Source of the DNA: an uncultured Acidobacteriaceae bacterium
GTDB lineage: Bacteria > Acidobacteriota > Terriglobia > Terriglobales > Acidobacteriaceae
Length of the DNA: 64,000 nucleotides
Direction of reading: 5' to 3'
NCBI GenBank assembly: GCA_963848805.1
Contig: CAWKFD010000030.1
Coordinates: 14,796 to 78,795 of the forward strand
Shown: positions 1 through 64,000 of the stretch, one piece after another
Layout: every line of letters starts with the position of its first letter
Numbering within the stretch: position 1 is the stretch's first letter
The notes under the pieces: model-generated
The model's database searches: none
What the model saw: only the letters and a program-made list of their open reading frames with translations
What the model was told of the DNA's origin: nothing
Position numbers and translations under genes: made by a program

Positions 1-805
1 CTGTGGGGGCTGCGCTATGGTAGTCGATACCCAATCCGCCACCGGCATCGATGACCTTGAGCGCAATGCCTTCGCGCCGGAGCTGCCGCACCAGCTTGCT
101 TACGCGCTCGATGGCCGCGCCGAACGGGGCCGCCGAGCGAATCTGCGAGCCGATGTGAACGCTGACTCCGTAGGCCTCGAGCCAGCGGTTGCCGGCGGCG
201 CTCTTGTAAAGCGAAAGCGCGCGACGGATGTCGATGCCGAACTTGTGTTCGCGCAGGCCGGTAGAGATGTAGGGATGGGTATCGGCAAAAACATCGGGAT
301 TCACGCGCAGCGCGAAACGCGCGCGGGCCTTGAGCTTGCGGGCGCGGCGGGCGAGCAGCTCCAGCTCCGCTTCGCTCTCCACATTGAATTGGAGGACTCC
401 GGATTTGAGCGCCAAGTCGATCTCAGGAACGGTTTTTCCTACTCCGGAAAAGACCACGCGGCCGGCGGCTTCAGGCGCGGCGGCGAGAACGCGCTCCAGT
501 TCGCCGCCGGAGACGATGTCGAACCCTGCGCCGCGCTCAGCGAGCAGCTTGAGAATGGCCTGCGCGGAGTTGGCCTTGACCGCGTAGCACACAAGGTGAT
601 CGCGGCCCGCGAGCGCGCGCTGCCCCCCCCCCAGCGCCTCTTGGAAAAGCGCCAGCCGTTCGGCGATCTGGTCTGCCGAGTAGACATAGAGCGGGGTACC
701 GAAGCGCCGGGCGAGCGTTTCGAGAGATACACGGCGCAAAGAAAGCGCGCTGCCGGGCCGCGGATAGTGAAACGGACGCGAGGATGGGGATGCCGGTTGA
801 GCCAC
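1..805 (-). CDS. lysA: Diaminopimelate decarboxylase (runs off the left window edge)
   Basis: Manual minus-strand translation (not in the ORF track): GTG at 805, ...RFGTPLYVYSADQI...DHLVCYAVKANSA... (PLP lysine motif YAVKAN), then FDIVSGGEL and VFSGVGKT, typical of group IV decarboxylases. Confidence 0.93.
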   Translation of the reverse strand, partial: MAQPASPSSRPFHYPRPGSALSLRRVSLETLARRFGTPLYVYSADQIAERLALFQEALGGGQRALAGRDHLVCYAVKANSAQAILKLLAERGAGFDIVSGGELERVLAAAPEAAGRVVFSGVGKTVPEIDLALKSGVLQFNVESEAELELLARRARKLKARARFALRVNPDVFADTHPYISTGLREHKFGIDIRRALSLYKSAAGNRWLEAYGVSVHIGSQIRSAAPFGAAIERVSKLVRQLRREGIALKVIDAGGGLGIDYHSAAPT

Positions 806-909
806 AGATTAAGTCCCAAAAAACTTAGCTGGTTACAACAGCGTACAGCATTCCGGGCGGTGATAGCTCGGAACACATCCCGCCACTCATAAGGCCATAC
901 AATGACTGA

Positions 910-1858
910 ATGGCGGAGTTGCCGCAAGTCGATCTGGTGGGCGTGGGGTTGAACGCCACAGACACGCTGATTGCCCTGCCCGATTACCCGGCTCGCGGCT
1001 CGAAGATGGAGTACCGCACAGCCAGCGTGATGCCGGGAGGGCAGACGGCCACTACGGTAATTGCCTGCCAGACCTGGGGATTGCGCACGCGCTACGTGGG
1101 CAAGCTGGGCGACGACGACGCGGCGCGATTGCACGAGAAGGCCTTCGACCGCGCAGGCGTGGAGGCGCGGCTGATCAAGGTGGCCGGCGGCGTGAGCCCG
1201 CAATCGCTGATCCTGGTGGATGGGGGCGGCGAACGTACGGTGCTGTGCCGGCGCGACGAGCGCATGGCGCTCAAGCCTGAAGAGCTCGATCGCGCGTGGG
1301 TCGAGAATGCGCGCGCGCTGCACGTGGATGGTTACGATACGGCCGCGGCTACGCTGGCCGCAAGCTGGGCTCGTGCCGCGGGCATTCCAGTGATTGCCGA
1401 TCTGGACGAGATTTATCCAGGCGTGGATGAACTAATCGAGAACGTCGATTACCTGATCGTGAGCCGCGATTTTCCCTGCCGCCTGATGGACGATCGCAAC
1501 CTGGAGAATGCGCTGCGCCAGATGCACTCCCGCTACGGATGCCGGGTGAGCGCCGCGACACTGGGACCGGAGGGCGTGCTGGCCTGGGACGGCAAGGCAG
1601 TTGCTGCACAGCGCCGCCTATAGGGTTCCAGTGGTCGACACCACCGGTGCAGGAGATATTTTCCATGCCGGTTTCATCTACGGATTGCTCAAGGATTGGC
1701 CGCTAGCGCGGCAGCTCGATTTTTCCTGCGCGGCAGCGGCGATGAACTGCATGGCGCACGGCGCGCGCGGCGGCATCGAGCCCGTAGACGCCATCGAGAA
1801 CACGATGGCCACGGTGGCGCGCTACGAGAATGCGTACATTGCGGCCTCGTTTGACTGA
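910..1858 (+). CDS. PfkB/ribokinase-family carbohydrate kinase, split by one +1 frameshift near 1598
   Basis: ORF 910..1623 has the N-terminal GVGLNATD and GGQTAT motifs; ORF 1601..1858 carries the C-terminal signature VVDTTGAGDIFHAG. Removing one G joins them (DGKQLLHSAAYRVPVVDTTGAGD). Confidence 0.88.
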
Positions 1859-1986
1859 GGCAGCGACGGCGCTTTTGAAACTTCACCGGGCTTTCGCCCA
1901 TCTATTTAAGATAGAAGCAGCGAGTGAGGGCTGGTGCCCAAACAGGCACTCCTCGAAGCCTTGCACTCGACGACGGAGAGATTTGA

Positions 1987-2761
1987 ATGGCACTGATCAA
2001 GACATCGAATCCGGCACTTGGAAAGAACACGTTCAACGACTTCGCCCAGAGCCAGTACGGCGGCAACCTGGTGGACGCCTCGGCGCGTATGACCTTGAGC
2101 GGCACGGTGAACAAGACCGGCATTCTGCTGCTGTGCGCCGTGGCCACGGCGGCGTGGACGTGGAATTCGTTCATGCAAACGCGCGACCCGAGCACCGTGG
2201 GTCCGGCGATCATGATTGGCGCGTTCGGCGGCCTGATCATGGCCTTCGTCACCATCTTCAAGAAGACGTGGTCGCCGGTGACGGCGCCGATCTACGCGCT
2301 GCTCGAAGGCCTTGTGCTGGGCGGACTGTCCGCTGTGTTCGAAGTGCACTATCCCGGCATTGCCCTGGAGGCCGTGGGCCTGACGTTCGGGACGCTGCTC
2401 GTGCTGCTGCGTGGCCTATAAATCGGGGTTGATCAAAGTGACGCAGAAGTTTCGCCTCGGGGTGGTGGCGGCCACGGGCGGCATCATGCTCTTCTATTTC
2501 CTCACCATGCTGCTTGGTTTCTTTCACATCTCGCTTTTGAGTTCCGTCTACGGCTCCGGACTCATCGGCATTGGCTTCAGCCTCTTCGTGTGCGCGATCG
2601 CCGCGCTTAATCTTGTGCTCGATTTCGACTTTGTGGAGCAAGGCGTGAGTCAAGGCGTTCCCAAGTACATGGAGTGGTACGCGGCCTTCGGCATTATGGT
2701 GACGCTGGTGTGGCTGTACCTGGAGATGCTGCGGTTGCTCTCGAAGGTACGCAGCCGCTAA
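1987..2761 (+). CDS. Bax inhibitor-1/YccA-family membrane protein, one +1 frameshift near 2410
   Basis: ORFs 1987..2421 and 2411..2761: SNPAL N-terminus, MTLSGTVNKT, several TM helices, LVLDFDFVEQG and EWYAAFGIMVTLVWLYLE motifs. Confidence 0.85.
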
Positions 2762-3174
2762 GGCACTTGCGATTCCCCGCGGCGAAATCGGCAGAGAAGC
2801 CAGACTTCCGGCGGCGCTGTGCTTGTGCGGAGTGCCGACGGCTACGATGGGGACGAATCTCACGCCGTTTTCTAAGGAAAACGACCCGCCAAAGGTTGCG
2901 GCTCCGTTCTATTCCAATTGGAGAATCGCTATAATGTCCTACTTTTCCGATCAAAATTTAACTTCTTGACATTTTTTCGGCAAAGTTGTTTCCTTACAGT
3001 AACGTTTCTTCCACCTCCAGCCAAGAGCCCAATTCCAAGGGCCTTCTTGCGTTGTTGAATGGGAAACTCGCTCAGACGAACAGGTATCGGGCGTGCCGGC
3101 CGCTCCAATCCGGGCTTCATTTTTCGAGCACCGCCCCACCACGTCGAGCAAGCTCCCACCAAAGCAGTTCCAGT

Positions 3175-3561
3175 ATGCATGTTCCAATTCCTGCGGTTAG
3201 TGAGGCGGCATTCGCCCGTGAGCGAGTACCTCTGAACCAGCGCAGGTTCCGGGACGACAATCGTGGAACTCCTGTGAGCGCACCGAGGCCAGCCTGGGCT
3301 CGGAACGCGCCAACTGCGTCGCTGGAGGGAATCGTGCTCCGTTGCTGGTTCAGTCTTGCGTTCGTATTACCACTGGTTGGCGTCGCGCTTAGACGCCGGC
3401 GTGCAGGCGGATTCGATCACCAGAGACTTTGGGCATCGAATGAGTTCGGGTTCGCACATGCCATCGAGGCGTATGAGGAACTGATCGATTCTCATGTGGC
3501 GTATGCCTCCACCCCAAGGACTAAGACCTGTCCCTGGGGACCCCGGTGGAGGCCAAGGTGA
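3175..3561 (+). CDS. Possible small hypothetical protein upstream of the glycosyltransferase
   Basis: Open frame (part of ORF 2986..3561) with one hydrophobic stretch. Its tail (TPRTKTCPWGPR) is translated from a palindromic repeat. No recognisable family. Confidence 0.25.
   Translation: MHVPIPAVSEAAFARERVPLNQRRFRDDNRGTPVSAPRPAWARNAPTASLEGIVLRCWFSLAFVLPLVGVALRRRRAGGFDHQRLWASNEFGFAHAIEAYEELIDSHVAYASTPRTKTCPWGPRWRPR
3507..3546 (-). repeat. REP-like palindromic element, family A
   Basis: Reverse complement CCGGGGTCCCCAGGGACAGGTCTTAGTCCTTGGGGTGGAG forms a hairpin and aligns with the two 42-bp units inside xerD (39954..40037). Confidence 0.75.
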
Positions 3562-4736
3562 GCCACGTTGCGATTGCGATTCCCGGCGTGGACCGCATTG
3601 GCGGCGCCGAACGGCAGGCGATGCTGCTGGCGAAGGGGCAGCGCGAGCGCGGCTGGCGGGTGAGCGTGGTGGCGCTTTCCGGCTGCGGCGGCGGCGCGGC
3701 AGCCAATGAATTGCGGAGCGCAGGCGTTCAATTCGTCAGCCTGGAAATGCGCAAGGGCCTTTGGGATCCGCGGGGATGGATTCGCTTCAATCGATGGCTT
3801 TGGCGCGAGCGGCCCGACGTGGTGCACGCGCACCTGCCGCACGCCGCGTGGCTGGCACGGTGGTCGCGGCTTGTTGCGCCTGACGCGGTGGTTGTGGACA
3901 CACTGCACAGTTCGCACACCGGAACGATGGGGCGGCGGGCCGGTTATCGCACCAGTAGCTGGCTAGCGGACCACGTAACGGCAGTGAGCCAGGCCACGGC
4001 GGAATCTCATCTTGCCGCAGGGATGGTGAGCGAAAAAAAACTGACCGTGCTCGGGAACGGGATCGAATTGGACGCCTGGCGGCCGGATGTGGCGGCGCGA
4101 ACCGCAGTGCGCCGAGAGCTTCGTCTGGCCGACGAGTTCTTGTGGCTGGCCGCGGGGCGTCTGGATCGGGTGAAGGACTATCCGACACTGCTGAACGCCT
4201 TTGTGAGTGCGCCTGCGACGGCGCGGCTTCTGATTGCGGGCACGGGGCCTCTCGAAGCCGAACTGGTGCAGCTTGCCAAGCGACTCGGCCTGGAGCAGCG
4301 CGTGCATTTTCTCGGCTTCGAGCCGAATGTGCGGCGCTGGATGCAGGCAGCAGATGGATTCGTGCTGTCGTCGCGCTACGAGGGCCTGCCGATGGTGCTG
4401 CTGGAGGCAGGCGCCTGCGGCTTGCCCGCCGTGGCCACCGATGTCGCCGGCACGCGCGAGGTGATTGTGAACGAAAGGACAGGGTGGCTGGCGCGCGCGG
4501 GCGATGCGAACGCGCTGGCGCAAGCCATGGCTAAGCTGATGCACGCGCCAGCCGAGGAACGGCGCGCCATGGGTGAACGCGCGCGCAGGATGGTGCGCGA
4601 GCGCTTCAGCATGGAAACCGTGCTCGACCGGTGGGAGCAGCTTTACGCTGAGTTGCTCGATCGGAAGAGCGCAGGGCGGCGGATGCGCCTAACCGTCCGC
4701 GAGGATTTGAGACGCCAGAGCGCCGCTTCAGCCTGA
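3546..4736 (+). CDS. Glycosyltransferase family 4 (GT-B fold)
   Basis: GGAERQ N-terminal motif, PDVVHAH, GRLDRVKDY, SRYEGLPMVLLEAGACGLPAVATDVAG (E-x7-E motif). Start codon uncertain. Confidence 0.92.
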   Translation: MEAKVSHVAIAIPGVDRIGGAERQAMLLAKGQRERGWRVSVVALSGCGGGAAANELRSAGVQFVSLEMRKGLWDPRGWIRFNRWLWRERPDVVHAHLPHAAWLARWSRLVAPDAVVVDTLHSSHTGTMGRRAGYRTSSWLADHVTAVSQATAESHLAAGMVSEKKLTVLGNGIELDAWRPDVAARTAVRRELRLADEFLWLAAGRLDRVKDYPTLLNAFVSAPATARLLIAGTGPLEAELVQLAKRLGLEQRVHFLGFEPNVRRWMQAADGFVLSSRYEGLPMVLLEAGACGLPAVATDVAGTREVIVNERTGWLARAGDANALAQAMAKLMHAPAEERRAMGERARRMVRERFSMETVLDRWEQLYAELLDRKSAGRRMRLTVREDLRRQSAASA

Positions 4737-5431
4737 AGGCGCTCAGGCAGGGTCAAGGTGGCAGGCTGAAACCGGAAGAGTACACGATCGAGGGAAGTGA
4801 ATTGAGCCGCGTGGGCGGCCAGAAAGCCGCATAATCGTTCAATGTCCGCGTCCGTTGCGGTGTTCGAGTGGATGCAGATGGTCCAGATACCTTTTCGCTT
4901 CTCTACAGGGCCCCAAAGCTGCTGCGGAATCCACATAATGCCGCCGCGGCGATGCGGCCTGCGCGCAAAACCGTCGGACAGCAGATGAATTCCTTCCGCG
5001 AGGAGAACGGCGAGCGTATGCGCATCGAAGCCGTGACGCGGAGCGACCCAAACTTTAGGGCTGAGGCCTTGGCTGCGGAGGATGTGCAGCCCGTGGTGGA
5101 TCCATGCGCGCTGCGTGTCGGGGGCGACGCCGGCAAACTCCGACGTGCGGTGGAGACCGAGCAGGCTGCGGCCGCGGCTGTGGCAGAGATGGCGGTAGCC
5201 GTGCAGGCCTATCGCGGCCCCGGCGGATTCGAGAGTGCGCATCTGGTGCCAGAAGGAGGGGTTGGGCGACGAGACTTGCAGGGCGGGGTCGCGATTTTGG
5301 GGAACGACGGCAAGAATCGGCTGCAGACGAAACTCTTCGATGAGGGACCGGAAGCGCCGCCAGCGCTCGCGAGAGACGGTCGGGCAGAGATCGTCGAAGC
5401 GAAGAAGATACTGTGCCGGGATTGGAATCAT
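4643..5431 (-). CDS. DUF2334/polysaccharide deacetylase-like protein
   Basis: C-terminal 262 aa of ORF 4643..6475 from ATG 5431 (ATGA overlap with the flippase stop): LLRFDDLCP, PILAVVP, IGLHGYRH, WVAPRH (NodB-like metal motifs). Confidence 0.78.
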   Translation of the reverse strand: MIPIPAQYLLRFDDLCPTVSRERWRRFRSLIEEFRLQPILAVVPQNRDPALQVSSPNPSFWHQMRTLESAGAAIGLHGYRHLCHSRGRSLLGLHRTSEFAGVAPDTQRAWIHHGLHILRSQGLSPKVWVAPRHGFDAHTLAVLLAEGIHLLSDGFARRPHRRGGIMWIPQQLWGPVEKRKGIWTICIHSNTATDADIERLCGFLAAHAAQFTSLDRVLFRFQPATLTLPERLQAEAALWRLKSSRTVRRIRRPALFRSSNSA

Positions 5432-6807
5432 TCGGATGCCTCCATTGTGGCCGCTCGCGCCAGAAGCTTTCGGCTCCAGTACCAGAGATAGAAGAACGTG
5501 CTGACGGTCCACAGCGATGTAGCGAGCGCGATTCCAGCCACGCCGAAACAGTGCATGAGCACGAGATTGAGCACAATATCGAGGCCGAGGTTGAGGATGC
5601 CGCAGTAGAGGACGAGATCGGTGCGGCGCATGGCAACCAGAAATCGGTAATAGACGCGGCTGGTGACAAAAAACGGAATCTGGATGGCGTACATGCCGAG
5701 CACCGAACCCACGACGGCGGTATCGCGCGGGCCGAAGTTGCCGTGCTGAAAGGCGATACGCACCAGCGGGCGCGCATTTGCGATGAGAGCGACGGCGACG
5801 GGGACCGAGACGAATGCGGTGAGCCTGACCCAGGCGCGAAGCGTGTGGCGGCAACCGGCCCAATCGCGGTGAGCGATCATGCGGGAAAAGTAGGGCACGA
5901 TGGCAGTGGAAACAGCGCCGGCCAGAAGCGTAACCACTACGCCCACGAAACGATTGGAATAGACCAGCGCAGAGACGCTGCCCGCAGGGAGCATGGCGGC
6001 CATCGACTGATCGACGAGCAGGCCGCCCGAAGCTACCACGCAGCTCAATAACACTGGGCCATATTGCCCGGCCACTTCGCGCGTGGCTTGGGTCATGCCA
6101 TACCACCGAAGGCGAAACCGATAGCCCCGCGCCTGCATCATGCAGGCGACGATCGTCGCGTGCATGAGCGAGCCGGCAAGAGTGGCGTAGACCATGGCCC
6201 AAATGCCGAATCGCGCGCCGAACAGGAGCGCGCCCGCAAGGACTGAAACGGAGATCACAATGGGCGCGAGGGCCGGAAGGGCGAAGCGATCGAGAGTGTT
6301 GAGAACCGCAGTGCAGTTGGTGGCGATGCCGGTGATGAGTACGATGGGCAGAAGACCGTAGAAGAGACGGACAGCGAGTTCGAGCTTGGCCGGCGGGAAG
6401 CGCGAAGCGATAAGCGGGAAGAAGCCATGAGCCAGAAGCGCCATCACCGCCGACGCTAGCCCCAAGAGCAGACACATCCAGAGCATGGAACTGGAGAGGA
6501 GTTGCTGCGCGCGATCGTGGCCCTCCTGTTCCCTCACCCGGACCAGGGTGGACACGAGCGCCTGATTCATGGACTCGGAAATGAGATTGACCAGCAGGCT
6601 GGGAATGAGCGCCGCGGCGAGAAAGGCGTCCATGGCGTCGGAGCGGCCATAGACCGAGGCAACCGCGATTTCCTTGAAGGTGGCGACGAGCTTGACTACT
6701 ATGCCGACGGCGCCGACCGACATAGCGGCGCGTAAGATGCTGCGATTGATGCCCGCGGCTCTATGGGGCGGAAAAATCTCCCGCCATCCTTGCGAAAGCG
6801 TCGACAT
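5428..6807 (-). CDS. MurJ/MviN-like (MOP superfamily) flippase within the polysaccharide locus
   Basis: 459 aa, about 12-14 TM helices; FKEIAVASVYGRSDAMDAFLAA, VDQSMAAML, GSVSALVYSNR resemble MviN motifs. Confidence 0.8.
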   Translation of the reverse strand: MSTLSQGWREIFPPHRAAGINRSILRAAMSVGAVGIVVKLVATFKEIAVASVYGRSDAMDAFLAAALIPSLLVNLISESMNQALVSTLVRVREQEGHDRAQQLLSSSMLWMCLLLGLASAVMALLAHGFFPLIASRFPPAKLELAVRLFYGLLPIVLITGIATNCTAVLNTLDRFALPALAPIVISVSVLAGALLFGARFGIWAMVYATLAGSLMHATIVACMMQARGYRFRLRWYGMTQATREVAGQYGPVLLSCVVASGGLLVDQSMAAMLPAGSVSALVYSNRFVGVVVTLLAGAVSTAIVPYFSRMIAHRDWAGCRHTLRAWVRLTAFVSVPVAVALIANARPLVRIAFQHGNFGPRDTAVVGSVLGMYAIQIPFFVTSRVYYRFLVAMRRTDLVLYCGILNLGLDIVLNLVLMHCFGVAGIALATSLWTVSTFFYLWYWSRKLLARAATMEASE

Positions 6808-6849
6808 AGCGTAACTCGAACGTCAGATCAGGGTAAAATTTGAGGCAAT

Positions 6850-7125
6850 TCAGGCGGCCAGTTGTTTGATTTTCGGGCGCTTTTTTTTGATTGCAATCGA
6901 CACGTCGTATTGAAGCTGAGCTTTGGAGAAAAAGTCGGGTGACAGCCCCAGCGCCTGGCCCAGCCGGATACTGAGGTCTACGGTCACTGCGGTGCGTCCG
7001 TTGAGGATGCGAGAGATGGTGGCGCGTGCCACGCCGATGCACGCGGCCAGCTCCGTTACGGTAGTCTTGCCCAGAAAATCTCTCAGAAGCTCACCGGGGC
7101 TCGCTGGGTTGCGCATCATCGCCAT
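6850..7125 (-). CDS. higA: HigA-family antitoxin / XRE HTH protein (no adjacent toxin)
   Basis: MMRNPASPGELLRDFL...TVTELAACIGVARATISRILNGRTAVTVDLSIRLGQALG...F..AQLQYD matches the HigA/VapI pattern; GGAGG RBS. Confidence 0.85.
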   Translation of the reverse strand: MAMMRNPASPGELLRDFLGKTTVTELAACIGVARATISRILNGRTAVTVDLSIRLGQALGLSPDFFSKAQLQYDVSIAIKKKRPKIKQLAA

Positions 7126-7143
7126 ACCTCCTCACTCCCCGCA

Positions 7144-8388
7144 TTATGTAACATATGGTGTTACACCTCCACAAGCTTGAAGAGTCTCGCGAATCGGATG
7201 CCGGACGCGAGGCGACGCTCGAAAAGAGGCGGCGAGACCGTTTGGATCTTCGGTTGCAAGGCGCGCGGCGAGGGCAATTACGGCAAAAAGCAGCCATGTG
7301 GTCCGGCTCTCCTCGACAGTGGCGGCGAGCGATGTGACAGCCCAAGCCGACAGCGCCGTAATCAGAGTCACGCGTAGTGGGCCATGAGTTTCGATCGCGG
7401 AGCACGCGGCCAGAGCGACGAGGAGAGTGGCCAGAGACAAAGCGCAGAGCCCTCCGCCAACAGCAATCGAAAGCGCTGTATTGTGCGCCGTGTCGATGGG
7501 TGACAGATGCGCGGCGGCGACGAAAGAGCCGGCGCCCGTGCCGAATAGCGGCGCATGGATAAAGGCACGCCAGCCGGCAGACCAGATGTTGAGCCGCTGA
7601 TTCAGATCGCCGCTTCGCAGTTGCTCGGGGATGGTGGCGAGGCGAGCGAAGGTGGCGCTGGGAACGATGAACCAGAGCGCAGCCAGAAAGGGCGGCAGGG
7701 CAAAAACTCCGGCCACCACACGCCCAGGGTGGCCCCGCGTGAGGAGAACGGCGGAGCCGGCAAGCGCGACCAGCGCAGCCAGAAACCCCGAGCGCGAAGC
7801 AGTGAGGAGCACGGCGACGAGGCCCACAGGCAAAAACCCGAGAGCCAACAGGCGGGCGAGCTTGGTGTGCTCGCACTCCAGGAGCAGAGCCGCGAATGGA
7901 AAGCCGAGATCGAGAAAACGGGCAACATCGTTGGGATCCTGACCATAGGCGGCAAAGCGGAACTGGCCCGCGGCAATGGCTTCAGGCGAGCGGAAGGCAA
8001 CCAGAGTGAGGGCAGCCAACACCCACGAGCCGGCCACGAAGGCACGCAAAAGGCCGCGCAGATCGGCCGGGGTATCGGCAAATTCCCAAACCAGCCAGAC
8101 GATCATTACTTCCTGAAAGGAAGAGCGGATTTTTTCGAGCGTCGCGGCGTCGTCGATGGTCCAGAAATAGGAACAGCAGATCGAGAGATACAAGACAAGC
8201 GTGAGCCAGCAGAACGCGCCGGGATTGCGCATGCGACCGGCCTGAAAAACTGCCGGAACGGCGGCTAGAAGCGCGAGCAGACCCGCGATGCGGGCCACGT
8301 TGCCCAGCGGTTCGCCGAGATCGAGGGAGTACTCCCAAGGGATGGCGAAGGCGAAGACGAGGAGCAGAACCCACGCGATACGGCGCAT
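7144..8388 (-). CDS. O-antigen ligase/Wzy-type polysaccharide polymerase
   Basis: Starts MRRIAWVLLLVFAFAIPWE at ATG 8388; multi-TM, with QDPND, LTASRSG, RLNIW, PLFGTGAGSF and AHNT motifs of the Wzy_C family. Confidence 0.85.
   Translation of the reverse strand: MRRIAWVLLLVFAFAIPWEYSLDLGEPLGNVARIAGLLALLAAVPAVFQAGRMRNPGAFCWLTLVLYLSICCSYFWTIDDAATLEKIRSSFQEVMIVWLVWEFADTPADLRGLLRAFVAGSWVLAALTLVAFRSPEAIAAGQFRFAAYGQDPNDVARFLDLGFPFAALLLECEHTKLARLLALGFLPVGLVAVLLTASRSGFLAALVALAGSAVLLTRGHPGRVVAGVFALPPFLAALWFIVPSATFARLATIPEQLRSGDLNQRLNIWSAGWRAFIHAPLFGTGAGSFVAAAHLSPIDTAHNTALSIAVGGGLCALSLATLLVALAACSAIETHGPLRVTLITALSAWAVTSLAATVEESRTTWLLFAVIALAARLATEDPNGLAASFRASPRVRHPIRETLQACGGVTPYVT
7147..7165. promoter_or_regulatory. 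Perfect inverted repeat TGTAACA-N5-TGTTACA, probable HigA operator
   Basis: Seen directly about 20-40 bp upstream of the higA start; overlaps the last codons of the wzy-like gene. Confidence 0.6.
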
Positions 8389-8399
8389 AGCAGCTCCTG

Positions 8400-10939
8400 C
8401 TAATACCTTGTTGAGTAGACCAGTGCAGAGTAGATGGTGACGCCGATGGTGGATTGAATTGCGGACTCGAGGGTCCGGTTCACTAAATTCCTGGCCACAG
8501 AATCGGGCACGTAGAGGATGTCGCGATCCTCGACGGGACTGATCGGGGTCCTGTCCGTGCAACATGCGTTTGAGATTGAGGGCGATCATGGTACGGCCGC
8601 CCTTCTGTCCGCGAATCAGCACTGCCCTGCCGGCCGCAGCGTTTTGCGACGGTCCCCAAGCCAGCGAGAGCGCCTGCACTGCAGTGAGGCCCTGCACCGG
8701 ATCGACAGCAAAACCCCCAGGGCGGATCACATCGCCGACCACGTAGACGAGGCCGGCACGGCTCACCTGAACGGTGTCGCCGGGGCTGAGCTCGGGATTG
8801 TGATCGGCTGTGGTGTCGGTTCCACTGGGGTCGAGCACGACCGGGTGAGCCGTCTTGGGATCGGCCTGATGAAACACGTTGACCAGGCGGCCTGCATTGG
8901 GCGAAAGACCCGAGGCAGCGGAGATGAGGTCGAGCAGCCGATGATGGTAGGTGTAGGGATAGACACCGGGACGTGTCACTTCGCCCAGAACGCTCACATC
9001 CTGGCCGGCGTAGCCGGTGACCAGCACCGAGACCAGCGGATGCAGAAGCATGCCCTTGGCAAGCAGAGCGGCCTCAATGGCGCGTGCGGCGGATTGCTCG
9101 TCCATTGCGGAGACATTGACTTCGCCGATCATGGGCAGGATGACGGCGCCGGCGGCGGAGACGCGCACGGCTGAGTGAAAATCCGGGGTGTGATATTCGC
9201 TGACGTCGAGAAAGTCGCCGGGACCGATGGGCGCGGGCATGGGCGAGGAGGATTGTGCGACTGGCGGCACGCCGGCAGTTCCTGGGGCGCCCGGGCTGTT
9301 CCAGACCGCCGGCGCTTCCCTGGGGTTAGGCAGACTCCTGGTCTGCGGTCGTCTGCGGAAAACTGGCGACACCCGTCGGCAGGCCCGAGGTGCTGGGCGT
9401 GGGCGCCTGCGCATGGATTGAAGCGCCCGCCGCGAGCAACGCGAACAGCGCCGCCGTGGCTACGGGACGGCTGAGCGATTCGCGTAAAAGCGCGGCCCCA
9501 GCCGCAAGCCAGAGTCCCACAAAGAAGGTGATGGCAAGATAGAGCGGCAGATCGGGCGCAACGGGCTTGACCGGCTGGCGGGCATAGTCCACGACCGAGA
9601 TGTTCGAGCCATGAACGCCAGCGGCCAAACCGGCTTCCTCGGCCTTTTCGAGCACGCGCATGTACACATCGTGGCTGGCGTTGGCCTCCTGGCGCATGAC
9701 GGCATATTCGGTTGCGGCCTGGTTCAGCTTCATGCCTTCGCCGGTCGACTTGTTCCAGGCTCTTGCGGACCAATTGCTCGCGATCGAGGGCGGTTTGCCA
9801 GTTGCTGCGGAAGCGCTCGACAAGTTTGGCGTCCTCGGCCTGTTTCTGTCGGTCGAGATCCTGCAACTGGCGGCCGATCTCGACGACGCGGGGAAAGCTG
9901 GGGCCGTGCTCGGCGCTGAGCTGGGCCTGTTCCTGTTCGAGATCGCTGCGGCGGGCGTGAATCTGCTGTAAGAGCGCAGTGGCAAAGTTGCCGCCCTCGG
10001 CTTCGAGGCGGGGATCGGAGGCGACGACCATCTCCGGGTCGCCCTGGGAGGCGGCGCGATACTCGGCCTCGCTCAGAATACGGTCGGTGGTTGCGGTCAC
10101 GAGCTGGCGGCTGAGTTCATCGAGTCTCGAGCAGCGCCGAGCTGTGCTCGGTTTCGCCCGGCTGGCCGTTGGCCAGAATCTCTGGCGTGCTCACGAGGCC
10201 GTGATGACTCTCGAAGTCGGCGAGGCGCTGCTGGTCGCGGTCGACGCGAGTCTTCAGGTCGCCAAGTTGGGCGCCGAGCCAGCCGGATGCCTGCGCCGTG
10301 GCCTGAATCTGGGATTCGCTCTCCTGGTCGCTGTAGGCGCGGATGAGCGCGTTGACCACGGAGGCCGACAGGGCGGCGTCGCGGCGAGCGAAATCGGATC
10401 TCAACCAGTAAGGTGCGCGGAATAGTCTGCACGTTGAGCCGCCTTGAGAATCTTTCGAGAAGCCATGCCTGAGCGTCGGGCGAGGGCACGTCGGGACGGA
10501 AGCCCGGGAAGCGGCTGTCAAAGCTCCCGCGGAAACCGGGCGCCTGGTAGAGCTTGAGCCCGGTGATCACGCGCCATGCTAGCTGGTCGCTGCGCAGAAC
10601 GCTGGCCAATGTTTCCAGCGCCATAGGCGCGGAGAGAATGGAGGCCGAGGCCAGAGATTCCTGCGGCTCGAGACTGAGCGAGGAGACCGGCGCTGTGCGC
10701 AGTTCGACACGGGCGGCCGCTTCGTACTGATTGGGCGCTATGAGGCAAAAGAGGAGGCACGCCACCAGCAGGGCGCCTTCGATCACCGCGATGAGGCGGC
10801 GTTGGCGCCAAAGAAGCTGCCAGAGGCCGCGGAGGGATGTGGTGGCAGATTGGCCGGGCTCAGTTGCGGGGTGCGGCACGTAGCCGTTCGGCGATGCTTC
10901 CTCGACAGACAGTAATTCCGGCAAGAGCAGGACCCTCAC
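8400..10939 (-). CDS. Polysaccharide co-polymerase (Wzz/GumC-like) fused to an OPX/Wza-like export domain (Poly_export + SLBB); five +1 frameshifts
   Basis: Reconstructed across ORFs 10097..10939, 10117..10521, 9129..10100, 9326..9985, 7144..9414 and a last frame ending TAG at 8400-8402. Frames step by one base each time, and 2540-5=2535 nt = 845 codons. PCP features: TM1, YEAAARVEL, coiled coils, HGPSFPRV, VVDYARQPVKPVAP, TM2. OPX features: IGPGDFLDV, G.VILPMIG, VSVLGEVTRPGVY, VYVVGDVIRPGG. Confidence 0.75.
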
Positions 10940-11165
10940 TCATCAACAAAACTTACGCAGAGTTAAGTTCTTGCCCGTTCCTGCCGGTTTTACGGCGTGA
11001 AGCGAGATGGCGAGCCGCAGTGCGCCGCGGCAAGCACCCGTCATGAGCCTCTCCTTCGCCCCCCCAAGCAGGGGGCAAAAGCGATGGCCCTGGCGTTCAG
11101 AACGAAAAGCTATTCCAGGGAAAATCCCTGCCAGTTTCGTACATTAAAGGCAATTCGTCAATACC

Positions 11166-11202
11166 TGGCGTCACACTTGTTGTTACACTTTGGCGTCACA
11201 CT
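11166..11202. promoter_or_regulatory. Three tandem 12-bp direct repeats upstream of the polysaccharide export gene
   Basis: TGGCGTCACACT / TGTTGTTACACT / TGGCGTCACACT, directly upstream (minus strand) of a TTGACG hexamer at 11156-11161. Confidence 0.5.
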
Positions 11203-11236
11203 CTTGCGCGCCGGCTGAAGGGAGTAGCTTTGGCCG

Positions 11237-11299
11237 CAGGGCACGAGTAAGCTCGCGCCCTGTTACAAAGCACTCCATGGTTGAGTTTTCCGCAGCCTG
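11237..11299 (-). repeat. REP-like palindromic element, family C (GGGCACG hairpin)
   Basis: Hairpin CAGGGCACGAG-TAAG-CTCGCGCCCTG; a related copy lies at 50888..50950. Confidence 0.55.
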
Positions 11300-11331
11300 T
11301 AAGGCTGTGGCCTTTCAAGGCACCGGCTTAA

Positions 11332-12301
11332 TCAGAGTTTCCCTAGGTCTTCTATTGAAGCCTTATACCATTTGACGGTGCGGCTGAGCCCCTCGCGGAA
11401 ATCGACCCGAGGCTCATAGCCAAGCAGTTTCCGGGCCAGGCAAATGTCGGCCAGGGAGTGGCGGATATCGCCGGCGCGCGGCTCCGCATAGGCCGGCTTG
11501 CCGCGATAGCCAGTCAGGCCGCAGAGAATTTCAAAGGTTTGGTTGAGCGTGATCGCGGCCCCGGTGGCCAGGTTCATGCTCGTGCCGGAGACCTTTTCCG
11601 CCGGGGCGGCGGCGGCCAGCAGGTTCGCTTCGACCACGTTGTCGATATAGGTAAAGTCGCGGCTTTGCTCGCCGTCGCCATAGATGGTAGGCTGTTCGCC
11701 GGCCAGCATCTTGCGGCAAAAGATAGCCAGTACGCCCGAGTAGTGAGAAGTCGGGTCCTGGTGCGGGCCAAAGACGTTGAAGTAGCGGAGGGTGACGGTC
11801 TCGAAGCCCATAGACGCGCATGAAGGCGCGCAGGTAGTGCTCACCGGCCAACTTGGCCACGGCATAGGGAGTGATGGGTAGGGGGAGCATCTCCTCGTGC
11901 TTGGGCAGCGTGGGCGTGTCACCATAGATCGACGAAGACCCGGCGTAGACCACGCGGCGCACACCGGCGTCGCGGGCGGCCACGAGCAGGTTGAGCGTTG
12001 CGTCCACGCAGTTGCGATTGGTGGCTGCGGGATCGGCTACCGAGCGCGGAACCGAGGCCAATGCCGCCTCGTGAAAAACAACCTCAACGCCCGCGCAGAC
12101 CCTGGCGCAGACCGCCGGATCGGCCAGGTCGCCCTCGACGAACTCCATCGCCTCGAGGCCAACGAGGTTGGCAGGCTTGCCGGTAATGAAGCTGTCGACG
12201 CCCCGGATCGTGCCCCGCACCGTGCCGCCTCGATTGAGCAGGGCCGCGGCAATGGAGCGGCCAATAAAGCCGGCGGCTCCCGTGACAAGATATTTGGGCA
12301 A
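11332..12301 (-). CDS. NAD-dependent epimerase/dehydratase (UDP-hexose/HexNAc 4-epimerase, extended SDR), one +1 frameshift near 11805
   Basis: LVTGAAGFIG, HEAALASVPRS, YAGSSSIYG, YAVAK (YxxxK) in ORF 11531..12301; LRYFNVFGPHQD and GDGEQSRDFTYIDNVV in ORF 11332..11964. Confidence 0.9.
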
Positions 12302-12451
12302 GATCGTACTCCGAGAAAAGAAGGCTACGCCAATTGACCGCTGGCCCGCACTGGCTAGGATACTATCGTAAACAGATTTTTACCCAATCCGGGTTAGTGG
12401 CTCCAATGTGCATTGTGGTTTGTCACCATTTTGAATGCGGAGGGAAAGACA

Positions 12452-13450
12452 ATGTTTCTTCCCGAGACGTATCCGGCTGCGCTGTGTCTCATGATCCTGA
12501 CCATGCTGTGTTGGGGTTCCTGGGCTAACACTCTCAAGCTGTGCCCCGGCTACCGCTTTCAGCTTTTCTATTGGGATTACGCCATTGGCATGGCGGTGGG
12601 CGCAATTTTCTGGGGACTGACGGCGGGCAGCCTGGGCCACGCGGGGCTGCCGTTGGTGAGCGATGTGGCACACATGGGACTGGGGCCGATTCTCGATGCG
12701 GTTTGCGGGGGCATAATTTTCAATGTGGCCAACCTTCTGCTCGTCGCAGCGATCGATGTGGCCGGCCTCGCGGTGGCCTTCCCGGTGGGGATTGGTCTGG
12801 CTCTCGTAATTGGCGCGATTTCCAACTACGTGATCACCCCGGCCGCCAATCCCTTCCTGCTGTTTGGCGGAGTGGCGCTGGTGGTGGTGGCCATCGTTCT
12901 CGATGCGGCGGCGTATCGCAAACGCGAAGCCACAGCCAAAGCTACGACGGCGCGAGGAATTGCGCTCAGCCTCGCTTGCGGTGTGCTAATGGGCTGCTTT
13001 TATCCCTTTGTGGCGCAGGCGCTGCGGGGGACGCCGGGCACCCCCGCGCCCGGCCCTTACGCGGTTTCACTCTTCTTCGCACTGGGATTGCTGATCTCCA
13101 CAGTTCCGGCAAACCTGTTGCTGATGAGAAAACCGCTGGACGGAAAGCCCCGCGTCGACGGCGGCGACTACTGGCGCGCACCGCTGGGCTGGCATCTGGC
13201 GGGAACACTGGGCGGCGTGATTTGGTCGACGGGCGGCGTGGCGAATTTTGCGGCCTCGGGAGCACATCTGGTGGGGCCGGCCGTTTCTTATAGCATTGGT
13301 CAGGGCGCCACCATGGTTTCGGCCTGCTGGGGCGTGTTTGTATGGCATGAGTTCGCCGGCGCTCCGCGCGCGGCCAGGCTGCTGCTGGTGCTGATGTTTT
13401 TGTTTTTTCTGGTGGGGTTGGGATCGATTGCGATTGCGCCGTTGCACTGA
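12452..13450 (+). CDS. GRP/ureide-permease-like DMT-superfamily transporter
   Basis: MLCWGSWANT, FQLFYWDY, NVANLLLVAAID, VSYSIGQGATMV, WGVFVWHEF; about 10 TM helices. Confidence 0.78.
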   Translation: MFLPETYPAALCLMILTMLCWGSWANTLKLCPGYRFQLFYWDYAIGMAVGAIFWGLTAGSLGHAGLPLVSDVAHMGLGPILDAVCGGIIFNVANLLLVAAIDVAGLAVAFPVGIGLALVIGAISNYVITPAANPFLLFGGVALVVVAIVLDAAAYRKREATAKATTARGIALSLACGVLMGCFYPFVAQALRGTPGTPAPGPYAVSLFFALGLLISTVPANLLLMRKPLDGKPRVDGGDYWRAPLGWHLAGTLGGVIWSTGGVANFAASGAHLVGPAVSYSIGQGATMVSACWGVFVWHEFAGAPRAARLLLVLMFLFFLVGLGSIAIAPLH

Positions 13451-13578
13451 GGTTCCGGACAGGCGAATGCAGCGAGAATCAAGGGACGAGCCAAACGTCC
13501 CTCAGGCTGGCGCGAAATTCTTTATGGCGAAGCACAGGGACAGGACACTTTTACCGTGACCGTGTAGATTTATGCTTT

Positions 13579-13626
13579 CCCGGGTCTCAAAATCGAGAAC
13601 TCCACCCCACGGAACTGGGGCACCCC
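13579..13626 (+). repeat. REP-like element, family B (GTCTCAAAATCGAGAC...GGCACCC), interrupted by a family-A-like fragment
   Basis: CCCGGGTCTCAAAATCGAGA-ACTCCACCCCACGGAAC-TGGGGCACCCC; compare 35084..35115 and 21175..21209. Confidence 0.6.
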
Positions 13627-13672
13627 AAGTCGTGGGAAGGTTAGGAAGTCACCGGGTCACTGGGGGCAGCCT

Positions 13673-14797
13673 TTACGCTACCAGCGCCATCTCGCGGATG
13701 GTTTCCTTGCGCACCGTCAACCGCTCGATAAGATCTGTTCGAACCTCATAGCCGCGGCCGAGCGTGTCGGGAATCGCGATGTCGCCTTGCGGTGAGACAG
13801 TAACCTCGGGCTCGATAATGTCGTCGGCCCAGTAACGCGCCGATGCCGAAACATCGCCGGGCAGGCTAAAGTTTTCGAGGGTGGAGAGCGCGATGTTGTG
13901 CGCTCGGCCGACGCCGGACTCAAGCATGCCGCCGCACCAGACGGGAATTCCGCGCTCCAGCGTGGCGTTGTGCACGGCGATGGCCTCGGAAAAGCCGCCC
14001 ACGCGCCCCAGTTTGATGTTAATGATCCTGCACGACTCCATCTCGATTGCCGCCAGCGCATCGCGGCGGTTGTGGATGGATTCATCGAGGCAGATGGGCG
14101 TTTCCAGGCGTCGCTGCAGCACAGAGTGGAAGTAGAAGTCGTCGTGCCACAGGGGCTGCTCGATCATGAGCAGGTCGAAGGCGTCAAACGATACCAGATG
14201 GGCTTCATCGCGCATGCGATAGGCCGAGTTGGCGTCGCAACTGAGCATGATGCCGGGCCAGCGGTGGCGAACCCGCTCGAAAACTTCCACATCCCAGCCG
14301 GGCTTGCACTTGAGCTTGATGCGCCTGTAGCCGGCGGCCAACTCGCGCTCAACGACGGAAAGCAACTCTGGAATCGAGGACTGGATGCCGATGGAGGCAC
14401 CGCAAGGAATGCTGTCGCGAACGCCGCCGAGCAAACGGGAAAGGGAGATGCCTTCGCGCTGCGCCTCAAGATCCCAGATGGCATTTTCGAGAGCAGCTTT
14501 TGCCATGTGATTACCGCGCACCTGGCGGAAAATGCGCGGACAATCTCCACCATGCTCAGGGAACTCCGCGGCCAGCATCGGGCCTAACTCGCGGACGAGA
14601 ACCTGCCAAGCGGTATCGGTCGATTCGCCGGAAAAAACCGGGCGCTCGCCTGCAGTGCATTCTCCCCAGCCGGTGAGCCCTTCGGAGCGAATTTCGGCCA
14701 GCAGAATTCTCCGGTTGAGGGTGACGCCGAAGCTGGTTTCAAACGGCCGCACCAGCGGCATGTGCAGTTCACGCAGAATGACAGCGTCAATTCTCAT
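13673..14797 (-). CDS. menC: o-succinylbenzoate synthase / N-succinylamino acid racemase (enolase superfamily)
   Basis: PFETSFG, GWGEC, KLK (RIKLKCKPG), DAN, EQP, LDES, NIKLGRVGG, WCGGMLESGVG: the NSAR/OSBS subfamily pattern. Confidence 0.85.
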   Translation of the reverse strand: MRIDAVILRELHMPLVRPFETSFGVTLNRRILLAEIRSEGLTGWGECTAGERPVFSGESTDTAWQVLVRELGPMLAAEFPEHGGDCPRIFRQVRGNHMAKAALENAIWDLEAQREGISLSRLLGGVRDSIPCGASIGIQSSIPELLSVVERELAAGYRRIKLKCKPGWDVEVFERVRHRWPGIMLSCDANSAYRMRDEAHLVSFDAFDLLMIEQPLWHDDFYFHSVLQRRLETPICLDESIHNRRDALAAIEMESCRIINIKLGRVGGFSEAIAVHNATLERGIPVWCGGMLESGVGRAHNIALSTLENFSLPGDVSASARYWADDIIEPEVTVSPQGDIAIPDTLGRGYEVRTDLIERLTVRKETIREMALVA

Positions 14798-15671
14798 CTA
14801 TTCCTCGTCTCATATTTTCGGCCTCTGAGTGAGACTCCTTATGGGTAGGGAAACCCAGTTCGAAGACTCCATTTCCTTCCGCATCCCGCGAAAAGCCAAG
14901 TACGGCCAATCCCCTGGAGAATGCCTGTTGAAACCTCTGTCGATTCTCCAACTGAACGGCGAGCGCGCGTTCCCGGTCTGTTGGGTTGGCTTTCCACTGC
15001 TCAATGGAAGCGGGGACCAGAATCCGCTCCTCTATCGCGTGCCTGGCAATCGTGCGGCACTCAAAACTGGCCTTTACCCTTGGGGAATCCAGCTCCCACT
15101 CCGCCAAAAGCCGGTCGGTCGGGAGCCCACCTTGCAGTCGAGATGAGGATACACCATAGAAATCCACAAGATATGCAGAAGAGATGGCTCCCAACCTGTG
15201 GATATTCAGAAACGCGTTCTTGATCTGCAAAGGGTCGAAGGTCCACTCGATGTGTCGAATGCCGCGGGAAAGCGCCTCACGCCGTTGTTCCCACTTGAGT
15301 TGCGCGCCAAGACCGCGATTGCAGTGGGAAGGGCGGACAGCCAGCATGTGGGAATGGAGGTAAGGGCGTGGACCGTTTTCGCTTTTCTTGATTCCGGGCA
15401 AAGACATGGCGAAACCGGCGAGAAATTCCCCTCCTCGCTCGCACTCTTTGCCGTCCGCTGCGCTCGGCGCGGCCGCTTGGTTCTTGCCTTTCTCCGCTGC
15501 TCCCTCGCTCCCTGTCTCGAAAGCGCCGATCACCTGGCCGCCGATTTTTTGCGCGAGCAAGAAGGCTTTGCGAGGGATGACATCCTTTTCGTCGTAGCCC
15601 CAGGTCTCGATCTGGAGCTCGACGCAGGCCTCCATCTCGCCGAATCCCGCACACGCGCGAATCTGGATCAT
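14787..15671 (-). CDS. GNAT-family acyltransferase (putative amino-acid N-succinyltransferase)
   Basis: GGQVIGAF, YLHSHMLAV, RGLGAQLKWEQR, IEWTFDPLQIKNAFLN, TDRLLAEW; overlaps the OSBS/NSAR gene. Confidence 0.8.
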   Translation of the reverse strand: MIQIRACAGFGEMEACVELQIETWGYDEKDVIPRKAFLLAQKIGGQVIGAFETGSEGAAEKGKNQAAAPSAADGKECERGGEFLAGFAMSLPGIKKSENGPRPYLHSHMLAVRPSHCNRGLGAQLKWEQRREALSRGIRHIEWTFDPLQIKNAFLNIHRLGAISSAYLVDFYGVSSSRLQGGLPTDRLLAEWELDSPRVKASFECRTIARHAIEERILVPASIEQWKANPTDRERALAVQLENRQRFQQAFSRGLAVLGFSRDAEGNGVFELGFPTHKESHSEAENMRRGIDEN

Positions 15672-16657
15672 GGCTGCGCCTGCGATGCGTGATTGGAGGG
15701 CGAATCGAGGGCGGCTGCTTCATGGTTTGCGAGTGTCTTCTTGGCCTGCGCCCAAAGCGCTTCCAGTTCATCGGGAGAAAGGTCTTCGAGCGGCCGCGGG
15801 GTGGTTCGCTCCATTTCAATAAAGCGGCGGCGGAAGCGCACATTGCATTTGCGCAAGGCCATCTCCGCGTCGACGCCCAGATGACGGCCGAGGTTGACGA
15901 CGGTAAACAACAGATCGCCCAGCTCCGCCTCGACGGCCGGCTTGCGCGCGGGGTCAGTTGAAGAGGCTTCAGCTTCCAGTTCCGCGGTCTCCTCAGCCAG
16001 CTTTGGCAATAGCTCACGCCAGCTGGGCCAGTCGAAGCCAGATTTTTTCGCCTTGGCGCCGAGCTTGGCTGCTTCAGCCAGCGCAGGCATCGCGCGGTGC
16101 ACGCTGTCGAGCCGCGAAGCTGGTTGATTCCCTTCCCTGATTCCTTGAGAATCCGCAGCGGATGTAGCGGACGCATGTTTTTCGGAGGCTTTGATTTGTT
16201 CCCAGTTGCGCAGCACTGCCGCAGCCGAGCCCTCGACTTCGGGATTCACATCCGCCCTGTTTCCGGCTGCGCGCGATGCCTCGTCGCCAAAGACGTGAGG
16301 ATGGCGGCGCACCAGCTTTCGGTTCAGGTGGCCGAGCACATCGGCAATAGTGAAATGGCCCTCGTTGGCCGCCATCTCCGCGTAGAAGAGAACTTGCAGG
16401 AGCAGGTCGCCGAGCTCTTCCGACAAGTGGGAAAAGTCGCTGCGCTCGATGGCGTCGAAGACCTCGTAGACTTCTTCCAGCGTGTATTTGCGGATGGAAT
16501 CGAAGGATTGCTCGCGGTCCCAGGGGCAGCCGCCAGGAGCGCGGAGGCGGGCCATGATGGCCACGGACTGCTCAAACAGCGCTGCCGCCCGCGCCGGATC
16601 GGTGATGGTTTGCGGCGTGGGATCTTTCGCACTGGAGCCAGCTCGAGGAAGATCCAT
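15668..16657 (-). CDS. mazG: Nucleoside triphosphate pyrophosphohydrolase MazG
   Basis: LRAPGGCPWDREQ, EEVYEV, EELGDLLLQV, RRHPHVFG and a second ELGDLLF domain. Confidence 0.93.
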   Translation of the reverse strand: MDLPRAGSSAKDPTPQTITDPARAAALFEQSVAIMARLRAPGGCPWDREQSFDSIRKYTLEEVYEVFDAIERSDFSHLSEELGDLLLQVLFYAEMAANEGHFTIADVLGHLNRKLVRRHPHVFGDEASRAAGNRADVNPEVEGSAAAVLRNWEQIKASEKHASATSAADSQGIREGNQPASRLDSVHRAMPALAEAAKLGAKAKKSGFDWPSWRELLPKLAEETAELEAEASSTDPARKPAVEAELGDLLFTVVNLGRHLGVDAEMALRKCNVRFRRRFIEMERTTPRPLEDLSPDELEALWAQAKKTLANHEAAALDSPSNHASQAQP

Positions 16658-16707
16658 GCACCTTCAGTTTAACCTGCCGAGAACGGCGGCGCCGACGCAC
16701 AGGGCTG

Positions 16708-17670
16708 ATGGAAACCGGCGTCAAAACCGCATCATGGGATTCAGTGCCGATGGCGTATACTCACTCTGCAATGATCCGCACCTACCTAACTGCATCGGCA
16801 GGGCTTATCGGGCTGCTGTTTGGCAGCTTTTTGAATGTTTGCGCCACGCGCTGGCCGGAGGACGAGAGTGTAATCAAGCCGCGTTCCCACTGCCGGAGCT
16901 GCAATCGGATGCTGGCTTGGTGGGAAAACCTGCCGCTGGTGAGCTGGCTGGCGTTACGGGGACGCTGCCGGAGCTGCAGAGCATGGATTGGGTGGCGGTA
17001 TCCGTTGGTGGAACTGGCCGTCGGAGTCCTTTGGGCGTTCGTCGCGTGGCAATTCTTCAACGCGCACCCTGTACCGGACTTGTCTGACTTTCACTATTCG
17101 CTTGGCTTGGCGGATAGCGTCGCGCTGATGATTTTTCTGTGGCTGCTCGTGGCCCTGGCGGTTTTCGATGTCGAGAATCTTTGGCTGCCCGATCGGCTGA
17201 TCTGGCCTGGCATCGGCCTGGGTTTCGTTGTGGCTGTAACAAGAGCCACTCTGGATGCGTTTTTGAATCTAGGTCGTGGTTTTGAAGTCTTGAAACACAT
17301 GGTCGCATCGGGAATCGTCATTTACTGGTTTCCCAGCGCCGTGTTCTCCGCGGCAGTCCTCGTGGTCATCCGCTGGTTTTACCACATAATCCGCGATCAG
17401 GAGGGAATCGGCTGGGGCGATGTAAAGCTGATGGCAATGTTGGGCGGATGGATTGGCGTCAAGGGCGCACTACTATCTTTCGCATTGGGTGTGGTGGCGG
17501 GCGCAGCGTTTGCACTGTTTCTGCTTGCGTCGCCGTCAGTGCGCCACAGTAAAAAGGGTTGGAAGGCAAAGAAGCTGCCCTTGGGGACGTTCATTTGCCT
17601 GGGCGGCATTGTAAGTGGTCTGTGGGGTCAGACCATCATCGCTAACTATATGAATTGGGCGGGGTTCTGA
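16708..17670 (+). CDS. pilD: Prepilin peptidase (A24) with N-terminal Cys domain
   Basis: GSFLNVC, PRSHCRSC, NLPLVSWLALRGRCRSC, YPLVEL, D..LWLPD, GWGDVKL, PLGTF. Start may be 16750 or 16771. Confidence 0.88.
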   Translation: METGVKTASWDSVPMAYTHSAMIRTYLTASAGLIGLLFGSFLNVCATRWPEDESVIKPRSHCRSCNRMLAWWENLPLVSWLALRGRCRSCRAWIGWRYPLVELAVGVLWAFVAWQFFNAHPVPDLSDFHYSLGLADSVALMIFLWLLVALAVFDVENLWLPDRLIWPGIGLGFVVAVTRATLDAFLNLGRGFEVLKHMVASGIVIYWFPSAVFSAAVLVVIRWFYHIIRDQEGIGWGDVKLMAMLGGWIGVKGALLSFALGVVAGAAFALFLLASPSVRHSKKGWKAKKLPLGTFICLGGIVSGLWGQTIIANYMNWAGF

Positions 17671-17753
17671 AGCAGTTGCTCTGCCCATGCATCGAAGGCC
17701 CGCGCGGTTTCCGGATTCTCCCCAAGAAGGCCAAAGAGTCGAGTCAGGGTGGT

Positions 17754-18548
17754 CTATTGCGTGGCTGGAGCGGCAGTCTGCGCAGAGGGAGACGCCTTCG
17801 CATTGGCGATCTCCGGCTCCTTCAAGGCTTTGCGGGCCTCCTTGGCGTGATGGCTGTCCGGGTCGTACTGCGTCACCTTCAGGTAATTCGCACGGGCACT
17901 GGCAAAGTCACCCAGGTGTCGCTGGCTCTCGGCCAGCCCCCAATACACATCGGGATTGTCGGGATCGAGAACGAGTGCGGATTCAAACCGAGAGAGCGCG
18001 GCCTTCCAATTCTTGTTGTCGAGGTAGTAGCTGCCGACGTTTTCATCTTCTGAGGCGGTCTCATGGTGCTCGGGCGCAATCTGTGCCCCTTTTCTGTTTC
18101 GTTTTCCCGGCTGCGTGTCGTCGTCGGGGCTCGGGAGCAGGCTGCCCATTCCGGCAAGGCTGGAACTGAAGCTATGCTCTTGCTCCTCCGCGGCCAGGCC
18201 TGCATCTTCCGGACTGCGGACGGGATCGAGATCTTCAGAAGGCATGGGCAGACGGATGCCAGCTTCCTCGTTCTCTCCTGGCGGCAGATTGGGCGCCTTC
18301 TCTGGCGAAATTACAGGTACCGTGCTTTCATCCTCAGGGAACGGATTCGCGTTGGTCTGCTTCGGGACGCTGGGAGATTGCTGGCCGGTTGCAGGCGGAT
18401 TCTGGCCGGCGCCGGGGCCGTTGCCGGCCGGCGGAGCCTGCGCATGGACACGCGGAGCCGCCACCAGAAGGCAAGCCACAACCACCGCTGCTCCGAGTAC
18501 GGGCTTCATCGCCAACTCCCTCGGCCGCGAAAGACAGATCGGACGCAA
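17754..18548 (-). CDS. Secreted tetratricopeptide-repeat protein
   Basis: Signal peptide (LGAAVVVACLLVAAPRVHA-Q), Pro-rich linker, C-terminal TPRs (VGSYYLDNKNWKAALSRF; VYWGLAESQRHLGD). Confidence 0.75.
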   Translation of the reverse strand: MRPICLSRPRELAMKPVLGAAVVVACLLVAAPRVHAQAPPAGNGPGAGQNPPATGQQSPSVPKQTNANPFPEDESTVPVISPEKAPNLPPGENEEAGIRLPMPSEDLDPVRSPEDAGLAAEEQEHSFSSSLAGMGSLLPSPDDDTQPGKRNRKGAQIAPEHHETASEDENVGSYYLDNKNWKAALSRFESALVLDPDNPDVYWGLAESQRHLGDFASARANYLKVTQYDPDSHHAKEARKALKEPEIANAKASPSAQTAAPATQ

Positions 18549-18870
18549 ACAGAACGCGGACTACGCGCGCATCCACACCCAATGAAAGGATCGCACATTC
18601 GCGGGAGGATTTTCACTCTCGCGTCAATGTACATTGCCATCTTCCATTGCCATGCTTCGACCTGTCTGATTAGACTCCGGCGGCACTTCGATGGTCATCG
18701 ACGGGTGCGCTCAGGCAACACATCTAAGCCGATGCGGCGTCATTTGAACAAGGCGCGGAGAATCCGAGCGGATCAGCAATGCCTTTTCCACGCGCCGCTC
18801 GCCTGCCCCGGAACGATAGAATCCCTCTAGGTCTGTTTCTATTCCTCACCCCCCAGGGAGCGTCGATCGC

Positions 18871-20774
18871 ATGGGTTATCAGGTTCTGGCCAGGAAATAT
18901 CGTCCGCAGCGCTTTGCCGACGTGGCCGGCCAGGACCACGTGACCCGCACGCTGCTGAACGCGCTCGGCCAGAACCGCATCGCGCACGGGTATATCTTTT
19001 CCGGGCATCGCGGCATCGGCAAAACAACGATTGCGCGCATTCTCGCAATGGCGCTGAACTGCAGAACCGAAGTGGGCAGCGCGGAGCGGCCCAGCCCCGA
19101 GCCCTGCGGCGTTTGCGAGGCCTGCACGGAAATTCGTCAGGGCAACGCAGTGGACGTGATCGAGATTGACGCGGCCACCAACCGCGGCATCGACGAGATT
19201 CGCGAATTGCGCGACGCGGCGCGCTACTCGCCGGCGCGGGACCGGTACAAGGTCTACATTCTCGACGAAGCTCACCAGATTACCGAGGCGGCCTTCAATG
19301 CGCTGCTGAAGACGCTGGAGGAGCCTCCGGCGCACGTGATCTTCATGATGGCGACGACCGAGCCCGAGAATATTCCTCAGACCATCCGCTCGCGCTGCCA
19401 GCACTTCAGTTTTCATGCCGTCAAGTTCGACGACATTCTGGCGCAGTTGAAGATGATCGCGGCAGAGGAGCAGGTTACGGCCGAAGAGGACGCGCTGGCG
19501 CTGCTGGCCGAGGCCGGCGACGGATCGATGCGCGACGCGCTCTCCATCATGGACCAGGCGATTGCCTCGGCGCCGGTGGAAGCGGGCCGTCCCGTGCTCT
19601 CCGCGGCGCAGATTCGCGAGCTGATGGGTTCAGTGCCCAACGCGGTTTTCGAGCGGCTGATGGAAGCCGTGGCCGCAGGCCAAAGCACCGTGCTGATGGA
19701 ACAGTTGAATGTGCTCGTGAACTCCGGGCACAGCCCGCATGCGCTGGCGCGGCAGATGGTTCGCTATCTGCGCAACGCGCTGATGGCGAAACTGGGCGGC
19801 GAGCAGACTGAGCTGCTGCAGATCTCCGCCGATGAGCGGGCTCGCGCCGCGCGCACTGCGCTCTTGTTCACCGAGGAAGAGCTGACGCGCAATCTGCAAA
19901 TTGTGCTGCGCACCTTTGACGACCTGAACTATCGCCAGGAGCAGCGATTCCACCTGGAATTGGGACTGCTCAAGCTGATTCATGCGCAGCGGCTGCTGCC
20001 CATCGAGGAGTTGCTGAGCGGGGTGGCGAGCGGCGCGATTCGTGGCGCGGCCACAGGCCAGCGCGCAGCGTGCAAGCGTGGGCGTGTCAAGGCCTGCCGA
20101 GTACGGCTGCGCCGAGGCACTTCTGCAGGGCGCGAGAACGGCCGGCACTGGTTCATCGCCGGGCGCAAAGCAAGATCGCAGCGTTCGGCCAGGCTGGCGG
20201 GTATCGAAGCCTCGAGCGCGATCCATGCGCCTGCGAGCGGGAAGCACGATGCGTGAAGCCGCGCCGCTTCCCTGCGGTGACGAGCCGGGCTGCCGGTTAC
20301 GCCGAGACCGCAATACTCACAGAGGGCGCGCTGGCTAAAGCGCCTGAAACGGCGGCAGTCGCCGCCGATGGGTTAAGCGCCCAAGGGTTAGACTTGGAAC
20401 ACGTGCGCGAGGCCATCGTGGCCGCGCTGGCGACGGCCGGGCACAGCTCCGCCGCGCAACTGCTGGGCGCGGGCGAGTGGAAGCTGGACGGCGCAAGCGT
20501 GCGCATTGCCGTGCCAGGCATGGGCAAGAAGATGCTTAGCTTGACGGTGAATGCCGCGGCCGAGAAGATCATCCGGCAGGAATTGCAACGGGTGGGCGCG
20601 CCCGCGCGTTTTCTGGTGGCTCCCGGCTTGGGCGCAGTCCCCGCCGTGGTCGCGCCGCCTGTCGCACCCGCCGGCAGCGTGCAGGAGGCGGCGCTCGCGC
20701 ATCCGCTGGTCAAGCGCGCGCAGGAGATCTTCAAGGCCGAAGTGCGCAGCGTGCTCGATCTGCGCCAGAAGTAG
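18871..20774 (+). CDS. dnaX: DNA polymerase III subunit gamma/tau; at least two +1 frameshifts in the linker (about 20040-20270)
   Basis: MGYQVLARKYRPQRF, GHRGIGKTT, IDAATNRG, ILDEAH, SRCQHF. The C-terminal domain (..HPLVKRAQEIFKAEVRSVLDLR) is in ORF 20070..20774. Synteny dnaX-ybaB-recR. Confidence 0.93.
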
Positions 20775-20800
20775 CACGCGAGTGAGGAGAAGAAAACGCA

Positions 20801-21128
20801 ATGTTCAATCCGCTCAAAATTTCGGAGATGCTTTCCCAGGCCGGCCAGATGCAGGAAGAGGTGCAGCGCAAGCTCGGCGAGACGGTCGTGGAGGCGACGC
20901 AGCGGCGGCGGCGCGGTGACCGCAACCATGAACGGCAAGAAAGAACTGCTCAAGCTGCACATCGATCCCTCGGCGGTCCTCAGCCTGAGCGGGGGCCAGC
21001 CGGACGTGGAGATGCTTCAGGATCTGGTGGTCGCCGCGGTAAACGAGGCGGGCCGCAAAGCCGATGAGGCGATCAAGTCGAGCGTGCAGGGGATGCTGGG
21101 CGGGCTGAAGCTTCCGGGAATGACCTAA
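20801..21128 (+). CDS. ybaB: YbaB/EbfC nucleoid-associated protein, one +1 frameshift near 20900
   Basis: QAGQMQEEVQRKL...[SGGGAVTATMNG]...DVEMLQDLVVAAVNEA across ORFs 20801..21067 and 20916..21128. Confidence 0.88.
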
Positions 21129-21174
21129 GGGCCGACGGCGCAGCCGGAACGCGTCCGCAGCGGTCCGCTGCATT

Positions 21175-21209
21175 CCCCGGTCCCCGAAAGCGAGGGACCG
21201 GGGGCACCC
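21175..21209 (+). repeat. REP-like hairpin, family B
   Basis: CCCCGGTCCC-CGAAAGCGA-GGGACCGGGG followed by GCACCC, in the ybaB-recR intergenic region. Confidence 0.7.
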
Positions 21210-21240
21210 GAGTTTGCTGCGGTTTCAGGGAGGCAAAAAA

Positions 21241-21852
21241 TTGTCACGTTATGCCGAGCCGATGGCCCGGCTCATTGAAGAATTGAAGAAGCTGCCCGGC
21301 GTGGGCACCAAGAGCGCGCAGCGGTACGCCTTCCATCTTCTGCGCTCGAGCGACGAGGATGCCGCCGCGCTGGCTGAGGCGGTGCGCGGGCTGAAGGCCA
21401 GCCTGCGCTTGTGCTCGATTTGCAATAACGTGACCGACGTCGATCCTTGCGCTTACTGCGCCAGCCCTACGCGCAATCAACGCCTGGTGTGCGTGGTGGA
21501 GGAGCCGACCAACATCGATACTGTGGAGCGAGCAAGAGGGTCGCAGGGCAGCTTCCAGGGCGTCTACCACGTGCTGCACGGAACGCTCTCGCCGCTGCAT
21601 GGGGTGGGGCCGGACCAGTTGCGCACAGCTACGCTGGTGAGCCGCGTGGAGCGCGGCGAGGTGGACGAGGTGATTCTGGCGACGAGCCCGACCCTCGAAG
21701 GCGAGGCTACGGCCGATTGGCTGGCCGGAGCGTTGCGCGGATTTCCCGTGCGGATTACGCGCATTGCGACGGGCGTGCCCGCAGGCAGCGACATTGAGTA
21801 CGCCGATGAGGTGACGATGGCGCGGGCGATTGAGGGACGACGGGAAGTGTAG
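21241..21852 (+). CDS. recR: Recombination mediator RecR
   Basis: LPGVGTKSAQR, CSICNNVTDVDPCAYC zinc finger, CVVEEP, YHVLHG, EGEATA, GSDIEYADEVT. TTG start at 21241. Confidence 0.95.
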   Translation: MSRYAEPMARLIEELKKLPGVGTKSAQRYAFHLLRSSDEDAAALAEAVRGLKASLRLCSICNNVTDVDPCAYCASPTRNQRLVCVVEEPTNIDTVERARGSQGSFQGVYHVLHGTLSPLHGVGPDQLRTATLVSRVERGEVDEVILATSPTLEGEATADWLAGALRGFPVRITRIATGVPAGSDIEYADEVTMARAIEGRREV

Positions 21853-21927
21853 TGATTCCCACCCTAACCGCAAAGAGCGTGTACAGGACGGGGCGTCTGC
21901 CGTCGTTTCAAAGGTGGAATGCCATCC

Positions 21928-23781
21928 CTATTTCGGTTCGACGAATCGCACCCTCACAGCGTCCCCTGAGCCTTCGATCGTCGAGGTCTCAGAGCTTCCA
22001 CGAATCGCGACAAACAGTCGCAGAGCGGGATGATGAGTAAACACGTTCGCGGCGGCATCTTCGCCGATGCCCATCAGAGTGCCCTCGGCTCCGCTTTCGT
22101 AGGTCACGCCCAGTGGGGTCATCGCACCCCCCGCACCGAATTGAACGCCCGTCCCGGAGAACCCGCCAGCGGTAGATTGGTTCGCCGACTGGGCTGCCTG
22201 CGACGACGCGCCCAGCAGGGATCGCATGCGCATCATGCGGGGAGACAACTCTGCCGCGGCAAACTCGGTACTTCCATCGGTAATCTCGGACAGCCGCGTC
22301 AAGGGGCGCGCTTTGGAGGTGTAGAAAACGAGATCGGTGCCAAGCGACTGAATGACGCTCAGTTTGGCTGCGTCCACCTCAACCGGATTCGCGGTGGCAT
22401 CGAGAAGGAAATTCGCAGCCTTGGTTTGGTGTGCCTCCTGCGCACTCGCCAGCGCGGTTTGGAATTTGTTGTCTGTCACTGCAGGCGAGGCGCCGTTTTC
22501 AAGCAGCACGGCAAGAGCATCTACATTCCCCCAGTGGGCGGCAATATGCAGAGCCGTGATCCCATCCTTGGTCTGCGCGTGTACGTCGGCGCCTGCCTTG
22601 ATCAGGGTCCGGAGCGCGTCTGCACCACTTTTTTGCGCAGCAAAGTCCAGAGGGGTCCATTGGTTCACGTCGCGGGCATTGACGTCGGCCCCAGATTCGA
22701 TCAAGACCTTCAATGTTTCGACGCTCCCCGATGACGCTGCGTTGTGAATGGCCATGACACCGCCCTTGTTTTTTGCCTGGCTGTCTGCTCCTTTTGTTAT
22801 CAGAAATCGAACCATCTCGGCGCGCCCGAAATAGGCGGCATTCAACAACGGGGTTCCACCCGCATCCGACGCGGAGTTGATGTTTGCCCCCGCGGCCAGA
22901 AGGAGCTTGGCCGATTCCACGTCCCCCGAAGCCGCAGCATAATCCAACACAGGAGAGCCGTCTGCGCCCCTGGCGTCTACGTTGGCCTTGTGCGCCAGAA
23001 GAATGCTTACGACATCAGGGTGCCCCTGCACGGCCCAAAATAGCGGGGTCGCTCCGTTTTTGCTGCGCCCGTCGACCTGAGCGTTGTGGGCCAGCAACCA
23101 ATTCACCATTTCCGTCCGTCCCTTCGCCGCGGCGTGCGCAAGCGGCGTTCCAAGGCTGTTGTCCGCGCGATTCACGTCGGCGCCGGCGGCGACGAGCAGT
23201 TGGGCTGCTGCAACGGTCCCCTGGTCGGCGGCATCAATCATTGGCGTCCAGCCGTCGTTATCGGCAGAGTTGATATCCGCCTTATTGGCGAGTAACAAAG
23301 CGATCGTATCCCTGTGGTCCTGGGTAACTGCGAAAAAGAGCGGCGTGCGGCCCTGGTCGTTACGGAAGGATGCAAAATCAGGAATGCCCTTCAGCAGAAC
23401 GGTCAGTTCATCGGTGGTAAGTGCAGGAAGGAGCTTCAGGACGAGATCCTTGCGGACCTCGGCGTCCTGGGTGTTCGCAGCCACCCGGACCATCCCGGGA
23501 CGGTCAGAGTGGGACTCGATCTCCCGGATGCCTCGGGGCATCATAGGCTCTTTCGTCGCGCCAAAATGCAATGCGCTTTCCCGTGCAGCGATTTCGTAAA
23601 GGTCGTCACACGCTTTCGGCTCCGCCCGCTGATAACACTTTTCCGCATACTTCTCGGCCTTGCGGGGGTCCTGCGCGGAGGATGCGGAGGGAAGCACGAG
23701 CATCAGGCCTCCAATCAAAAGAAGGGAGCGTACGCCGATTGTGCGGTAGCGCTGAGCAGCGCGATCGATTTCTTCAAACAT
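21928..23781 (-). CDS. Secreted ankyrin-repeat protein (about 9-10 repeats)
   Basis: Signal-like N-terminus (LLLIGGLMLVLPSASSA-Q); repeats such as GRTPLFFAV, GWTPMIDAA, GTPLAHAA, GATPLFWAV, WTPLDFAA, GITALHIAA. Confidence 0.88.
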   Translation of the reverse strand: MFEEIDRAAQRYRTIGVRSLLLIGGLMLVLPSASSAQDPRKAEKYAEKCYQRAEPKACDDLYEIAARESALHFGATKEPMMPRGIREIESHSDRPGMVRVAANTQDAEVRKDLVLKLLPALTTDELTVLLKGIPDFASFRNDQGRTPLFFAVTQDHRDTIALLLANKADINSADNDGWTPMIDAADQGTVAAAQLLVAAGADVNRADNSLGTPLAHAAAKGRTEMVNWLLAHNAQVDGRSKNGATPLFWAVQGHPDVVSILLAHKANVDARGADGSPVLDYAAASGDVESAKLLLAAGANINSASDAGGTPLLNAAYFGRAEMVRFLITKGADSQAKNKGGVMAIHNAASSGSVETLKVLIESGADVNARDVNQWTPLDFAAQKSGADALRTLIKAGADVHAQTKDGITALHIAAHWGNVDALAVLLENGASPAVTDNKFQTALASAQEAHQTKAANFLLDATANPVEVDAAKLSVIQSLGTDLVFYTSKARPLTRLSEITDGSTEFAAAELSPRMMRMRSLLGASSQAAQSANQSTAGGFSGTGVQFGAGGAMTPLGVTYESGAEGTLMGIGEDAAANVFTHHPALRLFVAIRGSSETSTIEGSGDAVRVRFVEPK

Positions 23782-24271
23782 GCCAAGCCCCTCCTTACGG
23801 GCCGAAGGTCTGCTGAGTTCTCGTTTTCGGGAACCTGAATCCTCGCTTCATCGAGGATTGTGAACCTCGACCGCGCGGTTACAGGTTGAGTCATTCCCCG
23901 CAAGGTCCCACTCTGTGACCGAGTGAAAATCGCCTGCGCAGCCAGGGCGTTTCGTCCGGAAGTTGATCTTCCCAGCGATCCGGCTCTTTCAGCACTTTCA
24001 AGTTGCCTGCCATTGAGTGTGCACAGCAAGTATATCCATTTGCTGTAGCTTGGCAAAAAGCGATTTCCGAGGCGCGTGGCCGATCGCTGATCTCTCGCAA
24101 TTCTTCCCCGCTCGCTTCGATCTCACGGGCCCTGCCGAGGCGCAGGGCGGCAGATTCAAGCCGACGGCGTGACCCGGTCCCTCGTTCCATTTTGCACAAA
24201 AAAAGAAAAGCGGGAGAGCTGGTTGGCTCATCCCGCATAAAAGTGGCTTGGGAAGCCGCTACGTTCAAAAC

Positions 24272-24838
24272 CTATTTTGAAATCTGGTCGAGCGCAAGGT
24301 TCAACTCCAGCACATTCACGCGCGGCTCGCCGAGAAAGCCAAGCTGGCGCAACGTGGTGTGCTCGGCGATGAGTTTCCTCATCCGGTCCGGATCGATACC
24401 GCGCGCCTTGGCTACGCGCGGGGCCTGGTAGTCGGCATTTTCCGGAGTGATGTCGGGGTCGAGGCCGGAGCCGGAAGTGGTCACCATATCGATGGGGACG
24501 GGCTTGCCGGGGTTCTGCGCGGCCAGCTTATCGATGTCGCCCTGGATGCGCGTAACCAGCGTCTTGTTCGATTGCGCGAGATTTGTCCCGCCTGATGCGG
24601 TCGCGTCATAGCCGTTGCCCGCGGCCGAAGGCCGGGGATGGAAGTAGCGGTCGGAAGTGAAGCTCTGTGCCAGCAACTCGGAGCCAATCACCTGGCCGTT
24701 GCGCAGAATGAGGCTTCCGGCGGCCTGGCGCGGAAACAGCAAACCGGCGAGTCCGGTCATCAGCAGCGGATAGCCCAGGCCAAACAGGACCGCCGTCACG
24801 AGCGTAAAACGAATGGATGTACCCCAGATGGAGTGCAC
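24272..24838 (-). CDS. kdpC: K+-transporting ATPase subunit C
   Basis: LGYPLLMTG, GSELLAQSF, YFHPRPSAAG, SGGTN, VTTSGSGLDPDI, GEPRVNVLELNLALD. GTG at 24838 after an AGGAGG RBS. Confidence 0.95.
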   Translation of the reverse strand: MHSIWGTSIRFTLVTAVLFGLGYPLLMTGLAGLLFPRQAAGSLILRNGQVIGSELLAQSFTSDRYFHPRPSAAGNGYDATASGGTNLAQSNKTLVTRIQGDIDKLAAQNPGKPVPIDMVTTSGSGLDPDITPENADYQAPRVAKARGIDPDRMRKLIAEHTTLRQLGFLGEPRVNVLELNLALDQISK

Positions 24839-24946
24839 GACCGGCGCCTCCTGCACATGAATGGCCAGCCGCTCCAGGTGAACTGCGGAATCTTCGTGAA
24901 TTGAAACCGAATGCACGGTGAATCTCCTTTGTCCGGCGCGGCGGAC

Positions 24947-26980
24947 CTACGCCAGATGCAGCGCCACCAAACACACGTCGATGGCCTTGATACCGATAAA
25001 CGGGATGATGATGCCGCCGACGCCGTAGACCAACAGGTTGTTGCGCAGCAGGATGTCGGCGGCCTTGGGTTCGTATTTGACGCCTTTCAACGCCAGCGGA
25101 ATCAGTGCCACAATGATGACCGCATTAAAAATCACAGCCGACAAAATGGCTGACTGCGGCGAGTGCAGGAACATAATGTTGAGCGCGCCAAGAACTGGAA
25201 AGACGCCCGCGAACATGGCGGGGATGATGGCGAAGTACTTGGCCACGTCGTTGGCGATGGAAAAGGTAGTGAGCGCGCCCCGGGTCATGAGCAGTTGTTT
25301 GCCGATCTCGACGATTTCAATCAGCTTGGTTGGATTCGAGTCCAGGTCCACCATGTTGCCGGCTTCCTTTGCGGCTTGCGTGCCGGAATTCATGGCCACG
25401 CCCACATCGGCCTGCGCCAGCGCGGGCGCGTCGTTGGTGCCGTCGCCGGTCATGGCTACCAGCTTGCCCTTGCCCTGCTCGCGCTTAATCAGGTCCATCT
25501 TGTCTTTGGGCTTGGCTTCAGCCAAAAAGTCGTCGACGCCGGCCTCGCGCGCGATCACCGCAGCGGTGAGCGGATTGTCGCCGGTGATCATGATGGAGCG
25601 GATGCCCATGGCGCGCAGCCGCGCAAGGCGATCTTTCAAGCCGCCCTTCACGATGTCCTTGAGATAAATCACTCCCAGCGCCGATGCGTTTTCCGCCACC
25701 ACCAGCGGCGTGCCGCCGTCGCGCGCAATCTGTTCGACGCTGTCGCGGACCTTTTGCGGAAGCGAGGCGCCCTGCTCCTCAAGAAAACGCGCGATCGCGT
25801 CCACCGAACCCTTGCGGATGCAGGTGCCAGGCAGATTCACGCCGCTCATGCGGGTCTGCGCGCTAAAGGGAACAAACTCGGCGTGAATGCCGGCCAGGTC
25901 GCGCCCGCGCAGGTTGTATTTCTCCTTGGCCAGAACGACGATCGAGCGGCCCTCGGGAGTTTCATCGGATAGCGACGCGAGCTGCGCGGCGTTGGCCAGC
26001 CGCTCATTGCTCACGTCCGGGGCAGGCATGAATTCTGTTGCCTGGCGGTTGCCGAGGGTGATGGTTCCGGTTTTGTCGAGCAGCAGCGTGTTCACGTCGC
26101 CGGCCGCTTCAACGGCGCGCCCGCTCATGGCCAGCACGTTGTACTGCACCAGCCGGTCCATGCCGGCGATGCCGATGGCCGAGAGCAGCCCACCGATGGT
26201 GGTGGGAATGAGGCACACGAGCAGCGAGACCAGGACAAATACGGTCTGCGGAGCCTTGGAGTACATGGCAAAGGGCTGCAGCGTGACCACAGCCAGCAGG
26301 AAGATGATGGTGAGGCCGGAAAGCAGGATGCTGAGTGCGATCTCATTGGGCGTCTTCTGGCGGGTTGCGCCCTCGACCAGCGCGATCATGCGATCGAGAA
26401 AAGTCTCGCCGGGATTCGACGTAATTTTGACCTTGATCCAGTCCGACAACACCTTGGTGCCGCCGGTGACGGCCGAGCGGTCGCCGCCGGCCTCGCGGAT
26501 GACGGGAGCGGATTCGCCGGTAATGGCCGACTCATCGATCGAGGCCACGCCTTCAATGACTTCGCCGTCGCCGGCGATGTAGTGGCCGGCTTCGACGTAG
26601 ATGACGTCTCCGGCGCGAAGAAGGCCGCTGACGACTTCTTCAAAGCCGCCATCGGCGGTGTAGCGCCTGGCAATCGTCTCGCCCTTGGCCTTGCGCAGGG
26701 TATCGGCCTGGGCCTTGCCGCGGCCTTCGGCCATGGCCTCGGCAAAGTTGGCGAACAGCACCGTGAACCACAGCCAAAGCGTGATTTGCAGATTAAAGCC
26801 GAATGTCTCGCGATGATGCTGGAAATTCACGACCAGCAAGGCCGAAGTGAGCACACTGCCCACTTCCACCACAAACATCACGGGGTTCTTCACCATCCAG
26901 CGCGGATCGAGCTTGCGAAGCGAATCCACGCTTGCCTGAGCAATGATCTGTGTGTTCCAAAGACTCTTCTTTTCAACCAT
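24947..26980 (-). CDS. kdpB: K+-transporting ATPase subunit B (P-type ATPase)
   Basis: [46 protein letters not shown]. Confidence 0.98.
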
Positions 26981-26991
26981 ATTCTTAAAGC

Positions 26992-27026
26992 AGCTTTCAG
27001 CTTCCCGCTTTTAGCCGCTAGCTCCT
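26992..27026 (+). repeat. Five degenerate tandem heptamers in the kdpA-kdpB gap
   Basis: AGCTTTC AGCTTCC CGCTTTT AGCCGCT AGCTCCT. Confidence 0.4.
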
Positions 27027-27106
27027 AACTTGTGAATAACTCACCTTGCAAATCCTGCATTCCGTGAGGGGCGGAGATCCTATTCCCTGTTCCCTCGTCC
27101 TTTTCC

Positions 27107-28825
27107 TTAGAACATCTGTCCTGACTGCAGCAGCAGGTGTTCCAGAATCGGTCCCAGGCTCAACGCCGGGAAAAAGGTGAGCGCGCCGACAATCAAAACC
27201 ACGCCGACAAGTAGCACGGAGAACAGGGTTGTATTCACCGGGAAGGTGCCGGGCGATGGCGGAACGCTTTTCTTCTGGGCCAGGTTGCCGGCCAAGGCCA
27301 GCACCGGGATCATCATGAGGAAGCGGCCGATGAGCATGTCCCAGCCCATCGCGATGTTGTACCACCAGTTGGTGCCCAAACCTGCGAAAGCAGAGCCGTT
27401 ATTGCCTGCCCCGGAGGTGAAGGAATACAGAATTTCGGAAAAACCGTGCGGACCGGGATTGGCAATTGCGGTAAGACCCACCGGCAACAACACAAAGATC
27501 GCGGCGAAAGTGAGGATGATGAACGGGAAGATAAGCGCGTAAAGCATCGCCATCTTCACGTCGTAGGACTCTATCTTCTTGCCCAAATATTCTGGAGTGC
27601 GGCCCACCATGAGTCCGGCGATGAAGACCGCGAGGACCACGAAGATCAACATGCCGTACATGCCCGCGCCCACACCGCCAAAGACCACCTCGCCGAGCAT
27701 GATGTTGGAGAGCGGCACCATGCCTCCGAGAGGCGTAAAGCTATCGTGCATTCCATTCACAGCGCCACAACTGGCGTCAGTGGTGATGGTGGCGAACAGG
27801 GCGCTTTCGGCAATGCCGTTGCGGACCTCTTTGCCCTCCATGTTGCCGCCCGGCGCACCTGCAGTGCGCGCTTGCGCGGCCCCGTGGATGAGCGGATGCG
27901 GTTGCGACTCTGCCCAATAGCAAACCGTGAATCCGGCGGCGAAGAGCACAAACATGGCGGCAAACACGGCCCATCCGTGGCCGGGCGAGCCGGTCATGCG
28001 GCCCAGCGTGTAGGTCAGTCCGGCGGGAATGATGAAGATGGAGAGAATTTGCAGGAAGTTAGAGAGCGGCGTGGGGTTCTCGTAGGGATGGGCGCTGTTG
28101 GCGTTGAAGAAGCCGCCGCCGTTGGTGCCCAACATCTTGATGGCTTCCTGCGAAGCCACGGGGCCCTGCCCGATGGTCTGCGTTGCATTCTCGATCGTAT
28201 GCGCGCTCGTGTATGCGTGGAGATTCTGCGGAACGCCCTGCCATACCAGCAGAAGCGCGTAGACGATGCAGGCGGGCGCGAGGATGTAAAGCAGGGTCCG
28301 CGTCAAGTCGACCCAGAAGTTACCGATGGTGCCGGAAGTGGTGCGCTTGATGCCGCGGATGAGCGCGATGGCCACAACGATTCCCACAGCCGCCGACCAG
28401 AAGTTATGCGTAGCCAGCCCGGCCATCTCGGTGAGATAGCTCATGGTGGACTCGGGGGTGTAGAACTGCCAGTTTGTGTTGGTGGTAAAGCTGGCGGCGG
28501 TATTCCACGCCAGATCGGTCGGAACGGCCGCGAGATGTTGGGGGTTAAACGGCAGCATCGCCTGCAGCCGTTCGAGCGCGTAGGTGAGCACCAGCGTCAT
28601 GGCCGAGAAGCCCAGCATGGCCAAGGCGTACTCGCGCCAGTTCATCTCTTTTTCAGCATTTACGCCGCAGAGCTTGTAGATGAGCCGCTCGCAGGGACGC
28701 AGCACCGGGTCAAGCCAGGTGCGCTCGCCTTCCATGACACGCGCCAGGTAAATGCCCACTGGACGAACGGTGGCAAGCAGAACGATGGAGTAGATGGCGA
28801 ATTGCAGCCAGCCATTGGCGGACAT
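27107..28825 (-). CDS. kdpA: K+-transporting ATPase subunit A
   Basis: MSANGWLQF start (28825), SFTTNTNWQ, KMLGTNGGGFF, FGGVGAG, NNGSAFAG, FFPALSLGPI. Confidence 0.97.
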   Translation of the reverse strand: MSANGWLQFAIYSIVLLATVRPVGIYLARVMEGERTWLDPVLRPCERLIYKLCGVNAEKEMNWREYALAMLGFSAMTLVLTYALERLQAMLPFNPQHLAAVPTDLAWNTAASFTTNTNWQFYTPESTMSYLTEMAGLATHNFWSAAVGIVVAIALIRGIKRTTSGTIGNFWVDLTRTLLYILAPACIVYALLLVWQGVPQNLHAYTSAHTIENATQTIGQGPVASQEAIKMLGTNGGGFFNANSAHPYENPTPLSNFLQILSIFIIPAGLTYTLGRMTGSPGHGWAVFAAMFVLFAAGFTVCYWAESQPHPLIHGAAQARTAGAPGGNMEGKEVRNGIAESALFATITTDASCGAVNGMHDSFTPLGGMVPLSNIMLGEVVFGGVGAGMYGMLIFVVLAVFIAGLMVGRTPEYLGKKIESYDVKMAMLYALIFPFIILTFAAIFVLLPVGLTAIANPGPHGFSEILYSFTSGAGNNGSAFAGLGTNWWYNIAMGWDMLIGRFLMMIPVLALAGNLAQKKSVPPSPGTFPVNTTLFSVLLVGVVLIVGALTFFPALSLGPILEHLLLQSGQMF

Positions 28826-28826
28826 T

Positions 28827-28922
28827 TCAGAATTTCTCCGGGAAAAGCAGCGTGAGGGTGAGATAGCCCAACAAGAGAACGGAAATAACGAGCGCAGATA
28901 CGGCAATCCAATCGTTATGCAT
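28827..28922 (-). CDS. kdpF: KdpF subunit (31 aa; missing from the ORF track)
   Basis: MHNDWIAVSALVISVLLLGYLTLTLLFPEKF: single TM with the YL...L..PEKF signature, stop immediately before the kdpA ATG. Confidence 0.9.
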   Translation of the reverse strand: MHNDWIAVSALVISVLLLGYLTLTLLFPEKF

Positions 28923-28925
28923 GGG

Positions 28926-29012
28926 CTACCTCAACTTCTGGCAGGCCTTGACGTAGAGGAACGCCACGGCGAAGAAAATAACGGTGTAAAGCAGCATCAA
29001 TACATCTTGCAT
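28926..29012 (-). CDS. 28-aa single-TM peptide upstream of kdpF
   Basis: MQDVLMLLYTVIFFAVAFLYVKACQKLR; GGGAG RBS upstream; stop 3 nt before the kdpF ATG. Confidence 0.7.
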   Translation of the reverse strand: MQDVLMLLYTVIFFAVAFLYVKACQKLR

Positions 29013-29022
29013 GTGAGGCTCC

Positions 29023-29157
29023 CAGTTTCAGCCGTAACAGCATCAGTCCCGGCGAGAAACTCAAATCAATTCGTCTCAGCCAGCGGAACCGCCGCGAAGG
29101 CGTCGGATGACCGGGCGCGGCAGTTCGAGACCGAACCAAACGGCTTAACCGAAACTG
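29023..29157 (-). promoter_or_regulatory. Structured 5' leader of the kdp operon (candidate cis-regulatory RNA)
   Basis: Ends pair (CAGTTTC..AGCCGT with ACGGCT-GAAACTG) and enclose several internal hairpins; the 3' arm abuts the RBS of the 28-aa ORF. Confidence 0.4.
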
Positions 29158-29159
29158 AT

Positions 29160-29216
29160 TCTGTCGTGTAACAGGTTTGAGTATCGAAAAGAATTCCTAA
29201 ATAAAACGTAAAGATT
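29160..29216 (-). promoter_or_regulatory. Probable kdp promoter with a T-rich KdpE-box-like tract
   Basis: Minus strand ATCTTTACGTTTTATTTAGG resembles the T-rich E. coli KdpE box; followed by TG-n-TACACG, a possible extended -10. Confidence 0.35.
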
Positions 29217-29297
29217 GGCGACGCGCCACCGGGAAGTGGTGGAAATTCAAGCAGAGAGCAGGCTCCTCGGCCCGCAATGCGATACGGGCCCGCCAGA

Positions 29298-29993
<696 letters not shown>

Positions 29994-30061
29994 GTCTTTC
30001 TTCTTTCAACGGCAGATTACATCATTGTCCCGCGGGTCGCCACGGCGACCGCCGGGCCGGT

Positions 30062-31558
30062 ATGATTCCGGTGGGGAAGCCGATGGACGTACGCGCCCGC
30101 TCCGGGCAGGTTCTTCGCTGGTTTGTGGCCACTGCCGTGGCCACGTTCACTACATTTCTGCTGGTGTGGCTGGGCGCCAATTCCACCACCGCGGGAATGG
30201 TGTTTCTGGTCCTGGTGGTGTGGTCAGCGAGCCTGGCTGGAATCGCCCTTTCGCTCTACATGGCGGCTCTGTGCGCGCTCTCCTTCGATTATTATTTTCT
30301 GCCTCCCGTCCGCACTCTTTGGCTGGTGGGCGCGCAGACCTGGGTAGAGATGATCTCGTTCGCGCTGGGCTGCGTCGTCGTCAGCAGACTGGCGGAGCGC
30401 GCGCGAACGCAGGCTTTGCGGGCCGAGCAACGGCAGGCGGACGTGGGACGACTGTATGCCCTAAGCCAGGAGATGATGCTCTTCGAGGATGCCGTCCGGC
30501 TCATCCACGATCTGCCTGGGCTGATAGTTCGCATCTTTGCCCTCCAGGGGGTGGTTCTTTACGTCTGCGACCAAGACCGCTTTTACTCCTCGACCGGCGA
30601 AGTGCCGGCCAGCGTACAGGCACACATGCGGGCCATGACGCAGGGCCTGAATCCTACGCTGGCGCCGCTCGCCGGTTACCACATGACTCAACTGATGCTG
30701 GGGTTGAGGCCCGAGGGAGCACTCGCATGGCGGCCGGAAACTCTCTCGCTCGAGGTCGCCACGGCGGTCGGCGCACAGGTATCGATTGCCGTCGCGCGCT
30801 CCATCGCCATTGAGGCCTCAACCCGCCTTGAGGCGGCCCGCGAGGGCGAGCGGCTGCGCACGGCGCTGATCGACTCCCTGACGCACGAATTGCGCACTCC
30901 GCTTACGTCAATCCGCGCCGCGGCCACTACGGTGCTGCAGGGCGAGGGCCTTGACGAAGCGGGACGGCTGGACATGGTGAGGATTATCGACGAGGAAGCG
31001 GCACGGCTCGATCTGCTCATCGGCGAAGCCGTGGAAATGGCCGAGATCGACGCCAATGTGGTCGAGGTGAAGATGTCGCCCCAGCATCCTCGCGCGCTGC
31101 TCGATCAGGCCGTGGAAGAGTCGCGCCAGATTTTGACCTCGCACAAAGTGAATATCTCGGTTGAACTCGACGGCAGCTCCGACTCGGACAAACCGGCCTG
31201 GTTCGATCCGCATCTGCTGGGCAGAGTTCTGCGCCATCTGCTCGAAAATGTGGCCAGCTATACGCCACCGGGCAGCCGCGTTACGCTCAGCAGCAAACGC
31301 TCCGACGGCAGGCTGGAGTTCTCGGTGGAGGATGATGGTCCCGGCATCGGCGCCATGGACCTGCCGCTGATCTTCGAGAAGTTTTACCGCGGCAAACAGG
31401 GCGCAGGCGCACGCAAGGGGTCCGGCATGGGGTTGGCAATCAGCCGCGCCATTTTGAGCGCACATGGTGGCGGCATCGAAGCTTCCAGCGTTCCCGGCAG
31501 CGGCGCGCGGTTCCGGTTTTGGGTGCCGCTGGTCGAAAAAGAACCCAGCCGGCGATAA
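30062..31558 (+). CDS. kdpD: KdpD-like sensor kinase (4-TM DUF4118 + GAF + HisKA + HATPase) lacking the N-terminal KdpD/Usp domains
   Basis: Four TMs with FDYYFLPP, LTHELRTPLTSI, NVASY, DDGPGI, IFEKFYRG, GSGMGLAI. Confidence 0.85.
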   Translation: MIPVGKPMDVRARSGQVLRWFVATAVATFTTFLLVWLGANSTTAGMVFLVLVVWSASLAGIALSLYMAALCALSFDYYFLPPVRTLWLVGAQTWVEMISFALGCVVVSRLAERARTQALRAEQRQADVGRLYALSQEMMLFEDAVRLIHDLPGLIVRIFALQGVVLYVCDQDRFYSSTGEVPASVQAHMRAMTQGLNPTLAPLAGYHMTQLMLGLRPEGALAWRPETLSLEVATAVGAQVSIAVARSIAIEASTRLEAAREGERLRTALIDSLTHELRTPLTSIRAAATTVLQGEGLDEAGRLDMVRIIDEEAARLDLLIGEAVEMAEIDANVVEVKMSPQHPRALLDQAVEESRQILTSHKVNISVELDGSSDSDKPAWFDPHLLGRVLRHLLENVASYTPPGSRVTLSSKRSDGRLEFSVEDDGPGIGAMDLPLIFEKFYRGKQGAGARKGSGMGLAISRAILSAHGGGIEASSVPGSGARFRFWVPLVEKEPSRR

Positions 31559-31950
31559 GGTCCGTGCGACGAACAGCGATCCCGGGGGCGGTGCGGTTTC
31601 CGGATTGGCGACAAAACATGGCCAACTCGTTAGTAGTATGTTGACGAAATACCAGGGCGAACCAGGAAATTGCGAAGGAAGGCGAAGGATGAAGAAGCGT
31701 GTCTTCACCGTCGGCGGCATCTTATCATTATTTGTGCTCTGGCCGTGGTGGAGTTCCTGATCCCCGACCGCGCAATGAACATAGCATTTGTCGTCATGAC
31801 GTCGGACCAAGTACTTCAGCATCGCTCCGCGTAGTGTTAACCAGTGGCTGCGGCGCCGCTTGTTTATCCCACGGAGGCAATGATTGGCAATGATTCGATC
31901 GGAGCTCATTACAAATTTCCCATCCCACTCGAAAGGAGTTCTTGCGACGC

Positions 31951-32571
31951 ATGAAGCTCAAGCTGCCTGCAGGCGAGTTCCGGGGCTACCTTTTCGACTG
32001 CGACGGCACGATTGCCGACTCCATGCCTCTCCACCACATCGCCTGGAATAAGGCGCTGGGCGAGTGGGGTTGCGCCTTCGACGAAGACCTCTTCTATGCG
32101 TGGGGCGGCAGGCCAACGGTCGAAATCGTTACCGAGCTGAACAGGATGCACGGACTCAACATGCCTGCCGAAGCCGTCGCTGAGCGCAAAGAGAATCTTT
32201 ACTACGCACTTCTCCCGCAGCTCAAGCCGGTGCCGGAGGTCCTCGAACACATCAACGCGCAACGAGGCCGCATTCCCTTCGCCGTGGTCTCAGGCAGCAG
32301 CCGCGAGTCCATCGTCAAGACCCTCACCGCCGTGCACCTGCTCGACCGTTTCAACGTTCTCGTAGGTTCAGGCGACTACGAGCGCAGCAAGCCGGCTCCC
32401 GACGCATTTCTGATCGCCGCCGCCAGGCTCGGCGTCGCGCCCAAAGATTGCCTCGTGTTTGAAGACACTGCGATGGGCATCCAGGCGGCGACGGCTGCCG
32501 GAATGGCCTCAGTGCGCGTTCCCTCGCCGCGGGAAAGACGCAATGGAACCACGTTGCCCGAGAGCGCGTAG
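31951..32571 (+). CDS. HAD-superfamily phosphatase (beta-PGM/YqaB-like)
   Basis: LFDCDGTIADSM, VVSGS, KPAPDAF, VFEDTAMGIQAATAAGM. Confidence 0.9.
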   Translation: MKLKLPAGEFRGYLFDCDGTIADSMPLHHIAWNKALGEWGCAFDEDLFYAWGGRPTVEIVTELNRMHGLNMPAEAVAERKENLYYALLPQLKPVPEVLEHINAQRGRIPFAVVSGSSRESIVKTLTAVHLLDRFNVLVGSGDYERSKPAPDAFLIAAARLGVAPKDCLVFEDTAMGIQAATAAGMASVRVPSPRERRNGTTLPESA

Positions 32572-32727
32572 ACAAGAGGAGAAAAACGTCGGGAGATTGA
32601 CTTGTTTTCCACCGGCGCGAGCCGCAACCACACAGCGGGAAGCGCTGGCCGTTGCGGCGAGGATTGGCTGGCGAATATGTGCTAATGTATGATCGCAGGA
32701 CTAAATCCCCATTCGCAGGAGCAAGTC

Positions 32728-34050
32728 ATGGCAAGGATACTGGGCGGAATTGCCACGTCGCATTCCCCAACGATTGGTTTTGCACTCGACGCCGGAAAGC
32801 AGAACGATCCGGTATGGGCGCCGATCTTTCAAGGTTACGAGCCGGTTCAAAAATGGCTCGCCGAGAAAAAGCCAGATGTTCTCTTCTACATCTATAACGA
32901 CCACGTCACGTCGTTCTTTTTCGACCATTACTCCCATTTCGTGCTGGGCATTGGCGAGGAATACGCGCCAGCCGACGAGGGCGGCGGACCGCGCAAGGTC
33001 CCGCCGATCCGCGGGCATGTGAAGCTGGCGCAGCACGTTGCCGCGGGACTGGTGGCCGACGAATTCGACCTATCGTATTTCCAAGGCAAGCCTCTCGATC
33101 ACGGCGGCTTTTCTCCGCTCTCGATGATGCTGCCGCACGAAACCGATTGGCCGATGCCCATTGTTCCGCTGCAGGTGGGCGTGCTGGAAGTGCCGATCCC
33201 GTCCGCCAGGCGGTGCTACAAGCTGGGCCAGTCGCTGCGCCGCGCTATTCAGAGCTTTCCCGAGGACATCGATGTGGTGATCGTGTCCACCGGCGGCCTG
33301 TCGCACCAGGTGCACGGTGAGCGGTCCGGCTTTAACAACACCGAGTGGGACATGCAATTCCTGGACATGATTACGAACGACCCGGTGCGGTTGAGCGAGT
33401 TGACCATTGCCGATTACGTGCGGCTGGGCGGCATGGAAGGCGCCGAAGTGATCATGTGGCTGATCATGCGAGGGGCACTCTCAGCCAACGTGCGGAAGGT
33501 ACACCAGAGCTACTACCTGCCCACTATGACGGGCCTTGCAACCCTGGTCCTCGAGGACGAGTCCATCGATCCGCCGGCCGATACGATCACGGCCTACCGC
33601 GAGCACATGGTTGCGCAGTACAAGGGCATTGAGAAACTCGAAGGCAATTACCCGTTCACGCTGGAGCGGAGTGCGAAAGGCTTCCGGCTGAACCGGTTCC
33701 TCCACGAGCTGATCGTTCCCGAACACAGGCGGCGCTTCAAGGAGGAACCTGAAACGCTTTTCCAGGAGTGGGAATTGACTTGCGAGGAGTGCGATCTGAT
33801 CCGTCGCAGGGCTTGGCAGGAGTTGATTCACTATGGCGCCAGCTTCTTCATGCTGGAGAAGATGGGCGCAGTGGTGGGAACCTCGAATCTGCACATCTAT
33901 GCGGCTATGGCCGGTAAACCGCTGGAGGAGTTCCTGAAGACACGCAATGCGCCGGGAGCGCTTTACTCGGTGGCTGGAAATGTGCCCACGAAGTTCACCC
34001 AAGGGCAGGACGGTCAGCCGGATGTGCCGGAGGCAGTGGTCAAGAAATAG
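32728..34050 (+). CDS. desB: Gallate dioxygenase-like extradiol dioxygenase (LigB domain fused to a C-terminal LigA domain)
   Basis: TSHSPTIG, YNDHVTSFFFDHY, LDHG, GGLSHQVHGER, EGAEVIMWL; C-terminal RLNRFLHEL...LIHYGASFFMLEK. Confidence 0.85.
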   Translation: MARILGGIATSHSPTIGFALDAGKQNDPVWAPIFQGYEPVQKWLAEKKPDVLFYIYNDHVTSFFFDHYSHFVLGIGEEYAPADEGGGPRKVPPIRGHVKLAQHVAAGLVADEFDLSYFQGKPLDHGGFSPLSMMLPHETDWPMPIVPLQVGVLEVPIPSARRCYKLGQSLRRAIQSFPEDIDVVIVSTGGLSHQVHGERSGFNNTEWDMQFLDMITNDPVRLSELTIADYVRLGGMEGAEVIMWLIMRGALSANVRKVHQSYYLPTMTGLATLVLEDESIDPPADTITAYREHMVAQYKGIEKLEGNYPFTLERSAKGFRLNRFLHELIVPEHRRRFKEEPETLFQEWELTCEECDLIRRRAWQELIHYGASFFMLEKMGAVVGTSNLHIYAAMAGKPLEEFLKTRNAPGALYSVAGNVPTKFTQGQDGQPDVPEAVVKK

Positions 34051-34181
34051 CCGGGCAGTTCCTCGGGTCCCAGGACGATTGCTTATCTCTGTACTTCAGG
34101 ACCACGTGCACCCTTGCCCGTCCTCTGGCGTCAACACCAGGACTTTGGTTGAACCGTTCCGAGATTCTCATTCCAGGATTC

Positions 34182-34976
34182 TCAATAGAGCAGGACTGCC
34201 ACGCGGTACGCCGTAAACGCACCCTCAGCGGTCTGTGCCGGGCAACTGCCCACCGCTGCCTGGCGATAATTTCCCGATGCAAGCTTCTCGACCAGCGCCT
34301 GCGGCAGGCGTGTCAAATCGGCGTCCTGCCAGCGCATGATGAAGCGCGGCTGCATCCCGGCTGCTGCCCGCGGCATTCCCTCATCGGTTGTGCACGCCGC
34401 GCGCGCCACGCTTGGGTCGCCCAGAATCGCCACGCCACTTACGCGAATCAGCGCGGCCACGCGCGCCTCCACTTGCACCACGCTCAGTTGCCGCACGGCG
34501 CGGCTATAATCGGCCACCGCGTAAAGAACGCCCCGCGCAGCCACCACGGCCACGCCCACATGGTCCACATCGGGACTCAATAGATTCGAGCGATGGCCCG
34601 GCGACTGCATCCACTCTTCATGAATCGCTCCAGCTGACGGCCCAATGGCCACGTTCTCTTCAATCACGCTGAAGTGCGCGCCGGCCTGCGCCGCCCGGCC
34701 GCTCACGTCCGCCTCGCCTCCATAGCTGTGGGCAATCGGTCCTTCAGCGGCCATGCGCTGGCAATGTTGCAACGCGGCTGCCGCCAGCGCCGGATCCCAC
34801 TGCAAACGCCCCACTCCGGCCTGAGCGCGGGCCTGGTTGGCCAGCGCAAAAATCTGCTCGGCTTCCGCCTGCATGTTGCCCGAGCCGCCGGGCGCGTGCG
34901 AGCCCGCCTGCGCCGCAGCCAACGCCGGAACTGCCAGCGCGAACATCAGCAAAAGTCTGCGTGAATTAACCCTCAT
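34182..34976 (-). CDS. Secreted CAP/SCP-domain protein
   Basis: Signal peptide; NQARAQAG, L.WDPAL, H, ENVA, WMQSPGHRSNLL, VGVAV. Confidence 0.85.
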   Translation of the reverse strand: MRVNSRRLLLMFALAVPALAAAQAGSHAPGGSGNMQAEAEQIFALANQARAQAGVGRLQWDPALAAAALQHCQRMAAEGPIAHSYGGEADVSGRAAQAGAHFSVIEENVAIGPSAGAIHEEWMQSPGHRSNLLSPDVDHVGVAVVAARGVLYAVADYSRAVRQLSVVQVEARVAALIRVSGVAILGDPSVARAACTTDEGMPRAAAGMQPRFIMRWQDADLTRLPQALVEKLASGNYRQAAVGSCPAQTAEGAFTAYRVAVLLY

Positions 34977-35083
34977 ATTCGCTTAGACCCCATCCCCCCG
35001 CCCATGTCGCTGTATTCTTCGATGAGTGCGATGGAATCGCCAGGTATCTGACAATATGAATTCGTAAATCGGTATCCCAATGT

Positions 35084-35115
35084 CCAAAGTCTCAAAATCG
35101 AGACCTGGGCACCCC
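35084..35115 (+). repeat. REP-like element, family B
   Basis: CCAAAGTCTCAAAATCGAGACCTGGGCACCCC. Confidence 0.7.
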
Positions 35116-35260
35116 ACAATGGTGCAAAATCAAGTTGTCAAAGACCCAGTAACCGAAGGATCACGCCGGGCGGGCATGCGTCTTCGCCGCCAACCGCTCG
35201 CCGTAATCGGCGATCACTCTCATCAATCGCAAATTGAAATGCGGAAGGATCTGCATGATC

Positions 35261-36577
35261 TCAAGTTTTGAGTTGGTTATGGCTAAAATCGTTGCGCGGC
35301 CCGATCCAGAAGAACAAAATGATGGCGGGCAATGCGACGACGGTGGTCAGCAGGAAGAATCGAGCCCAGCCGAATTTCTCTGACAATACCCCTCCTGAGG
35401 AGGCCACCATGGTGCGGCCGAGCAAAGTAAGCGAGGAAAGCAGCGCGTACTGAGTGGCCGTAAAAGCCGGCGAGCACAGGCTGGAGAGATAGGTCACCAG
35501 CGCAGTCCCGGCCATTCCCCCTGTGATATTTTCGGCGGTGACGCATAAAGCAAGGTAGCCGATACGATGCCCGCCTACAGCCTGCAAGACAAAAAACAGG
35601 TTCCCGAATGCCTGCAAAATGCCACAAAGAATCAGCGAGCGCCGGATTCCTAACCTGGCCGTCACTACACCGCCTAATAGAACCCCTGCCACGATCGAAA
35701 AAAATCCGAATACTTTCGAAACGGCTGCGATCTCCGGGAGCGAAAATCCCACCACTATATAAAGCGGCGTTGACATCACTCCCGCCATTGCCTCGCCCAA
35801 CTTGTATCCGAAAACTGCGATCAGGATGACTGGCCAAAGCGGTCGATGCATGAAATCGCGAAAGGGACCGATCACGGCGGTCGAAAACGCGTGGCGAATC
35901 GCATGCCATCCCGTTGCGGCATAAGGAGTCTCTGCCGGGGCCTTCGGTTCTGGTCCCAGCAAAAACACCAGCATTCCGATAGCGAGCAGCGCAGCCATTG
36001 TGGCATAGGCCGCGAACCAACCTGCGCGCGCTGCAATTAAAAGGCCGCCTGCACCGGAAACCAGCATGCCGACCCGATAGCCCGCCTGGATCATGGCTGC
36101 TCCGGGAGCCTGCTGATCGCTATTCATGCTCTCCACCCGCCAGGCATCGATCACGATATCCTGGCTCGCGGATAGAAATGCGACGAGTACCGCCAAGACG
36201 GCCATCACAGGCAAGTTGTGCTTTGGATTGCACAGTCCCAGACCGAGAATTGCGCCGATCAGGAGGATCTGGATGGTGATTCCCCAACCGCGCCGCCGTC
36301 CCAAGGGCAGTGGCGGAGGTACGCGATCCATCAGCGGCGACCACAGAAACTTGAATGCGTAGGGTGTGCCAACCAGGGCGAAGGCGCCGATCGCGGCGCG
36401 CCGCACGCCTGCTGTCGCAAGCCACGCTGAAAGAGTTGAGTAAGTCAGCAGGAGCGGCAAGCCGCTGGCGAATCCGAGTGCAAGCACCCGCAGCACAAGC
36501 GGGTCAGTATAGGCTGCCACCGTGTGCCGCCAGTTTGTTCGAGCGTGACTTTCGTTGCTTAGGAAGTTTTCCTTCAT
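35261..36577 (-). CDS. ampG: AmpG-family muropeptide MFS permease
   Basis: LGFASGLPLLL, FKFLWSPLMD, LGRRRGW, SASQDIVIDAWR, GYRVG, YKLGEA, ATQYALLSS. Confidence 0.92.
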   Translation of the reverse strand: MKENFLSNESHARTNWRHTVAAYTDPLVLRVLALGFASGLPLLLTYSTLSAWLATAGVRRAAIGAFALVGTPYAFKFLWSPLMDRVPPPLPLGRRRGWGITIQILLIGAILGLGLCNPKHNLPVMAVLAVLVAFLSASQDIVIDAWRVESMNSDQQAPGAAMIQAGYRVGMLVSGAGGLLIAARAGWFAAYATMAALLAIGMLVFLLGPEPKAPAETPYAATGWHAIRHAFSTAVIGPFRDFMHRPLWPVILIAVFGYKLGEAMAGVMSTPLYIVVGFSLPEIAAVSKVFGFFSIVAGVLLGGVVTARLGIRRSLILCGILQAFGNLFFVLQAVGGHRIGYLALCVTAENITGGMAGTALVTYLSSLCSPAFTATQYALLSSLTLLGRTMVASSGGVLSEKFGWARFFLLTTVVALPAIILFFWIGPRNDFSHNQLKT

Positions 36578-36645
36578 TGCAATATTTGGGCGCCCTGTTT
36601 CAGCCTAACTCCACCAGCTTCGCTCACGCCGCTTATTCTGGATTC

Positions 36646-37110
36646 ATGAAGCTCGGCGTCGTCAGCGACACCCACGGCTTGCTCCGTCCCGAAGTTGCTC
36701 CCGCGCTCAAAGGCATCGAGCGAATTCTCCACCTGGGCGATGTCGGCAGGCCTTCCATCCTCACGGAGCTCGAAAAAATCGCACCCGTCACCGCTATCCG
36801 CGGCAACATCGACCGCGAGGGCCCCTGCGCCAAGCTTCCCGAGACCGATGTCGTGCTCGTTGAGGGCCACTACTTCTATATGCTCCACGACCTGAAGACG
36901 CTGCACCTGGACCCGGCTGCGGGGAAGTTTGCCGCCGTCCTCCACGGCCACACGCACGTGCCCAACTTCTACGCAAAAAAAGGAGTGCTCTACTTCAACC
37001 CCGGCTCCTGCGGCCCGCGAAGGTTCGAGCTGCCGGTAACAATCGGTGTGCTGGAAATCACAGGCGAAGAAATTCGTCCGAGAATCGTCACGCTCGTCAC
37101 AACTTACTGA
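36646..37110 (+). CDS. YfcE-like metallophosphoesterase
   Basis: MKLGVVSDTHG, HLGDVG, GNID, HGHTH, FNPGSCGP. Confidence 0.9.
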   Translation: MKLGVVSDTHGLLRPEVAPALKGIERILHLGDVGRPSILTELEKIAPVTAIRGNIDREGPCAKLPETDVVLVEGHYFYMLHDLKTLHLDPAAGKFAAVLHGHTHVPNFYAKKGVLYFNPGSCGPRRFELPVTIGVLEITGEEIRPRIVTLVTTY

Positions 37111-37284
37111 TTCCCCTCAAGAATTGTCTGCTTCATCTGCTGGAATCAAGGTAAGTCAAGGGTTTCTACAGCGCGCTCTGGTGAAGTTCATCTGACAGGG
37201 CAACGTTTTCTCCGCATCGGCGCTCCAACCAGAAAGCGCCGGGTACGATGGCCGTCAGGCCGAGGCGCTCAAGGAGGTCTTTTA

Positions 37285-37632
37285 ATGCAAAGACAAATAC
37301 CCGTGCTTCTTACTGTTCTCGCTCTTCCATTGACATTCGGCAGTTGCGCTCATGCCAAGCCGCTGCCGGGTACGCCCGCGGCTTTCCAGAGCGATGACGA
37401 CCACGACCAGGCTCGAGAGGCTCGCGAGCAGGGCCATCAGGACGGCATGCAGGCCGCAGCCGAAGACATGCGCAACGGACGCCCCCCGGATGCCGATCAC
37501 CACGAAAGATTCCGTCATCCTCCGGTGAAAGACCACTTGCGCGATGCATACCGCGATGGATTCCGCGACGGCTACAACGACGCTTATCGCCATGGCGAGC
37601 ACCACGACCACGACGCCGACCGGCCGCAATAA
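37285..37632 (+). CDS. Small secreted protein / possible lipoprotein
   Basis: Signal peptide with FGSC; core GHQDG..AA.D...G..PD..H.RFR.PP...YRDGFRDGY shared with 38791..39108. Confidence 0.7.
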   Translation: MQRQIPVLLTVLALPLTFGSCAHAKPLPGTPAAFQSDDDHDQAREAREQGHQDGMQAAAEDMRNGRPPDADHHERFRHPPVKDHLRDAYRDGFRDGYNDAYRHGEHHDHDADRPQ

Positions 37633-37685
37633 CGACAATCGCCGTAGCGCGCAGAGAGCGTAGCGGGCATCGTCCCCGCCAAGCT

Positions 37686-38555
37686 TTACCGATAAACTTC
37701 CGGAACAAAGTTCTGCTCCTGGATCGGCGGCCGCACGTATTTCGATTTTTCCAGCTTCGGCAGCTTCAGCGGCTGGGGCGTCAGGTCGCGGTAGGGAATC
37801 ATCGAAAGCAGGTGGGCGATCACGTTCAGCCGCGCCGATTTTTTGTTCTCGGCGTTAACCACGTGCCACGGAACCTGCTTGGTATCGGTCACCGCGAACA
37901 TCTCATCTTTGGCACGCGAATAATCCGCCCAGTGCTTGCGCGATTCCAAATCCATGGGGCTGAGCTTCCAGCGCTTGGTGGGCGTATTCATGCGGGCCTG
38001 GAAGCGGCGCTCCTGCTCTTCGTCGCTCACGCTAAACCAGTATTTGATGAGGACGATACCGCAGCGCACCAGCATGCGCTCGAATTCCGGGCAGCTCTGC
38101 ATGAATTCCAGATACTCGCGTTCGGTACAGAAGCCCATCACGCGTTCGACTCCGGCGCGGTTGTACCAACTGCGGTCGAAGAGAACCATTTCTCCGGCGG
38201 CCGGCAGATGCGCCACGTAGCGCTGGAAGTACCACTGGGTCTTTTCGCGCTCAGTGGGCGTGGCCAGCGCGGCAATGCGGCACACGCGCGGATTGAGCGA
38301 CTCGGCGATGCGCTTGATGGCTCCGCCCTTGCCCGCCGCGTCCCGGCCCTCGAACAGAACCACCACGCGCAGGCCTTGGTGGCGAATCCACTCCTGCAGT
38401 TTCACCAGTTCGATCTGCATGCGGCGCAGCTCGCGCTCGTAGCCGCAGTCTTTGCCGATTCGCAACGCTTCGGCGTTATTAGCATGAAGGGACTTTTCTG
38501 AGTGGTTTCCGTTCCCTTCACCATGCTTGTGGTTCTTCCCTCTCCTGCCCGCCAT
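37686..38555 (-). CDS. ppk2: Polyphosphate kinase 2
   Basis: FEGRDAAGKGG, WYFQRY, FDRSWYNRAGVERVMGF, KRWKLSPMD. Confidence 0.95.
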   Translation of the reverse strand: MAGRRGKNHKHGEGNGNHSEKSLHANNAEALRIGKDCGYERELRRMQIELVKLQEWIRHQGLRVVVLFEGRDAAGKGGAIKRIAESLNPRVCRIAALATPTEREKTQWYFQRYVAHLPAAGEMVLFDRSWYNRAGVERVMGFCTEREYLEFMQSCPEFERMLVRCGIVLIKYWFSVSDEEQERRFQARMNTPTKRWKLSPMDLESRKHWADYSRAKDEMFAVTDTKQVPWHVVNAENKKSARLNVIAHLLSMIPYRDLTPQPLKLPKLEKSKYVRPPIQEQNFVPEVYR

Positions 38556-38790
38556 GGTCTTCCTCCTGGCGATTCGTGCGCTCCCTTCGTCCCTGGCCGT
38601 TTTCAGCCACGCCGCAGAGCGCCGGCACACTCGGTCATTCATTGTATCGGCAAGATGCACACTGGCGTTACCTGCCGGCGGGGCGCTCCCTTTTTGGCTC
38701 GTGCAACAATTCCCAATAGTTTGGGTTCAGTTAGTAGAGCGTCGCGCCGCAGCACGGGCGGGACATCTAATCCATCTGAAGAGGTTCCAA

Positions 38791-39108
38791 ATGAATATGA
38801 GAAAGATTGCCATATTAACCGCATTGCTGTTCCCACTCGTGCTGGCCGGGTGTTCTCACCCGCAGCCTGTCGTGTATGCCGTGCCACCGCCGCCCCCAGC
38901 GTTCGGCCCGGTCGGGCAGCGGGGCTATCACGACGGAACCGAGGCCGCGCGGCACGACATCGCCAAGGGCCTGGCGCCCGATGTGCAACGGCATCCGCGA
39001 TTCCGCAACCCACCTGCCGGTCCACCGGATGAATACCGCCGCGGTTTCCGCACCGGATACGAACAGACCTTCCCTGGCGGACCTCCTCCTCCGCCTCCGG
39101 GATACTGA
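38791..39108 (+). CDS. Small proline-rich lipoprotein
   Basis: Lipobox LAGC; core GYHDG..AA..D...G..PD...H.RFR.PP...YRRGFRTGY. Confidence 0.75.
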   Translation: MNMRKIAILTALLFPLVLAGCSHPQPVVYAVPPPPPAFGPVGQRGYHDGTEAARHDIAKGLAPDVQRHPRFRNPPAGPPDEYRRGFRTGYEQTFPGGPPPPPPGY

Positions 39109-39141
39109 CGCCATCCGGAATACTGAATTGCCGCATCTTGT

Positions 39142-39169
39142 ACCGGCGGACGATCGCGCGTCCGCCGGT
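39142..39169 (+). terminator. GC-rich hairpin after the lipoprotein gene
   Basis: Perfect 11-bp stem ACCGGCGGACG/CGTCCGCCGGT followed by TGTATT; weak U-tract. Confidence 0.4.
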
Positions 39170-39272
39170 TGTATTGCCGATGTTGATTCCGGAACGAACC
39201 CCGTAATGAATGTGGTACGGTAACCTGCCGCGGGGCCGCAGTAGAACCTTGCAGACGCGGATAATCGGATGT

Positions 39273-40391
39273 GTGGACAGAAGGAACAATCTGGCGATTC
39301 TGAAGGATTACGCGGCCTATTTGCGCGTCGAAAAGGGGCTGCGCCCGCTGACCTGCGAGGCCTATCTCAGTGACCTGCGCATCTTCGCGGAGTTCCTTGA
39401 GAGCCGCAACGGCGTGCTGCTGACGGCGGTCGAGGGCGACGTAGCCGGATTACTCGAGAATCTGCGGAGCCACGGCATCGAGTCTCGCTCTTCGGCGCGC
39501 AAGCTGAGCTGTTTGCGCGGCTTTTACAAGTGGCTGCTGCTGGATAAGCGCATTGATCACGATCCCACGGTCAACATTGAATCGCCCAAGGCGTGGAAGG
39601 TGCTACCCAAGTCGCTGGCCGAGCCGGAGGTGACGGAGATGCTGGAGCGGGCTGCCATGGCGGCTTCGCATCCGCAGGCCAAAGCCACGGCGCTGCGCGA
39701 CCGAGCCATTCTGGAGCTGCTGTACGCCGCCGGGCTGCGCGTTTCAGAGGTCACGTCGCTCGCTACCAGCGATCTTGCGCTCGACCTGGGGCGCGTGCAG
39801 GTGCGCGGCAAGGGCGACAAGGAGCGGATTGTGCCGCTGGGGCGCTCCGCGCTACTCGCTTTGGAGGAGTACTTGCGCGAAGGACGGCCGCACCTGGATC
39901 GCATCAGCTCGTCGCGCCGGAGCCGTGCGGCGAGACAAAGTTCGCCGCGCCAGGACCGGGGCCCCCAACGGCAGGTTTTAGCCGGTGGGGTGGAGGACCG
40001 GGGCTCCCAACGGCAGGCTTTAGCCTTTGGGGTGGATAATCGCGCCCGGCTGTTTCTTTCCTTGCGCGGTATGCCGCTCACGCGGCAATGGATCTGGAGC
40101 CTAGTCAAGAGTTCGAATAATGCAACAAGCCCGCACGGTCTGCGCCACAGTTGCGCCACGCACATGGTGGAGCACGGCGCCGATTTGCGCAGCGTGCAAT
40201 TGATGCTGGGCCACGCCGACATCTCCACAACGCAGGTGTATACGCACCTTGCATTGGGCCGGTTGAAGGCTGTACACCGTCAGTACCACCCACGCGCGGC
40301 GCGCCGCCCGGCTGAATTCGGCGCGCACTCAGATGCTGCTCCCGGCCCGTGCCTTGTTGTCGAAAAGGTCCCCGGCGAAGAAACCTCATGA
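39273..40391 (+). CDS. xerD: Tyrosine recombinase XerD with an in-frame insertion of about 40 aa
   Basis: [57 protein letters not shown]. Confidence 0.88.
39954..40037 (+). repeat. Two tandem 42-bp family-A palindromic units inside the xerD coding sequence
   Basis: GACCGGGGCCCCCAACGGCAGGTTTTAGCCGGTGGGGTGGAG + GACCGGGGCTCCCAACGGCAGGCTTTAGCCTTTGGGGTGGAT, encoding [14 protein letters not shown] / [14 protein letters not shown]. Confidence 0.85.
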
Positions 40392-41380
40392 GTTCCACGG
40401 CTGCACCGCCGATTGCCGACACCATCGCCGCGCTGGCCGAGGCTTATCTGCACATGCTGGCCAATGAGCGCGGCGCATCAACGCACACGGTGCGCGCCTA
40501 CCAGCGCGAGCTGCGCGAATTTGCCGCGTGGCTGGCCGGACGCAAGGAGGAGCCCGACGCCACAGCGGCCGGCTTGCGTGTTGACCGCATCGAGCACACG
40601 CACATTCGCGCGTATCTGAGTACGCTGTACGAACGCGGGCTATCGAAGGCCTCGGCGGCGCGGGCGCTGGCGGCGATCCGAAGCTGGTTCAAGTGGCTGG
40701 CGCGCGGCAAGCACATCGAGCAGAATGCGGCCTCGCTCGTCGCCACGCCGAGGCTGCCCAAGCATTTGCCGCGCGTGCCTTCCATCGAACAGATGAATCG
40801 CGTGGTGGATTCGGTCGGCGACGACTCGGCAAGCTGGCCGGCGCGCGACAAGGCGATCCTTGAGATGCTCTACGGCTGCGGCATCCGCAACGCGGAGCTG
40901 ACCGGATTGAATCTCGGCGACATTCACTGGGCCAACGAAGCGATTCTGGTGCGCGGCAAGGGGAAGAAGCAGCGCTACGTGCCACTGGGCGATGCGGCTG
41001 CCGAGGCTTTGCGCGTGTATCTCGCCGAGCGCTCGGTGCGGCTGGCCGCGGCCGATGGCGAAAGGCGGCTGGAGACGCCGGCGTTGTTTGTGAATCTGCA
41101 GTTGCGCGGTCTGGCGAAAGGCGGCCAGGCGCGGTTGACTACGCGGAGCGTAGGCCGCATCGTCAAGCGCATTGCCATATTGCGCGGGCTTTCGGCAGAC
41201 GTGCATCCGCACACGCTGCGCCATGCATTCGGGACGCATCTGCTTGAGGAAGGCGCGGATTTGCGCGCAATTCAGGAACTGCTGGGCCACGAACGGCTTT
41301 CGACCACACAGCGCTATACGCAACTCACCACGGCGCAGTTGACCGAGGTCTACGATCGCACGCACCCGCGGGCAAAATAA
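40388..41380 (+). CDS. xerC: Tyrosine recombinase XerC
   Basis: [68 protein letters not shown]; ATGA overlap with xerD. Confidence 0.88.
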
Positions 41381-41430
41381 CAACACCATTTCACGAGGCT
41401 TGAACCTGACCCGGTGGTGATCGCACCGCA

Positions 41431-42669
41431 CTACGTCGAATAATCCGCGTTGATGCGGATGTATTCGGCCGTCAGGTCGGTCGTCCAGAAAACGCATGAG
41501 CCCCGTCCCTGGTTGAGTTGGATGGAGATCGAGAACTCACGCTGGCTGATGTAGGCGTGAGCGGCGGCCTCGTCGAATTCGGGAGCGCGTCCGCCATCGC
41601 GGCAAATGGGCAGCTCGCCGAAACTTATATCGAAGCGGTCAGGGTCGATGTTGGCCCCGGAGTAGCCGATGGCGGCCGCGAGCCGGCCCCAGTTCGGGTC
41701 GCAGCCAGCCCACGCGGTCTTTACCAGCGGTGAGTGCGCGATGGCTTTGGCTACGCGCAAGGCATCGGCATCATTCGCCGCGCCGTCGATGCGCAATTCA
41801 ACCACATGCGACACGCCTTCGCCGTCGGCAACAACCTGACGAGCAAGGGAAGTGCAGACCTCGGTGAGTGCGGCGGCAAAAGCCGCATCATTCGGCCCGA
41901 TATGGACGCCGCTTGCACCGGAGGCCAAAAGCAGCACGGTGTCGTTGGTCGAAGTGTCGCCGTCCACGGAGATGCGGTTGAAGCTGACCTCGATGGCGGG
42001 ACCGAGATAGCCGTTCAAATCAGCCGGCTCGATGGAAGCGTCGGTGAGGATGTAAATCAACATCGTCGCGTGAGGTACAAGCTGGGGATGAATCATGCCG
42101 GCGCCCTTGCCGAAGGCCACAATTCGTACCTCGCCGCGCACTTCGCGCCCGTCGCCATCGCGGCCGGTCACGTCGAGGCGGGCGCAGGCGATTTTCTCCA
42201 CGGTATCGGTGGTCAGGATGGCCTGGGCAGCCTGGTGGAAGTGGCTGTGTTCGGCGCCGAGCGACGCGGCAACCACGGGCAACACTGCAATCAGCTTCTC
42301 CGCGGGCAGGGGCACACCGATGATCCCTGTCGACGATGGAAAGACCTCCTCTGCGCGGCAGCCGAAAGCGCGCGCGGCCGCTTCGCACGTAGCGCGAGCG
42401 GCTTTGAGGCCGGCTTCGCCCGCGGCGCAGTTGGCGTTACCGGCGTTGATGGCAACAACGCCCACGCGGCCGCCAGTCGTTTTGAGATGCTCCTTGTCAA
42501 GCAGCAGGGGCGCGGCGATGACGCGGTTCGCGGTAAAGGCCGCTGCAGCGCTGGCGGGCGCGTCGGCCACGATGAGGGCGAAGTCAGGACGTCCGCTGGC
42601 CTTCAGGCCGGCCTTGGCTGCAGCAAAGCGGAAGCCGCGAGGGATGAGAAAAGACGATAGGTCGCTCAT
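41431..42669 (-). CDS. argJ: Bifunctional ornithine acetyltransferase / N-acetylglutamate synthase
   Basis: FTANRVIAAP, NAGNANC, SSTGIIG, ILTTDT, KGAGMIHP, VDGDTSTNDT, DPNWGR, YIRINADY. Confidence 0.95.
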   Translation of the reverse strand: MSDLSSFLIPRGFRFAAAKAGLKASGRPDFALIVADAPASAAAAFTANRVIAAPLLLDKEHLKTTGGRVGVVAINAGNANCAAGEAGLKAARATCEAAARAFGCRAEEVFPSSTGIIGVPLPAEKLIAVLPVVAASLGAEHSHFHQAAQAILTTDTVEKIACARLDVTGRDGDGREVRGEVRIVAFGKGAGMIHPQLVPHATMLIYILTDASIEPADLNGYLGPAIEVSFNRISVDGDTSTNDTVLLLASGASGVHIGPNDAAFAAALTEVCTSLARQVVADGEGVSHVVELRIDGAANDADALRVAKAIAHSPLVKTAWAGCDPNWGRLAAAIGYSGANIDPDRFDISFGELPICRDGGRAPEFDEAAAHAYISQREFSISIQLNQGRGSCVFWTTDLTAEYIRINADYST

Positions 42670-42733
42670 GGACGTAACCCATTTAATCTAGCAGGTGGGC
42701 GAAGCGCGAGCCAACGATTGACTGCGAGGGGCT

Positions 42734-43543
42734 GTGACGGAGAATCCAGAGCCGGAAAGTTTTCTTGAGATGAGTGAGGTGAATGTTGCGCGCGGCGATC
42801 GAGTGGTTCTGCACAACCTGAACCTTAGCATTCGCGCCGGGGAACACGTAGCGATCCTGGGACCGAACGGATGCGGGAAATCCACGCTGATCCTGACCAT
42901 GACGTGCCAACTCTATCCCATCGTCCGACCGGGAATGCGGGTGCGAATCTTCGGGCGCGAGCGTTGGGATCTGACTGAGCTGCGGCGGCATTTTGGCGTG
43001 GTCAGCGCCGGGCCCACGGGAACCGAGTTGCCGGGCGAACGGACGGCCGTAACCTGTGGGCTGGACGCGGTGATCGCGGGCTTCTTTTCCGCTTCGACGC
43101 TGTGGCCTAATCTGCATGTGACCGACGAGATGCGCGCGCAGGCCAGTGAGGCGCTGGGACGCATGGAGGCCACGCGGCTGGCCGCGCAATTGGTGGGCGC
43201 CATGTCGGCCGGAGAGAAGCGGCGGATTTTGATCGCGCGGGCACTTGTGCACCGGCCACGGCAACTCTTGCTCGACGAGCCCTCCAACGCGCTCGACCTG
43301 GCGGCGCAAAGGGAGTTGCGCGAGACGCTGCGGGGACTTGCCCGCGAGGGTACGGGGCTGGTGATGGTGACGCACCACCTGGGCGACATTCTGCCGGAGA
43401 CCGAGCGCGTCATCCTCATGCGCGACGGGTGCATCGTAGCCGACGGTCCGCGGGAAGAGCTACTGACAGAGGAGCGGCTGAGCGAGCTCTTCCATACGCC
43501 GGTCCGCATCGGGCGCGATGCGGAGTGGTTGCACAGCTGGTGA
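42734..43543 (+). CDS. Stand-alone ABC transporter ATP-binding protein (ModF-like)
   Basis: GPNGCGKST, MSAGEKRR, LLLDEP, VTHH; no adjacent permease. Confidence 0.85.
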   Translation: MTENPEPESFLEMSEVNVARGDRVVLHNLNLSIRAGEHVAILGPNGCGKSTLILTMTCQLYPIVRPGMRVRIFGRERWDLTELRRHFGVVSAGPTGTELPGERTAVTCGLDAVIAGFFSASTLWPNLHVTDEMRAQASEALGRMEATRLAAQLVGAMSAGEKRRILIARALVHRPRQLLLDEPSNALDLAAQRELRETLRGLAREGTGLVMVTHHLGDILPETERVILMRDGCIVADGPREELLTEERLSELFHTPVRIGRDAEWLHSW

Positions 43544-43601
43544 AAAAACAGGGATCAGAATCCAAGATGCTGTGGAATCGGGAATACTGACGGGAGTCTT
43601 T

Positions 43602-44573
43602 ATGGAACCCACAAGTCGTGGTCCACGTTGGAAGACTCTGCTGGCCTTCGGGATTATCTATTTTGTATGGGGGTCAACTTTCTACGCCATTCGCGTGGGT
43701 GTTGGCGAAGTTCCGCCATTTCTTTTTTGCGCCATGCGGTTCCTGGCGGCGGGACTTCTGGTTTATGGCTGGGCGATCGCGCGAGGAGAGCGGAACCCGA
43801 GTGGGCGGCAGTGGATATCGGTGTTTCTGCTGGCGTTTCTGATTTTCGCTGTCGACTATGGGCTGCTGTTTTGGGCAGAGCAACGCGTGCCATCGGGCAT
43901 CGCCGCGGTGATGCTGGCGACGATTCCGGCGTTCATGGCGCTGGCGGAAATTGTGATACTGCGAACGCAAAGGCTCACGGTGAGGCTGGCCGCAGCATTG
44001 CTGGCAGGAATGGCGGGAGTGGCAATACTGATGATCCGGTCAACGGATCTGGAAAGGCTGGGCGCCCTGGGAAGCCTGGGTAAGTTAGGCGGTGCACCGA
44101 TCGATACGGCAGGCGCCGTGGCGCTGATCATTGGGGCGCTCAGTTGGTCGGTGGCATCGGCGCTATCGCGCAAGCTCCCGCTACCTGAGTCGAAGGTGAT
44201 GAGCTCAGGCGCGCAGATGCTTGCCGGTGGGCTTTTGCTGGCTGTGATTGCCGCAGCGCGCGGAGAACTGGCCGGATTCCACGCCCGCAACGTGTCGGGC
44301 GCGGCGTGGTTTGCATTGCTCTACCTGATTTTTTTGGGTTCGATTGCCGGATTCACGGCGTACGTGTGGCTGCTGCATCACGAATCGCCGACGAAAGTCG
44401 GAACCTATGCCTACGTGAACCCGGTGGTGGCCGTGGTGCTGGGATATTTTCTGGGCGCGGAGGCGCTTGGCGCACGAACGGTGGTGGGCGGATTGTGTGT
44501 GCTGGCGAGCGTAGTGGCGATCACGACTGCGCGCGCCAAGAGCCCGGCAACTCACTTGCCGCGGAAGAGGTAA
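43602..44573 (+). CDS. EamA/DMT-family transporter (YedA-like)
   Basis: IYFVWGSTF, PPFLFCAMRF, VPSGIAAV, FLGSIAGFTAY.WLL, YAYVNPVVAV. Confidence 0.9.
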   Translation: MEPTSRGPRWKTLLAFGIIYFVWGSTFYAIRVGVGEVPPFLFCAMRFLAAGLLVYGWAIARGERNPSGRQWISVFLLAFLIFAVDYGLLFWAEQRVPSGIAAVMLATIPAFMALAEIVILRTQRLTVRLAAALLAGMAGVAILMIRSTDLERLGALGSLGKLGGAPIDTAGAVALIIGALSWSVASALSRKLPLPESKVMSSGAQMLAGGLLLAVIAAARGELAGFHARNVSGAAWFALLYLIFLGSIAGFTAYVWLLHHESPTKVGTYAYVNPVVAVVLGYFLGAEALGARTVVGGLCVLASVVAITTARAKSPATHLPRKR

Positions 44574-44618
44574 AGTAGACTCGTGTTTGCCAGCCACTGC
44601 GGTTCGGCCGCATCCGGA

Positions 44619-45904
44619 TCAAGGCCTGATCGGGAATTGTGCAGTGACTTCCTGACCCGCGATAAAGACGCGCGGGAGCGCAGGAGTGGCGATGAAGTAA
44701 GCAAGCTCGCGGTAGTCAGCGAACTCGTGAATGAGAAGATCGGCCTGTTTGCCGGGCTGAAGTGCGCCCGCACAGTGGCCAAGGCCGAGGCTCCATGCGG
44801 CATTCACGGTGGCCGCGGTGAGCGCTTCGGCCGGCGTGAGCGCCATGTGCAGGCAGGCCAAGGAGAGAATGAACGGCATGGAATTAATCGGCGACGAGCC
44901 GGGGTTGAAATCGCTGGCCACCACAATCGCCAGGCCCCGCTCCACCATGGCGCGGGCAGGCGGGTAAGCGGTGCGCGCGAGCGCAAACACCGAACCGGGA
45001 AGCAACACCGGCTGCACTTGGGCGGCACGCAGCGCGTCGAGCGCCTCCGTGGTCGCGGTTTCAAGATGATCCGCTGTACGCGCGTGCAGCTCGGCGGCTA
45101 GAGCCGCTCCTGTGCCGGAACGAAACTGCTCGGCGTGCAGGCGCAGATCCAGGCCGTGGCCGCGCGCGGCGGTGAGTACGGTGCGCGCTTCTTCGACCGT
45201 GAAGGCGTGGTCGTCGCAGAAAACGTCGCAGAAACGCGCCAGCTTCAGGGTTGCGACCTCGGGGATCAACTCTTCCGCGATCCAGCGAACGTACTCCGCG
45301 CGGCGGCCGGCGAATTCCGGAGGAACCGTGTGCGCCGCGAGCAGCGTGGGGACGATTCTCGGGCCGCAGGCGCTACGCATGGGGCCCTCGGCATTGAGCC
45401 GAGCCATCACGCCCAACATACGCAGCTCCGTTTCGCGCTCCAGTCCATAGCCTGACTTGGCTTCGGCCGTCGTTGTGCCGGAGCGAAGCATCCAATCACG
45501 ATGACGGCGCGACTGGGCCAATAATTCCTCTTCAGAAGCGGCGCGCGTGGCTCTCACCGTACTCAGAATGCCTCCGCCGGCGGCGGCGATCTGCTGGTAA
45601 CTGGCGCCGGCAATGCGCTGCTCGAACTCGGCGGCGCGGTTGCCCGCAAACACAAGATGCGTGTGCGCATCCACGAAGCCCGGCGTGACGCAACGGCCCT
45701 CGGCATCGACCACTGCGTGGGGCAGCCCTTTGGATTTGATCTCCTGATAGGGGGCAGCCGCGACGATGCGGCCGTCTTCAATGAGCAGCGCGGCGTTGGG
45801 AATGATACCCAGTTCGCAAAGTTCCGAGCCCACGCGGGGGCGATCCGGCCCCGCCAGCGTGACGAGTTGGCCGATATTGACGACTGCGAGCGAGCTTGTC
45901 ACGA

Positions 45905-45908
<4 letters not shown>
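44619..45908 (-). CDS. hutI: Imidazolonepropionase
   Basis: [53 protein letters not shown]. Confidence 0.95.
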
Positions 45909-47584
<1,676 letters not shown>

Positions 47585-47767
47585 ACGCCCCCCTATGAAA
47601 GACCGCGACTGGCCGGAATGAGCAGCTTTGCCGCGGTTATGAAAGCCGCTACATAGAATACTCCCGAAGGATGGGCGGGTGCTGAGGACCGAATACGTGA
47701 GGGAGCAATTTGCGAGTTGCCGGCCGCCGACTTGCTGACTCGCCGACTGGCTCTTTATCCTTCTCCC

Positions 47768-49288
47768 GTGCCCAGAACTTTAGTTGAATGCGTACCGAAT
47801 TTTTCCGAGGGCCGCGACGCGGCTAAAGTCGATGCCATCGTTGAAGCCATGAAGCTGCCTGGGGTCTACATGCTCGATCGCGGGATGGATGCCGATCATA
47901 ACCGATGTGTGATCACGCTGGCAGGCGAGCGCGAGGCCATTCAGGAAGCCGCGATTCGCGGCGTTGGCAAGGCCGCAGAACTGATCGACCTCACTCATCA
48001 TGAAGGTGCGCACCCGCGCCTGGGGGCGGCCGATGTGGTCCCATTCATTCCCATCGACGGCGTCACTCTTGAGGATTGCGTGGCCATGGCGCGGCATGCG
48101 GGCGCGGAAATCTGGAAGCGCTACCAGATCCCGGTTTATTTGTACGAAGCCGCCGCCACCACGCCCGAGCGCCAGAACCTCGAAAACATCCGCCGCGGCC
48201 AGTTCGAAGGGGTGCGCGATGAGATTGCCGCCAATCCGGCGCGCCGGCCCGACTTCGGCGAGGCGCGCCTGCATCCCACGGCCGGCGCCACTGTGGTGGG
48301 GGCGCGCAAGTTTCTAATCGCTTACAACATTTTCCTCAACACGCCCGACGCGGCTATCGCCAAAAGCATCGCCAGGGCAGTGCGTTTTTCCTCGGGCGGG
48401 ATGCGCTTTGTGAAGGCATCGGGTTTCCTGGTGAGAGGTTTGGCGCAGGTTTCAATGAACCTCACCGATTTCGAGCAGACGCCGGTGCATCGCGTTTTTG
48501 AACTTGTCAAGCGGGAGGCCGCGCGCTATGGCGTTCTGCCCGTTTCGAGCGAGCTTGTCGGCCTCATCCCCAAGCGTGCCGTGGAGCAGACCGCCGAGTG
48601 GTTCCTGCAGTTGGAGAACTTCGATTCCTCGCTCATCCTGGAGAATCGCGTTGCCGCGGTGGTTAGCGGCCAGGTGGCCGCTGGAGGCTCGCGCGCAGGA
48701 GCGGCCCCGAGCGCCGGGGTTGCCCACTTTATCGAGCAACTGGCCGCGCCCACCGCGGTTCCCGGCGGAGGCAGCGCCGCTGCCGCCAGCGCCGCCATGG
48801 CCGCTGGGTTGGCCGGCATGGTTGCGTCCATGTCGCGCGGCAAGAAAGCCTACGTGCAATACGAGAGACAGTTGAGCGAGTCACTCGCCCGGCTCGCGGT
48901 GCTGCGCGAGGAGCTGAAATCGGCGATCGACGCCGACGCCGAAGCGTACAACGCCGTCGTGAAGGCATACAAATTGGCAAAGGAGTCTGCCGACCGCGCA
49001 CATGCGATTGCTGACGCATTGCAGCAGGCAGCCGCTGTGCCTCTTGGCGTGGCCGAAAGAGCCGCCGAGGTGGCGCGCATCGCCAGGGCGCTGAAACCGA
49101 TCACCAATCCCAACATGAATTCCGACCTGACGACGGCGGTCGCACTGGCAAATGCAGCCATCGCGGGGGCGATTGCCAATGTCGAGATCAACCTCGATTC
49201 GATTAAGCCCGACTCGGTCGAGGGCGAAGCATTTGTTATGATGGCGCGGGGCCGCGCTGTCGCGCTGAAGGCGGATGCCGCACTATGA
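47768..49288 (+). CDS. ftcD: Glutamate formimidoyltransferase / formiminotetrahydrofolate cyclodeaminase (bifunctional)
   Basis: [44 protein letters not shown]; C-terminal PGGGSAAA cyclodeaminase domain. Confidence 0.92.
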
Positions 49289-50805
49289 ATTCCTCATCGC
49301 CGCTTTTGCTCTCAGGGCAAAATCTCTCGCTCGAAGAGGTCGATAGCGTAGCTCGCGGCCTGGGAAAAGTTGGTCTCAATCCATCCTCTCTGGCGCGCGT
49401 CGATGCCGCCCGGCAGACGATAGAGAACATCCTCGAGAAAGATGTTGCCGTCTACGGCGTTAATACCGGCTTTGGAAAGCTCTCCGACGTGCGCATTCCG
49501 GCGAACCGCCTGTGTGACTTGCAGGTGAACCTGGTGCGAAGCCATTCGAGCGGTCTGGGCAGGCCCCTTTCCGACGCCGAAGTGCGGGCCATGCTCCTGC
49601 TGCGCGCAAACGTCCTGGCCAAAGGCTTCAGCGGAGTTCGCAGAGAGACCATCGAGATGCTGATCGGCCTGCTCAACGCAGGCATTCATCCCGTTGTGCC
49701 GGAAAAGGGTTCTGTGGGAGCGAGCGGGGATCTTGCGCCACTGGCGCATCTTGCGCTGGTTCTCATGGGCGAAGGAGAGGCTTTCTATCGCGGAGAGCGC
49801 ATCGGCGGCGGTGAGGCGCTGCGCCGCGCCGAGCTGGCTCCGCTGCGGTTGGAAGCGAAGGAAGGTCTTGCGCTGCTGAACGGCACGCAGGCGATGACTG
49901 CCGTTGCTTCGCTGGCCCTCTACGATGCGCAGCGTCTTGTGCGGCTGGCCGATGTTGCCGGCGCCATGTCGCTGGAGGCGCTGCGTGGCACGCCCGTGGC
50001 CTTCGATTTTCGCATTCAGGATGCGCGGCCCCATCGCGGCCAGGCAGCCGCGGCCCGGCATCTGACGGCATTGCTCGAACGCAGCGAGATCCGCGAATCG
50101 CACCGCACCAATGACTCGCGCATTCAGGATGCCTACAGTCTGCGCTGTATGCCGCAGGTGCATGGCGCGGTACGGGATGTGCTGGACCATGTAACGGCAA
50201 TCGTGGAGACTGAAACCGGCTCCGCAACCGACAATCCGCTCGTTTTTGCCGCCAGCGGCGAAGTGCTCTCCGGCGGCAACTTCCACGGCGCGCCGCTCGC
50301 CTATGCGTTTGACTACGCCGCCATCGCGCTCACCGATCTTGCCGGCATGTGCGAGCGCCGCATCGACCGGCTCATCAATCCCGACCTCAACGAAGGCCTG
50401 CCGCCGTTTCTGTCGAGTGAGGCCGGCTTATCGTCGGGGTACATGATTGCGCACGTGGCCGCCGTCGCGCTTCTGAATGAATGCAAGGTGCTGGCGCATC
50501 CGGCCAGCGTAGACAGCGTGCCTACTTCCGGCGGCAAGGAAGACCACGTTTCGATGGGAATGACCGCCGCGCTCAAGCTCAGGCAGGTTGTCGAGAACGC
50601 GGAGCACATCCTCGCTATCGAGCTTCTCTGTGCCGCACAGGGGCTGGACTATCGGAAACCGCTCAAGCCGGGCAAGCAGATTGAGCAGATCCTCAACGTG
50701 ATCCGTGCGATCGTCCCTCGCCTCGAGGCAGACCGGCCTCCGTCGAACGACATCAACCAACTGGTCCTGGCAATCCGCGAGGGCAAGTTCGGCGAACACC
50801 TTTAA
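49285..50805 (+). CDS. hutH: Histidine ammonia-lyase
   Basis: YGVNTGFG, GSVGASGDLAPLAH (MIO Ala-Ser-Gly), QDAYSLRC, GGNFHG, KEDHVSMG. Confidence 0.97.
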   Translation: MNSSSPLLLSGQNLSLEEVDSVARGLGKVGLNPSSLARVDAARQTIENILEKDVAVYGVNTGFGKLSDVRIPANRLCDLQVNLVRSHSSGLGRPLSDAEVRAMLLLRANVLAKGFSGVRRETIEMLIGLLNAGIHPVVPEKGSVGASGDLAPLAHLALVLMGEGEAFYRGERIGGGEALRRAELAPLRLEAKEGLALLNGTQAMTAVASLALYDAQRLVRLADVAGAMSLEALRGTPVAFDFRIQDARPHRGQAAAARHLTALLERSEIRESHRTNDSRIQDAYSLRCMPQVHGAVRDVLDHVTAIVETETGSATDNPLVFAASGEVLSGGNFHGAPLAYAFDYAAIALTDLAGMCERRIDRLINPDLNEGLPPFLSSEAGLSSGYMIAHVAAVALLNECKVLAHPASVDSVPTSGGKEDHVSMGMTAALKLRQVVENAEHILAIELLCAAQGLDYRKPLKPGKQIEQILNVIRAIVPRLEADRPPSNDINQLVLAIREGKFGEHL

Positions 50806-50887
50806 CTGCCCAAATGCTGATTCTGCGACTCCAAAGCCTGATTCGAGATCAAATTGTGAGCCCAGAGTGTTTCAAGAATAGGTTTCG

Positions 50888-50950
50888 AAAGGGCACGGCA
50901 TCAGTTGTGCCGCACGGAATCCCAAATTCGTACCGCTTTAGGCGCTGAGG
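50888..50950 (+). repeat. REP-like element, family C
   Basis: AAAGGGCACGGCATCAGTTGTGCCG...CGCTTTAGGCGCTGAGG; hairpin related to 11237..11262. Confidence 0.5.
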
Positions 50951-51054
50951 GATGGTCTTTCTTCGCGAATGCTGCTATTTTTGAAACAATTCTAAGAAGT
51001 CCGTGTTCGGTTGCGAGGGCCCGGATGTTCTCGCCTGCCGGGCGAATCTCAGTG

Positions 51055-52128
51055 ATGCCAGCCAGCCCTTCGTTCGAGCCGCCTGCAGAACGTCCCGTAG
51101 GCCTGACGTTCGAGCCTCACCCTTGGCTCACCAACGGCCATCTTCAAACCATCGTCGGCAACTTTCTTCCTCGTCCCGCATTTCGCCTCGCCACCGTCGC
51201 CGAAACTGTCGAAGTCGATCCCGCCGACGCGAGCCGCGTTCTCTGCCACTGCCATTGGCAGCCTGAAGCGGCGCGCGGCGCGCGGCTCACAGTGGTTCTC
51301 GTGCACGGCCTCGAGGGTTCGTCCGATTCCCGCTACATCCTCGGCATCGCCACGCGCGCCTGGGCCGCCGGCATGAACGTCGTCCGCATGAACATGCGCA
51401 GCTGCGGCGGTTCTGATGCGCTCTCGCCCACGCTCTATCACTCAGGCCGCTCCGCCGATGTGGGTGCCGTGGTCAACCACTTCGCTGAACGCTTCTCGCT
51501 TGACCGCGTCGCCCTCGTCGGCTACTCCATGGGCGGCAACCTGGTGCTCAAGCTCGCCGGCGAGTGGGGCGCCACCCGGCCTCTTGTCGCCGTGGCCACC
51601 GTCTGCCCGGCCATCGATCTGGCCGCCGGCGCCGACGCTCTCCACGAGCCGGCCAACCGCATGTACGAGTGGCATTTTCTGCGCAACCTGATGCGCCGGA
51701 TCCGCCGCAAAGCCGAGCTCTTTCCCGCCATCTATCAAATCGGCGGCATCGGCCCCATCCGCTCCATCCGCCAGTTCGATCAGGAATTCGTCGCGCGCTA
51801 TTGCGGTTTTCGCGATTCCGACGACTACTACTATCGCGCCGCCAGCGCCCGCGTCGTCGACCGCATCGCGGTTCCCACGCTCATTCTCTGTGCTCAGGAC
51901 GACCCCTTTATCCGCCTCTTCCCTGAAACCCGCGCCCGGCTCCTCGCCAATCCCCACATTACATTTGTCGAGTCGCGCCACGGCGGCCATTGCGCCTTCC
52001 TGAGCCGTCGCTCTGCCGGTGACATTCACTGGGCTGAGGCCACGGTCGTCCGTTACCTTCAGGCTGCCGCTGGAGATGCGCTTCCCGCCGCCGCGCCCTC
52101 CGAATCGGTCACTTCGCAGCTACAATGA
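51055..52128 (+). CDS. YheT-family alpha/beta hydrolase
   Basis: NGHLQTI, VHGLEGSSDS, GYSMGGN (nucleophile Ser), DDPF, HGGHCAF. Confidence 0.88.
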   Translation: MPASPSFEPPAERPVGLTFEPHPWLTNGHLQTIVGNFLPRPAFRLATVAETVEVDPADASRVLCHCHWQPEAARGARLTVVLVHGLEGSSDSRYILGIATRAWAAGMNVVRMNMRSCGGSDALSPTLYHSGRSADVGAVVNHFAERFSLDRVALVGYSMGGNLVLKLAGEWGATRPLVAVATVCPAIDLAAGADALHEPANRMYEWHFLRNLMRRIRRKAELFPAIYQIGGIGPIRSIRQFDQEFVARYCGFRDSDDYYYRAASARVVDRIAVPTLILCAQDDPFIRLFPETRARLLANPHITFVESRHGGHCAFLSRRSAGDIHWAEATVVRYLQAAAGDALPAAAPSESVTSQLQ

Positions 52129-52136
52129 AGACGAGT

Positions 52137-52213
52137 GGGCGAGTAGCTCAATCGGATAGAGCACCGGCCTTCTAAGCCGGGGGTTGTGGGTTCGATTCCC
52201 GCCTCGCCTACCA
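52137..52213 (+). tRNA. tRNA-Arg(TCT)
   Basis: GGGCGAG/CTCGCCT acceptor stem, anticodon arm CCGGC-CT-TCT-AA-GCCGG, GGTTCGATTCC T-loop, encoded CCA. Confidence 0.96.
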
Positions 52214-52780
52214 TTCGGAAAAATCATTCAGTTACGCGAATTTCCTTCGTCTGCTTTGTCGAGGTCCACCTCTGCCCCCGGTCTGCTAGGTTCGCGTTTT
52301 TACACAAGCAGCTTAACATCACGCTAACAGGCAGCAGTGGGTCAGTTTGAATCCGCTTTGAAGGGCACGACCCGGGCCCCGGCTGCGACTGCTAGGATGT
52401 CTGAAATTTAAGACCGAAAGGAGCCTTCCCCAGTTCGGCCGACGCGCACCCGACCCCCTGCGGCCTTTCCTTGACGGGCATATTCCCAATTGCTCCAACC
52501 AACCGTAAACCTGCTCCCGGTTTTTGCTCTCAAACCGGATCGCTTCGCTGGCGGCCTCTAGAGGAAGCCTTCTCTTTTGAGAGCCTCCTTTACGTGCTCA
52601 GCGCCTCGGCAGCGGCGACGATTCTTTCCTCCTCCAGGCCTCCAGGCGAGACTCATCTGTGGGCTTGTCAGCACCACTGCCTGAAACGACCTTCGACCCA
52701 GAAACAGTCCGCGTAAGCGCTACGCCCACCCTTCTACATTTTCATCCCCCCCTTGTGACCGTATTGGAAGAGAGTAGCTT

Positions 52781-52809
52781 TTGACGCGCTTCGCGGCCTC
52801 TGCTAACTT
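52781..52809 (+). promoter_or_regulatory. Sigma70-type promoter for tRNA-Asn
   Basis: TTGACG-N17-TAACTT, 28 bp upstream of the tRNA. Confidence 0.7.
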
Positions 52810-52836
52810 ATTTATTGGACAACACAACGCCATTCA

Positions 52837-52913
<77 letters not shown>

Positions 52914-52915
52914 TA

Positions 52916-52928
52916 AATCAATAACTTA
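52916..52928 (+). promoter_or_regulatory. IHF-consensus site at the att junction
   Basis: AATCAATAACTTA matches WATCAANNNNTTR exactly, 3 bp after the tRNA CCA and overlapping the integrase stop. Confidence 0.55.
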
Positions 52929-54219
52929 CAGCCTCCCTTCCTCCAGTGCTTGGTCCAAGTTGGTCCAATTGAGTTTCGACCTTGACGGTTCTCCTCTTCG
53001 GAACCGATTCGTTGATCACGGTCACCTTCCCATCAAGAATGGCGGGTTTCCAGTCCGTGAGGATCTCCATCGTGCGGGAGTTCATCGCGTTGAGAACGCT
53101 CGCCTCGATCGTCTGCACATAAACATCGCCCGTTGTCCTGATGCTCGCGTGGCGCAGTGCCCCTTGAGCATCCTTGAGCGTGCCGTGGTGCTGCAGATTG
53201 GTTCCCAGCGTTCGTCTCATGACTTGGAACGTAATGAGCCTCTCCGGGATCTCCAGCTTCCTGGCGATCGGGCGGACCCGGCACCGGAGGAAGTTCTTCC
53301 CCCAGCGCGGCACCGCCTGTCCTTTCCGCTCTCCGCGCCCGAAGGTTGGGAACATCAGAGCTTCTGGTGACGGATCGGGGCTTATTCTCTGCCAGGCTTC
53401 GATAATCGGGCGAACCTGTTCCGGAACGCCGATTGGCGCCCGACTGGACTGATTCTTGAGCCGACCCGGGTAAAATCGCCCTTCGAATGCCGTCCCGTGC
53501 GGAACCAGCGTTGTTCCCGTCCAGGACTTCCACTGCAGGCCGAGAACCTCGCTTGCACGTGGGCCGCAGAATATACCGACGTACATCAGACACAGATCGT
53601 GCAGATCCTGAATGCCGCCAATGAGCTTCAGAATCTGCTCCTGGGTCATCACCGGCTTCTCAACTGGTTTGGTCTGTGGCATGTTCACGTCTTCCGCAGG
53701 ATCGGTTGCAAGGAATTTCAGCTTTTTCGCCATCTGCAGGATGGATCGAATGTTGATGTAGCAGTGGCGAACCACCGATTGGGAGTATTTCGTTGCGAGC
53801 TTGTTGAGCCAGACTTGGATTTCAAAGGCGCCCAGTTGGTTCATCGGAATTCTCCCGAAATGCTCCACCAGGTAATGCTTGATCTCGAAAGTGTTGATTT
53901 TCCGGTATGCCGGGCTCCACGTTCCCTCCCGCATCGGCAAATAACGTTCCGCGACAAACCACTGAAAAGTCACGGTTTCGTCGGGAACGATACCGGGCGA
54001 GGTCTTGGCCGGAACCCCAGTGTCCTGGAGAATCAGCGCGTGCAGCATCTCCTCTGCTTTCCACTTCGGCGTACCGGCTTTGGGACAGAGCGGGACGTTG
54101 CGACGCTTTCCAACCTCCTTTCCTTCCTCGTTTCGCAAGTACACGGTGTACTTGCCGTACCACATCTTCACTTTCCGCCCTCGCGGGTAGACGGTGCCCT
54201 TCTGATACTTCATTGCCAT
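52918..54219 (-). CDS. int: Tyrosine integrase (phage integrase family)
   Basis: N-terminal arm-binding-like MKYQKGTVY..., GPRASEVLGL (R), GRLKN (K), FQVMRRT (QxxR in place of HxxR), LRH, DVY (Y). Confidence 0.92.
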   Translation of the reverse strand: MAMKYQKGTVYPRGRKVKMWYGKYTVYLRNEEGKEVGKRRNVPLCPKAGTPKWKAEEMLHALILQDTGVPAKTSPGIVPDETVTFQWFVAERYLPMREGTWSPAYRKINTFEIKHYLVEHFGRIPMNQLGAFEIQVWLNKLATKYSQSVVRHCYINIRSILQMAKKLKFLATDPAEDVNMPQTKPVEKPVMTQEQILKLIGGIQDLHDLCLMYVGIFCGPRASEVLGLQWKSWTGTTLVPHGTAFEGRFYPGRLKNQSSRAPIGVPEQVRPIIEAWQRISPDPSPEALMFPTFGRGERKGQAVPRWGKNFLRCRVRPIARKLEIPERLITFQVMRRTLGTNLQHHGTLKDAQGALRHASIRTTGDVYVQTIEASVLNAMNSRTMEILTDWKPAILDGKVTVINESVPKRRTVKVETQLDQLGPSTGGREAVSY

Positions 54220-54271
54220 GGCTGTTCTCCTGTAGCCCGGCGTCTTTCCCTGATCGTGGAGAACAATTCCT

Positions 54272-56395
<2,124 letters not shown>

Positions 56396-56409
56396 GGAGG
56401 GCGATACCG

Positions 56410-57057
56410 ATGACGAGCCCAGGTAAGATCGTCGCAAACAACGCCAATCGATATGCGCGATATGGTCTGTCAATGCCGCCACAGACGCTTCGCGCCTTGG
56501 AGAAGCGCGGCATCTACTGCCAGCCTAGCGTCTCAATCGAGCATCAGCATCTGGCGCAGCGGTATGTACTACGCGGCGTCGAGTCCGGCGGCGCAGTCGC
56601 CGACATGGGCCGATACTGCGCCTATCTCGACACCAGCGGAACCCCGCCGCCGTGGCTGCAACAGATCGATTCAATCTCCGGCAACGGCCGCCACACCATC
56701 GTGATCGCGCCGGAACTGGTGCGGATCGAGATGCTGCGCATAGGCCACACCTACGAACTGGCCATCACGCGGCTTTGGCTGAAGTCTGAAGAAGGCCATA
56801 CACGCCCGGCCATCACTACGGCGCCCGTCTTCCGTGGCCATCAGGGAACGCTCGCCGTTGAACTCTGGAATGCGGAGAACAAGTCCCTGCGCGGTACGGT
56901 TGCGCCGGTCTTCTACACCGCAGCCGGCGAAGTGCTCGATCTGCCAAATCGCTTTGAAGAAGCCATTCGCAAGATCACCGGCGCAGTCGCCTGCCTTGGA
57001 TGCAAACACACGCACATCGCCGTCGACCCGGCCACGAACAAAGGTGGTGCGCTATGA
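56410..57057 (+). CDS. Hypothetical element backbone protein
   Basis: 215-aa ORF with RBS, tightly coupled to its neighbours; no family recognised. Confidence 0.7.
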   Translation: MTSPGKIVANNANRYARYGLSMPPQTLRALEKRGIYCQPSVSIEHQHLAQRYVLRGVESGGAVADMGRYCAYLDTSGTPPPWLQQIDSISGNGRHTIVIAPELVRIEMLRIGHTYELAITRLWLKSEEGHTRPAITTAPVFRGHQGTLAVELWNAENKSLRGTVAPVFYTAAGEVLDLPNRFEEAIRKITGAVACLGCKHTHIAVDPATNKGGAL

Positions 57058-57302
57058 CCTGCTCCATCGAAGTGGGCAAACCCGATTGGCGACCTCTCGA
57101 GAATGCCATCCCGCCGGATTACTGCGAAGACTTCATGTTCATGGGCAAGGCTGGCGACATCGTCCTCTACAAGCACCGCTTGACGCGGCGCTATCTGAAC
57201 ATCGACGCGGTGACAGGAAAGTTCTACCGCTATGCCAATGGCGAGTACGTCGAGATCGACCGGCGACAGGCGCTCGATTCTGTCTACGGCCACGACCAAT
57301 AA
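57054..57302 (+). CDS. Hypothetical protein (82 aa)
   Basis: ATGA overlap; PDWRPLE...FMFMG...LYKHRLTRRYLNID. Confidence 0.7.
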   Translation: MTCSIEVGKPDWRPLENAIPPDYCEDFMFMGKAGDIVLYKHRLTRRYLNIDAVTGKFYRYANGEYVEIDRRQALDSVYGHDQ

Positions 57303-57313
57303 AGGAGAGAAGC

Positions 57314-57754
57314 ATGGGACGGAGTGTAAACAAGGTCATTCTTTTGGGCCGCGCCGGCAAAGACCCGTCGGTCCACATTCTGCGTACGGGCACGATCGTC
57401 AACCTGTCGCTCGCCACCAGCGAGCGCTACCGGGATATCCACGGTGACTGGCAGGAGCACACCGAGTGGCACAATCTGGTGGGCTTCCAGCGAACGGCCG
57501 AGATCCTGCGCGACTATGTCCGCAAGGGGTCGCGGCTCTATGTCGAGGGCTCGCTGCGGACTCGCTCCTGGGACGACCGGCAAACCGGCCAGCGCCGGTA
57601 TCGCTCCGAGATTGTCGTCAACGAGATCAGCCTCCTGTCTCCTCCTCCCGACGGCGGCACCGATGACGTGGAGCACTACGTCAGCGGGCAGGGCTTTGCG
57701 CAGCCTGAGTTCAATGATGAACCGGAGATCTCGCAGGAAGAAGTGCCGTATTAA
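57314..57754 (+). CDS. ssb: Single-stranded DNA-binding protein
   Basis: SVNKVILLGRAGKDP, LSLATSE, TEWHNLV, KGSRLYVEGSLRTRSW, acidic tail ending EEVPY. Confidence 0.93.
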   Translation: MGRSVNKVILLGRAGKDPSVHILRTGTIVNLSLATSERYRDIHGDWQEHTEWHNLVGFQRTAEILRDYVRKGSRLYVEGSLRTRSWDDRQTGQRRYRSEIVVNEISLLSPPPDGGTDDVEHYVSGQGFAQPEFNDEPEISQEEVPY

Positions 57755-57804
57755 CACAAGCGCAGAATTCGCTTGTATCAAGAGCAACCCATTTTTCGGT
57801 CACC

Positions 57805-58491
57805 TCAGGGAATATTGGAGGCAATGGACGCCAGGCGTCCTTTAATGAGTGGAACCCGCCCGTCGTCGAGGACAAATCCAGGAAGAACGTCAAGAAATCT
57901 GGATTCGGCAAGCAGCATCTTCGCTGCATCCGCAAGATACCGCCGAAGCGGTTGCGGAGACGCGGCGATCTCCTGTAGCAGCGTCTCCCGTCCCTCGATG
58001 ACAGCAACAAAGTCTTCGAGATCGTGGCTAACCTGAAAGTCCATCTTGCCTCGTCCCCGGAATGCTTCCATCTTTGTTCCCAGGAAAAACGGTGCAGTGA
58101 TCACCCGGATCGATTGTCCACTCGGCAGGGTAGCCGTGAACGCATGTTTGAGCGCGGGCTCATACCAGATGTTGGTGAACCCGAGCACCTCTTCGTTGAG
58201 CGCCAGCACATCTAACGTCAAGCCGCTATTGTGCCATCGGCACGTAAGAGGGTTTTCCCCAGAGTCCTCAGTGAAATGGGCCTTGCGAAGACGTTCTGAG
58301 AACGCGATGTAATCGGCATACGTAACAATTTCAGCGATTACATCGACATCGTTTGTTCCTCGAATCGGAGCGGCGGCCTTGTCGGTAATCAACAGCCCGA
58401 GCGTCACTCCTCCGACGAAAACGATTTCATCCAGAAATGGAGCGAGCTTGCGGACTGCATCTTCCAGCAGAGGCAGATTCGGATCAGGCAT
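57805..58491 (-). CDS. AbiEii-like (Pol-beta fold) nucleotidyltransferase, putative toxin
   Basis: VFVGG, TNDVDV (DxD), TLDVL, TKMEAFRGRG, SHDLED; overlaps the upstream wHTH gene by 8 nt. Confidence 0.72.
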   Translation of the reverse strand: MPDPNLPLLEDAVRKLAPFLDEIVFVGGVTLGLLITDKAAAPIRGTNDVDVIAEIVTYADYIAFSERLRKAHFTEDSGENPLTCRWHNSGLTLDVLALNEEVLGFTNIWYEPALKHAFTATLPSGQSIRVITAPFFLGTKMEAFRGRGKMDFQVSHDLEDFVAVIEGRETLLQEIAASPQPLRRYLADAAKMLLAESRFLDVLPGFVLDDGRVPLIKGRLASIASNIP

Positions 58492-58993
58492 TGATTTCCT
58501 TTCCGAGAAGTTCGACCGCAAGGTTTCGTTCCCTCGTTCTTCCGCTGCGAATTGCATCGCAGAGAGCGAGAACACTATGGAATTTTGGATCGAGCAACGC
58601 GGCTTTGGGCGCCCCCTTGTAAAGCGGGGCAAGCGACATTCCTCGAACCTTTCCTTCTGCATACGGCCAAACTGCGGGAGGCTCACCATCCTCCAGTAAG
58701 CGCGATTTGAGCGGTTCCGCCGCGGCGGCCGTGGGAACCCCTCGAACGAGAGGTCCCTTGGCAGGCGGAAAGACGTACTTCAATCCATGCGCTAGAAACT
58801 CCATGAGCGCAGATCGGTTTACCCGTTTCTCTCCACTGGACAGGTAGAGCAAGCCTGAATCCGCACAGCGCTTCAGAGCCTTCGATACCTCGGAAGGAGA
58901 GATGAATAGGCTCTCCGCCAGGTTTTTCGAGGGTACCTGCGGCCCATTCTGGATGGCGAGTTTGAGGAGAAGCGCAACGTCTTGTCCTTGCAT
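58484..58993 (-). CDS. Winged-helix (MarR-like N-terminus) protein, putative AbiEi-like antitoxin
   Basis: QDVALLLKL...LAESLFISPSEVSKALKRC..SGLL; HGLKYVFPP, RGVPTA, VWPY, PLY, LALCDAIRSGRTRE. Confidence 0.72.
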   Translation of the reverse strand: MQGQDVALLLKLAIQNGPQVPSKNLAESLFISPSEVSKALKRCADSGLLYLSSGEKRVNRSALMEFLAHGLKYVFPPAKGPLVRGVPTAAAAEPLKSRLLEDGEPPAVWPYAEGKVRGMSLAPLYKGAPKAALLDPKFHSVLALCDAIRSGRTRERNLAVELLGKEINA

Positions 58994-59010
58994 ATGCCCA
59001 TTGTAACCCC

Positions 59011-59038
59011 ATATTTCCAATTTGGAAATTGGAAATAT
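59011..59038. promoter_or_regulatory. Perfect 12-bp inverted repeat over the promoter of the wHTH-NTase pair
   Basis: ATATTTCCAATT-TGGA-AATTGGAAATAT; on the minus strand it precedes TACAAT, which lies 6 nt from the ATG. Confidence 0.7.
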
Positions 59039-59167
59039 GATCCAAGCGCGGAATATACAGCGAACATCCGCACAAAAATCTATGGCCTGAATCATAGGGA
59101 GCGCCCGCTGGAGCACTCTCAATCACTTTGCCTGAAAACGTAGGCCCCTAGCCAGAGGAGGTGAGGT

Positions 59168-60055
59168 ATGGCCGCAACGAAGTTTACAGAAGCCGAGCGC
59201 GAGAAGCTCTTCGCGCAGCTCGAAGCGCCGTTCGATCCGGCGCTGATCAAGTGGCGCGTGATGCGCACCTTCGACTATGGCCGGAGCGGCGTCATTCTGC
59301 CCTTCGCCGATCCGCGCGCCTACACGGACCGGCTCAACGAACTCTTCACGCCGTCGGGCTGGACGCGCGAGTACACGATCTCGACCGTGCCGTCGCTCTG
59401 CCGCATGGAGCGGGGCAAGGCGATCGTGACCAGCAAGGTGCTGGTGGCGACCGCAGTGACGATCACGCGGCTGGGCAGCCACACCGGCACCGGCGAGGAG
59501 TGGGCCGACCGGGAAAACGCCGTCACGGCGGCGGACGCCCAGGCCTTCAAGCGGGCCTGTAGCTGTTTCGGGCTGGGCCGCTACCTCTACCGTTTCGGAG
59601 AGACCCGAGTGCGGCTGAATTCCCGTGGTGAGCCGATGGCAATCCCCACTCTGCCCGAGTGGGCGCTGCCGCCGGGAATGACCATGGCTCAGGCGAACGG
59701 CCTGGCCGGCGACACGCGCGGACCAGTCGATCAGCGGCTGACGGTGGAGATCGAAGGCTTTCGCGGGACGCTGGGCGAGCCGATCTACGCGGAGATTCTG
59801 CGCCGGGCCGGGCACAGCGCCGACGCGCGGACCATCCCCAACGCGGAGCGGCAGAAGCAGACCATCGAGAAGATGCAGGCTGCAGCGCGCGGTTTCGAGC
59901 GGCTGCGCAACCTGGCCGAGATGGCTGGCGACGCGCAGTTCTTCGCCGTAACGGAGCGCTTCAAAATCGCATCGGTCACCGAACTGCCGAGCCTGGGGGC
60001 GTTGAAGCAACTGGTCGATGAACTCGAATCCATGGCCAATCAGCAGGTCGCCTAG
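59168..60055 (+). CDS. Rad52/Rad22-family single-strand annealing protein
   Basis: LEAPFDP..IKWRV, FADPRAYTDRLNELF, W...Y, AFKRACSCFGLGRYLY. Confidence 0.82.
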   Translation: MAATKFTEAEREKLFAQLEAPFDPALIKWRVMRTFDYGRSGVILPFADPRAYTDRLNELFTPSGWTREYTISTVPSLCRMERGKAIVTSKVLVATAVTITRLGSHTGTGEEWADRENAVTAADAQAFKRACSCFGLGRYLYRFGETRVRLNSRGEPMAIPTLPEWALPPGMTMAQANGLAGDTRGPVDQRLTVEIEGFRGTLGEPIYAEILRRAGHSADARTIPNAERQKQTIEKMQAAARGFERLRNLAEMAGDAQFFAVTERFKIASVTELPSLGALKQLVDELESMANQQVA

Positions 60056-60082
60056 CGAGCGCTTGAGAGCCCGGAGGAAATC

Positions 60083-60331
60083 ATGGGAGAAATCAGCATT
60101 CTGCGTCCGCGTCGCAGCCTCGTCAGCATTCCGGTTGTCGAAGCCGTCTACTGCGAGAGTTGCGCCACAGTCTCGAACTCAAGCGGTGGATGTTGCGGCG
60201 TGTGCGGCAACATCTCCGTTTGGCCGCTGGCCGAGTTGGTGCCGCAGCCACCGAAGAGCCCGAACCCCGGAGTTGCATCGGCAGGGCGACTGTTTCCAGC
60301 CTGGTGCGACAGATTGGAAAGGGCGGCGTGA
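60083..60331 (+). CDS. Small Cys-rich (zinc-ribbon) protein
   Basis: AVYCESC...CCGVCG; translationally coupled to the next ORF. Confidence 0.6.
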   Translation: MGEISILRPRRSLVSIPVVEAVYCESCATVSNSSGGCCGVCGNISVWPLAELVPQPPKSPNPGVASAGRLFPAWCDRLERAA

Positions 60332-60732
60332 TGGATACAGCAGAAACAACCGCATCCCTACCCAAACCCGCCGTTTTCGCCCACCGGGAAGCTTTGCGGC
60401 TTCCCGCTTCGAAGGTCGTCGAGAAGCTGGTTGAGATCGTCGGGCGGAAACTGACCGCTTATATCGGCGGCGTCAAGGACGCTCGTGCTGTCGATCGCTG
60501 GATCGCCGGCGGCGAGATCTACGGCGATGCTGAGAGCCGGTTGCGGTTCGCCTTTCAGGTGGCGCGCACCTTGAGCGAGCACGATTCGCCCGCCGTCGTG
60601 CAGGCTTGGCTGACGGGCGTGAATCCGGAACTGGGAGACAGAGTGCCGCTGCGCCTGATGCGCGAGAATGAGATTGATGCGGTGGCGCCAGCCATCCTGA
60701 GCGCCGCCAGAGCATACCTCAGCGACAAGTAG
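60331..60732 (+). CDS. Xre/MbcA/ParS-like antitoxin (no RES toxin next to it)
   Basis: LVEIVGRKLTAYIGGV...V.RW..G...RLR.A....L......VVQAWL.G.NP.LGD..PL.L pattern of RES-associated antitoxins. Confidence 0.65.
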   Translation: MDTAETTASLPKPAVFAHREALRLPASKVVEKLVEIVGRKLTAYIGGVKDARAVDRWIAGGEIYGDAESRLRFAFQVARTLSEHDSPAVVQAWLTGVNPELGDRVPLRLMRENEIDAVAPAILSAARAYLSDK

Positions 60733-60761
60733 ACGGGTAATTTTCCTTAAATGATATGGTT

Positions 60762-60810
60762 AATATATTGCCTTTCGTGTCGTATAATGGAGACAAAGAG
60801 GCAACATATT
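60762..60810. promoter_or_regulatory. hipBA promoter: TATAAT flanked by 12-bp inverted repeat arms
   Basis: AATATATTGCCT (60762-73) and AGGCAACATATT (60799-810), one mismatch; TATAAT at 60783-88. Confidence 0.6.
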
Positions 60811-61141
60811 GGCTGTATATCTCAGGACCGTGCAAGAGGTACAGACAGGAATTGCAGGGCGGTTCAAGGCCCGGCGTCTTGCCATGAACCTAACACAGAG
60901 AGAACTGGCGGCGCGCTCGGGCGTGACCTTCAGTTCTCTGAAGCGATTTGAGCGCGAAGGATTGATCGCGCTGGATTCGCTTCTGAATCTGGCCTTGGTG
61001 CTCAATTGCCTTGACGATTTCGACAAGCTGGCCATGGAAAGCCAGCCCATCTCAGTCACCCAATCGCTCGATGCCCTTCTGGCCACGCCGGCGTTGCGGC
61101 GCGGAGCAACGGGCAGAAAAGGACGCAGCCATGGCGTATAA
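60809..61141 (+). CDS. hipB: HipB-like XRE HTH antitoxin
   Basis: KARRLAMNLTQRELAARSGVTFSSLKRFEREG.I.L.SL; overlaps the hipA start. Confidence 0.8.
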   Translation: MAVYLRTVQEVQTGIAGRFKARRLAMNLTQRELAARSGVTFSSLKRFEREGLIALDSLLNLALVLNCLDDFDKLAMESQPISVTQSLDALLATPALRRGATGRKGRSHGV

Positions 61142-62357
61142 GCCGACAGAGTTGCTGACCGTCTATCTTGACGCGCGAAACCAGCGCCGCAAGGTTGGGC
61201 GCCTCGCGTTCAAGGACAGGCAGATCCTTTTCGAGTATGACGCCTCCTTCCTTGCTTCGGGCATCGAGATTTCGCCGATCAAACTTCCTCTCAGGCCCGG
61301 CGTCTCCATTGCCGACACCACGATCTTCGACGGCCTGCATGGCGTATTCAATGACAGTCTGCCGGACGGATGGGGCCGCCTTTTGCTCGACCGCACAGTG
61401 GAAAAACACGGTGTCCATCGTGGCCAACTGAATCCGCTCGACCGGCTGGCCTATGTGGGACGGCACGGCATGGGCGCTCTCAGCTACGAGCCCGAGCTCA
61501 GCCAGCAAACCGCCGACGATGCTCCGCTGGCTCTCGACAAACTTGCTGAGGAATCAGCCGTCGTACTGGCCGGAGAGAACGAAGAGGTCTTCGAAGATTT
61601 GCTGCGGCTCAATGGCTCCTCTTCAGGCGCCCGCCCCAAGATCGTGGCGCAAGTGAGCACGGACAAGAAAAGGATCATTCACGGCCAGCAGGAATTGCAA
61701 CCCGGCTTCGCGCACTGGATGATCAAGTTTCCGTCTTCCCAGGACGCGCGGGATGCGGGAGCTATCGAATACGCCTATAGCCTGATGGCAAAGGATGCGG
61801 GCGTGGAAATGCCTGAGACTCATCTTTTCCGCACGAAAAGGAACAAATACTTCGGCACGAAGCGCTTCGACCGGGACATTGATGCCCACATCCACATGCA
61901 CAGCCTTGGCGGCCTGATCCATGCCGATCATCGCACTCCCAGCCTCGACTACAATATGGTTCTGCGCGTGACCCTGGCGTTGACCAGGAATATCCAGGAT
62001 GCCGAAAAGGCCTATGCTTTGGCCTGCTTCAACGTTCTTGCCCATAACCGCGACGATCACGTGAAGAATTTTTCGTTCCTGTTGAACGCAAGAAACGAAT
62101 GGATTTTTGCGCCAGCCTACGACCTCACCTTTTCCTATGGTCCGGGCGGTGAGCAAAGCATGCTCGTGATGGGAGAGGGACGGAATCCCGGTGCAGCCCA
62201 ACTTCAGGCATTGGGCAAGCAGCATGGGATAAAGAACGCGCAGGAGATTCTGGCAAAAGTTAAAACCGCCGTGGCCAACTGGCGCCGCTATGCTGAACAG
62301 GCTGGCGTATCGCGAAAATCCACCCAAGAGATCGCAGACAAGATCAAGATGCCGTAA
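61131..62357 (+). CDS. hipA: HipA-family Ser/Thr kinase toxin
   Basis: N-terminal couple domain (FNDSLPDGWGR), GSSSGARPK, WMIKFP, EYAYSLMA, KRFDR, NRDDHVKNF, FAPAYDL. Confidence 0.93.
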   Translation: MAYKPTELLTVYLDARNQRRKVGRLAFKDRQILFEYDASFLASGIEISPIKLPLRPGVSIADTTIFDGLHGVFNDSLPDGWGRLLLDRTVEKHGVHRGQLNPLDRLAYVGRHGMGALSYEPELSQQTADDAPLALDKLAEESAVVLAGENEEVFEDLLRLNGSSSGARPKIVAQVSTDKKRIIHGQQELQPGFAHWMIKFPSSQDARDAGAIEYAYSLMAKDAGVEMPETHLFRTKRNKYFGTKRFDRDIDAHIHMHSLGGLIHADHRTPSLDYNMVLRVTLALTRNIQDAEKAYALACFNVLAHNRDDHVKNFSFLLNARNEWIFAPAYDLTFSYGPGGEQSMLVMGEGRNPGAAQLQALGKQHGIKNAQEILAKVKTAVANWRRYAEQAGVSRKSTQEIADKIKMP

Positions 62358-62432
62358 TTGTCTTCATCTTCGAATTCAGGCTGCGACCTAGTCGGGAAAC
62401 CGTTCATCCCGGACACAACGCGGTTCATTCAA

Positions 62433-62600
62433 TCAAGCAGCTTTCGCGGCCGTCTTCTTCGGAACATCTACAGAAATCACCTCTGCTGGCCGGCCAGGCT
62501 TACGCTTGGCGACCACTGCGCCCAATGCGCTCAATAGCGCCTTGGCGTGTTCGAGGCAAGCGATCTCGGCGTCGATTGCGGAAAGAATGTCTTTCACCAT
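62433..62600 (-). CDS. Small basic protein (coiled coil + K/R-rich tail)
   Basis: MVKDILSAIDAEIACLEHAKALL...KRKPGRP...KKTAAKAA; GGAGG-like RBS upstream. Confidence 0.5.
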   Translation of the reverse strand: MVKDILSAIDAEIACLEHAKALLSALGAVVAKRKPGRPAEVISVDVPKKTAAKAA

Positions 62601-62675
62601 GGTGCGCGATGCACCTCCCATCGAGAAATACACGTCCCGATTCAAAACCCAGAGTTCATCGTCCAAGGAGGAACC

Positions 62676-63752
62676 ATGGCGCGCAACGCGGCGCGGTTGA
62701 AGATGGGCTATTACCCGCTTCCTGTAAGCGAGGCCGCGCGGCTTCGCGGATTGCTCAACTTTACCGGCCCGGCGTCGGTCGTCGATCCCTGCGTTGGGCA
62801 AGGAACGGCGCTCGAAATCATCACGCAGGGCGCGGAGGTACGCCGTTACGGCGTCGAACTTGATGCCGAGCGGGCGCTGATTGCTCAAGCAAAGAGCATC
62901 GAGATCATCCAAGGCAACGCCTTCGATGCCGTCGCCAAACCGGAGTCCTTTTCGCTGCTCTATCTGAATCCGCCCTACGACTCCGAGATCGGCCAGGTAG
63001 CGAACAATCGCATGGAGCGGTTGTTTCTCGATCAGACCTATCACTGGCTCGCGATGGACGGCGTGCTGGCGATGGTGATTCCCTTCGAGCGGTTGATGGA
63101 CTGCGCAGGCCTGCTGAGTTCCCACTTCGCACAACTCAATGTCTTCCGTATGACCGACGAGGAATCCGTGCGCTTCCGGCAGATCGCCGTACTCGGCGTG
63201 CGCTCGAACGTGCGCGGAGCAGCGGTCGATGCGAACAAGCGTCTGTTGCAGCGCATCAGCCTCTACGGCAGCTTTCTGGAGTTGCCGGAACTCGCGCCCG
63301 ATGCCTGCGAGCCATATCGTGTGCCACGCACAAGCGAAACGGCTCTCAGCTACCGTGGTCTCCCCTACGACCTGCTCGAAGACCTGTTGCCGCACTCCGG
63401 CGCCTGGAAGCAGGTCATGCCGTTTCTCGCTCCGCACGAAGACGTGGCTACCGGGCGGCCGATCACCCCTCTGCATGGAGGCCATGTCGGGCTGCTCTGC
63501 ACCGCGGGCCTATTGAATGGTGTCTTCGGCCAGGGTGACGACCGGCACATTGCACGCTGGCGATCGGTCAAGCACGTCACCACCTTTGTCGAGCACGACG
63601 AGGAAAACGAGATTGTCCATCACCGTGAGCGATGGGCCAACGAATTGCGGCTGGTCTACGCCGATGGGAGGACGCTGAAGCTGACTGAAACGCCGATCCG
63701 GCAGGAGGAAGATGCCGATGCAGAATGCGCACCTGCGGCTCGGGCTGCTTGA
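62676..63752 (+). CDS. DUF6094-type SAM-dependent (amino-DNA) methyltransferase
   Basis: MGYYP, VVDPCVGQG (motif I), YGVELD, LYLNPPYD (motif IV), PITPLHGGH. Confidence 0.8.
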   Translation: MARNAARLKMGYYPLPVSEAARLRGLLNFTGPASVVDPCVGQGTALEIITQGAEVRRYGVELDAERALIAQAKSIEIIQGNAFDAVAKPESFSLLYLNPPYDSEIGQVANNRMERLFLDQTYHWLAMDGVLAMVIPFERLMDCAGLLSSHFAQLNVFRMTDEESVRFRQIAVLGVRSNVRGAAVDANKRLLQRISLYGSFLELPELAPDACEPYRVPRTSETALSYRGLPYDLLEDLLPHSGAWKQVMPFLAPHEDVATGRPITPLHGGHVGLLCTAGLLNGVFGQGDDRHIARWRSVKHVTTFVEHDEENEIVHHRERWANELRLVYADGRTLKLTETPIRQEEDADAECAPAARAA

Positions 63753-64000
63753 GTACCACCGCATCACGGAAAAGACGTCAACCAGGATTCGGGTAAGGGT
63801 TTCCTCCTATATAGGAGAGGATGAACAGGCGCATCTGATCGGCGTCTTCGGAAACGACTCCGACATCGGCGCGATCAAAGCGGCTGTTCACGAGAAGACG
63901 CACTTTACGCTGACCTTTCCCGATGGAGCAATCAAGGAGATTACGCTCGGCGAGCATGCTTCCTGCTATCGAGGTTCGGTGAGTTTGCCGGGCCGGAAGC
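63718..64000 (+). CDS. Hypothetical element protein, runs off the right window edge
   Basis: AGGAGG RBS; open frame MQNAHLRLGLLEYHR...HLIGVFGNDSDIGAIKAAV...GSVSLPGRK to the edge. Confidence 0.65.
   Translation, partial: MQNAHLRLGLLEYHRITEKTSTRIRVRVSSYIGEDEQAHLIGVFGNDSDIGAIKAAVHEKTHFTLTFPDGAIKEITLGEHASCYRGSVSLPGRK

What the first reader, a model, noticed from the sequence alone, without database searches (positions are those of the whole stretch)
8400..10939. Polysaccharide co-polymerase fused to its OPX export protein in one polypeptide, with an internal signal-peptide-like linker
Seen: removing five single extra bases gives one 844-aa ORF. The junction itself lies in one uninterrupted frame (ORF 9326..9985): PCP TM2 (LPLYLAITFFVGLWLAAGAALL), then RESLSRP, a third hydrophobic segment ending in an SPase-I-like site (VATAALFALLAAGASIHA-QAP), then the Poly_export/SLBB region. 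There is no Wzc tyrosine-kinase domain and no lipobox Cys. Established: in Wzx/Wzy systems PCP (Wzc/GumC) and OPX (Wza/GumB) are separate proteins that form a trans-envelope complex. Inference: either a covalently tethered periplasm-spanning conduit, or a polyprotein cleaved by signal peptidase to fix 1:1 stoichiometry. I know of no characterised example but could not search.
Basis: partly seen in the sequence, partly recalled or inferred. Interest (0 to 1): 0.75.

Follow-up and report, generated by a model that had tools for sequence, protein, structure and literature searches.

The report
Fused polysaccharide co-polymerase and exporter gene
A peat-soil Acidobacterium encodes its inner-membrane sugar-chain co-polymerase and its Wza-like export protein as one gene, joined through the exporter's own secretion signal; the fusion is real and conserved in at least 80 related species, and the five reading-frame breaks in this copy look like sequencing errors.

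Summary
Observation confirmed. On the minus strand of 8400-10939, Wzz, GNVR, Poly_export and SLBB pieces lie in frames 0>1>2>0>1>2. Removing five single bases gives an 844-aa protein that is colinear with intact 840-850-aa ORFs.

The fusion is real. About 22 genomes of the same genus (Terracidiphilus) hold the junction in one open frame. The 80 best of 241 matching species genomes match full length, and more than 1500 database proteins are related.

The breaks are probably assembly errors. The genome carries about 0.11 isolated one-base frame breaks per kb in conserved genes, almost all extra bases.

The "third hydrophobic segment" is the exporter's own type I signal peptide. It aligns with the N-terminal signal peptides of free-standing relatives. 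It is the fastest-evolving part of the protein, yet position -1 is Ala or Gly in 118 of 119 homologues, followed by Gln.

My best reading, inferred and not shown, is a precursor cut by signal peptidase I into a kinase-less co-polymerase and a free exporter in matched amounts. A permanent tether is not excluded.

More distant fusions exist, some with an intact-looking tyrosine kinase between the halves. I found no paper describing such fusions. Verdict: a new variant of a known system, of moderate interest.

The parts
8400..10939 (-). Whole fused gene (PCP - internal signal peptide - OPX). It gives 844 aa once five single extra bases are left out. Start is GTG 10939, or TTG 10924 as in the G020 orthologue. 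Stop is TAG 8402-8400.
10736..10795 (-). TM1 of the co-polymerase (LIAVIEGALLVACLLFCLIA). It follows a cytoplasmic N-terminus with an RRQRR-type positive patch.
   Evidence: helix 31-62 in the AF2 model of the orthologue
10562..10840 (-). Wzz (PF02706) chain-length-determinant domain.
9545..10735 (-). Periplasmic, mostly alpha-helical PCP domain. It contains frame breaks 1-3.
   Evidence: AF2 model; Foldseek hits to Wzc, WzzE and KpsE; phmmer hits to Wzc 7nhr and 9r62
9479..9697 (-). GNVR (PF13807) motif region, running into TM2.
9485..9544 (-). TM2 of the co-polymerase (LYLAITFFVGLWLAAGAALL). It is well conserved: 0.87 mean pairwise column identity in 106 homologues.
9464..9484 (-). Short cytoplasmic loop RESLSRP. 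It doubles as the positively charged n-region of the internal signal peptide and stands where Wzc-type proteins carry the tyrosine kinase.
9410..9463 (-). Internal signal peptide: h-region VATAALFALLAAGA and c-region SIHA. The predicted signal peptidase I site is IHA|Q, between 9410 and 9409.
   Evidence: It aligns with N-terminal signal peptides of free OPX relatives. Position -1 is A or G in 118 of 119 homologues, and the h-region is the least conserved part at 0.46.
9368..9409 (-). Conserved 14-residue stretch QAPTPSTSGLPTGV, which would be the new N-terminus after cleavage. Function unexplained.
9232..9367 (-). Pro/Ser/Thr/Gly-rich stretch, predicted disordered. It contains frame break 4.
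   Evidence: pLDDT below 50 for residues 501-564 of the orthologue; a similar stretch is present in free OPX relatives
9019..9231 (-). Poly_export (PF02563) domain.
8764..9003 (-). First SLBB domain (PF22461/PF10531).
8499..8760 (-). Second SLBB domain (GLVYVVGDVIRPGGF ... DILYVPDS). It contains frame break 5.
8403..8498 (-). C-terminal tail of about 31 residues, predicted helical (VARNLVNRTLESAIQSTIGVTIYSALVYSTRY). It may be the counterpart of the outer-membrane helix of Wza.
   Evidence: AF2 helix 812-842. Full-length Wza aligns over 306 columns against 272 for Wza24-345. There is no Pfam Wza_C hit even at E=10.
10384..10384 (-). Extra base 1 (frame 0>1), within a few nt.
10125..10125 (-). 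Extra base 2 (frame 1>2), within a few nt.
9746..9746 (-). Extra base 3 (frame 2>0), within a few nt.
9349..9349 (-). Extra base 4 (frame 0>1), within a few nt.
8538..8538 (-). Extra base 5 (frame 1>2), within a few nt.
7147..8388 (-). Next gene downstream: Wzy_C / O-antigen-ligase-like membrane protein, the likely polymerase. Its ATG (8388) lies 11 nt after the stop of the fused gene.
11332..12301 (-). Upstream gene: NAD-dependent sugar epimerase/dehydratase, itself split by one frame break.
3525..6760 (.). Rest of the small polysaccharide locus: a GT4 glycosyltransferase (3525-4733, +) and a DUF2334-containing ORF (4646-6760, -).

Best explanation
The gene encodes a precursor made of two proteins that are normally separate. 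The first is a kinase-less polysaccharide co-polymerase (N-in, TM1, helical periplasmic domain, TM2). The second is a Wza-like OPX exporter (Poly_export, two SLBB domains, C-terminal helix).

The joint is the exporter's own type I signal peptide. After TM2 returns the chain to the cytoplasm, the 7-10-residue positive loop and the 12-15-residue hydrophobic stretch re-enter the membrane. They carry the OPX half into the periplasm.

Signal peptidase I then most likely cuts after the small-x-small motif (IHA|Q in the window). This releases a mature OPX that assembles with the co-polymerase ring. The cell thereby makes both partners of the 8:8 trans-envelope channel in equal numbers and at the same place.

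Shown:
- the fusion is real and conserved;
- both halves belong to their families;
- the joint is homologous to free OPX signal peptides and keeps their cleavage-site pattern.

Inferred:
- the membrane topology;
- the cleavage itself;
- the stoichiometry rationale.

The five frame breaks in the window copy are most likely consensus errors of a long-read metagenome assembly, not biology.
For: Reality of the fusion:
- About 22 same-genus genomes hold the junction in an unbroken 842-915-aa frame. Three intact ORFs of 840-849 aa were read directly, and all carry Wzz+GNVR+Poly_export+SLBB.
- 1537 related proteins were found. The 120 best listed (79% identity or more) all carry GNVR with Poly_export and SLBB in one protein.
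- 241 species genomes encode a relative. The 80 best loci returned match full or nearly full length, and come from independent peat, bog and fen projects.

The joint is a signal peptide:
- The N-terminal signal peptides of free OPX relatives align with it, for example P0179 MKAILGAVLLVLSSAGAMFA|QAP.
- In 119 close homologues, -1 is A in 109 and G in 9. Position -3 is L, I, T, A or V; -2 is H, R, Y or Q; +1 is Q.
- The h-region has the lowest conservation of the protein: 0.46, against 0.87 for TM2 and 0.88 for the OPX half.
- The same small-x-small|Q pattern is present in every distant fused lineage examined, including those with a kinase domain in front of it.

Identity of the halves:
- Foldseek hits Wza 2j58 (E 5e-17) and the Wzc chains of Wza-Wzc complexes 9r64 and 9r68. 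phmmer hits 9n9a, 2j58 and 7nhr.
- NCBIfam ranks EpsE and EpsF highest.

Stoichiometry: the PslD-PslE OPX-PCP complex purifies at about 1:1 (PMC13434223).

Assembly errors:
- tblastn of 88 long G020 ORFs on this genome gave 21 frame switches in 136 kb. About 15 in 131 kb lie outside this gene, and 19 of the 21 are +1.
- They are isolated one-base insertions outside homopolymers, in otherwise 75-90% identical genes.
- The five inserted bases share no motif.
Against: - No experiment or proteomic datum shows cleavage. No signal-peptide predictor was available here.
- L or I at -3 (83 of 119) is tolerated by signal peptidase I but is not the preferred residue.
- The hydrophobic stretch sits only 7-10 residues after TM2, so the two could insert as a stable helical hairpin.
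- The 14 residues after the site are strongly conserved in the fused clade only. Cleavage alone does not explain this.
- This gene has 5 frame breaks in 2.5 kb against a background of about 0.11 per kb. The errors would therefore have to be locally clustered, although other clusters of 2-3 do exist. Reads could not be examined.
- The nearest intact homologue is only 93% identical. No same-species intact copy was found to settle the question of error against pseudogene.
Confidence: 0.6

Rival explanations
1. The fusion protein is not cut. The hydrophobic stretch serves as a permanent third transmembrane helix. Each OPX protomer stays covalently tied to its co-polymerase protomer through the disordered linker of about 65 residues, giving a single-chain trans-envelope conduit.
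For: - One ORF is conserved for a long time in many species.
- A disordered stretch of about 65 residues follows the segment. Fully extended it could span roughly 200 A (my estimate).
- There is no lipobox to anchor the OPX in the outer membrane.
- The 14 residues just after the putative site are highly conserved in the fused clade only. They could be a structural element at the membrane surface.
Against: - The segment behaves like a signal peptide. It is short (12-15 hydrophobic residues) and fast-evolving (0.46 identity), yet A or G at -1 is kept in 118 of 119 homologues. A plain membrane anchor has no need of that.
- It is homologous to cleavable N-terminal signals of free OPX relatives, which have the same long Pro/Ser/Thr-rich stretch. 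The linker is therefore not an adaptation to tethering.
Confidence: 0.25
2. The window copy is a true pseudogene. This strain has lost the fused gene through five real one-base insertions.
For: Five breaks in 2.5 kb is about 18 times the genome's background rate. The flanking Wzy-like and GT4 genes show none. Polysaccharide loci are often variable between strains (general knowledge).
Against: - Apart from the five bases, the gene is undamaged. It is colinear with an intact homologue of the same 844-aa length, and it is as similar to relatives (80-93%) as its neighbours are.
- The same kind of isolated +1 insertion hits about 12 of 86 long conserved genes genome-wide, with other clusters of 2-3.
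- Bacterial pseudogenes usually accumulate deletions, stops and larger damage, not only single-base insertions (general knowledge).
Confidence: 0.15
3. There are two separate genes, and an assembly indel in the RESLSRP region hides the co-polymerase stop codon and the exporter start.
For: Dropping one C from CGTCCCGTA would create CGT CCG TAG, a stop right after RESLSRP (read). The assembly does contain extra bases.
Against: About 22 genomes of the genus, the 80 best species loci, and three ORFs read directly are open across this point. Their loop sequences differ, and there is no conserved start codon in front of the hydrophobic stretch. The DNA alignment to G020 shows no one-base gap there.
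Confidence: 0.02
4. The +1 breaks are decoded biologically, by programmed +1 frameshifting or four-base codons.
For: All five breaks in this gene, and 19 of 21 genome-wide, go the same way (+1).
Against: The five sites share no sequence motif, and the extra bases differ (C, A, G, A, T by alignment). Orthologues in other genomes have plain triplet frames at the same places.
Confidence: 0.01

Closest known systems
E. coli Wzc-Wza trans-envelope complex (group 1 capsule / colanic acid; PDB 2j58, 7nhr, 9r64; PMC12881504, PMC13469938)
   Same: The two families and folds are the same. The PCP has two TM helices and a helical periplasmic domain. The OPX has Poly_export, two SLBB domains and a C-terminal helix. 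The presumed end state is also the same: an OPX ring stacked on a PCP ring.
   Different: Here there is one gene instead of two. There is no tyrosine-kinase domain on the PCP and no lipoprotein signal on the OPX. The OPX signal peptide is internal, and there is no Pfam Wza_C match.
EpsF / EpsE (with the separate kinase EpsG) of the Methylobacillus-type EPS system (TIGR03017, TIGR03028), and GumC / GumB of Xanthomonas (the latter from my own knowledge)
   Same: A kinase-less co-polymerase works with a short OPX. These are the best-scoring NCBIfam models for the two halves. A possibly free-standing tyrosine kinase exists elsewhere in this genome (C24).
   Different: The scores lie far below the equivalog cut-offs (131 against 263 bits, and 99 against 423), so the halves are not members of those exact families. 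In those systems the proteins are separate.
Class-3 OPX systems of Myxococcus xanthus (WzaB-WzcB-WzpB; PDB 9n9a; PMC12819527, PMC9603273)
   Same: This is the best sequence match among solved structures (9n9a, E 2e-16). By Pfam architecture it is Poly_export-SLBB without Wza_C, which is the definition of Class 3 in PMC9603273.
   Different: WzaB is a lipoprotein that needs acylation and a beta-barrel porin partner. Here there is no lipobox, no porin gene in the locus, and a predicted 31-residue C-terminal helix.
Bacterial and viral polyproteins split by signal peptidase at an internal signal peptide: FbcH cytochrome b/c1 precursor of Bradyrhizobium (from my own memory, not retrieved here); flavivirus structural polyproteins (PMC7601889)
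   Same: The proposed logic is the same. A membrane protein is followed in the same chain by an exported protein that keeps its signal peptide. The host signal peptidase separates them, which fixes equal synthesis.
   Different: The proteins are unrelated. Cleavage is demonstrated there and only inferred here.
PCP-(pseudo)kinase-OPX triple fusions noted earlier in this scan in Verrucomicrobiota (e1-4988049, e1-2135668), and kinase-bearing fusions found here (P0168, P0143, P0147)
   Same: The order of parts is the same, and the same internal signal peptide ending small-x-small|Q is present.
   Different: Those carry a P-loop kinase or pseudokinase of about 250 residues between TM2 and the signal peptide. 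The window's type has only 7-10 residues there. On an OPX-domain tree its clade sits inside free OPX proteins, apart from the kinase-bearing fusions.

Membership tests
Polysaccharide co-polymerase (PCP) | Wzz (PF02706) domain at the N-terminus and a GNVR-type motif before TM2 | tested here: met
   Repaired window protein: Wzz 27.4 bits (cut-off 25.5) and GNVR 40.8 bits (cut-off 27.7). The same holds in intact orthologues.
Polysaccharide co-polymerase (PCP) | Two transmembrane helices flanking a long alpha-helical periplasmic domain | tested here: met
   AF2 model: helices 31-62 and 458-482 flank a helical domain with pLDDT mostly 85-95. Foldseek hits Wzc, WzzE and KpsE.
PCP-2a (Wzc-type) | C-terminal cytoplasmic BY-kinase domain (AAA_31/CbiA, Tyr cluster) | tested here: not met
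   No P-loop family hit in the window protein or its orthologues. Only 7-10 residues lie between TM2 and the signal peptide. Distant fused relatives do carry the domain.
Outer-membrane polysaccharide export protein (OPX) | Poly_export (PF02563) followed by at least one SLBB domain | tested here: met
   Poly_export 43.9 bits and SLBB_2 49.8 bits, two SLBB stretches. Foldseek hits Wza 2j58 at E 5e-17.
OPX Class 1 (Wza-like) | C-terminal Wza_C (PF18412) amphipathic outer-membrane helix | tested here: inconclusive
   No Pfam hit even at E=10. However, AF2 predicts a 31-residue terminal helix, and full-length Wza aligns over about 34 more columns than helix-less Wza24-345.
OPX Class 3 (WzaB-like) | No outer-membrane-spanning domain; N-terminal lipidation; a beta-barrel porin partner encoded nearby | tested here: inconclusive
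   The Pfam architecture fits. But there is no lipobox and no porin-like gene in the window locus or in the 15 kb beyond it.
Wza-type lipoprotein | Lipobox with Cys at +1 of the signal peptide | tested here: not met
   +1 is Gln, and there is no Cys in the c-region of the window copy. The Cys seen in some homologues' hydrophobic stretches is not in lipobox context.
Type I (signal peptidase I) signal peptide | Positive n-region, hydrophobic core of 7-15 residues, small residues at -1 and -3 | tested here: met
   The window has RESLSRP / VATAALFALLAAGA / SIHA|Q. Position -1 is A or G in 118 of 119 homologues, and -3 is aliphatic or small. Tested by rule only; no predictor was available.
Signal-peptidase-processed polyprotein | Demonstrated cleavage into two mature proteins | not testable with these tools
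   Needs a Western blot, N-terminal sequencing or proteomics.

The most novel reading that the evidence does not exclude
The chain is not simply cut and released. One possibility is that it stays whole, so that every protomer physically links the inner membrane to the outer-membrane export ring. The other is that cleavage is deliberately slow, so that each exporter protomer is templated in cis on its own co-polymerase protomer before release. In the second case the strongly conserved 14-residue QAPTPSTSGLPTGV stretch, found only in the fused clade, would act as the docking element. Either way this would be a natural single-chain assembly device for a trans-envelope polysaccharide machine.
Probability: 0.22. 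Interest if true: 0.8.

Novelty: new variant of a known kind. Interest (0 to 1): 0.55.

Why it matters
How the inner-membrane co-polymerase and the outer-membrane exporter find each other and keep an 8:8 ratio is a current question. The first Wza-Wzc and PslD-PslE complex structures appeared only in 2026.

A natural fusion is "Rosetta-stone" evidence that the two act as an obligate 1:1 pair. It also offers a ready-made construct for co-expression and structural work.

If the joint is cut, it would be one of very few bacterial polyproteins processed by signal peptidase. It has apparently arisen more than once: with a kinase, without one, and in another phylum according to earlier notes.

The gene is found in at least 80 species-level genomes of peat-soil Terracidiphilus and related Acidobacteriaceae. 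Extracellular polysaccharide of such bacteria may matter for carbon storage and soil structure (my inference; not examined here).

Tried and rejected
- **Hidden stop at the junction.** I checked all three frames by eye and against homologues. Rejected.
- **Four-base codon or programmed +1 frameshift.** The five sites share no motif. Rejected.
- **Nanopore errors at a methylated TCGA motif.** Three of the five sites lie near TCGA, but only 11 of 89 genome-wide gap sites do. Dropped.
- **Homopolymer errors.** The extra bases are not in homopolymers.
- **Linker as a purpose-built tether.** Free OPX relatives have a stretch of similar length and composition.
- **Conserved internal start codon for a free OPX.** None is seen in front of the hydrophobic stretch.
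- **Porin, flippase or initiating transferase next to the gene.** None was found in the window's first 30 kb or in the 15 kb of contig before the window.
- **LPxTG sortase motif in GLPTGV.** It has only four residues (LPTG), so it is not a match.
- **Literature.** The Cuthbertson 2009 MMBR review is not held. Seven full-text searches found no description of a natural PCP-OPX fusion.
- **Taxonomy of the distant fused proteins.** The cluster look-up gave no organism names.
Full report
**What is in the window**

Between 8400 and 10939 on the minus strand, six ORF pieces follow one another in frames 0, 1, 2, 0, 1, 2. Pfam assigns Wzz to the first piece and GNVR to the fourth. Poly_export and two SLBB hits fall on the fifth, whose open frame runs on into the next gene, a Wzy_C membrane protein.

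It comprises TM2 (9485-9544), RESLSRP (9464-9484), VATAALFALLAAGASIHA (9410-9463) and then QAPTPSTS....

A DNA alignment with the intact orthologue of genome G020 shows exactly five one-base surpluses in the window, near 10384, 10125, 9746, 9349 and 8538. There is no one-base gap at the junction. This protein passes all five Pfam families. It aligns end to end with intact database proteins, at 93% identity to P0060 and 87% over 100% of the 844-aa P0028.

**Is the fusion real?**

Yes. A 144-aa query across the junction found, in about 22 other genomes of the same genus, a match inside an unbroken open frame of 842-915 aa. I read three of these ORFs directly (843, 849 and 840 aa). All carry Wzz, GNVR, Poly_export and SLBB.

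- The large protein collection holds about 1540 relatives. The 120 best listed in each of two searches carry GNVR together with Poly_export and SLBB in one protein. They bear generic names such as [quoted passage not shown].
- Among species-representative genomes, 241 encode a relative. The 80 best loci returned match full or nearly full length. All are metagenome-assembled genomes from peat, bog and fen, produced by independent projects and sequencing technologies.
- In a sample of 201 genomes from about 142 genera of the family, the junction is continuous only in the window's genus and two others. Elsewhere the exporter sits in its own frame of 320-420 aa.

It therefore came out negative.

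**The frame breaks**

I translated 88 long ORFs from 340 kb of the G020 relative and laid them on the window's own genome. They gave 21 frame switches in 136 kb of aligned coding sequence.

- Outside this gene there are about 15 in 131 kb, affecting about 12 of 86 genes that are otherwise 60-90% identical.
- Nineteen of the 21 are +1.
- At DNA level they are isolated single extra bases outside homopolymers.

A living genome does not carry broken copies of one in seven long conserved genes, so these are consensus errors of a noisy long-read assembly. This gene has five breaks in 2.5 kb, far above the mean, but other genes also have clusters of two or three. Apart from the five bases the gene is undamaged. 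I put assembly error at about 0.8 and a real pseudogene at about 0.15. The five sites share no motif, which excludes four-base decoding or programmed frameshifting.

**What the joint is**

I aligned fused proteins with kinase-less free co-polymerases and free OPX relatives. In that alignment the N-terminal signal peptides of the free exporters fall exactly on the "third hydrophobic segment". An example is P0179, MKAILGAVLLVLSSAGAMFA|QAP. P0153 is the sister of the fused clade and has MRWNRRVVLAAIVLAFAASCPWCADVRA|QEV. The segment is therefore the exporter's ancestral signal peptide.

In 119 close homologues the hydrophobic core is very variable, but position -1 is Ala in 109 and Gly in 9. Position -3 is Leu, Ile, Thr, Ala or Val; -2 is His, Arg, Tyr or Gln; and +1 is Gln.

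Mean pairwise column identity in 106 full-length homologues:

| Region | Identity |
|---|---|
| Signal-peptide hydrophobic core | 0.46 |
| Loop | 0.50 |
| TM1 | 0.71 |
| TM2 | 0.87 |
| Periplasmic PCP domain | 0.81 |
| OPX half | 0.88 |

Fast drift of the core with a fixed small residue at -1 is the signature of a cleavable signal peptide, not of a packed membrane helix.

The Pro/Ser/Thr-rich stretch of about 65 residues behind the site is modelled as disordered. It also exists in the free relatives, so it is not a tether invented for the fusion.

**More distant fusions**

An exhaustive HMMER search of 1.8 billion representatives with Pfam scans found further fused proteins.

- P0122 (54% identity), P0180 and P0209 (28-29%) have the same kinase-less architecture.
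- P0168, P0143, P0147, P0152 and P0182 (roughly 980-1100 aa) carry a tyrosine-kinase-type P-loop domain between TM2 and the exporter. In P0168 and P0143 I could read Walker motifs and a C-terminal Tyr cluster.
- Each of them has a short hydrophobic stretch ending in small-x-small|Q just before Poly_export.
- The nearest free kinases to P0168 are from Acidobacteriaceae.

On a tree of the exporter halves, the window's clade nests among free exporters. It is separate from the kinase-bearing fusions, and P0180 and P0209 group with kinase-bearing ones. This suggests at least two fusion events and one kinase loss. The tree is a quick one, unrooted, and its sample of free exporters is biased towards relatives of the query.

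Earlier notes of this scan describe PCP-pseudokinase-OPX fusions in Verrucomicrobiota with the same reading. I did not verify their taxonomy.

**Structure**

An AlphaFold2 model of the intact orthologue (mean pLDDT 77.7) shows these elements in order:

| Element | Residues | Confidence |
|---|---|---|
| TM1 | 31-62 | |
| Helical periplasmic domain | | confident |
| TM2 | 458-482 | |
| Signal-peptide helix | 487-505 | low |
| Disordered stretch | 501-564 | pLDDT below 50 |
| Poly_export plus two SLBB domains | 574-808 | confident |
| C-terminal helix | 812-842 | |

Foldseek ranks E. coli Wza first (2j58, E 5e-17). The Wzc chains of the Wza-Wzc complexes follow, then WzzE and KpsE. Full-length Wza aligns over 306 columns against 272 for the helix-less construct. 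The tail may therefore correspond to the outer-membrane helix of Wza, although Pfam Wza_C does not match. Class 1 against Class 3 remains open.

NCBIfam ranks EpsE (exporter) and EpsF (kinase-less chain-length determinant) highest, far below their cut-offs. The genome has one full Wzc-like gene and one possibly free-standing tyrosine kinase elsewhere.

**How it most likely works**

- Shown: the architecture, the family membership of both halves, and the homology and pattern of the joint.
- Inferred: the topology. The N-terminus is in the cytoplasm, TM1 goes out, the periplasmic domain follows, and TM2 comes back in. The short positive loop stays in the cytoplasm and the signal peptide goes out again, carrying the exporter into the periplasm.
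- Inferred: signal peptidase I cuts after IHA. The mature exporter, identical in kind to that of its free relatives, assembles above the co-polymerase ring.

The benefit would be equal synthesis and co-localised insertion of the two partners of an 8:8 machine. PslD-PslE purifies at about 1:1 (PMC13434223).

I give this reading about 0.6 as a whole. A permanent tether gets about 0.25. It is supported mainly by the unexplained conservation of the 14 residues after the site, which occur only in the fused clade.

**Context**

The locus is small. It holds an epimerase (11332-12301, with one frame break), the fused gene, a Wzy_C-type polymerase or ligase (7147-8388), a DUF2334 ORF and a GT4 transferase. 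No flippase, initiating transferase or porin lies nearby.

**Novelty**

Seven full-text searches and six papers read gave no description of a natural PCP-OPX fusion. The papers included the OPX class survey, which scanned only OPX domains, and the 2026 structural papers. The MMBR 2009 review could not be read.

The architecture is abundant in databases under generic names and has been noted by this scan in another phylum. I file it as a new variant of a known kind, with interest 0.55.

Noticed in passing
whole genome (G000), e.g. window 11332-12301: The assembly carries about 0.11-0.15 isolated one-base frame breaks per kb of conserved coding sequence, and 19 of 21 are extra bases outside homopolymers. 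Any 'split gene' or 'pseudogene' seen in this genome should be treated as a likely artefact first.
   Followed up: yes
window 9368-9409 (-): QAPTPSTSGLPTGV, directly after the predicted cleavage site, is as conserved as the folded domains (0.89). It occurs only in the fused clade, not in the nearest free OPX relatives. No function is known.
   Followed up: partly
proteins P0168, P0143, P0147, P0152, P0182 (metagenomic; not in the window): Triple fusions of Wzz-GNVR, a tyrosine-kinase-type P-loop domain, then Poly_export-SLBB (about 980-1100 aa), with an internal signal peptide after the cytoplasmic kinase domain. Walker motifs and a Tyr cluster are readable in P0168 and P0143. The nearest free kinases are from Acidobacteriaceae.
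   Followed up: partly
G045:C7:78245-78583 (same family, another genus): An OPX-domain match lies inside a 1085-aa open frame. It may be a kinase-bearing fusion within the same bacterial family.
   Followed up: no
window 21931-23847 (-): A 639-aa protein made almost entirely of ankyrin repeats, which is unusual for a free-living soil bacterium.
   Followed up: no
contig C30:3-1811, about 13 kb before the window start: An ORF that looks like a group II intron reverse transcriptase/maturase at the contig end (recognised by eye from the sequence; not run against Pfam).
   Followed up: no
G000:C24:130484-131029: A tyrosine autokinase domain (TIGR01007, above cut-off) in an open frame of only 355 aa. 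It may be a free-standing kinase that could serve the kinase-less fused co-polymerase.
   Followed up: no
L013 (G020) 14746-17103 (-): In the G020 relative, the epimerase upstream of the fused gene lies at the end of a 785-aa open frame. Only residues 475-785 match the window's epimerase. It was not checked whether the first 470 residues are coding.
   Followed up: no

Follow-up and report, generated by a model that had tools for sequence, protein, structure and literature searches.

Inside an integrative element of an uncultured Acidobacteriaceae bacterium two overlapping genes, here called A and B, lie in reverse orientation between ssb and a Rad52-like gene, and the question raised by this locus is what such a pair does there. 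A preliminary description of the window (the whole stretch of DNA that was analysed, 64,000 nucleotides) had taken it for an autoregulated winged-HTH (wHTH) protein with a nucleotidyltransferase, i.e., an AbiE-like type IV toxin-antitoxin (TA) or anti-phage candidate that was inserted into the element backbone and was visibly more AT-rich than its neighbours. The coordinates of both genes, as well as the 8 nt that are shared by the end of A and the start of B (ATGCCTGA), agree with this layout (Table 1). The cargo segment is compositionally foreign, with a GC content of 54.0% against 61-65% in the flanking backbone and 61.3% in the whole window, and with a GC3 of 57-58% in the A-B cargo against 73-86% in AEP, ssb, and rad52. 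The perfect 12-bp inverted repeat that had been noted at the promoter is real, and its arms (59011-59038) are a subset of the 14-nt arms of the palindrome, in which two heptad half-sites ATTTCCA are followed by the inverted half-site TGGAAAT. It was also recognised earlier that TACAAT lies only 6 nt from the ATG of A (58993), which leaves no space for a ribosome-binding site. As this -10 sequence is so close to the start codon and no Shine-Dalgarno sequence is found, the A mRNA is probably leaderless, and the same layout is kept across the family (see below). A longer open reading frame for A (212 aa, from a TTG start at 59122) was not adopted, as the majority of homologues have a called length of 169 aa, the wHTH begins at residue 3, and the upstream part consists of the non-coding palindrome and promoter. 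On the other side of the operon, a 61-nt stretch with the hairpin that follows B has a folding energy of -21.5 kcal/mol (z = -4.1); this hairpin is possibly a terminator, though it has no clear U-tract.

Table 1. Features of the A-B locus and of the element around it. Positions are those of the window unless residues are given.
Feature	Position	Strand	Description
tRNA-Asn	52838-52912		start of the integrative element
SSB gene (ssb)	57332-57754	opposite to A-B	PF00436, 1e-29
Cargo segment	57751-59149		1,399 bp; contains the A-B operon and control region only
10-bp hairpin	57753-57779	-	just past the B stop, between convergent B and ssb
Gene B	58491-57805	-	228 aa; DUF1814-superfamily (MenT/AbiEii-like) nucleotidyltransferase, putative toxin (PDC-M21B)
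Gene A	58993-58484	-	169 aa; winged-HTH protein, putative autorepressor and antitoxin (PDC-M21A)
A, wHTH	residues 1-58
A, linker helix	residues 60-74
A, C-terminal domain	residues 75-169		conserved, alpha/beta
Sigma-70-like promoter (predicted)	59028-59000	-	TTTCCA-17-TACAAT; -35 and spacer within the palindrome
Putative operator	59010-59039		perfect palindrome, 14+14 bp arms, 2-nt centre
Rad52/22-family gene (rad52)	59168-60055	opposite to A-B	PF04098, 4e-9
Second hotspot	60709-62575		occupied by HipBA
Further backbone gene of the element	62547-63752

The nature of B emerges from its family and from its predicted structure. A Pfam scan of B itself gave no match at E<=1, PF08843 (AbiEii) included, and the sole match of the direct Pfam/NCBIfam scans, to oligopeptidase A (0.002), was spurious. 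At E<=0.1, PF08843 was matched by 33 members of a diverse set of 54 B homologues, with a best value of 1.6e-8. Similarly, a phmmer search with B gave no match in the PDB sequences, and the B family profile, run against the same sequences, found the DUF1814 proteins Pb27 (9e-6) and MenT1 (6.8e-5). The AlphaFold (AF2) model of B (pLDDT 96.8) had MenT1 (8AN5/8AN4) as its top Foldseek match in the PDB, with E-values of 9e-6 to 3e-5 (TM 0.52/0.63 for the match at 9e-6), followed by Pb27, JHP933, ANT(2'')-Ia, and MenT3/TglT. As the TM scores range only from 0.45 to 0.63, B is considered a divergent member of the DUF1814 superfamily. The catalytic motif set of this superfamily (GG, [ST]-x-D-x-D, a third Asp, Lys, and a C-terminal D-x-x-D) is complete in B. 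Across 54 sequences, down to 34% identity, residues G27, T46, D48, D50, D94, W109, K140, D157, and D160 are invariant, and the near-invariant residues include G28, R44, C84, R85, R147, and E159. The motifs GG...DxD, K...R, and HDxxD that had been picked out from the single sequence are therefore not only present, the last one as SHDLED, but invariant or nearly so in the family. The label AbiE-like needs a correction, the closest structural relative being MenT1 and not AbiEii itself. A HEPN-MNT (HepT/MntA) type VII TA was considered and rejected, as neither A nor B matched HEPN or NTP_transf_2; PF01909 was matched by a single one of the 54 B homologues, at 0.04, and the nucleotidyltransferase is of another type than MNT.

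One of the invariant residues deserves separate mention. In the profile alignment R44-x-T46-x-D48-x-D50 of B falls on the stretch R-F-T-R-D-V-D of MenT1, which comprises T39, D41, and D43 in the published numbering, and T46 is thereby aligned with T39. The toxicity of MenT1 requires D41, K137, and D152 (PMC10435456), whereas T39, like the equivalent Ser of MenT3, is dispensable for toxicity and serves as a regulatory phosphoacceptor (PMC10435456, PMC11375011). Antitoxin-induced auto-phosphorylation takes place at T39 in MenT1, at S78 in MenT3, and at T65 in AbiEii (PMC10435456, PMC11375011, bioRxiv 10.64898/2026.01.19.700257). As the equivalent Thr or Ser is non-essential for toxicity, the strict conservation of T46 is probably best explained by regulation. 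Taken together, alignment and model identify B as a MenT/AbiEii-like nucleotidyltransferase of the DUF1814 superfamily with a Pol-beta fold, and as a predicted toxin.

The partner protein A (model pLDDT 95) is less readily matched to known antitoxins. It has sub-threshold matches to MarR_2/HTH_24, and the only relatives that could be found belong to its wHTH. The C-terminal 95 residues are predicted to form a three-stranded sheet and three helices and are the most conserved portion of the protein: 16 of the 18 invariant residues lie in the C-terminal part, which carries the motifs EFLxHGxKYxFP, RGxPT, PVWP, GxVRG, PLYK, and DAxRxGRxRER. For this domain no relative was found in Pfam (37 homologues searched), among PDB sequences, among PDB folds, or among viral folds (BFVD). 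More specifically, the AbiEi Pfam families were absent from the matches of the 37 A homologues, and the A family profile retrieved only wHTH proteins from the PDB sequences. Foldseek of the A model returned wHTH regulators only (best E 0.028), with AbiEi (6Y8Q) absent from the top 50 and the MenA1 chains of 8AN5 absent among the fold matches. As its C-terminal domain has no relative in Pfam or the PDB, A is neither an AbiEi nor a MenA protein, and the domain most likely represents a new class of antitoxin.

It had been suspected beforehand that A is not a canonical AbiEi and that the pair may be an uncharacterised subfamily. The first part holds, with neither an AbiEi Pfam nor a 6Y8Q match, but the pair is already catalogued in PADLOC as PDC-M21. 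The PADLOC search that had been proposed as a check gave this uncharacterised entry, and not a characterised system, as the only match of both proteins: A matches PDC-M21A (7.1e-47, residues 23-167 on model positions 56-202 of 205) and B matches PDC-M21B (1.1e-56, residues 19-225 on model positions 23-230 of 234). PDC-M21 is defined by adjacent genes that match both models, and A and B are such genes, each matched near full length, i.e., they belong to the same family. The PDC-x entries of PADLOC are unpublished candidate systems (PMC11811056), and literature searches found neither PDC-M21 nor any described wHTH and DUF1814 pair of this type. The family is large by the number of B relatives, which fall into 4,170 clusters at 50% identity (E<1e-3), and patchy in its distribution. 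Within the phylum B is present in 14 of 301 genomes, always as a single copy; neither the three other listed genomes of its genus nor 14 control genomes contain it. Neither A nor B had a match in PHROGs. A set of 80 related loci was gathered with an 8-sequence alignment of closer homologues. The loci come from Acidobacteriota, Gamma- and Deltaproteobacteria, and others, and in 78 of them B has an A homologue immediately upstream; of the two exceptions one locus ends at the start of B, and in the other (L021) the B gene is split by about 2.9 kb.

The putative control region is conserved together with the genes. A palindrome is found just upstream of A in nearly all related loci, with its centre at a median of 26.5 nt before the A start codon and with a sequence that differs between clades. 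Perfect arms of at least 8 nt occur in 54% of loci, compared with 0.8% of 1,506 control windows (60 nt each, taken from related loci), where the longest arm was 9 nt. The half-sites co-vary with the recognition helix of A: SEVSK goes with TTTCCAA or TTTCGAA, SEVHA with ATTCGCG, SEVYA with TATTCAA, SQ[VL]H with TTCTAGA or TTCCAGA, and SQVFR with TTCCATA. The clades are kin by descent, so that this does not amount to an independent statistical test, and yet it is what one would expect to see between a repressor and the operator of its own gene. A is a dimer-type wHTH protein, and a palindromic putative operator before its gene overlaps the A promoter. In 51 of 78 loci a TANNNT sequence ends 4-10 nt (mode 6) before the A start, against 3.4% of random positions, and only 4 of 78 loci have a Shine-Dalgarno-like sequence before A. 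From these two observations the leaderless A-B transcript appears to be a trait of the family.

The reading that accounts best for these observations, and which we consider probable, is that A-B is a self-repressed TA module of the MenAT/AbiE-like, type VII-style kind with a new class of antitoxin. The core of the preliminary description, i.e., a wHTH protein paired with a Pol-beta nucleotidyltransferase of the AbiEii/MenT superfamily, is supported, while its label type IV is outdated: AbiE, MenAT1, and MenAT3 are now placed in type VII, in which the toxin is neutralised by antitoxin-induced auto-phosphorylation (PMC11375011; bioRxiv 10.64898/2026.01.19.700257). A would bind the palindrome and repress the leaderless A-B transcript, and would neutralise B by way of its conserved C-terminal domain. 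The likeliest route of neutralisation is that A binds B and drives auto-phosphorylation of the active-site T46, in the way that MenA1 acts on T39 of MenT1, MenA3 on S78 of MenT3, and AbiEi on T65 of AbiEii; this mechanism is extrapolated from the toxin side only, as no similarity of A to AbiEi, MenA1, or MenA3 could be detected. Should A be lost or displaced, e.g., because a phage infects the cell, transcription is shut off, or the element is lost, B would be freed and may add nucleotides to tRNA 3'-CCA ends, which would block aminoacylation and translation. The outcome would be abortive infection and/or post-segregational stabilisation of the element. Speaking against a toxin is that the superfamily also holds the non-toxins ANT(2'')-Ia, an aminoglycoside nucleotidyltransferase, and the fungal Pb27. 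It is tempting to go one step further and to propose that the C-terminal domain of A is a structurally unprecedented antitoxin domain, which attaches to a MenT-like toxin and sets off T46 auto-phosphorylation. With PDC-M21, type VII neutralisation of DUF1814 toxins would then have evolved independently for a third time, after MenA1 and AbiEi/MenA3, here with the antitoxin fused to the repressor of a leaderless operon and with the module carried as swappable defence cargo in a hotspot of acidobacterial integrative elements. This extended proposal is tentative and, as a whole, may well prove wrong.

The element begins at the tRNA-Asn gene, extends onward in the window, and encodes a tyrosine integrase, an HTH_17 excisionase-like protein, an AEP primase, two unknown genes, and the SSB, followed after A-B by the Rad52/22-family annealase, a protein with an Xre/MbcA/ParS-type C-terminus, HipB, and HipA. 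The same genome carries, on another contig, a sister element (G000:C33, locus L102) with 85-87% nucleotide identity. Homology between the two ends at 57750, at the end of ssb, and restarts at 59150, 18 nt before rad52. Between these points L102 has 3.9 kb of unrelated genes, one of which encodes a radical-SAM protein that weakly matches prokaryotic viperins. Five elements at a greater distance (L103, L104, L090, L098, and L099) have ssb directly next to rad52. The break in homology, these abutting genes, and the foreign GC3 show that A-B is cargo, as the preliminary description had supposed, and that in the handful of elements compared the ssb-rad52 junction acts as a cargo hotspot. At the second hotspot, where the window has HipBA, L102 has an FRG-SET protein that matches the candidate PDC-S15, and the cargo in a third occupied hotspot (L093) had no family matches. 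The ssb/rad52 backbone is missing in 78 of the 80 related loci; L002 alone shares it, and L023 has a distant AEP match. As the backbone is common to L002 only, the A-B module travels on its own; it moves horizontally and is here cargo of the element.

It is conceivable that A-B, by the same mechanism, is a working TA for addiction, which stabilises the tRNA-Asn element without giving phage protection. Such a sub-case of the preferred reading would suit a carrier with int/xis genes beside tRNA-Asn and with a second TA pair, HipBA, on board. The AbiE of S. agalactiae, likewise located on an ICE, did not protect against any of 32 coliphages (bioRxiv 10.64898/2026.01.19.700257), so that phage defence is not assured even in true relatives. 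A role in addiction alone is nevertheless held to be unlikely, given that nearly all related loci are without the backbone that it would stabilise, that the sister element has defence-like cargo at the same hotspots, and that the pair is a PADLOC candidate.

A further possibility departs from the TA module altogether. A could be a transcriptional regulator only, in the manner of CapH, BrxR, or WYL-type proteins, with a C-terminal domain that responds to DNA damage, a phage product, a small molecule, or the like, and B would then be harmless through low expression. A does have a wHTH and a conserved putative operator over its own promoter, its C-terminal domain is unlike any known antitoxin, and immune operons are often preceded by repressors (PMC9122601, PMC13373217). 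The relationship between the two genes points in the other direction. A and B overlap by 8-20 nt in most loci, usually by either 8 or 20 nt, and such translational coupling fits stoichiometric partners; moreover, the two proteins diverge in step, from 96/93% down to 41/47% identity. T46, which is invariant without being catalytic, suggests that control is exerted on the protein, and the known DUF1814 toxins all require a protein antitoxin. A pure sensor-repressor is therefore regarded as quite improbable. Finally, the pair could be a resistance or detoxification cassette, in which B, no toxin, would transfer nucleotides to an antibiotic or another small molecule in the manner of ANT(2'')-Ia, and A would be its ligand-responsive MarR-like repressor. 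In favour of this, ANT(2'')-Ia and Pb27 are among the fold and sequence matches of B, resistance genes are often under MarR-type repressors, and A has its sub-threshold MarR_2 similarity. The cassette is nevertheless very improbable: MenT1 is the better fold match (E 9e-6 against 3e-3 for ANT(2'')-Ia), the Thr phosphoacceptor does not vary, the order and overlap of the genes and the palindrome agree with a TA architecture, the pair sits in a hotspot beside HipBA and opposite the defence-like cargo of the sister element, and PADLOC lists it as a phage-defence candidate.

The A-B family is of interest for several reasons. First, DUF1814 toxins (AbiEii, MenT1-4) are among the most abundant effectors of phage defence and TA systems, and it has recently been proposed that unrelated antitoxins all induce auto-phosphorylation of the toxin. 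The A-B family offers a natural test of this proposal: it is compact, comprises more than 4,000 clusters, and has kept the phosphoacceptor, yet its partner domain is different, very conserved, and fused to a repressor. Second, the co-variation of operator and recognition helix provides a ready-made specificity code for a wHTH family, and the consistently leaderless layout is unusual among TA operons. Third, the ssb-rad52 junction and the second hotspot give a handle on more such cargo in Acidobacteriota, in which defence has hardly been studied by experiment. New here are the class of the putative antitoxin, the conserved arrangement of operator and leaderless start with a readable code between helix and operator, and the location in a hotspot of Acidobacteriota; already known are the superfamily, of which B is a divergent branch, and the pair as such, which is listed as an uncharacterised PADLOC candidate.

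Among the known systems, MenAT1 of Mycobacterium tuberculosis (MenA1-MenT1, Rv0078B-Rv0078A) is closest on the toxin side. MenT1 is the best fold match of B (8AN4/8AN5) and was also found by the family profile, and its catalytic set of T39, D41, D43, K137, and D152 corresponds to T46, D48, D50, K140, and D157/D160 of B. Both are small single-domain proteins that are encoded after the antitoxin gene, the toxin role of B being putative, but sequence identity is only 15-18% and B has about 35 extra residues. The partners differ: MenA1 is short and helical and lacks a DNA-binding domain, and A, the putative antitoxin, has 169 aa that comprise a wHTH and a C-terminal domain of a new kind. The systems of the COG5340/COG2253 type, i.e., AbiE (AbiEi-AbiEii) of Streptococcus agalactiae and Lactococcus lactis, MenAT3, and RlegTA, resemble A-B in their organisation: they are bicistronic with the antitoxin gene first, the antitoxin has an N-terminal wHTH, and inverted repeats are found at the promoter, all of which is seen in A-B, where autorepression by A is predicted. 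They also share the carriage on mobile elements and a nucleotidyltransferase of the DUF1814 superfamily with an active-site Thr or Ser phosphoacceptor, which in B is assigned by alignment. Unlike the AbiE antitoxin, A matches neither the AbiEi Pfam families, nor the 6Y8Q fold, nor the AbiE models of PADLOC. B is about 60 residues shorter than AbiEii and MenT3 and, taken by itself, falls below detection by PF08843. As for the genomic setting, P2/P4-like phages and satellites have a conserved backbone with fixed intergenic positions at which unrelated TA or defence cargo is swapped between similar elements. The hotspots described here appear to follow the same principle, with the difference that their backbone belongs to an acidobacterial tRNA-Asn element and encodes an AEP primase, an SSB, and a Rad52-like annealase.

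Read on the plus strand, the palindrome upstream of A, the gene for the putative wHTH autorepressor, also yields a promoter-like site directed at rad52 (TTTCCA-16-TATGAT). Because the insert, which lies in reverse orientation, separates rad52 from ssb, the cargo may provide a predicted outward promoter for rad52 that would be under the control of A.

Two other loci carry variants of the family formed by A and B, the nucleotidyltransferase and putative toxin gene. At L010 four or five tandem TTCGAAT heptads are found upstream of position 182 as an enlarged putative operator region, which suggests that operators of this family enlarge via heptad duplication. L021, from a Terriglobales genome, has an intact A, but of B only residues 65–228 were found, about 2.9 kb downstream. 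An insertion seems to have interrupted this toxin gene, a possible case of natural inactivation.

Features of the element and of related loci (window coordinates unless stated)
Feature	Position	Strand
ORF with Walker A motif	54505–55479	+
Cargo with A and B	57751–59149	
Promoter-like site	59014–59041	+
190-aa Xre/MbcA/ParS-like protein	60160–60732	+
Second hotspot (with HipB/HipA)	60709–62575	
Backbone gene	62547–63752	
Second hotspot (with FRG+SET-domain protein)	L102 4372–5587	
Cargo with radical-SAM protein (372 aa)	L102 7208–11086	
A and partial B	L021 426–932 and 4001–4483	

Between an excisionase-like gene and the primase gene lies an ORF that begins with an AAA-type Walker A motif and continues as low-complexity sequence; it may represent an ATPase gene that is either frameshifted or overlapping. 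The 190-aa protein weakly matches the Xre/MbcA/ParS C-terminal toxin-binding domain (9e-4). As no Res/MbcT-type toxin gene is adjacent and the sister elements L102 and L104 both retain the protein in their backbone, its gene is an orphan antitoxin-like gene. Together with the backbone gene it flanks a second cargo hotspot, occupied by HipB/HipA here and in L102 (same genome, G000:C33:10000-24000) by a protein with FRG and SET domains that matches PDC-S15, a PADLOC candidate (4e-44). Comparison of these two elements places a different cargo of 3.9 kb in the ssb-rad52 hotspot of L102, at the position equivalent to that of A and B. Family searches gave no matches for its 356-aa and 134-aa proteins; its radical-SAM protein weakly matches prokaryotic viperins (pVip, 9e-7).
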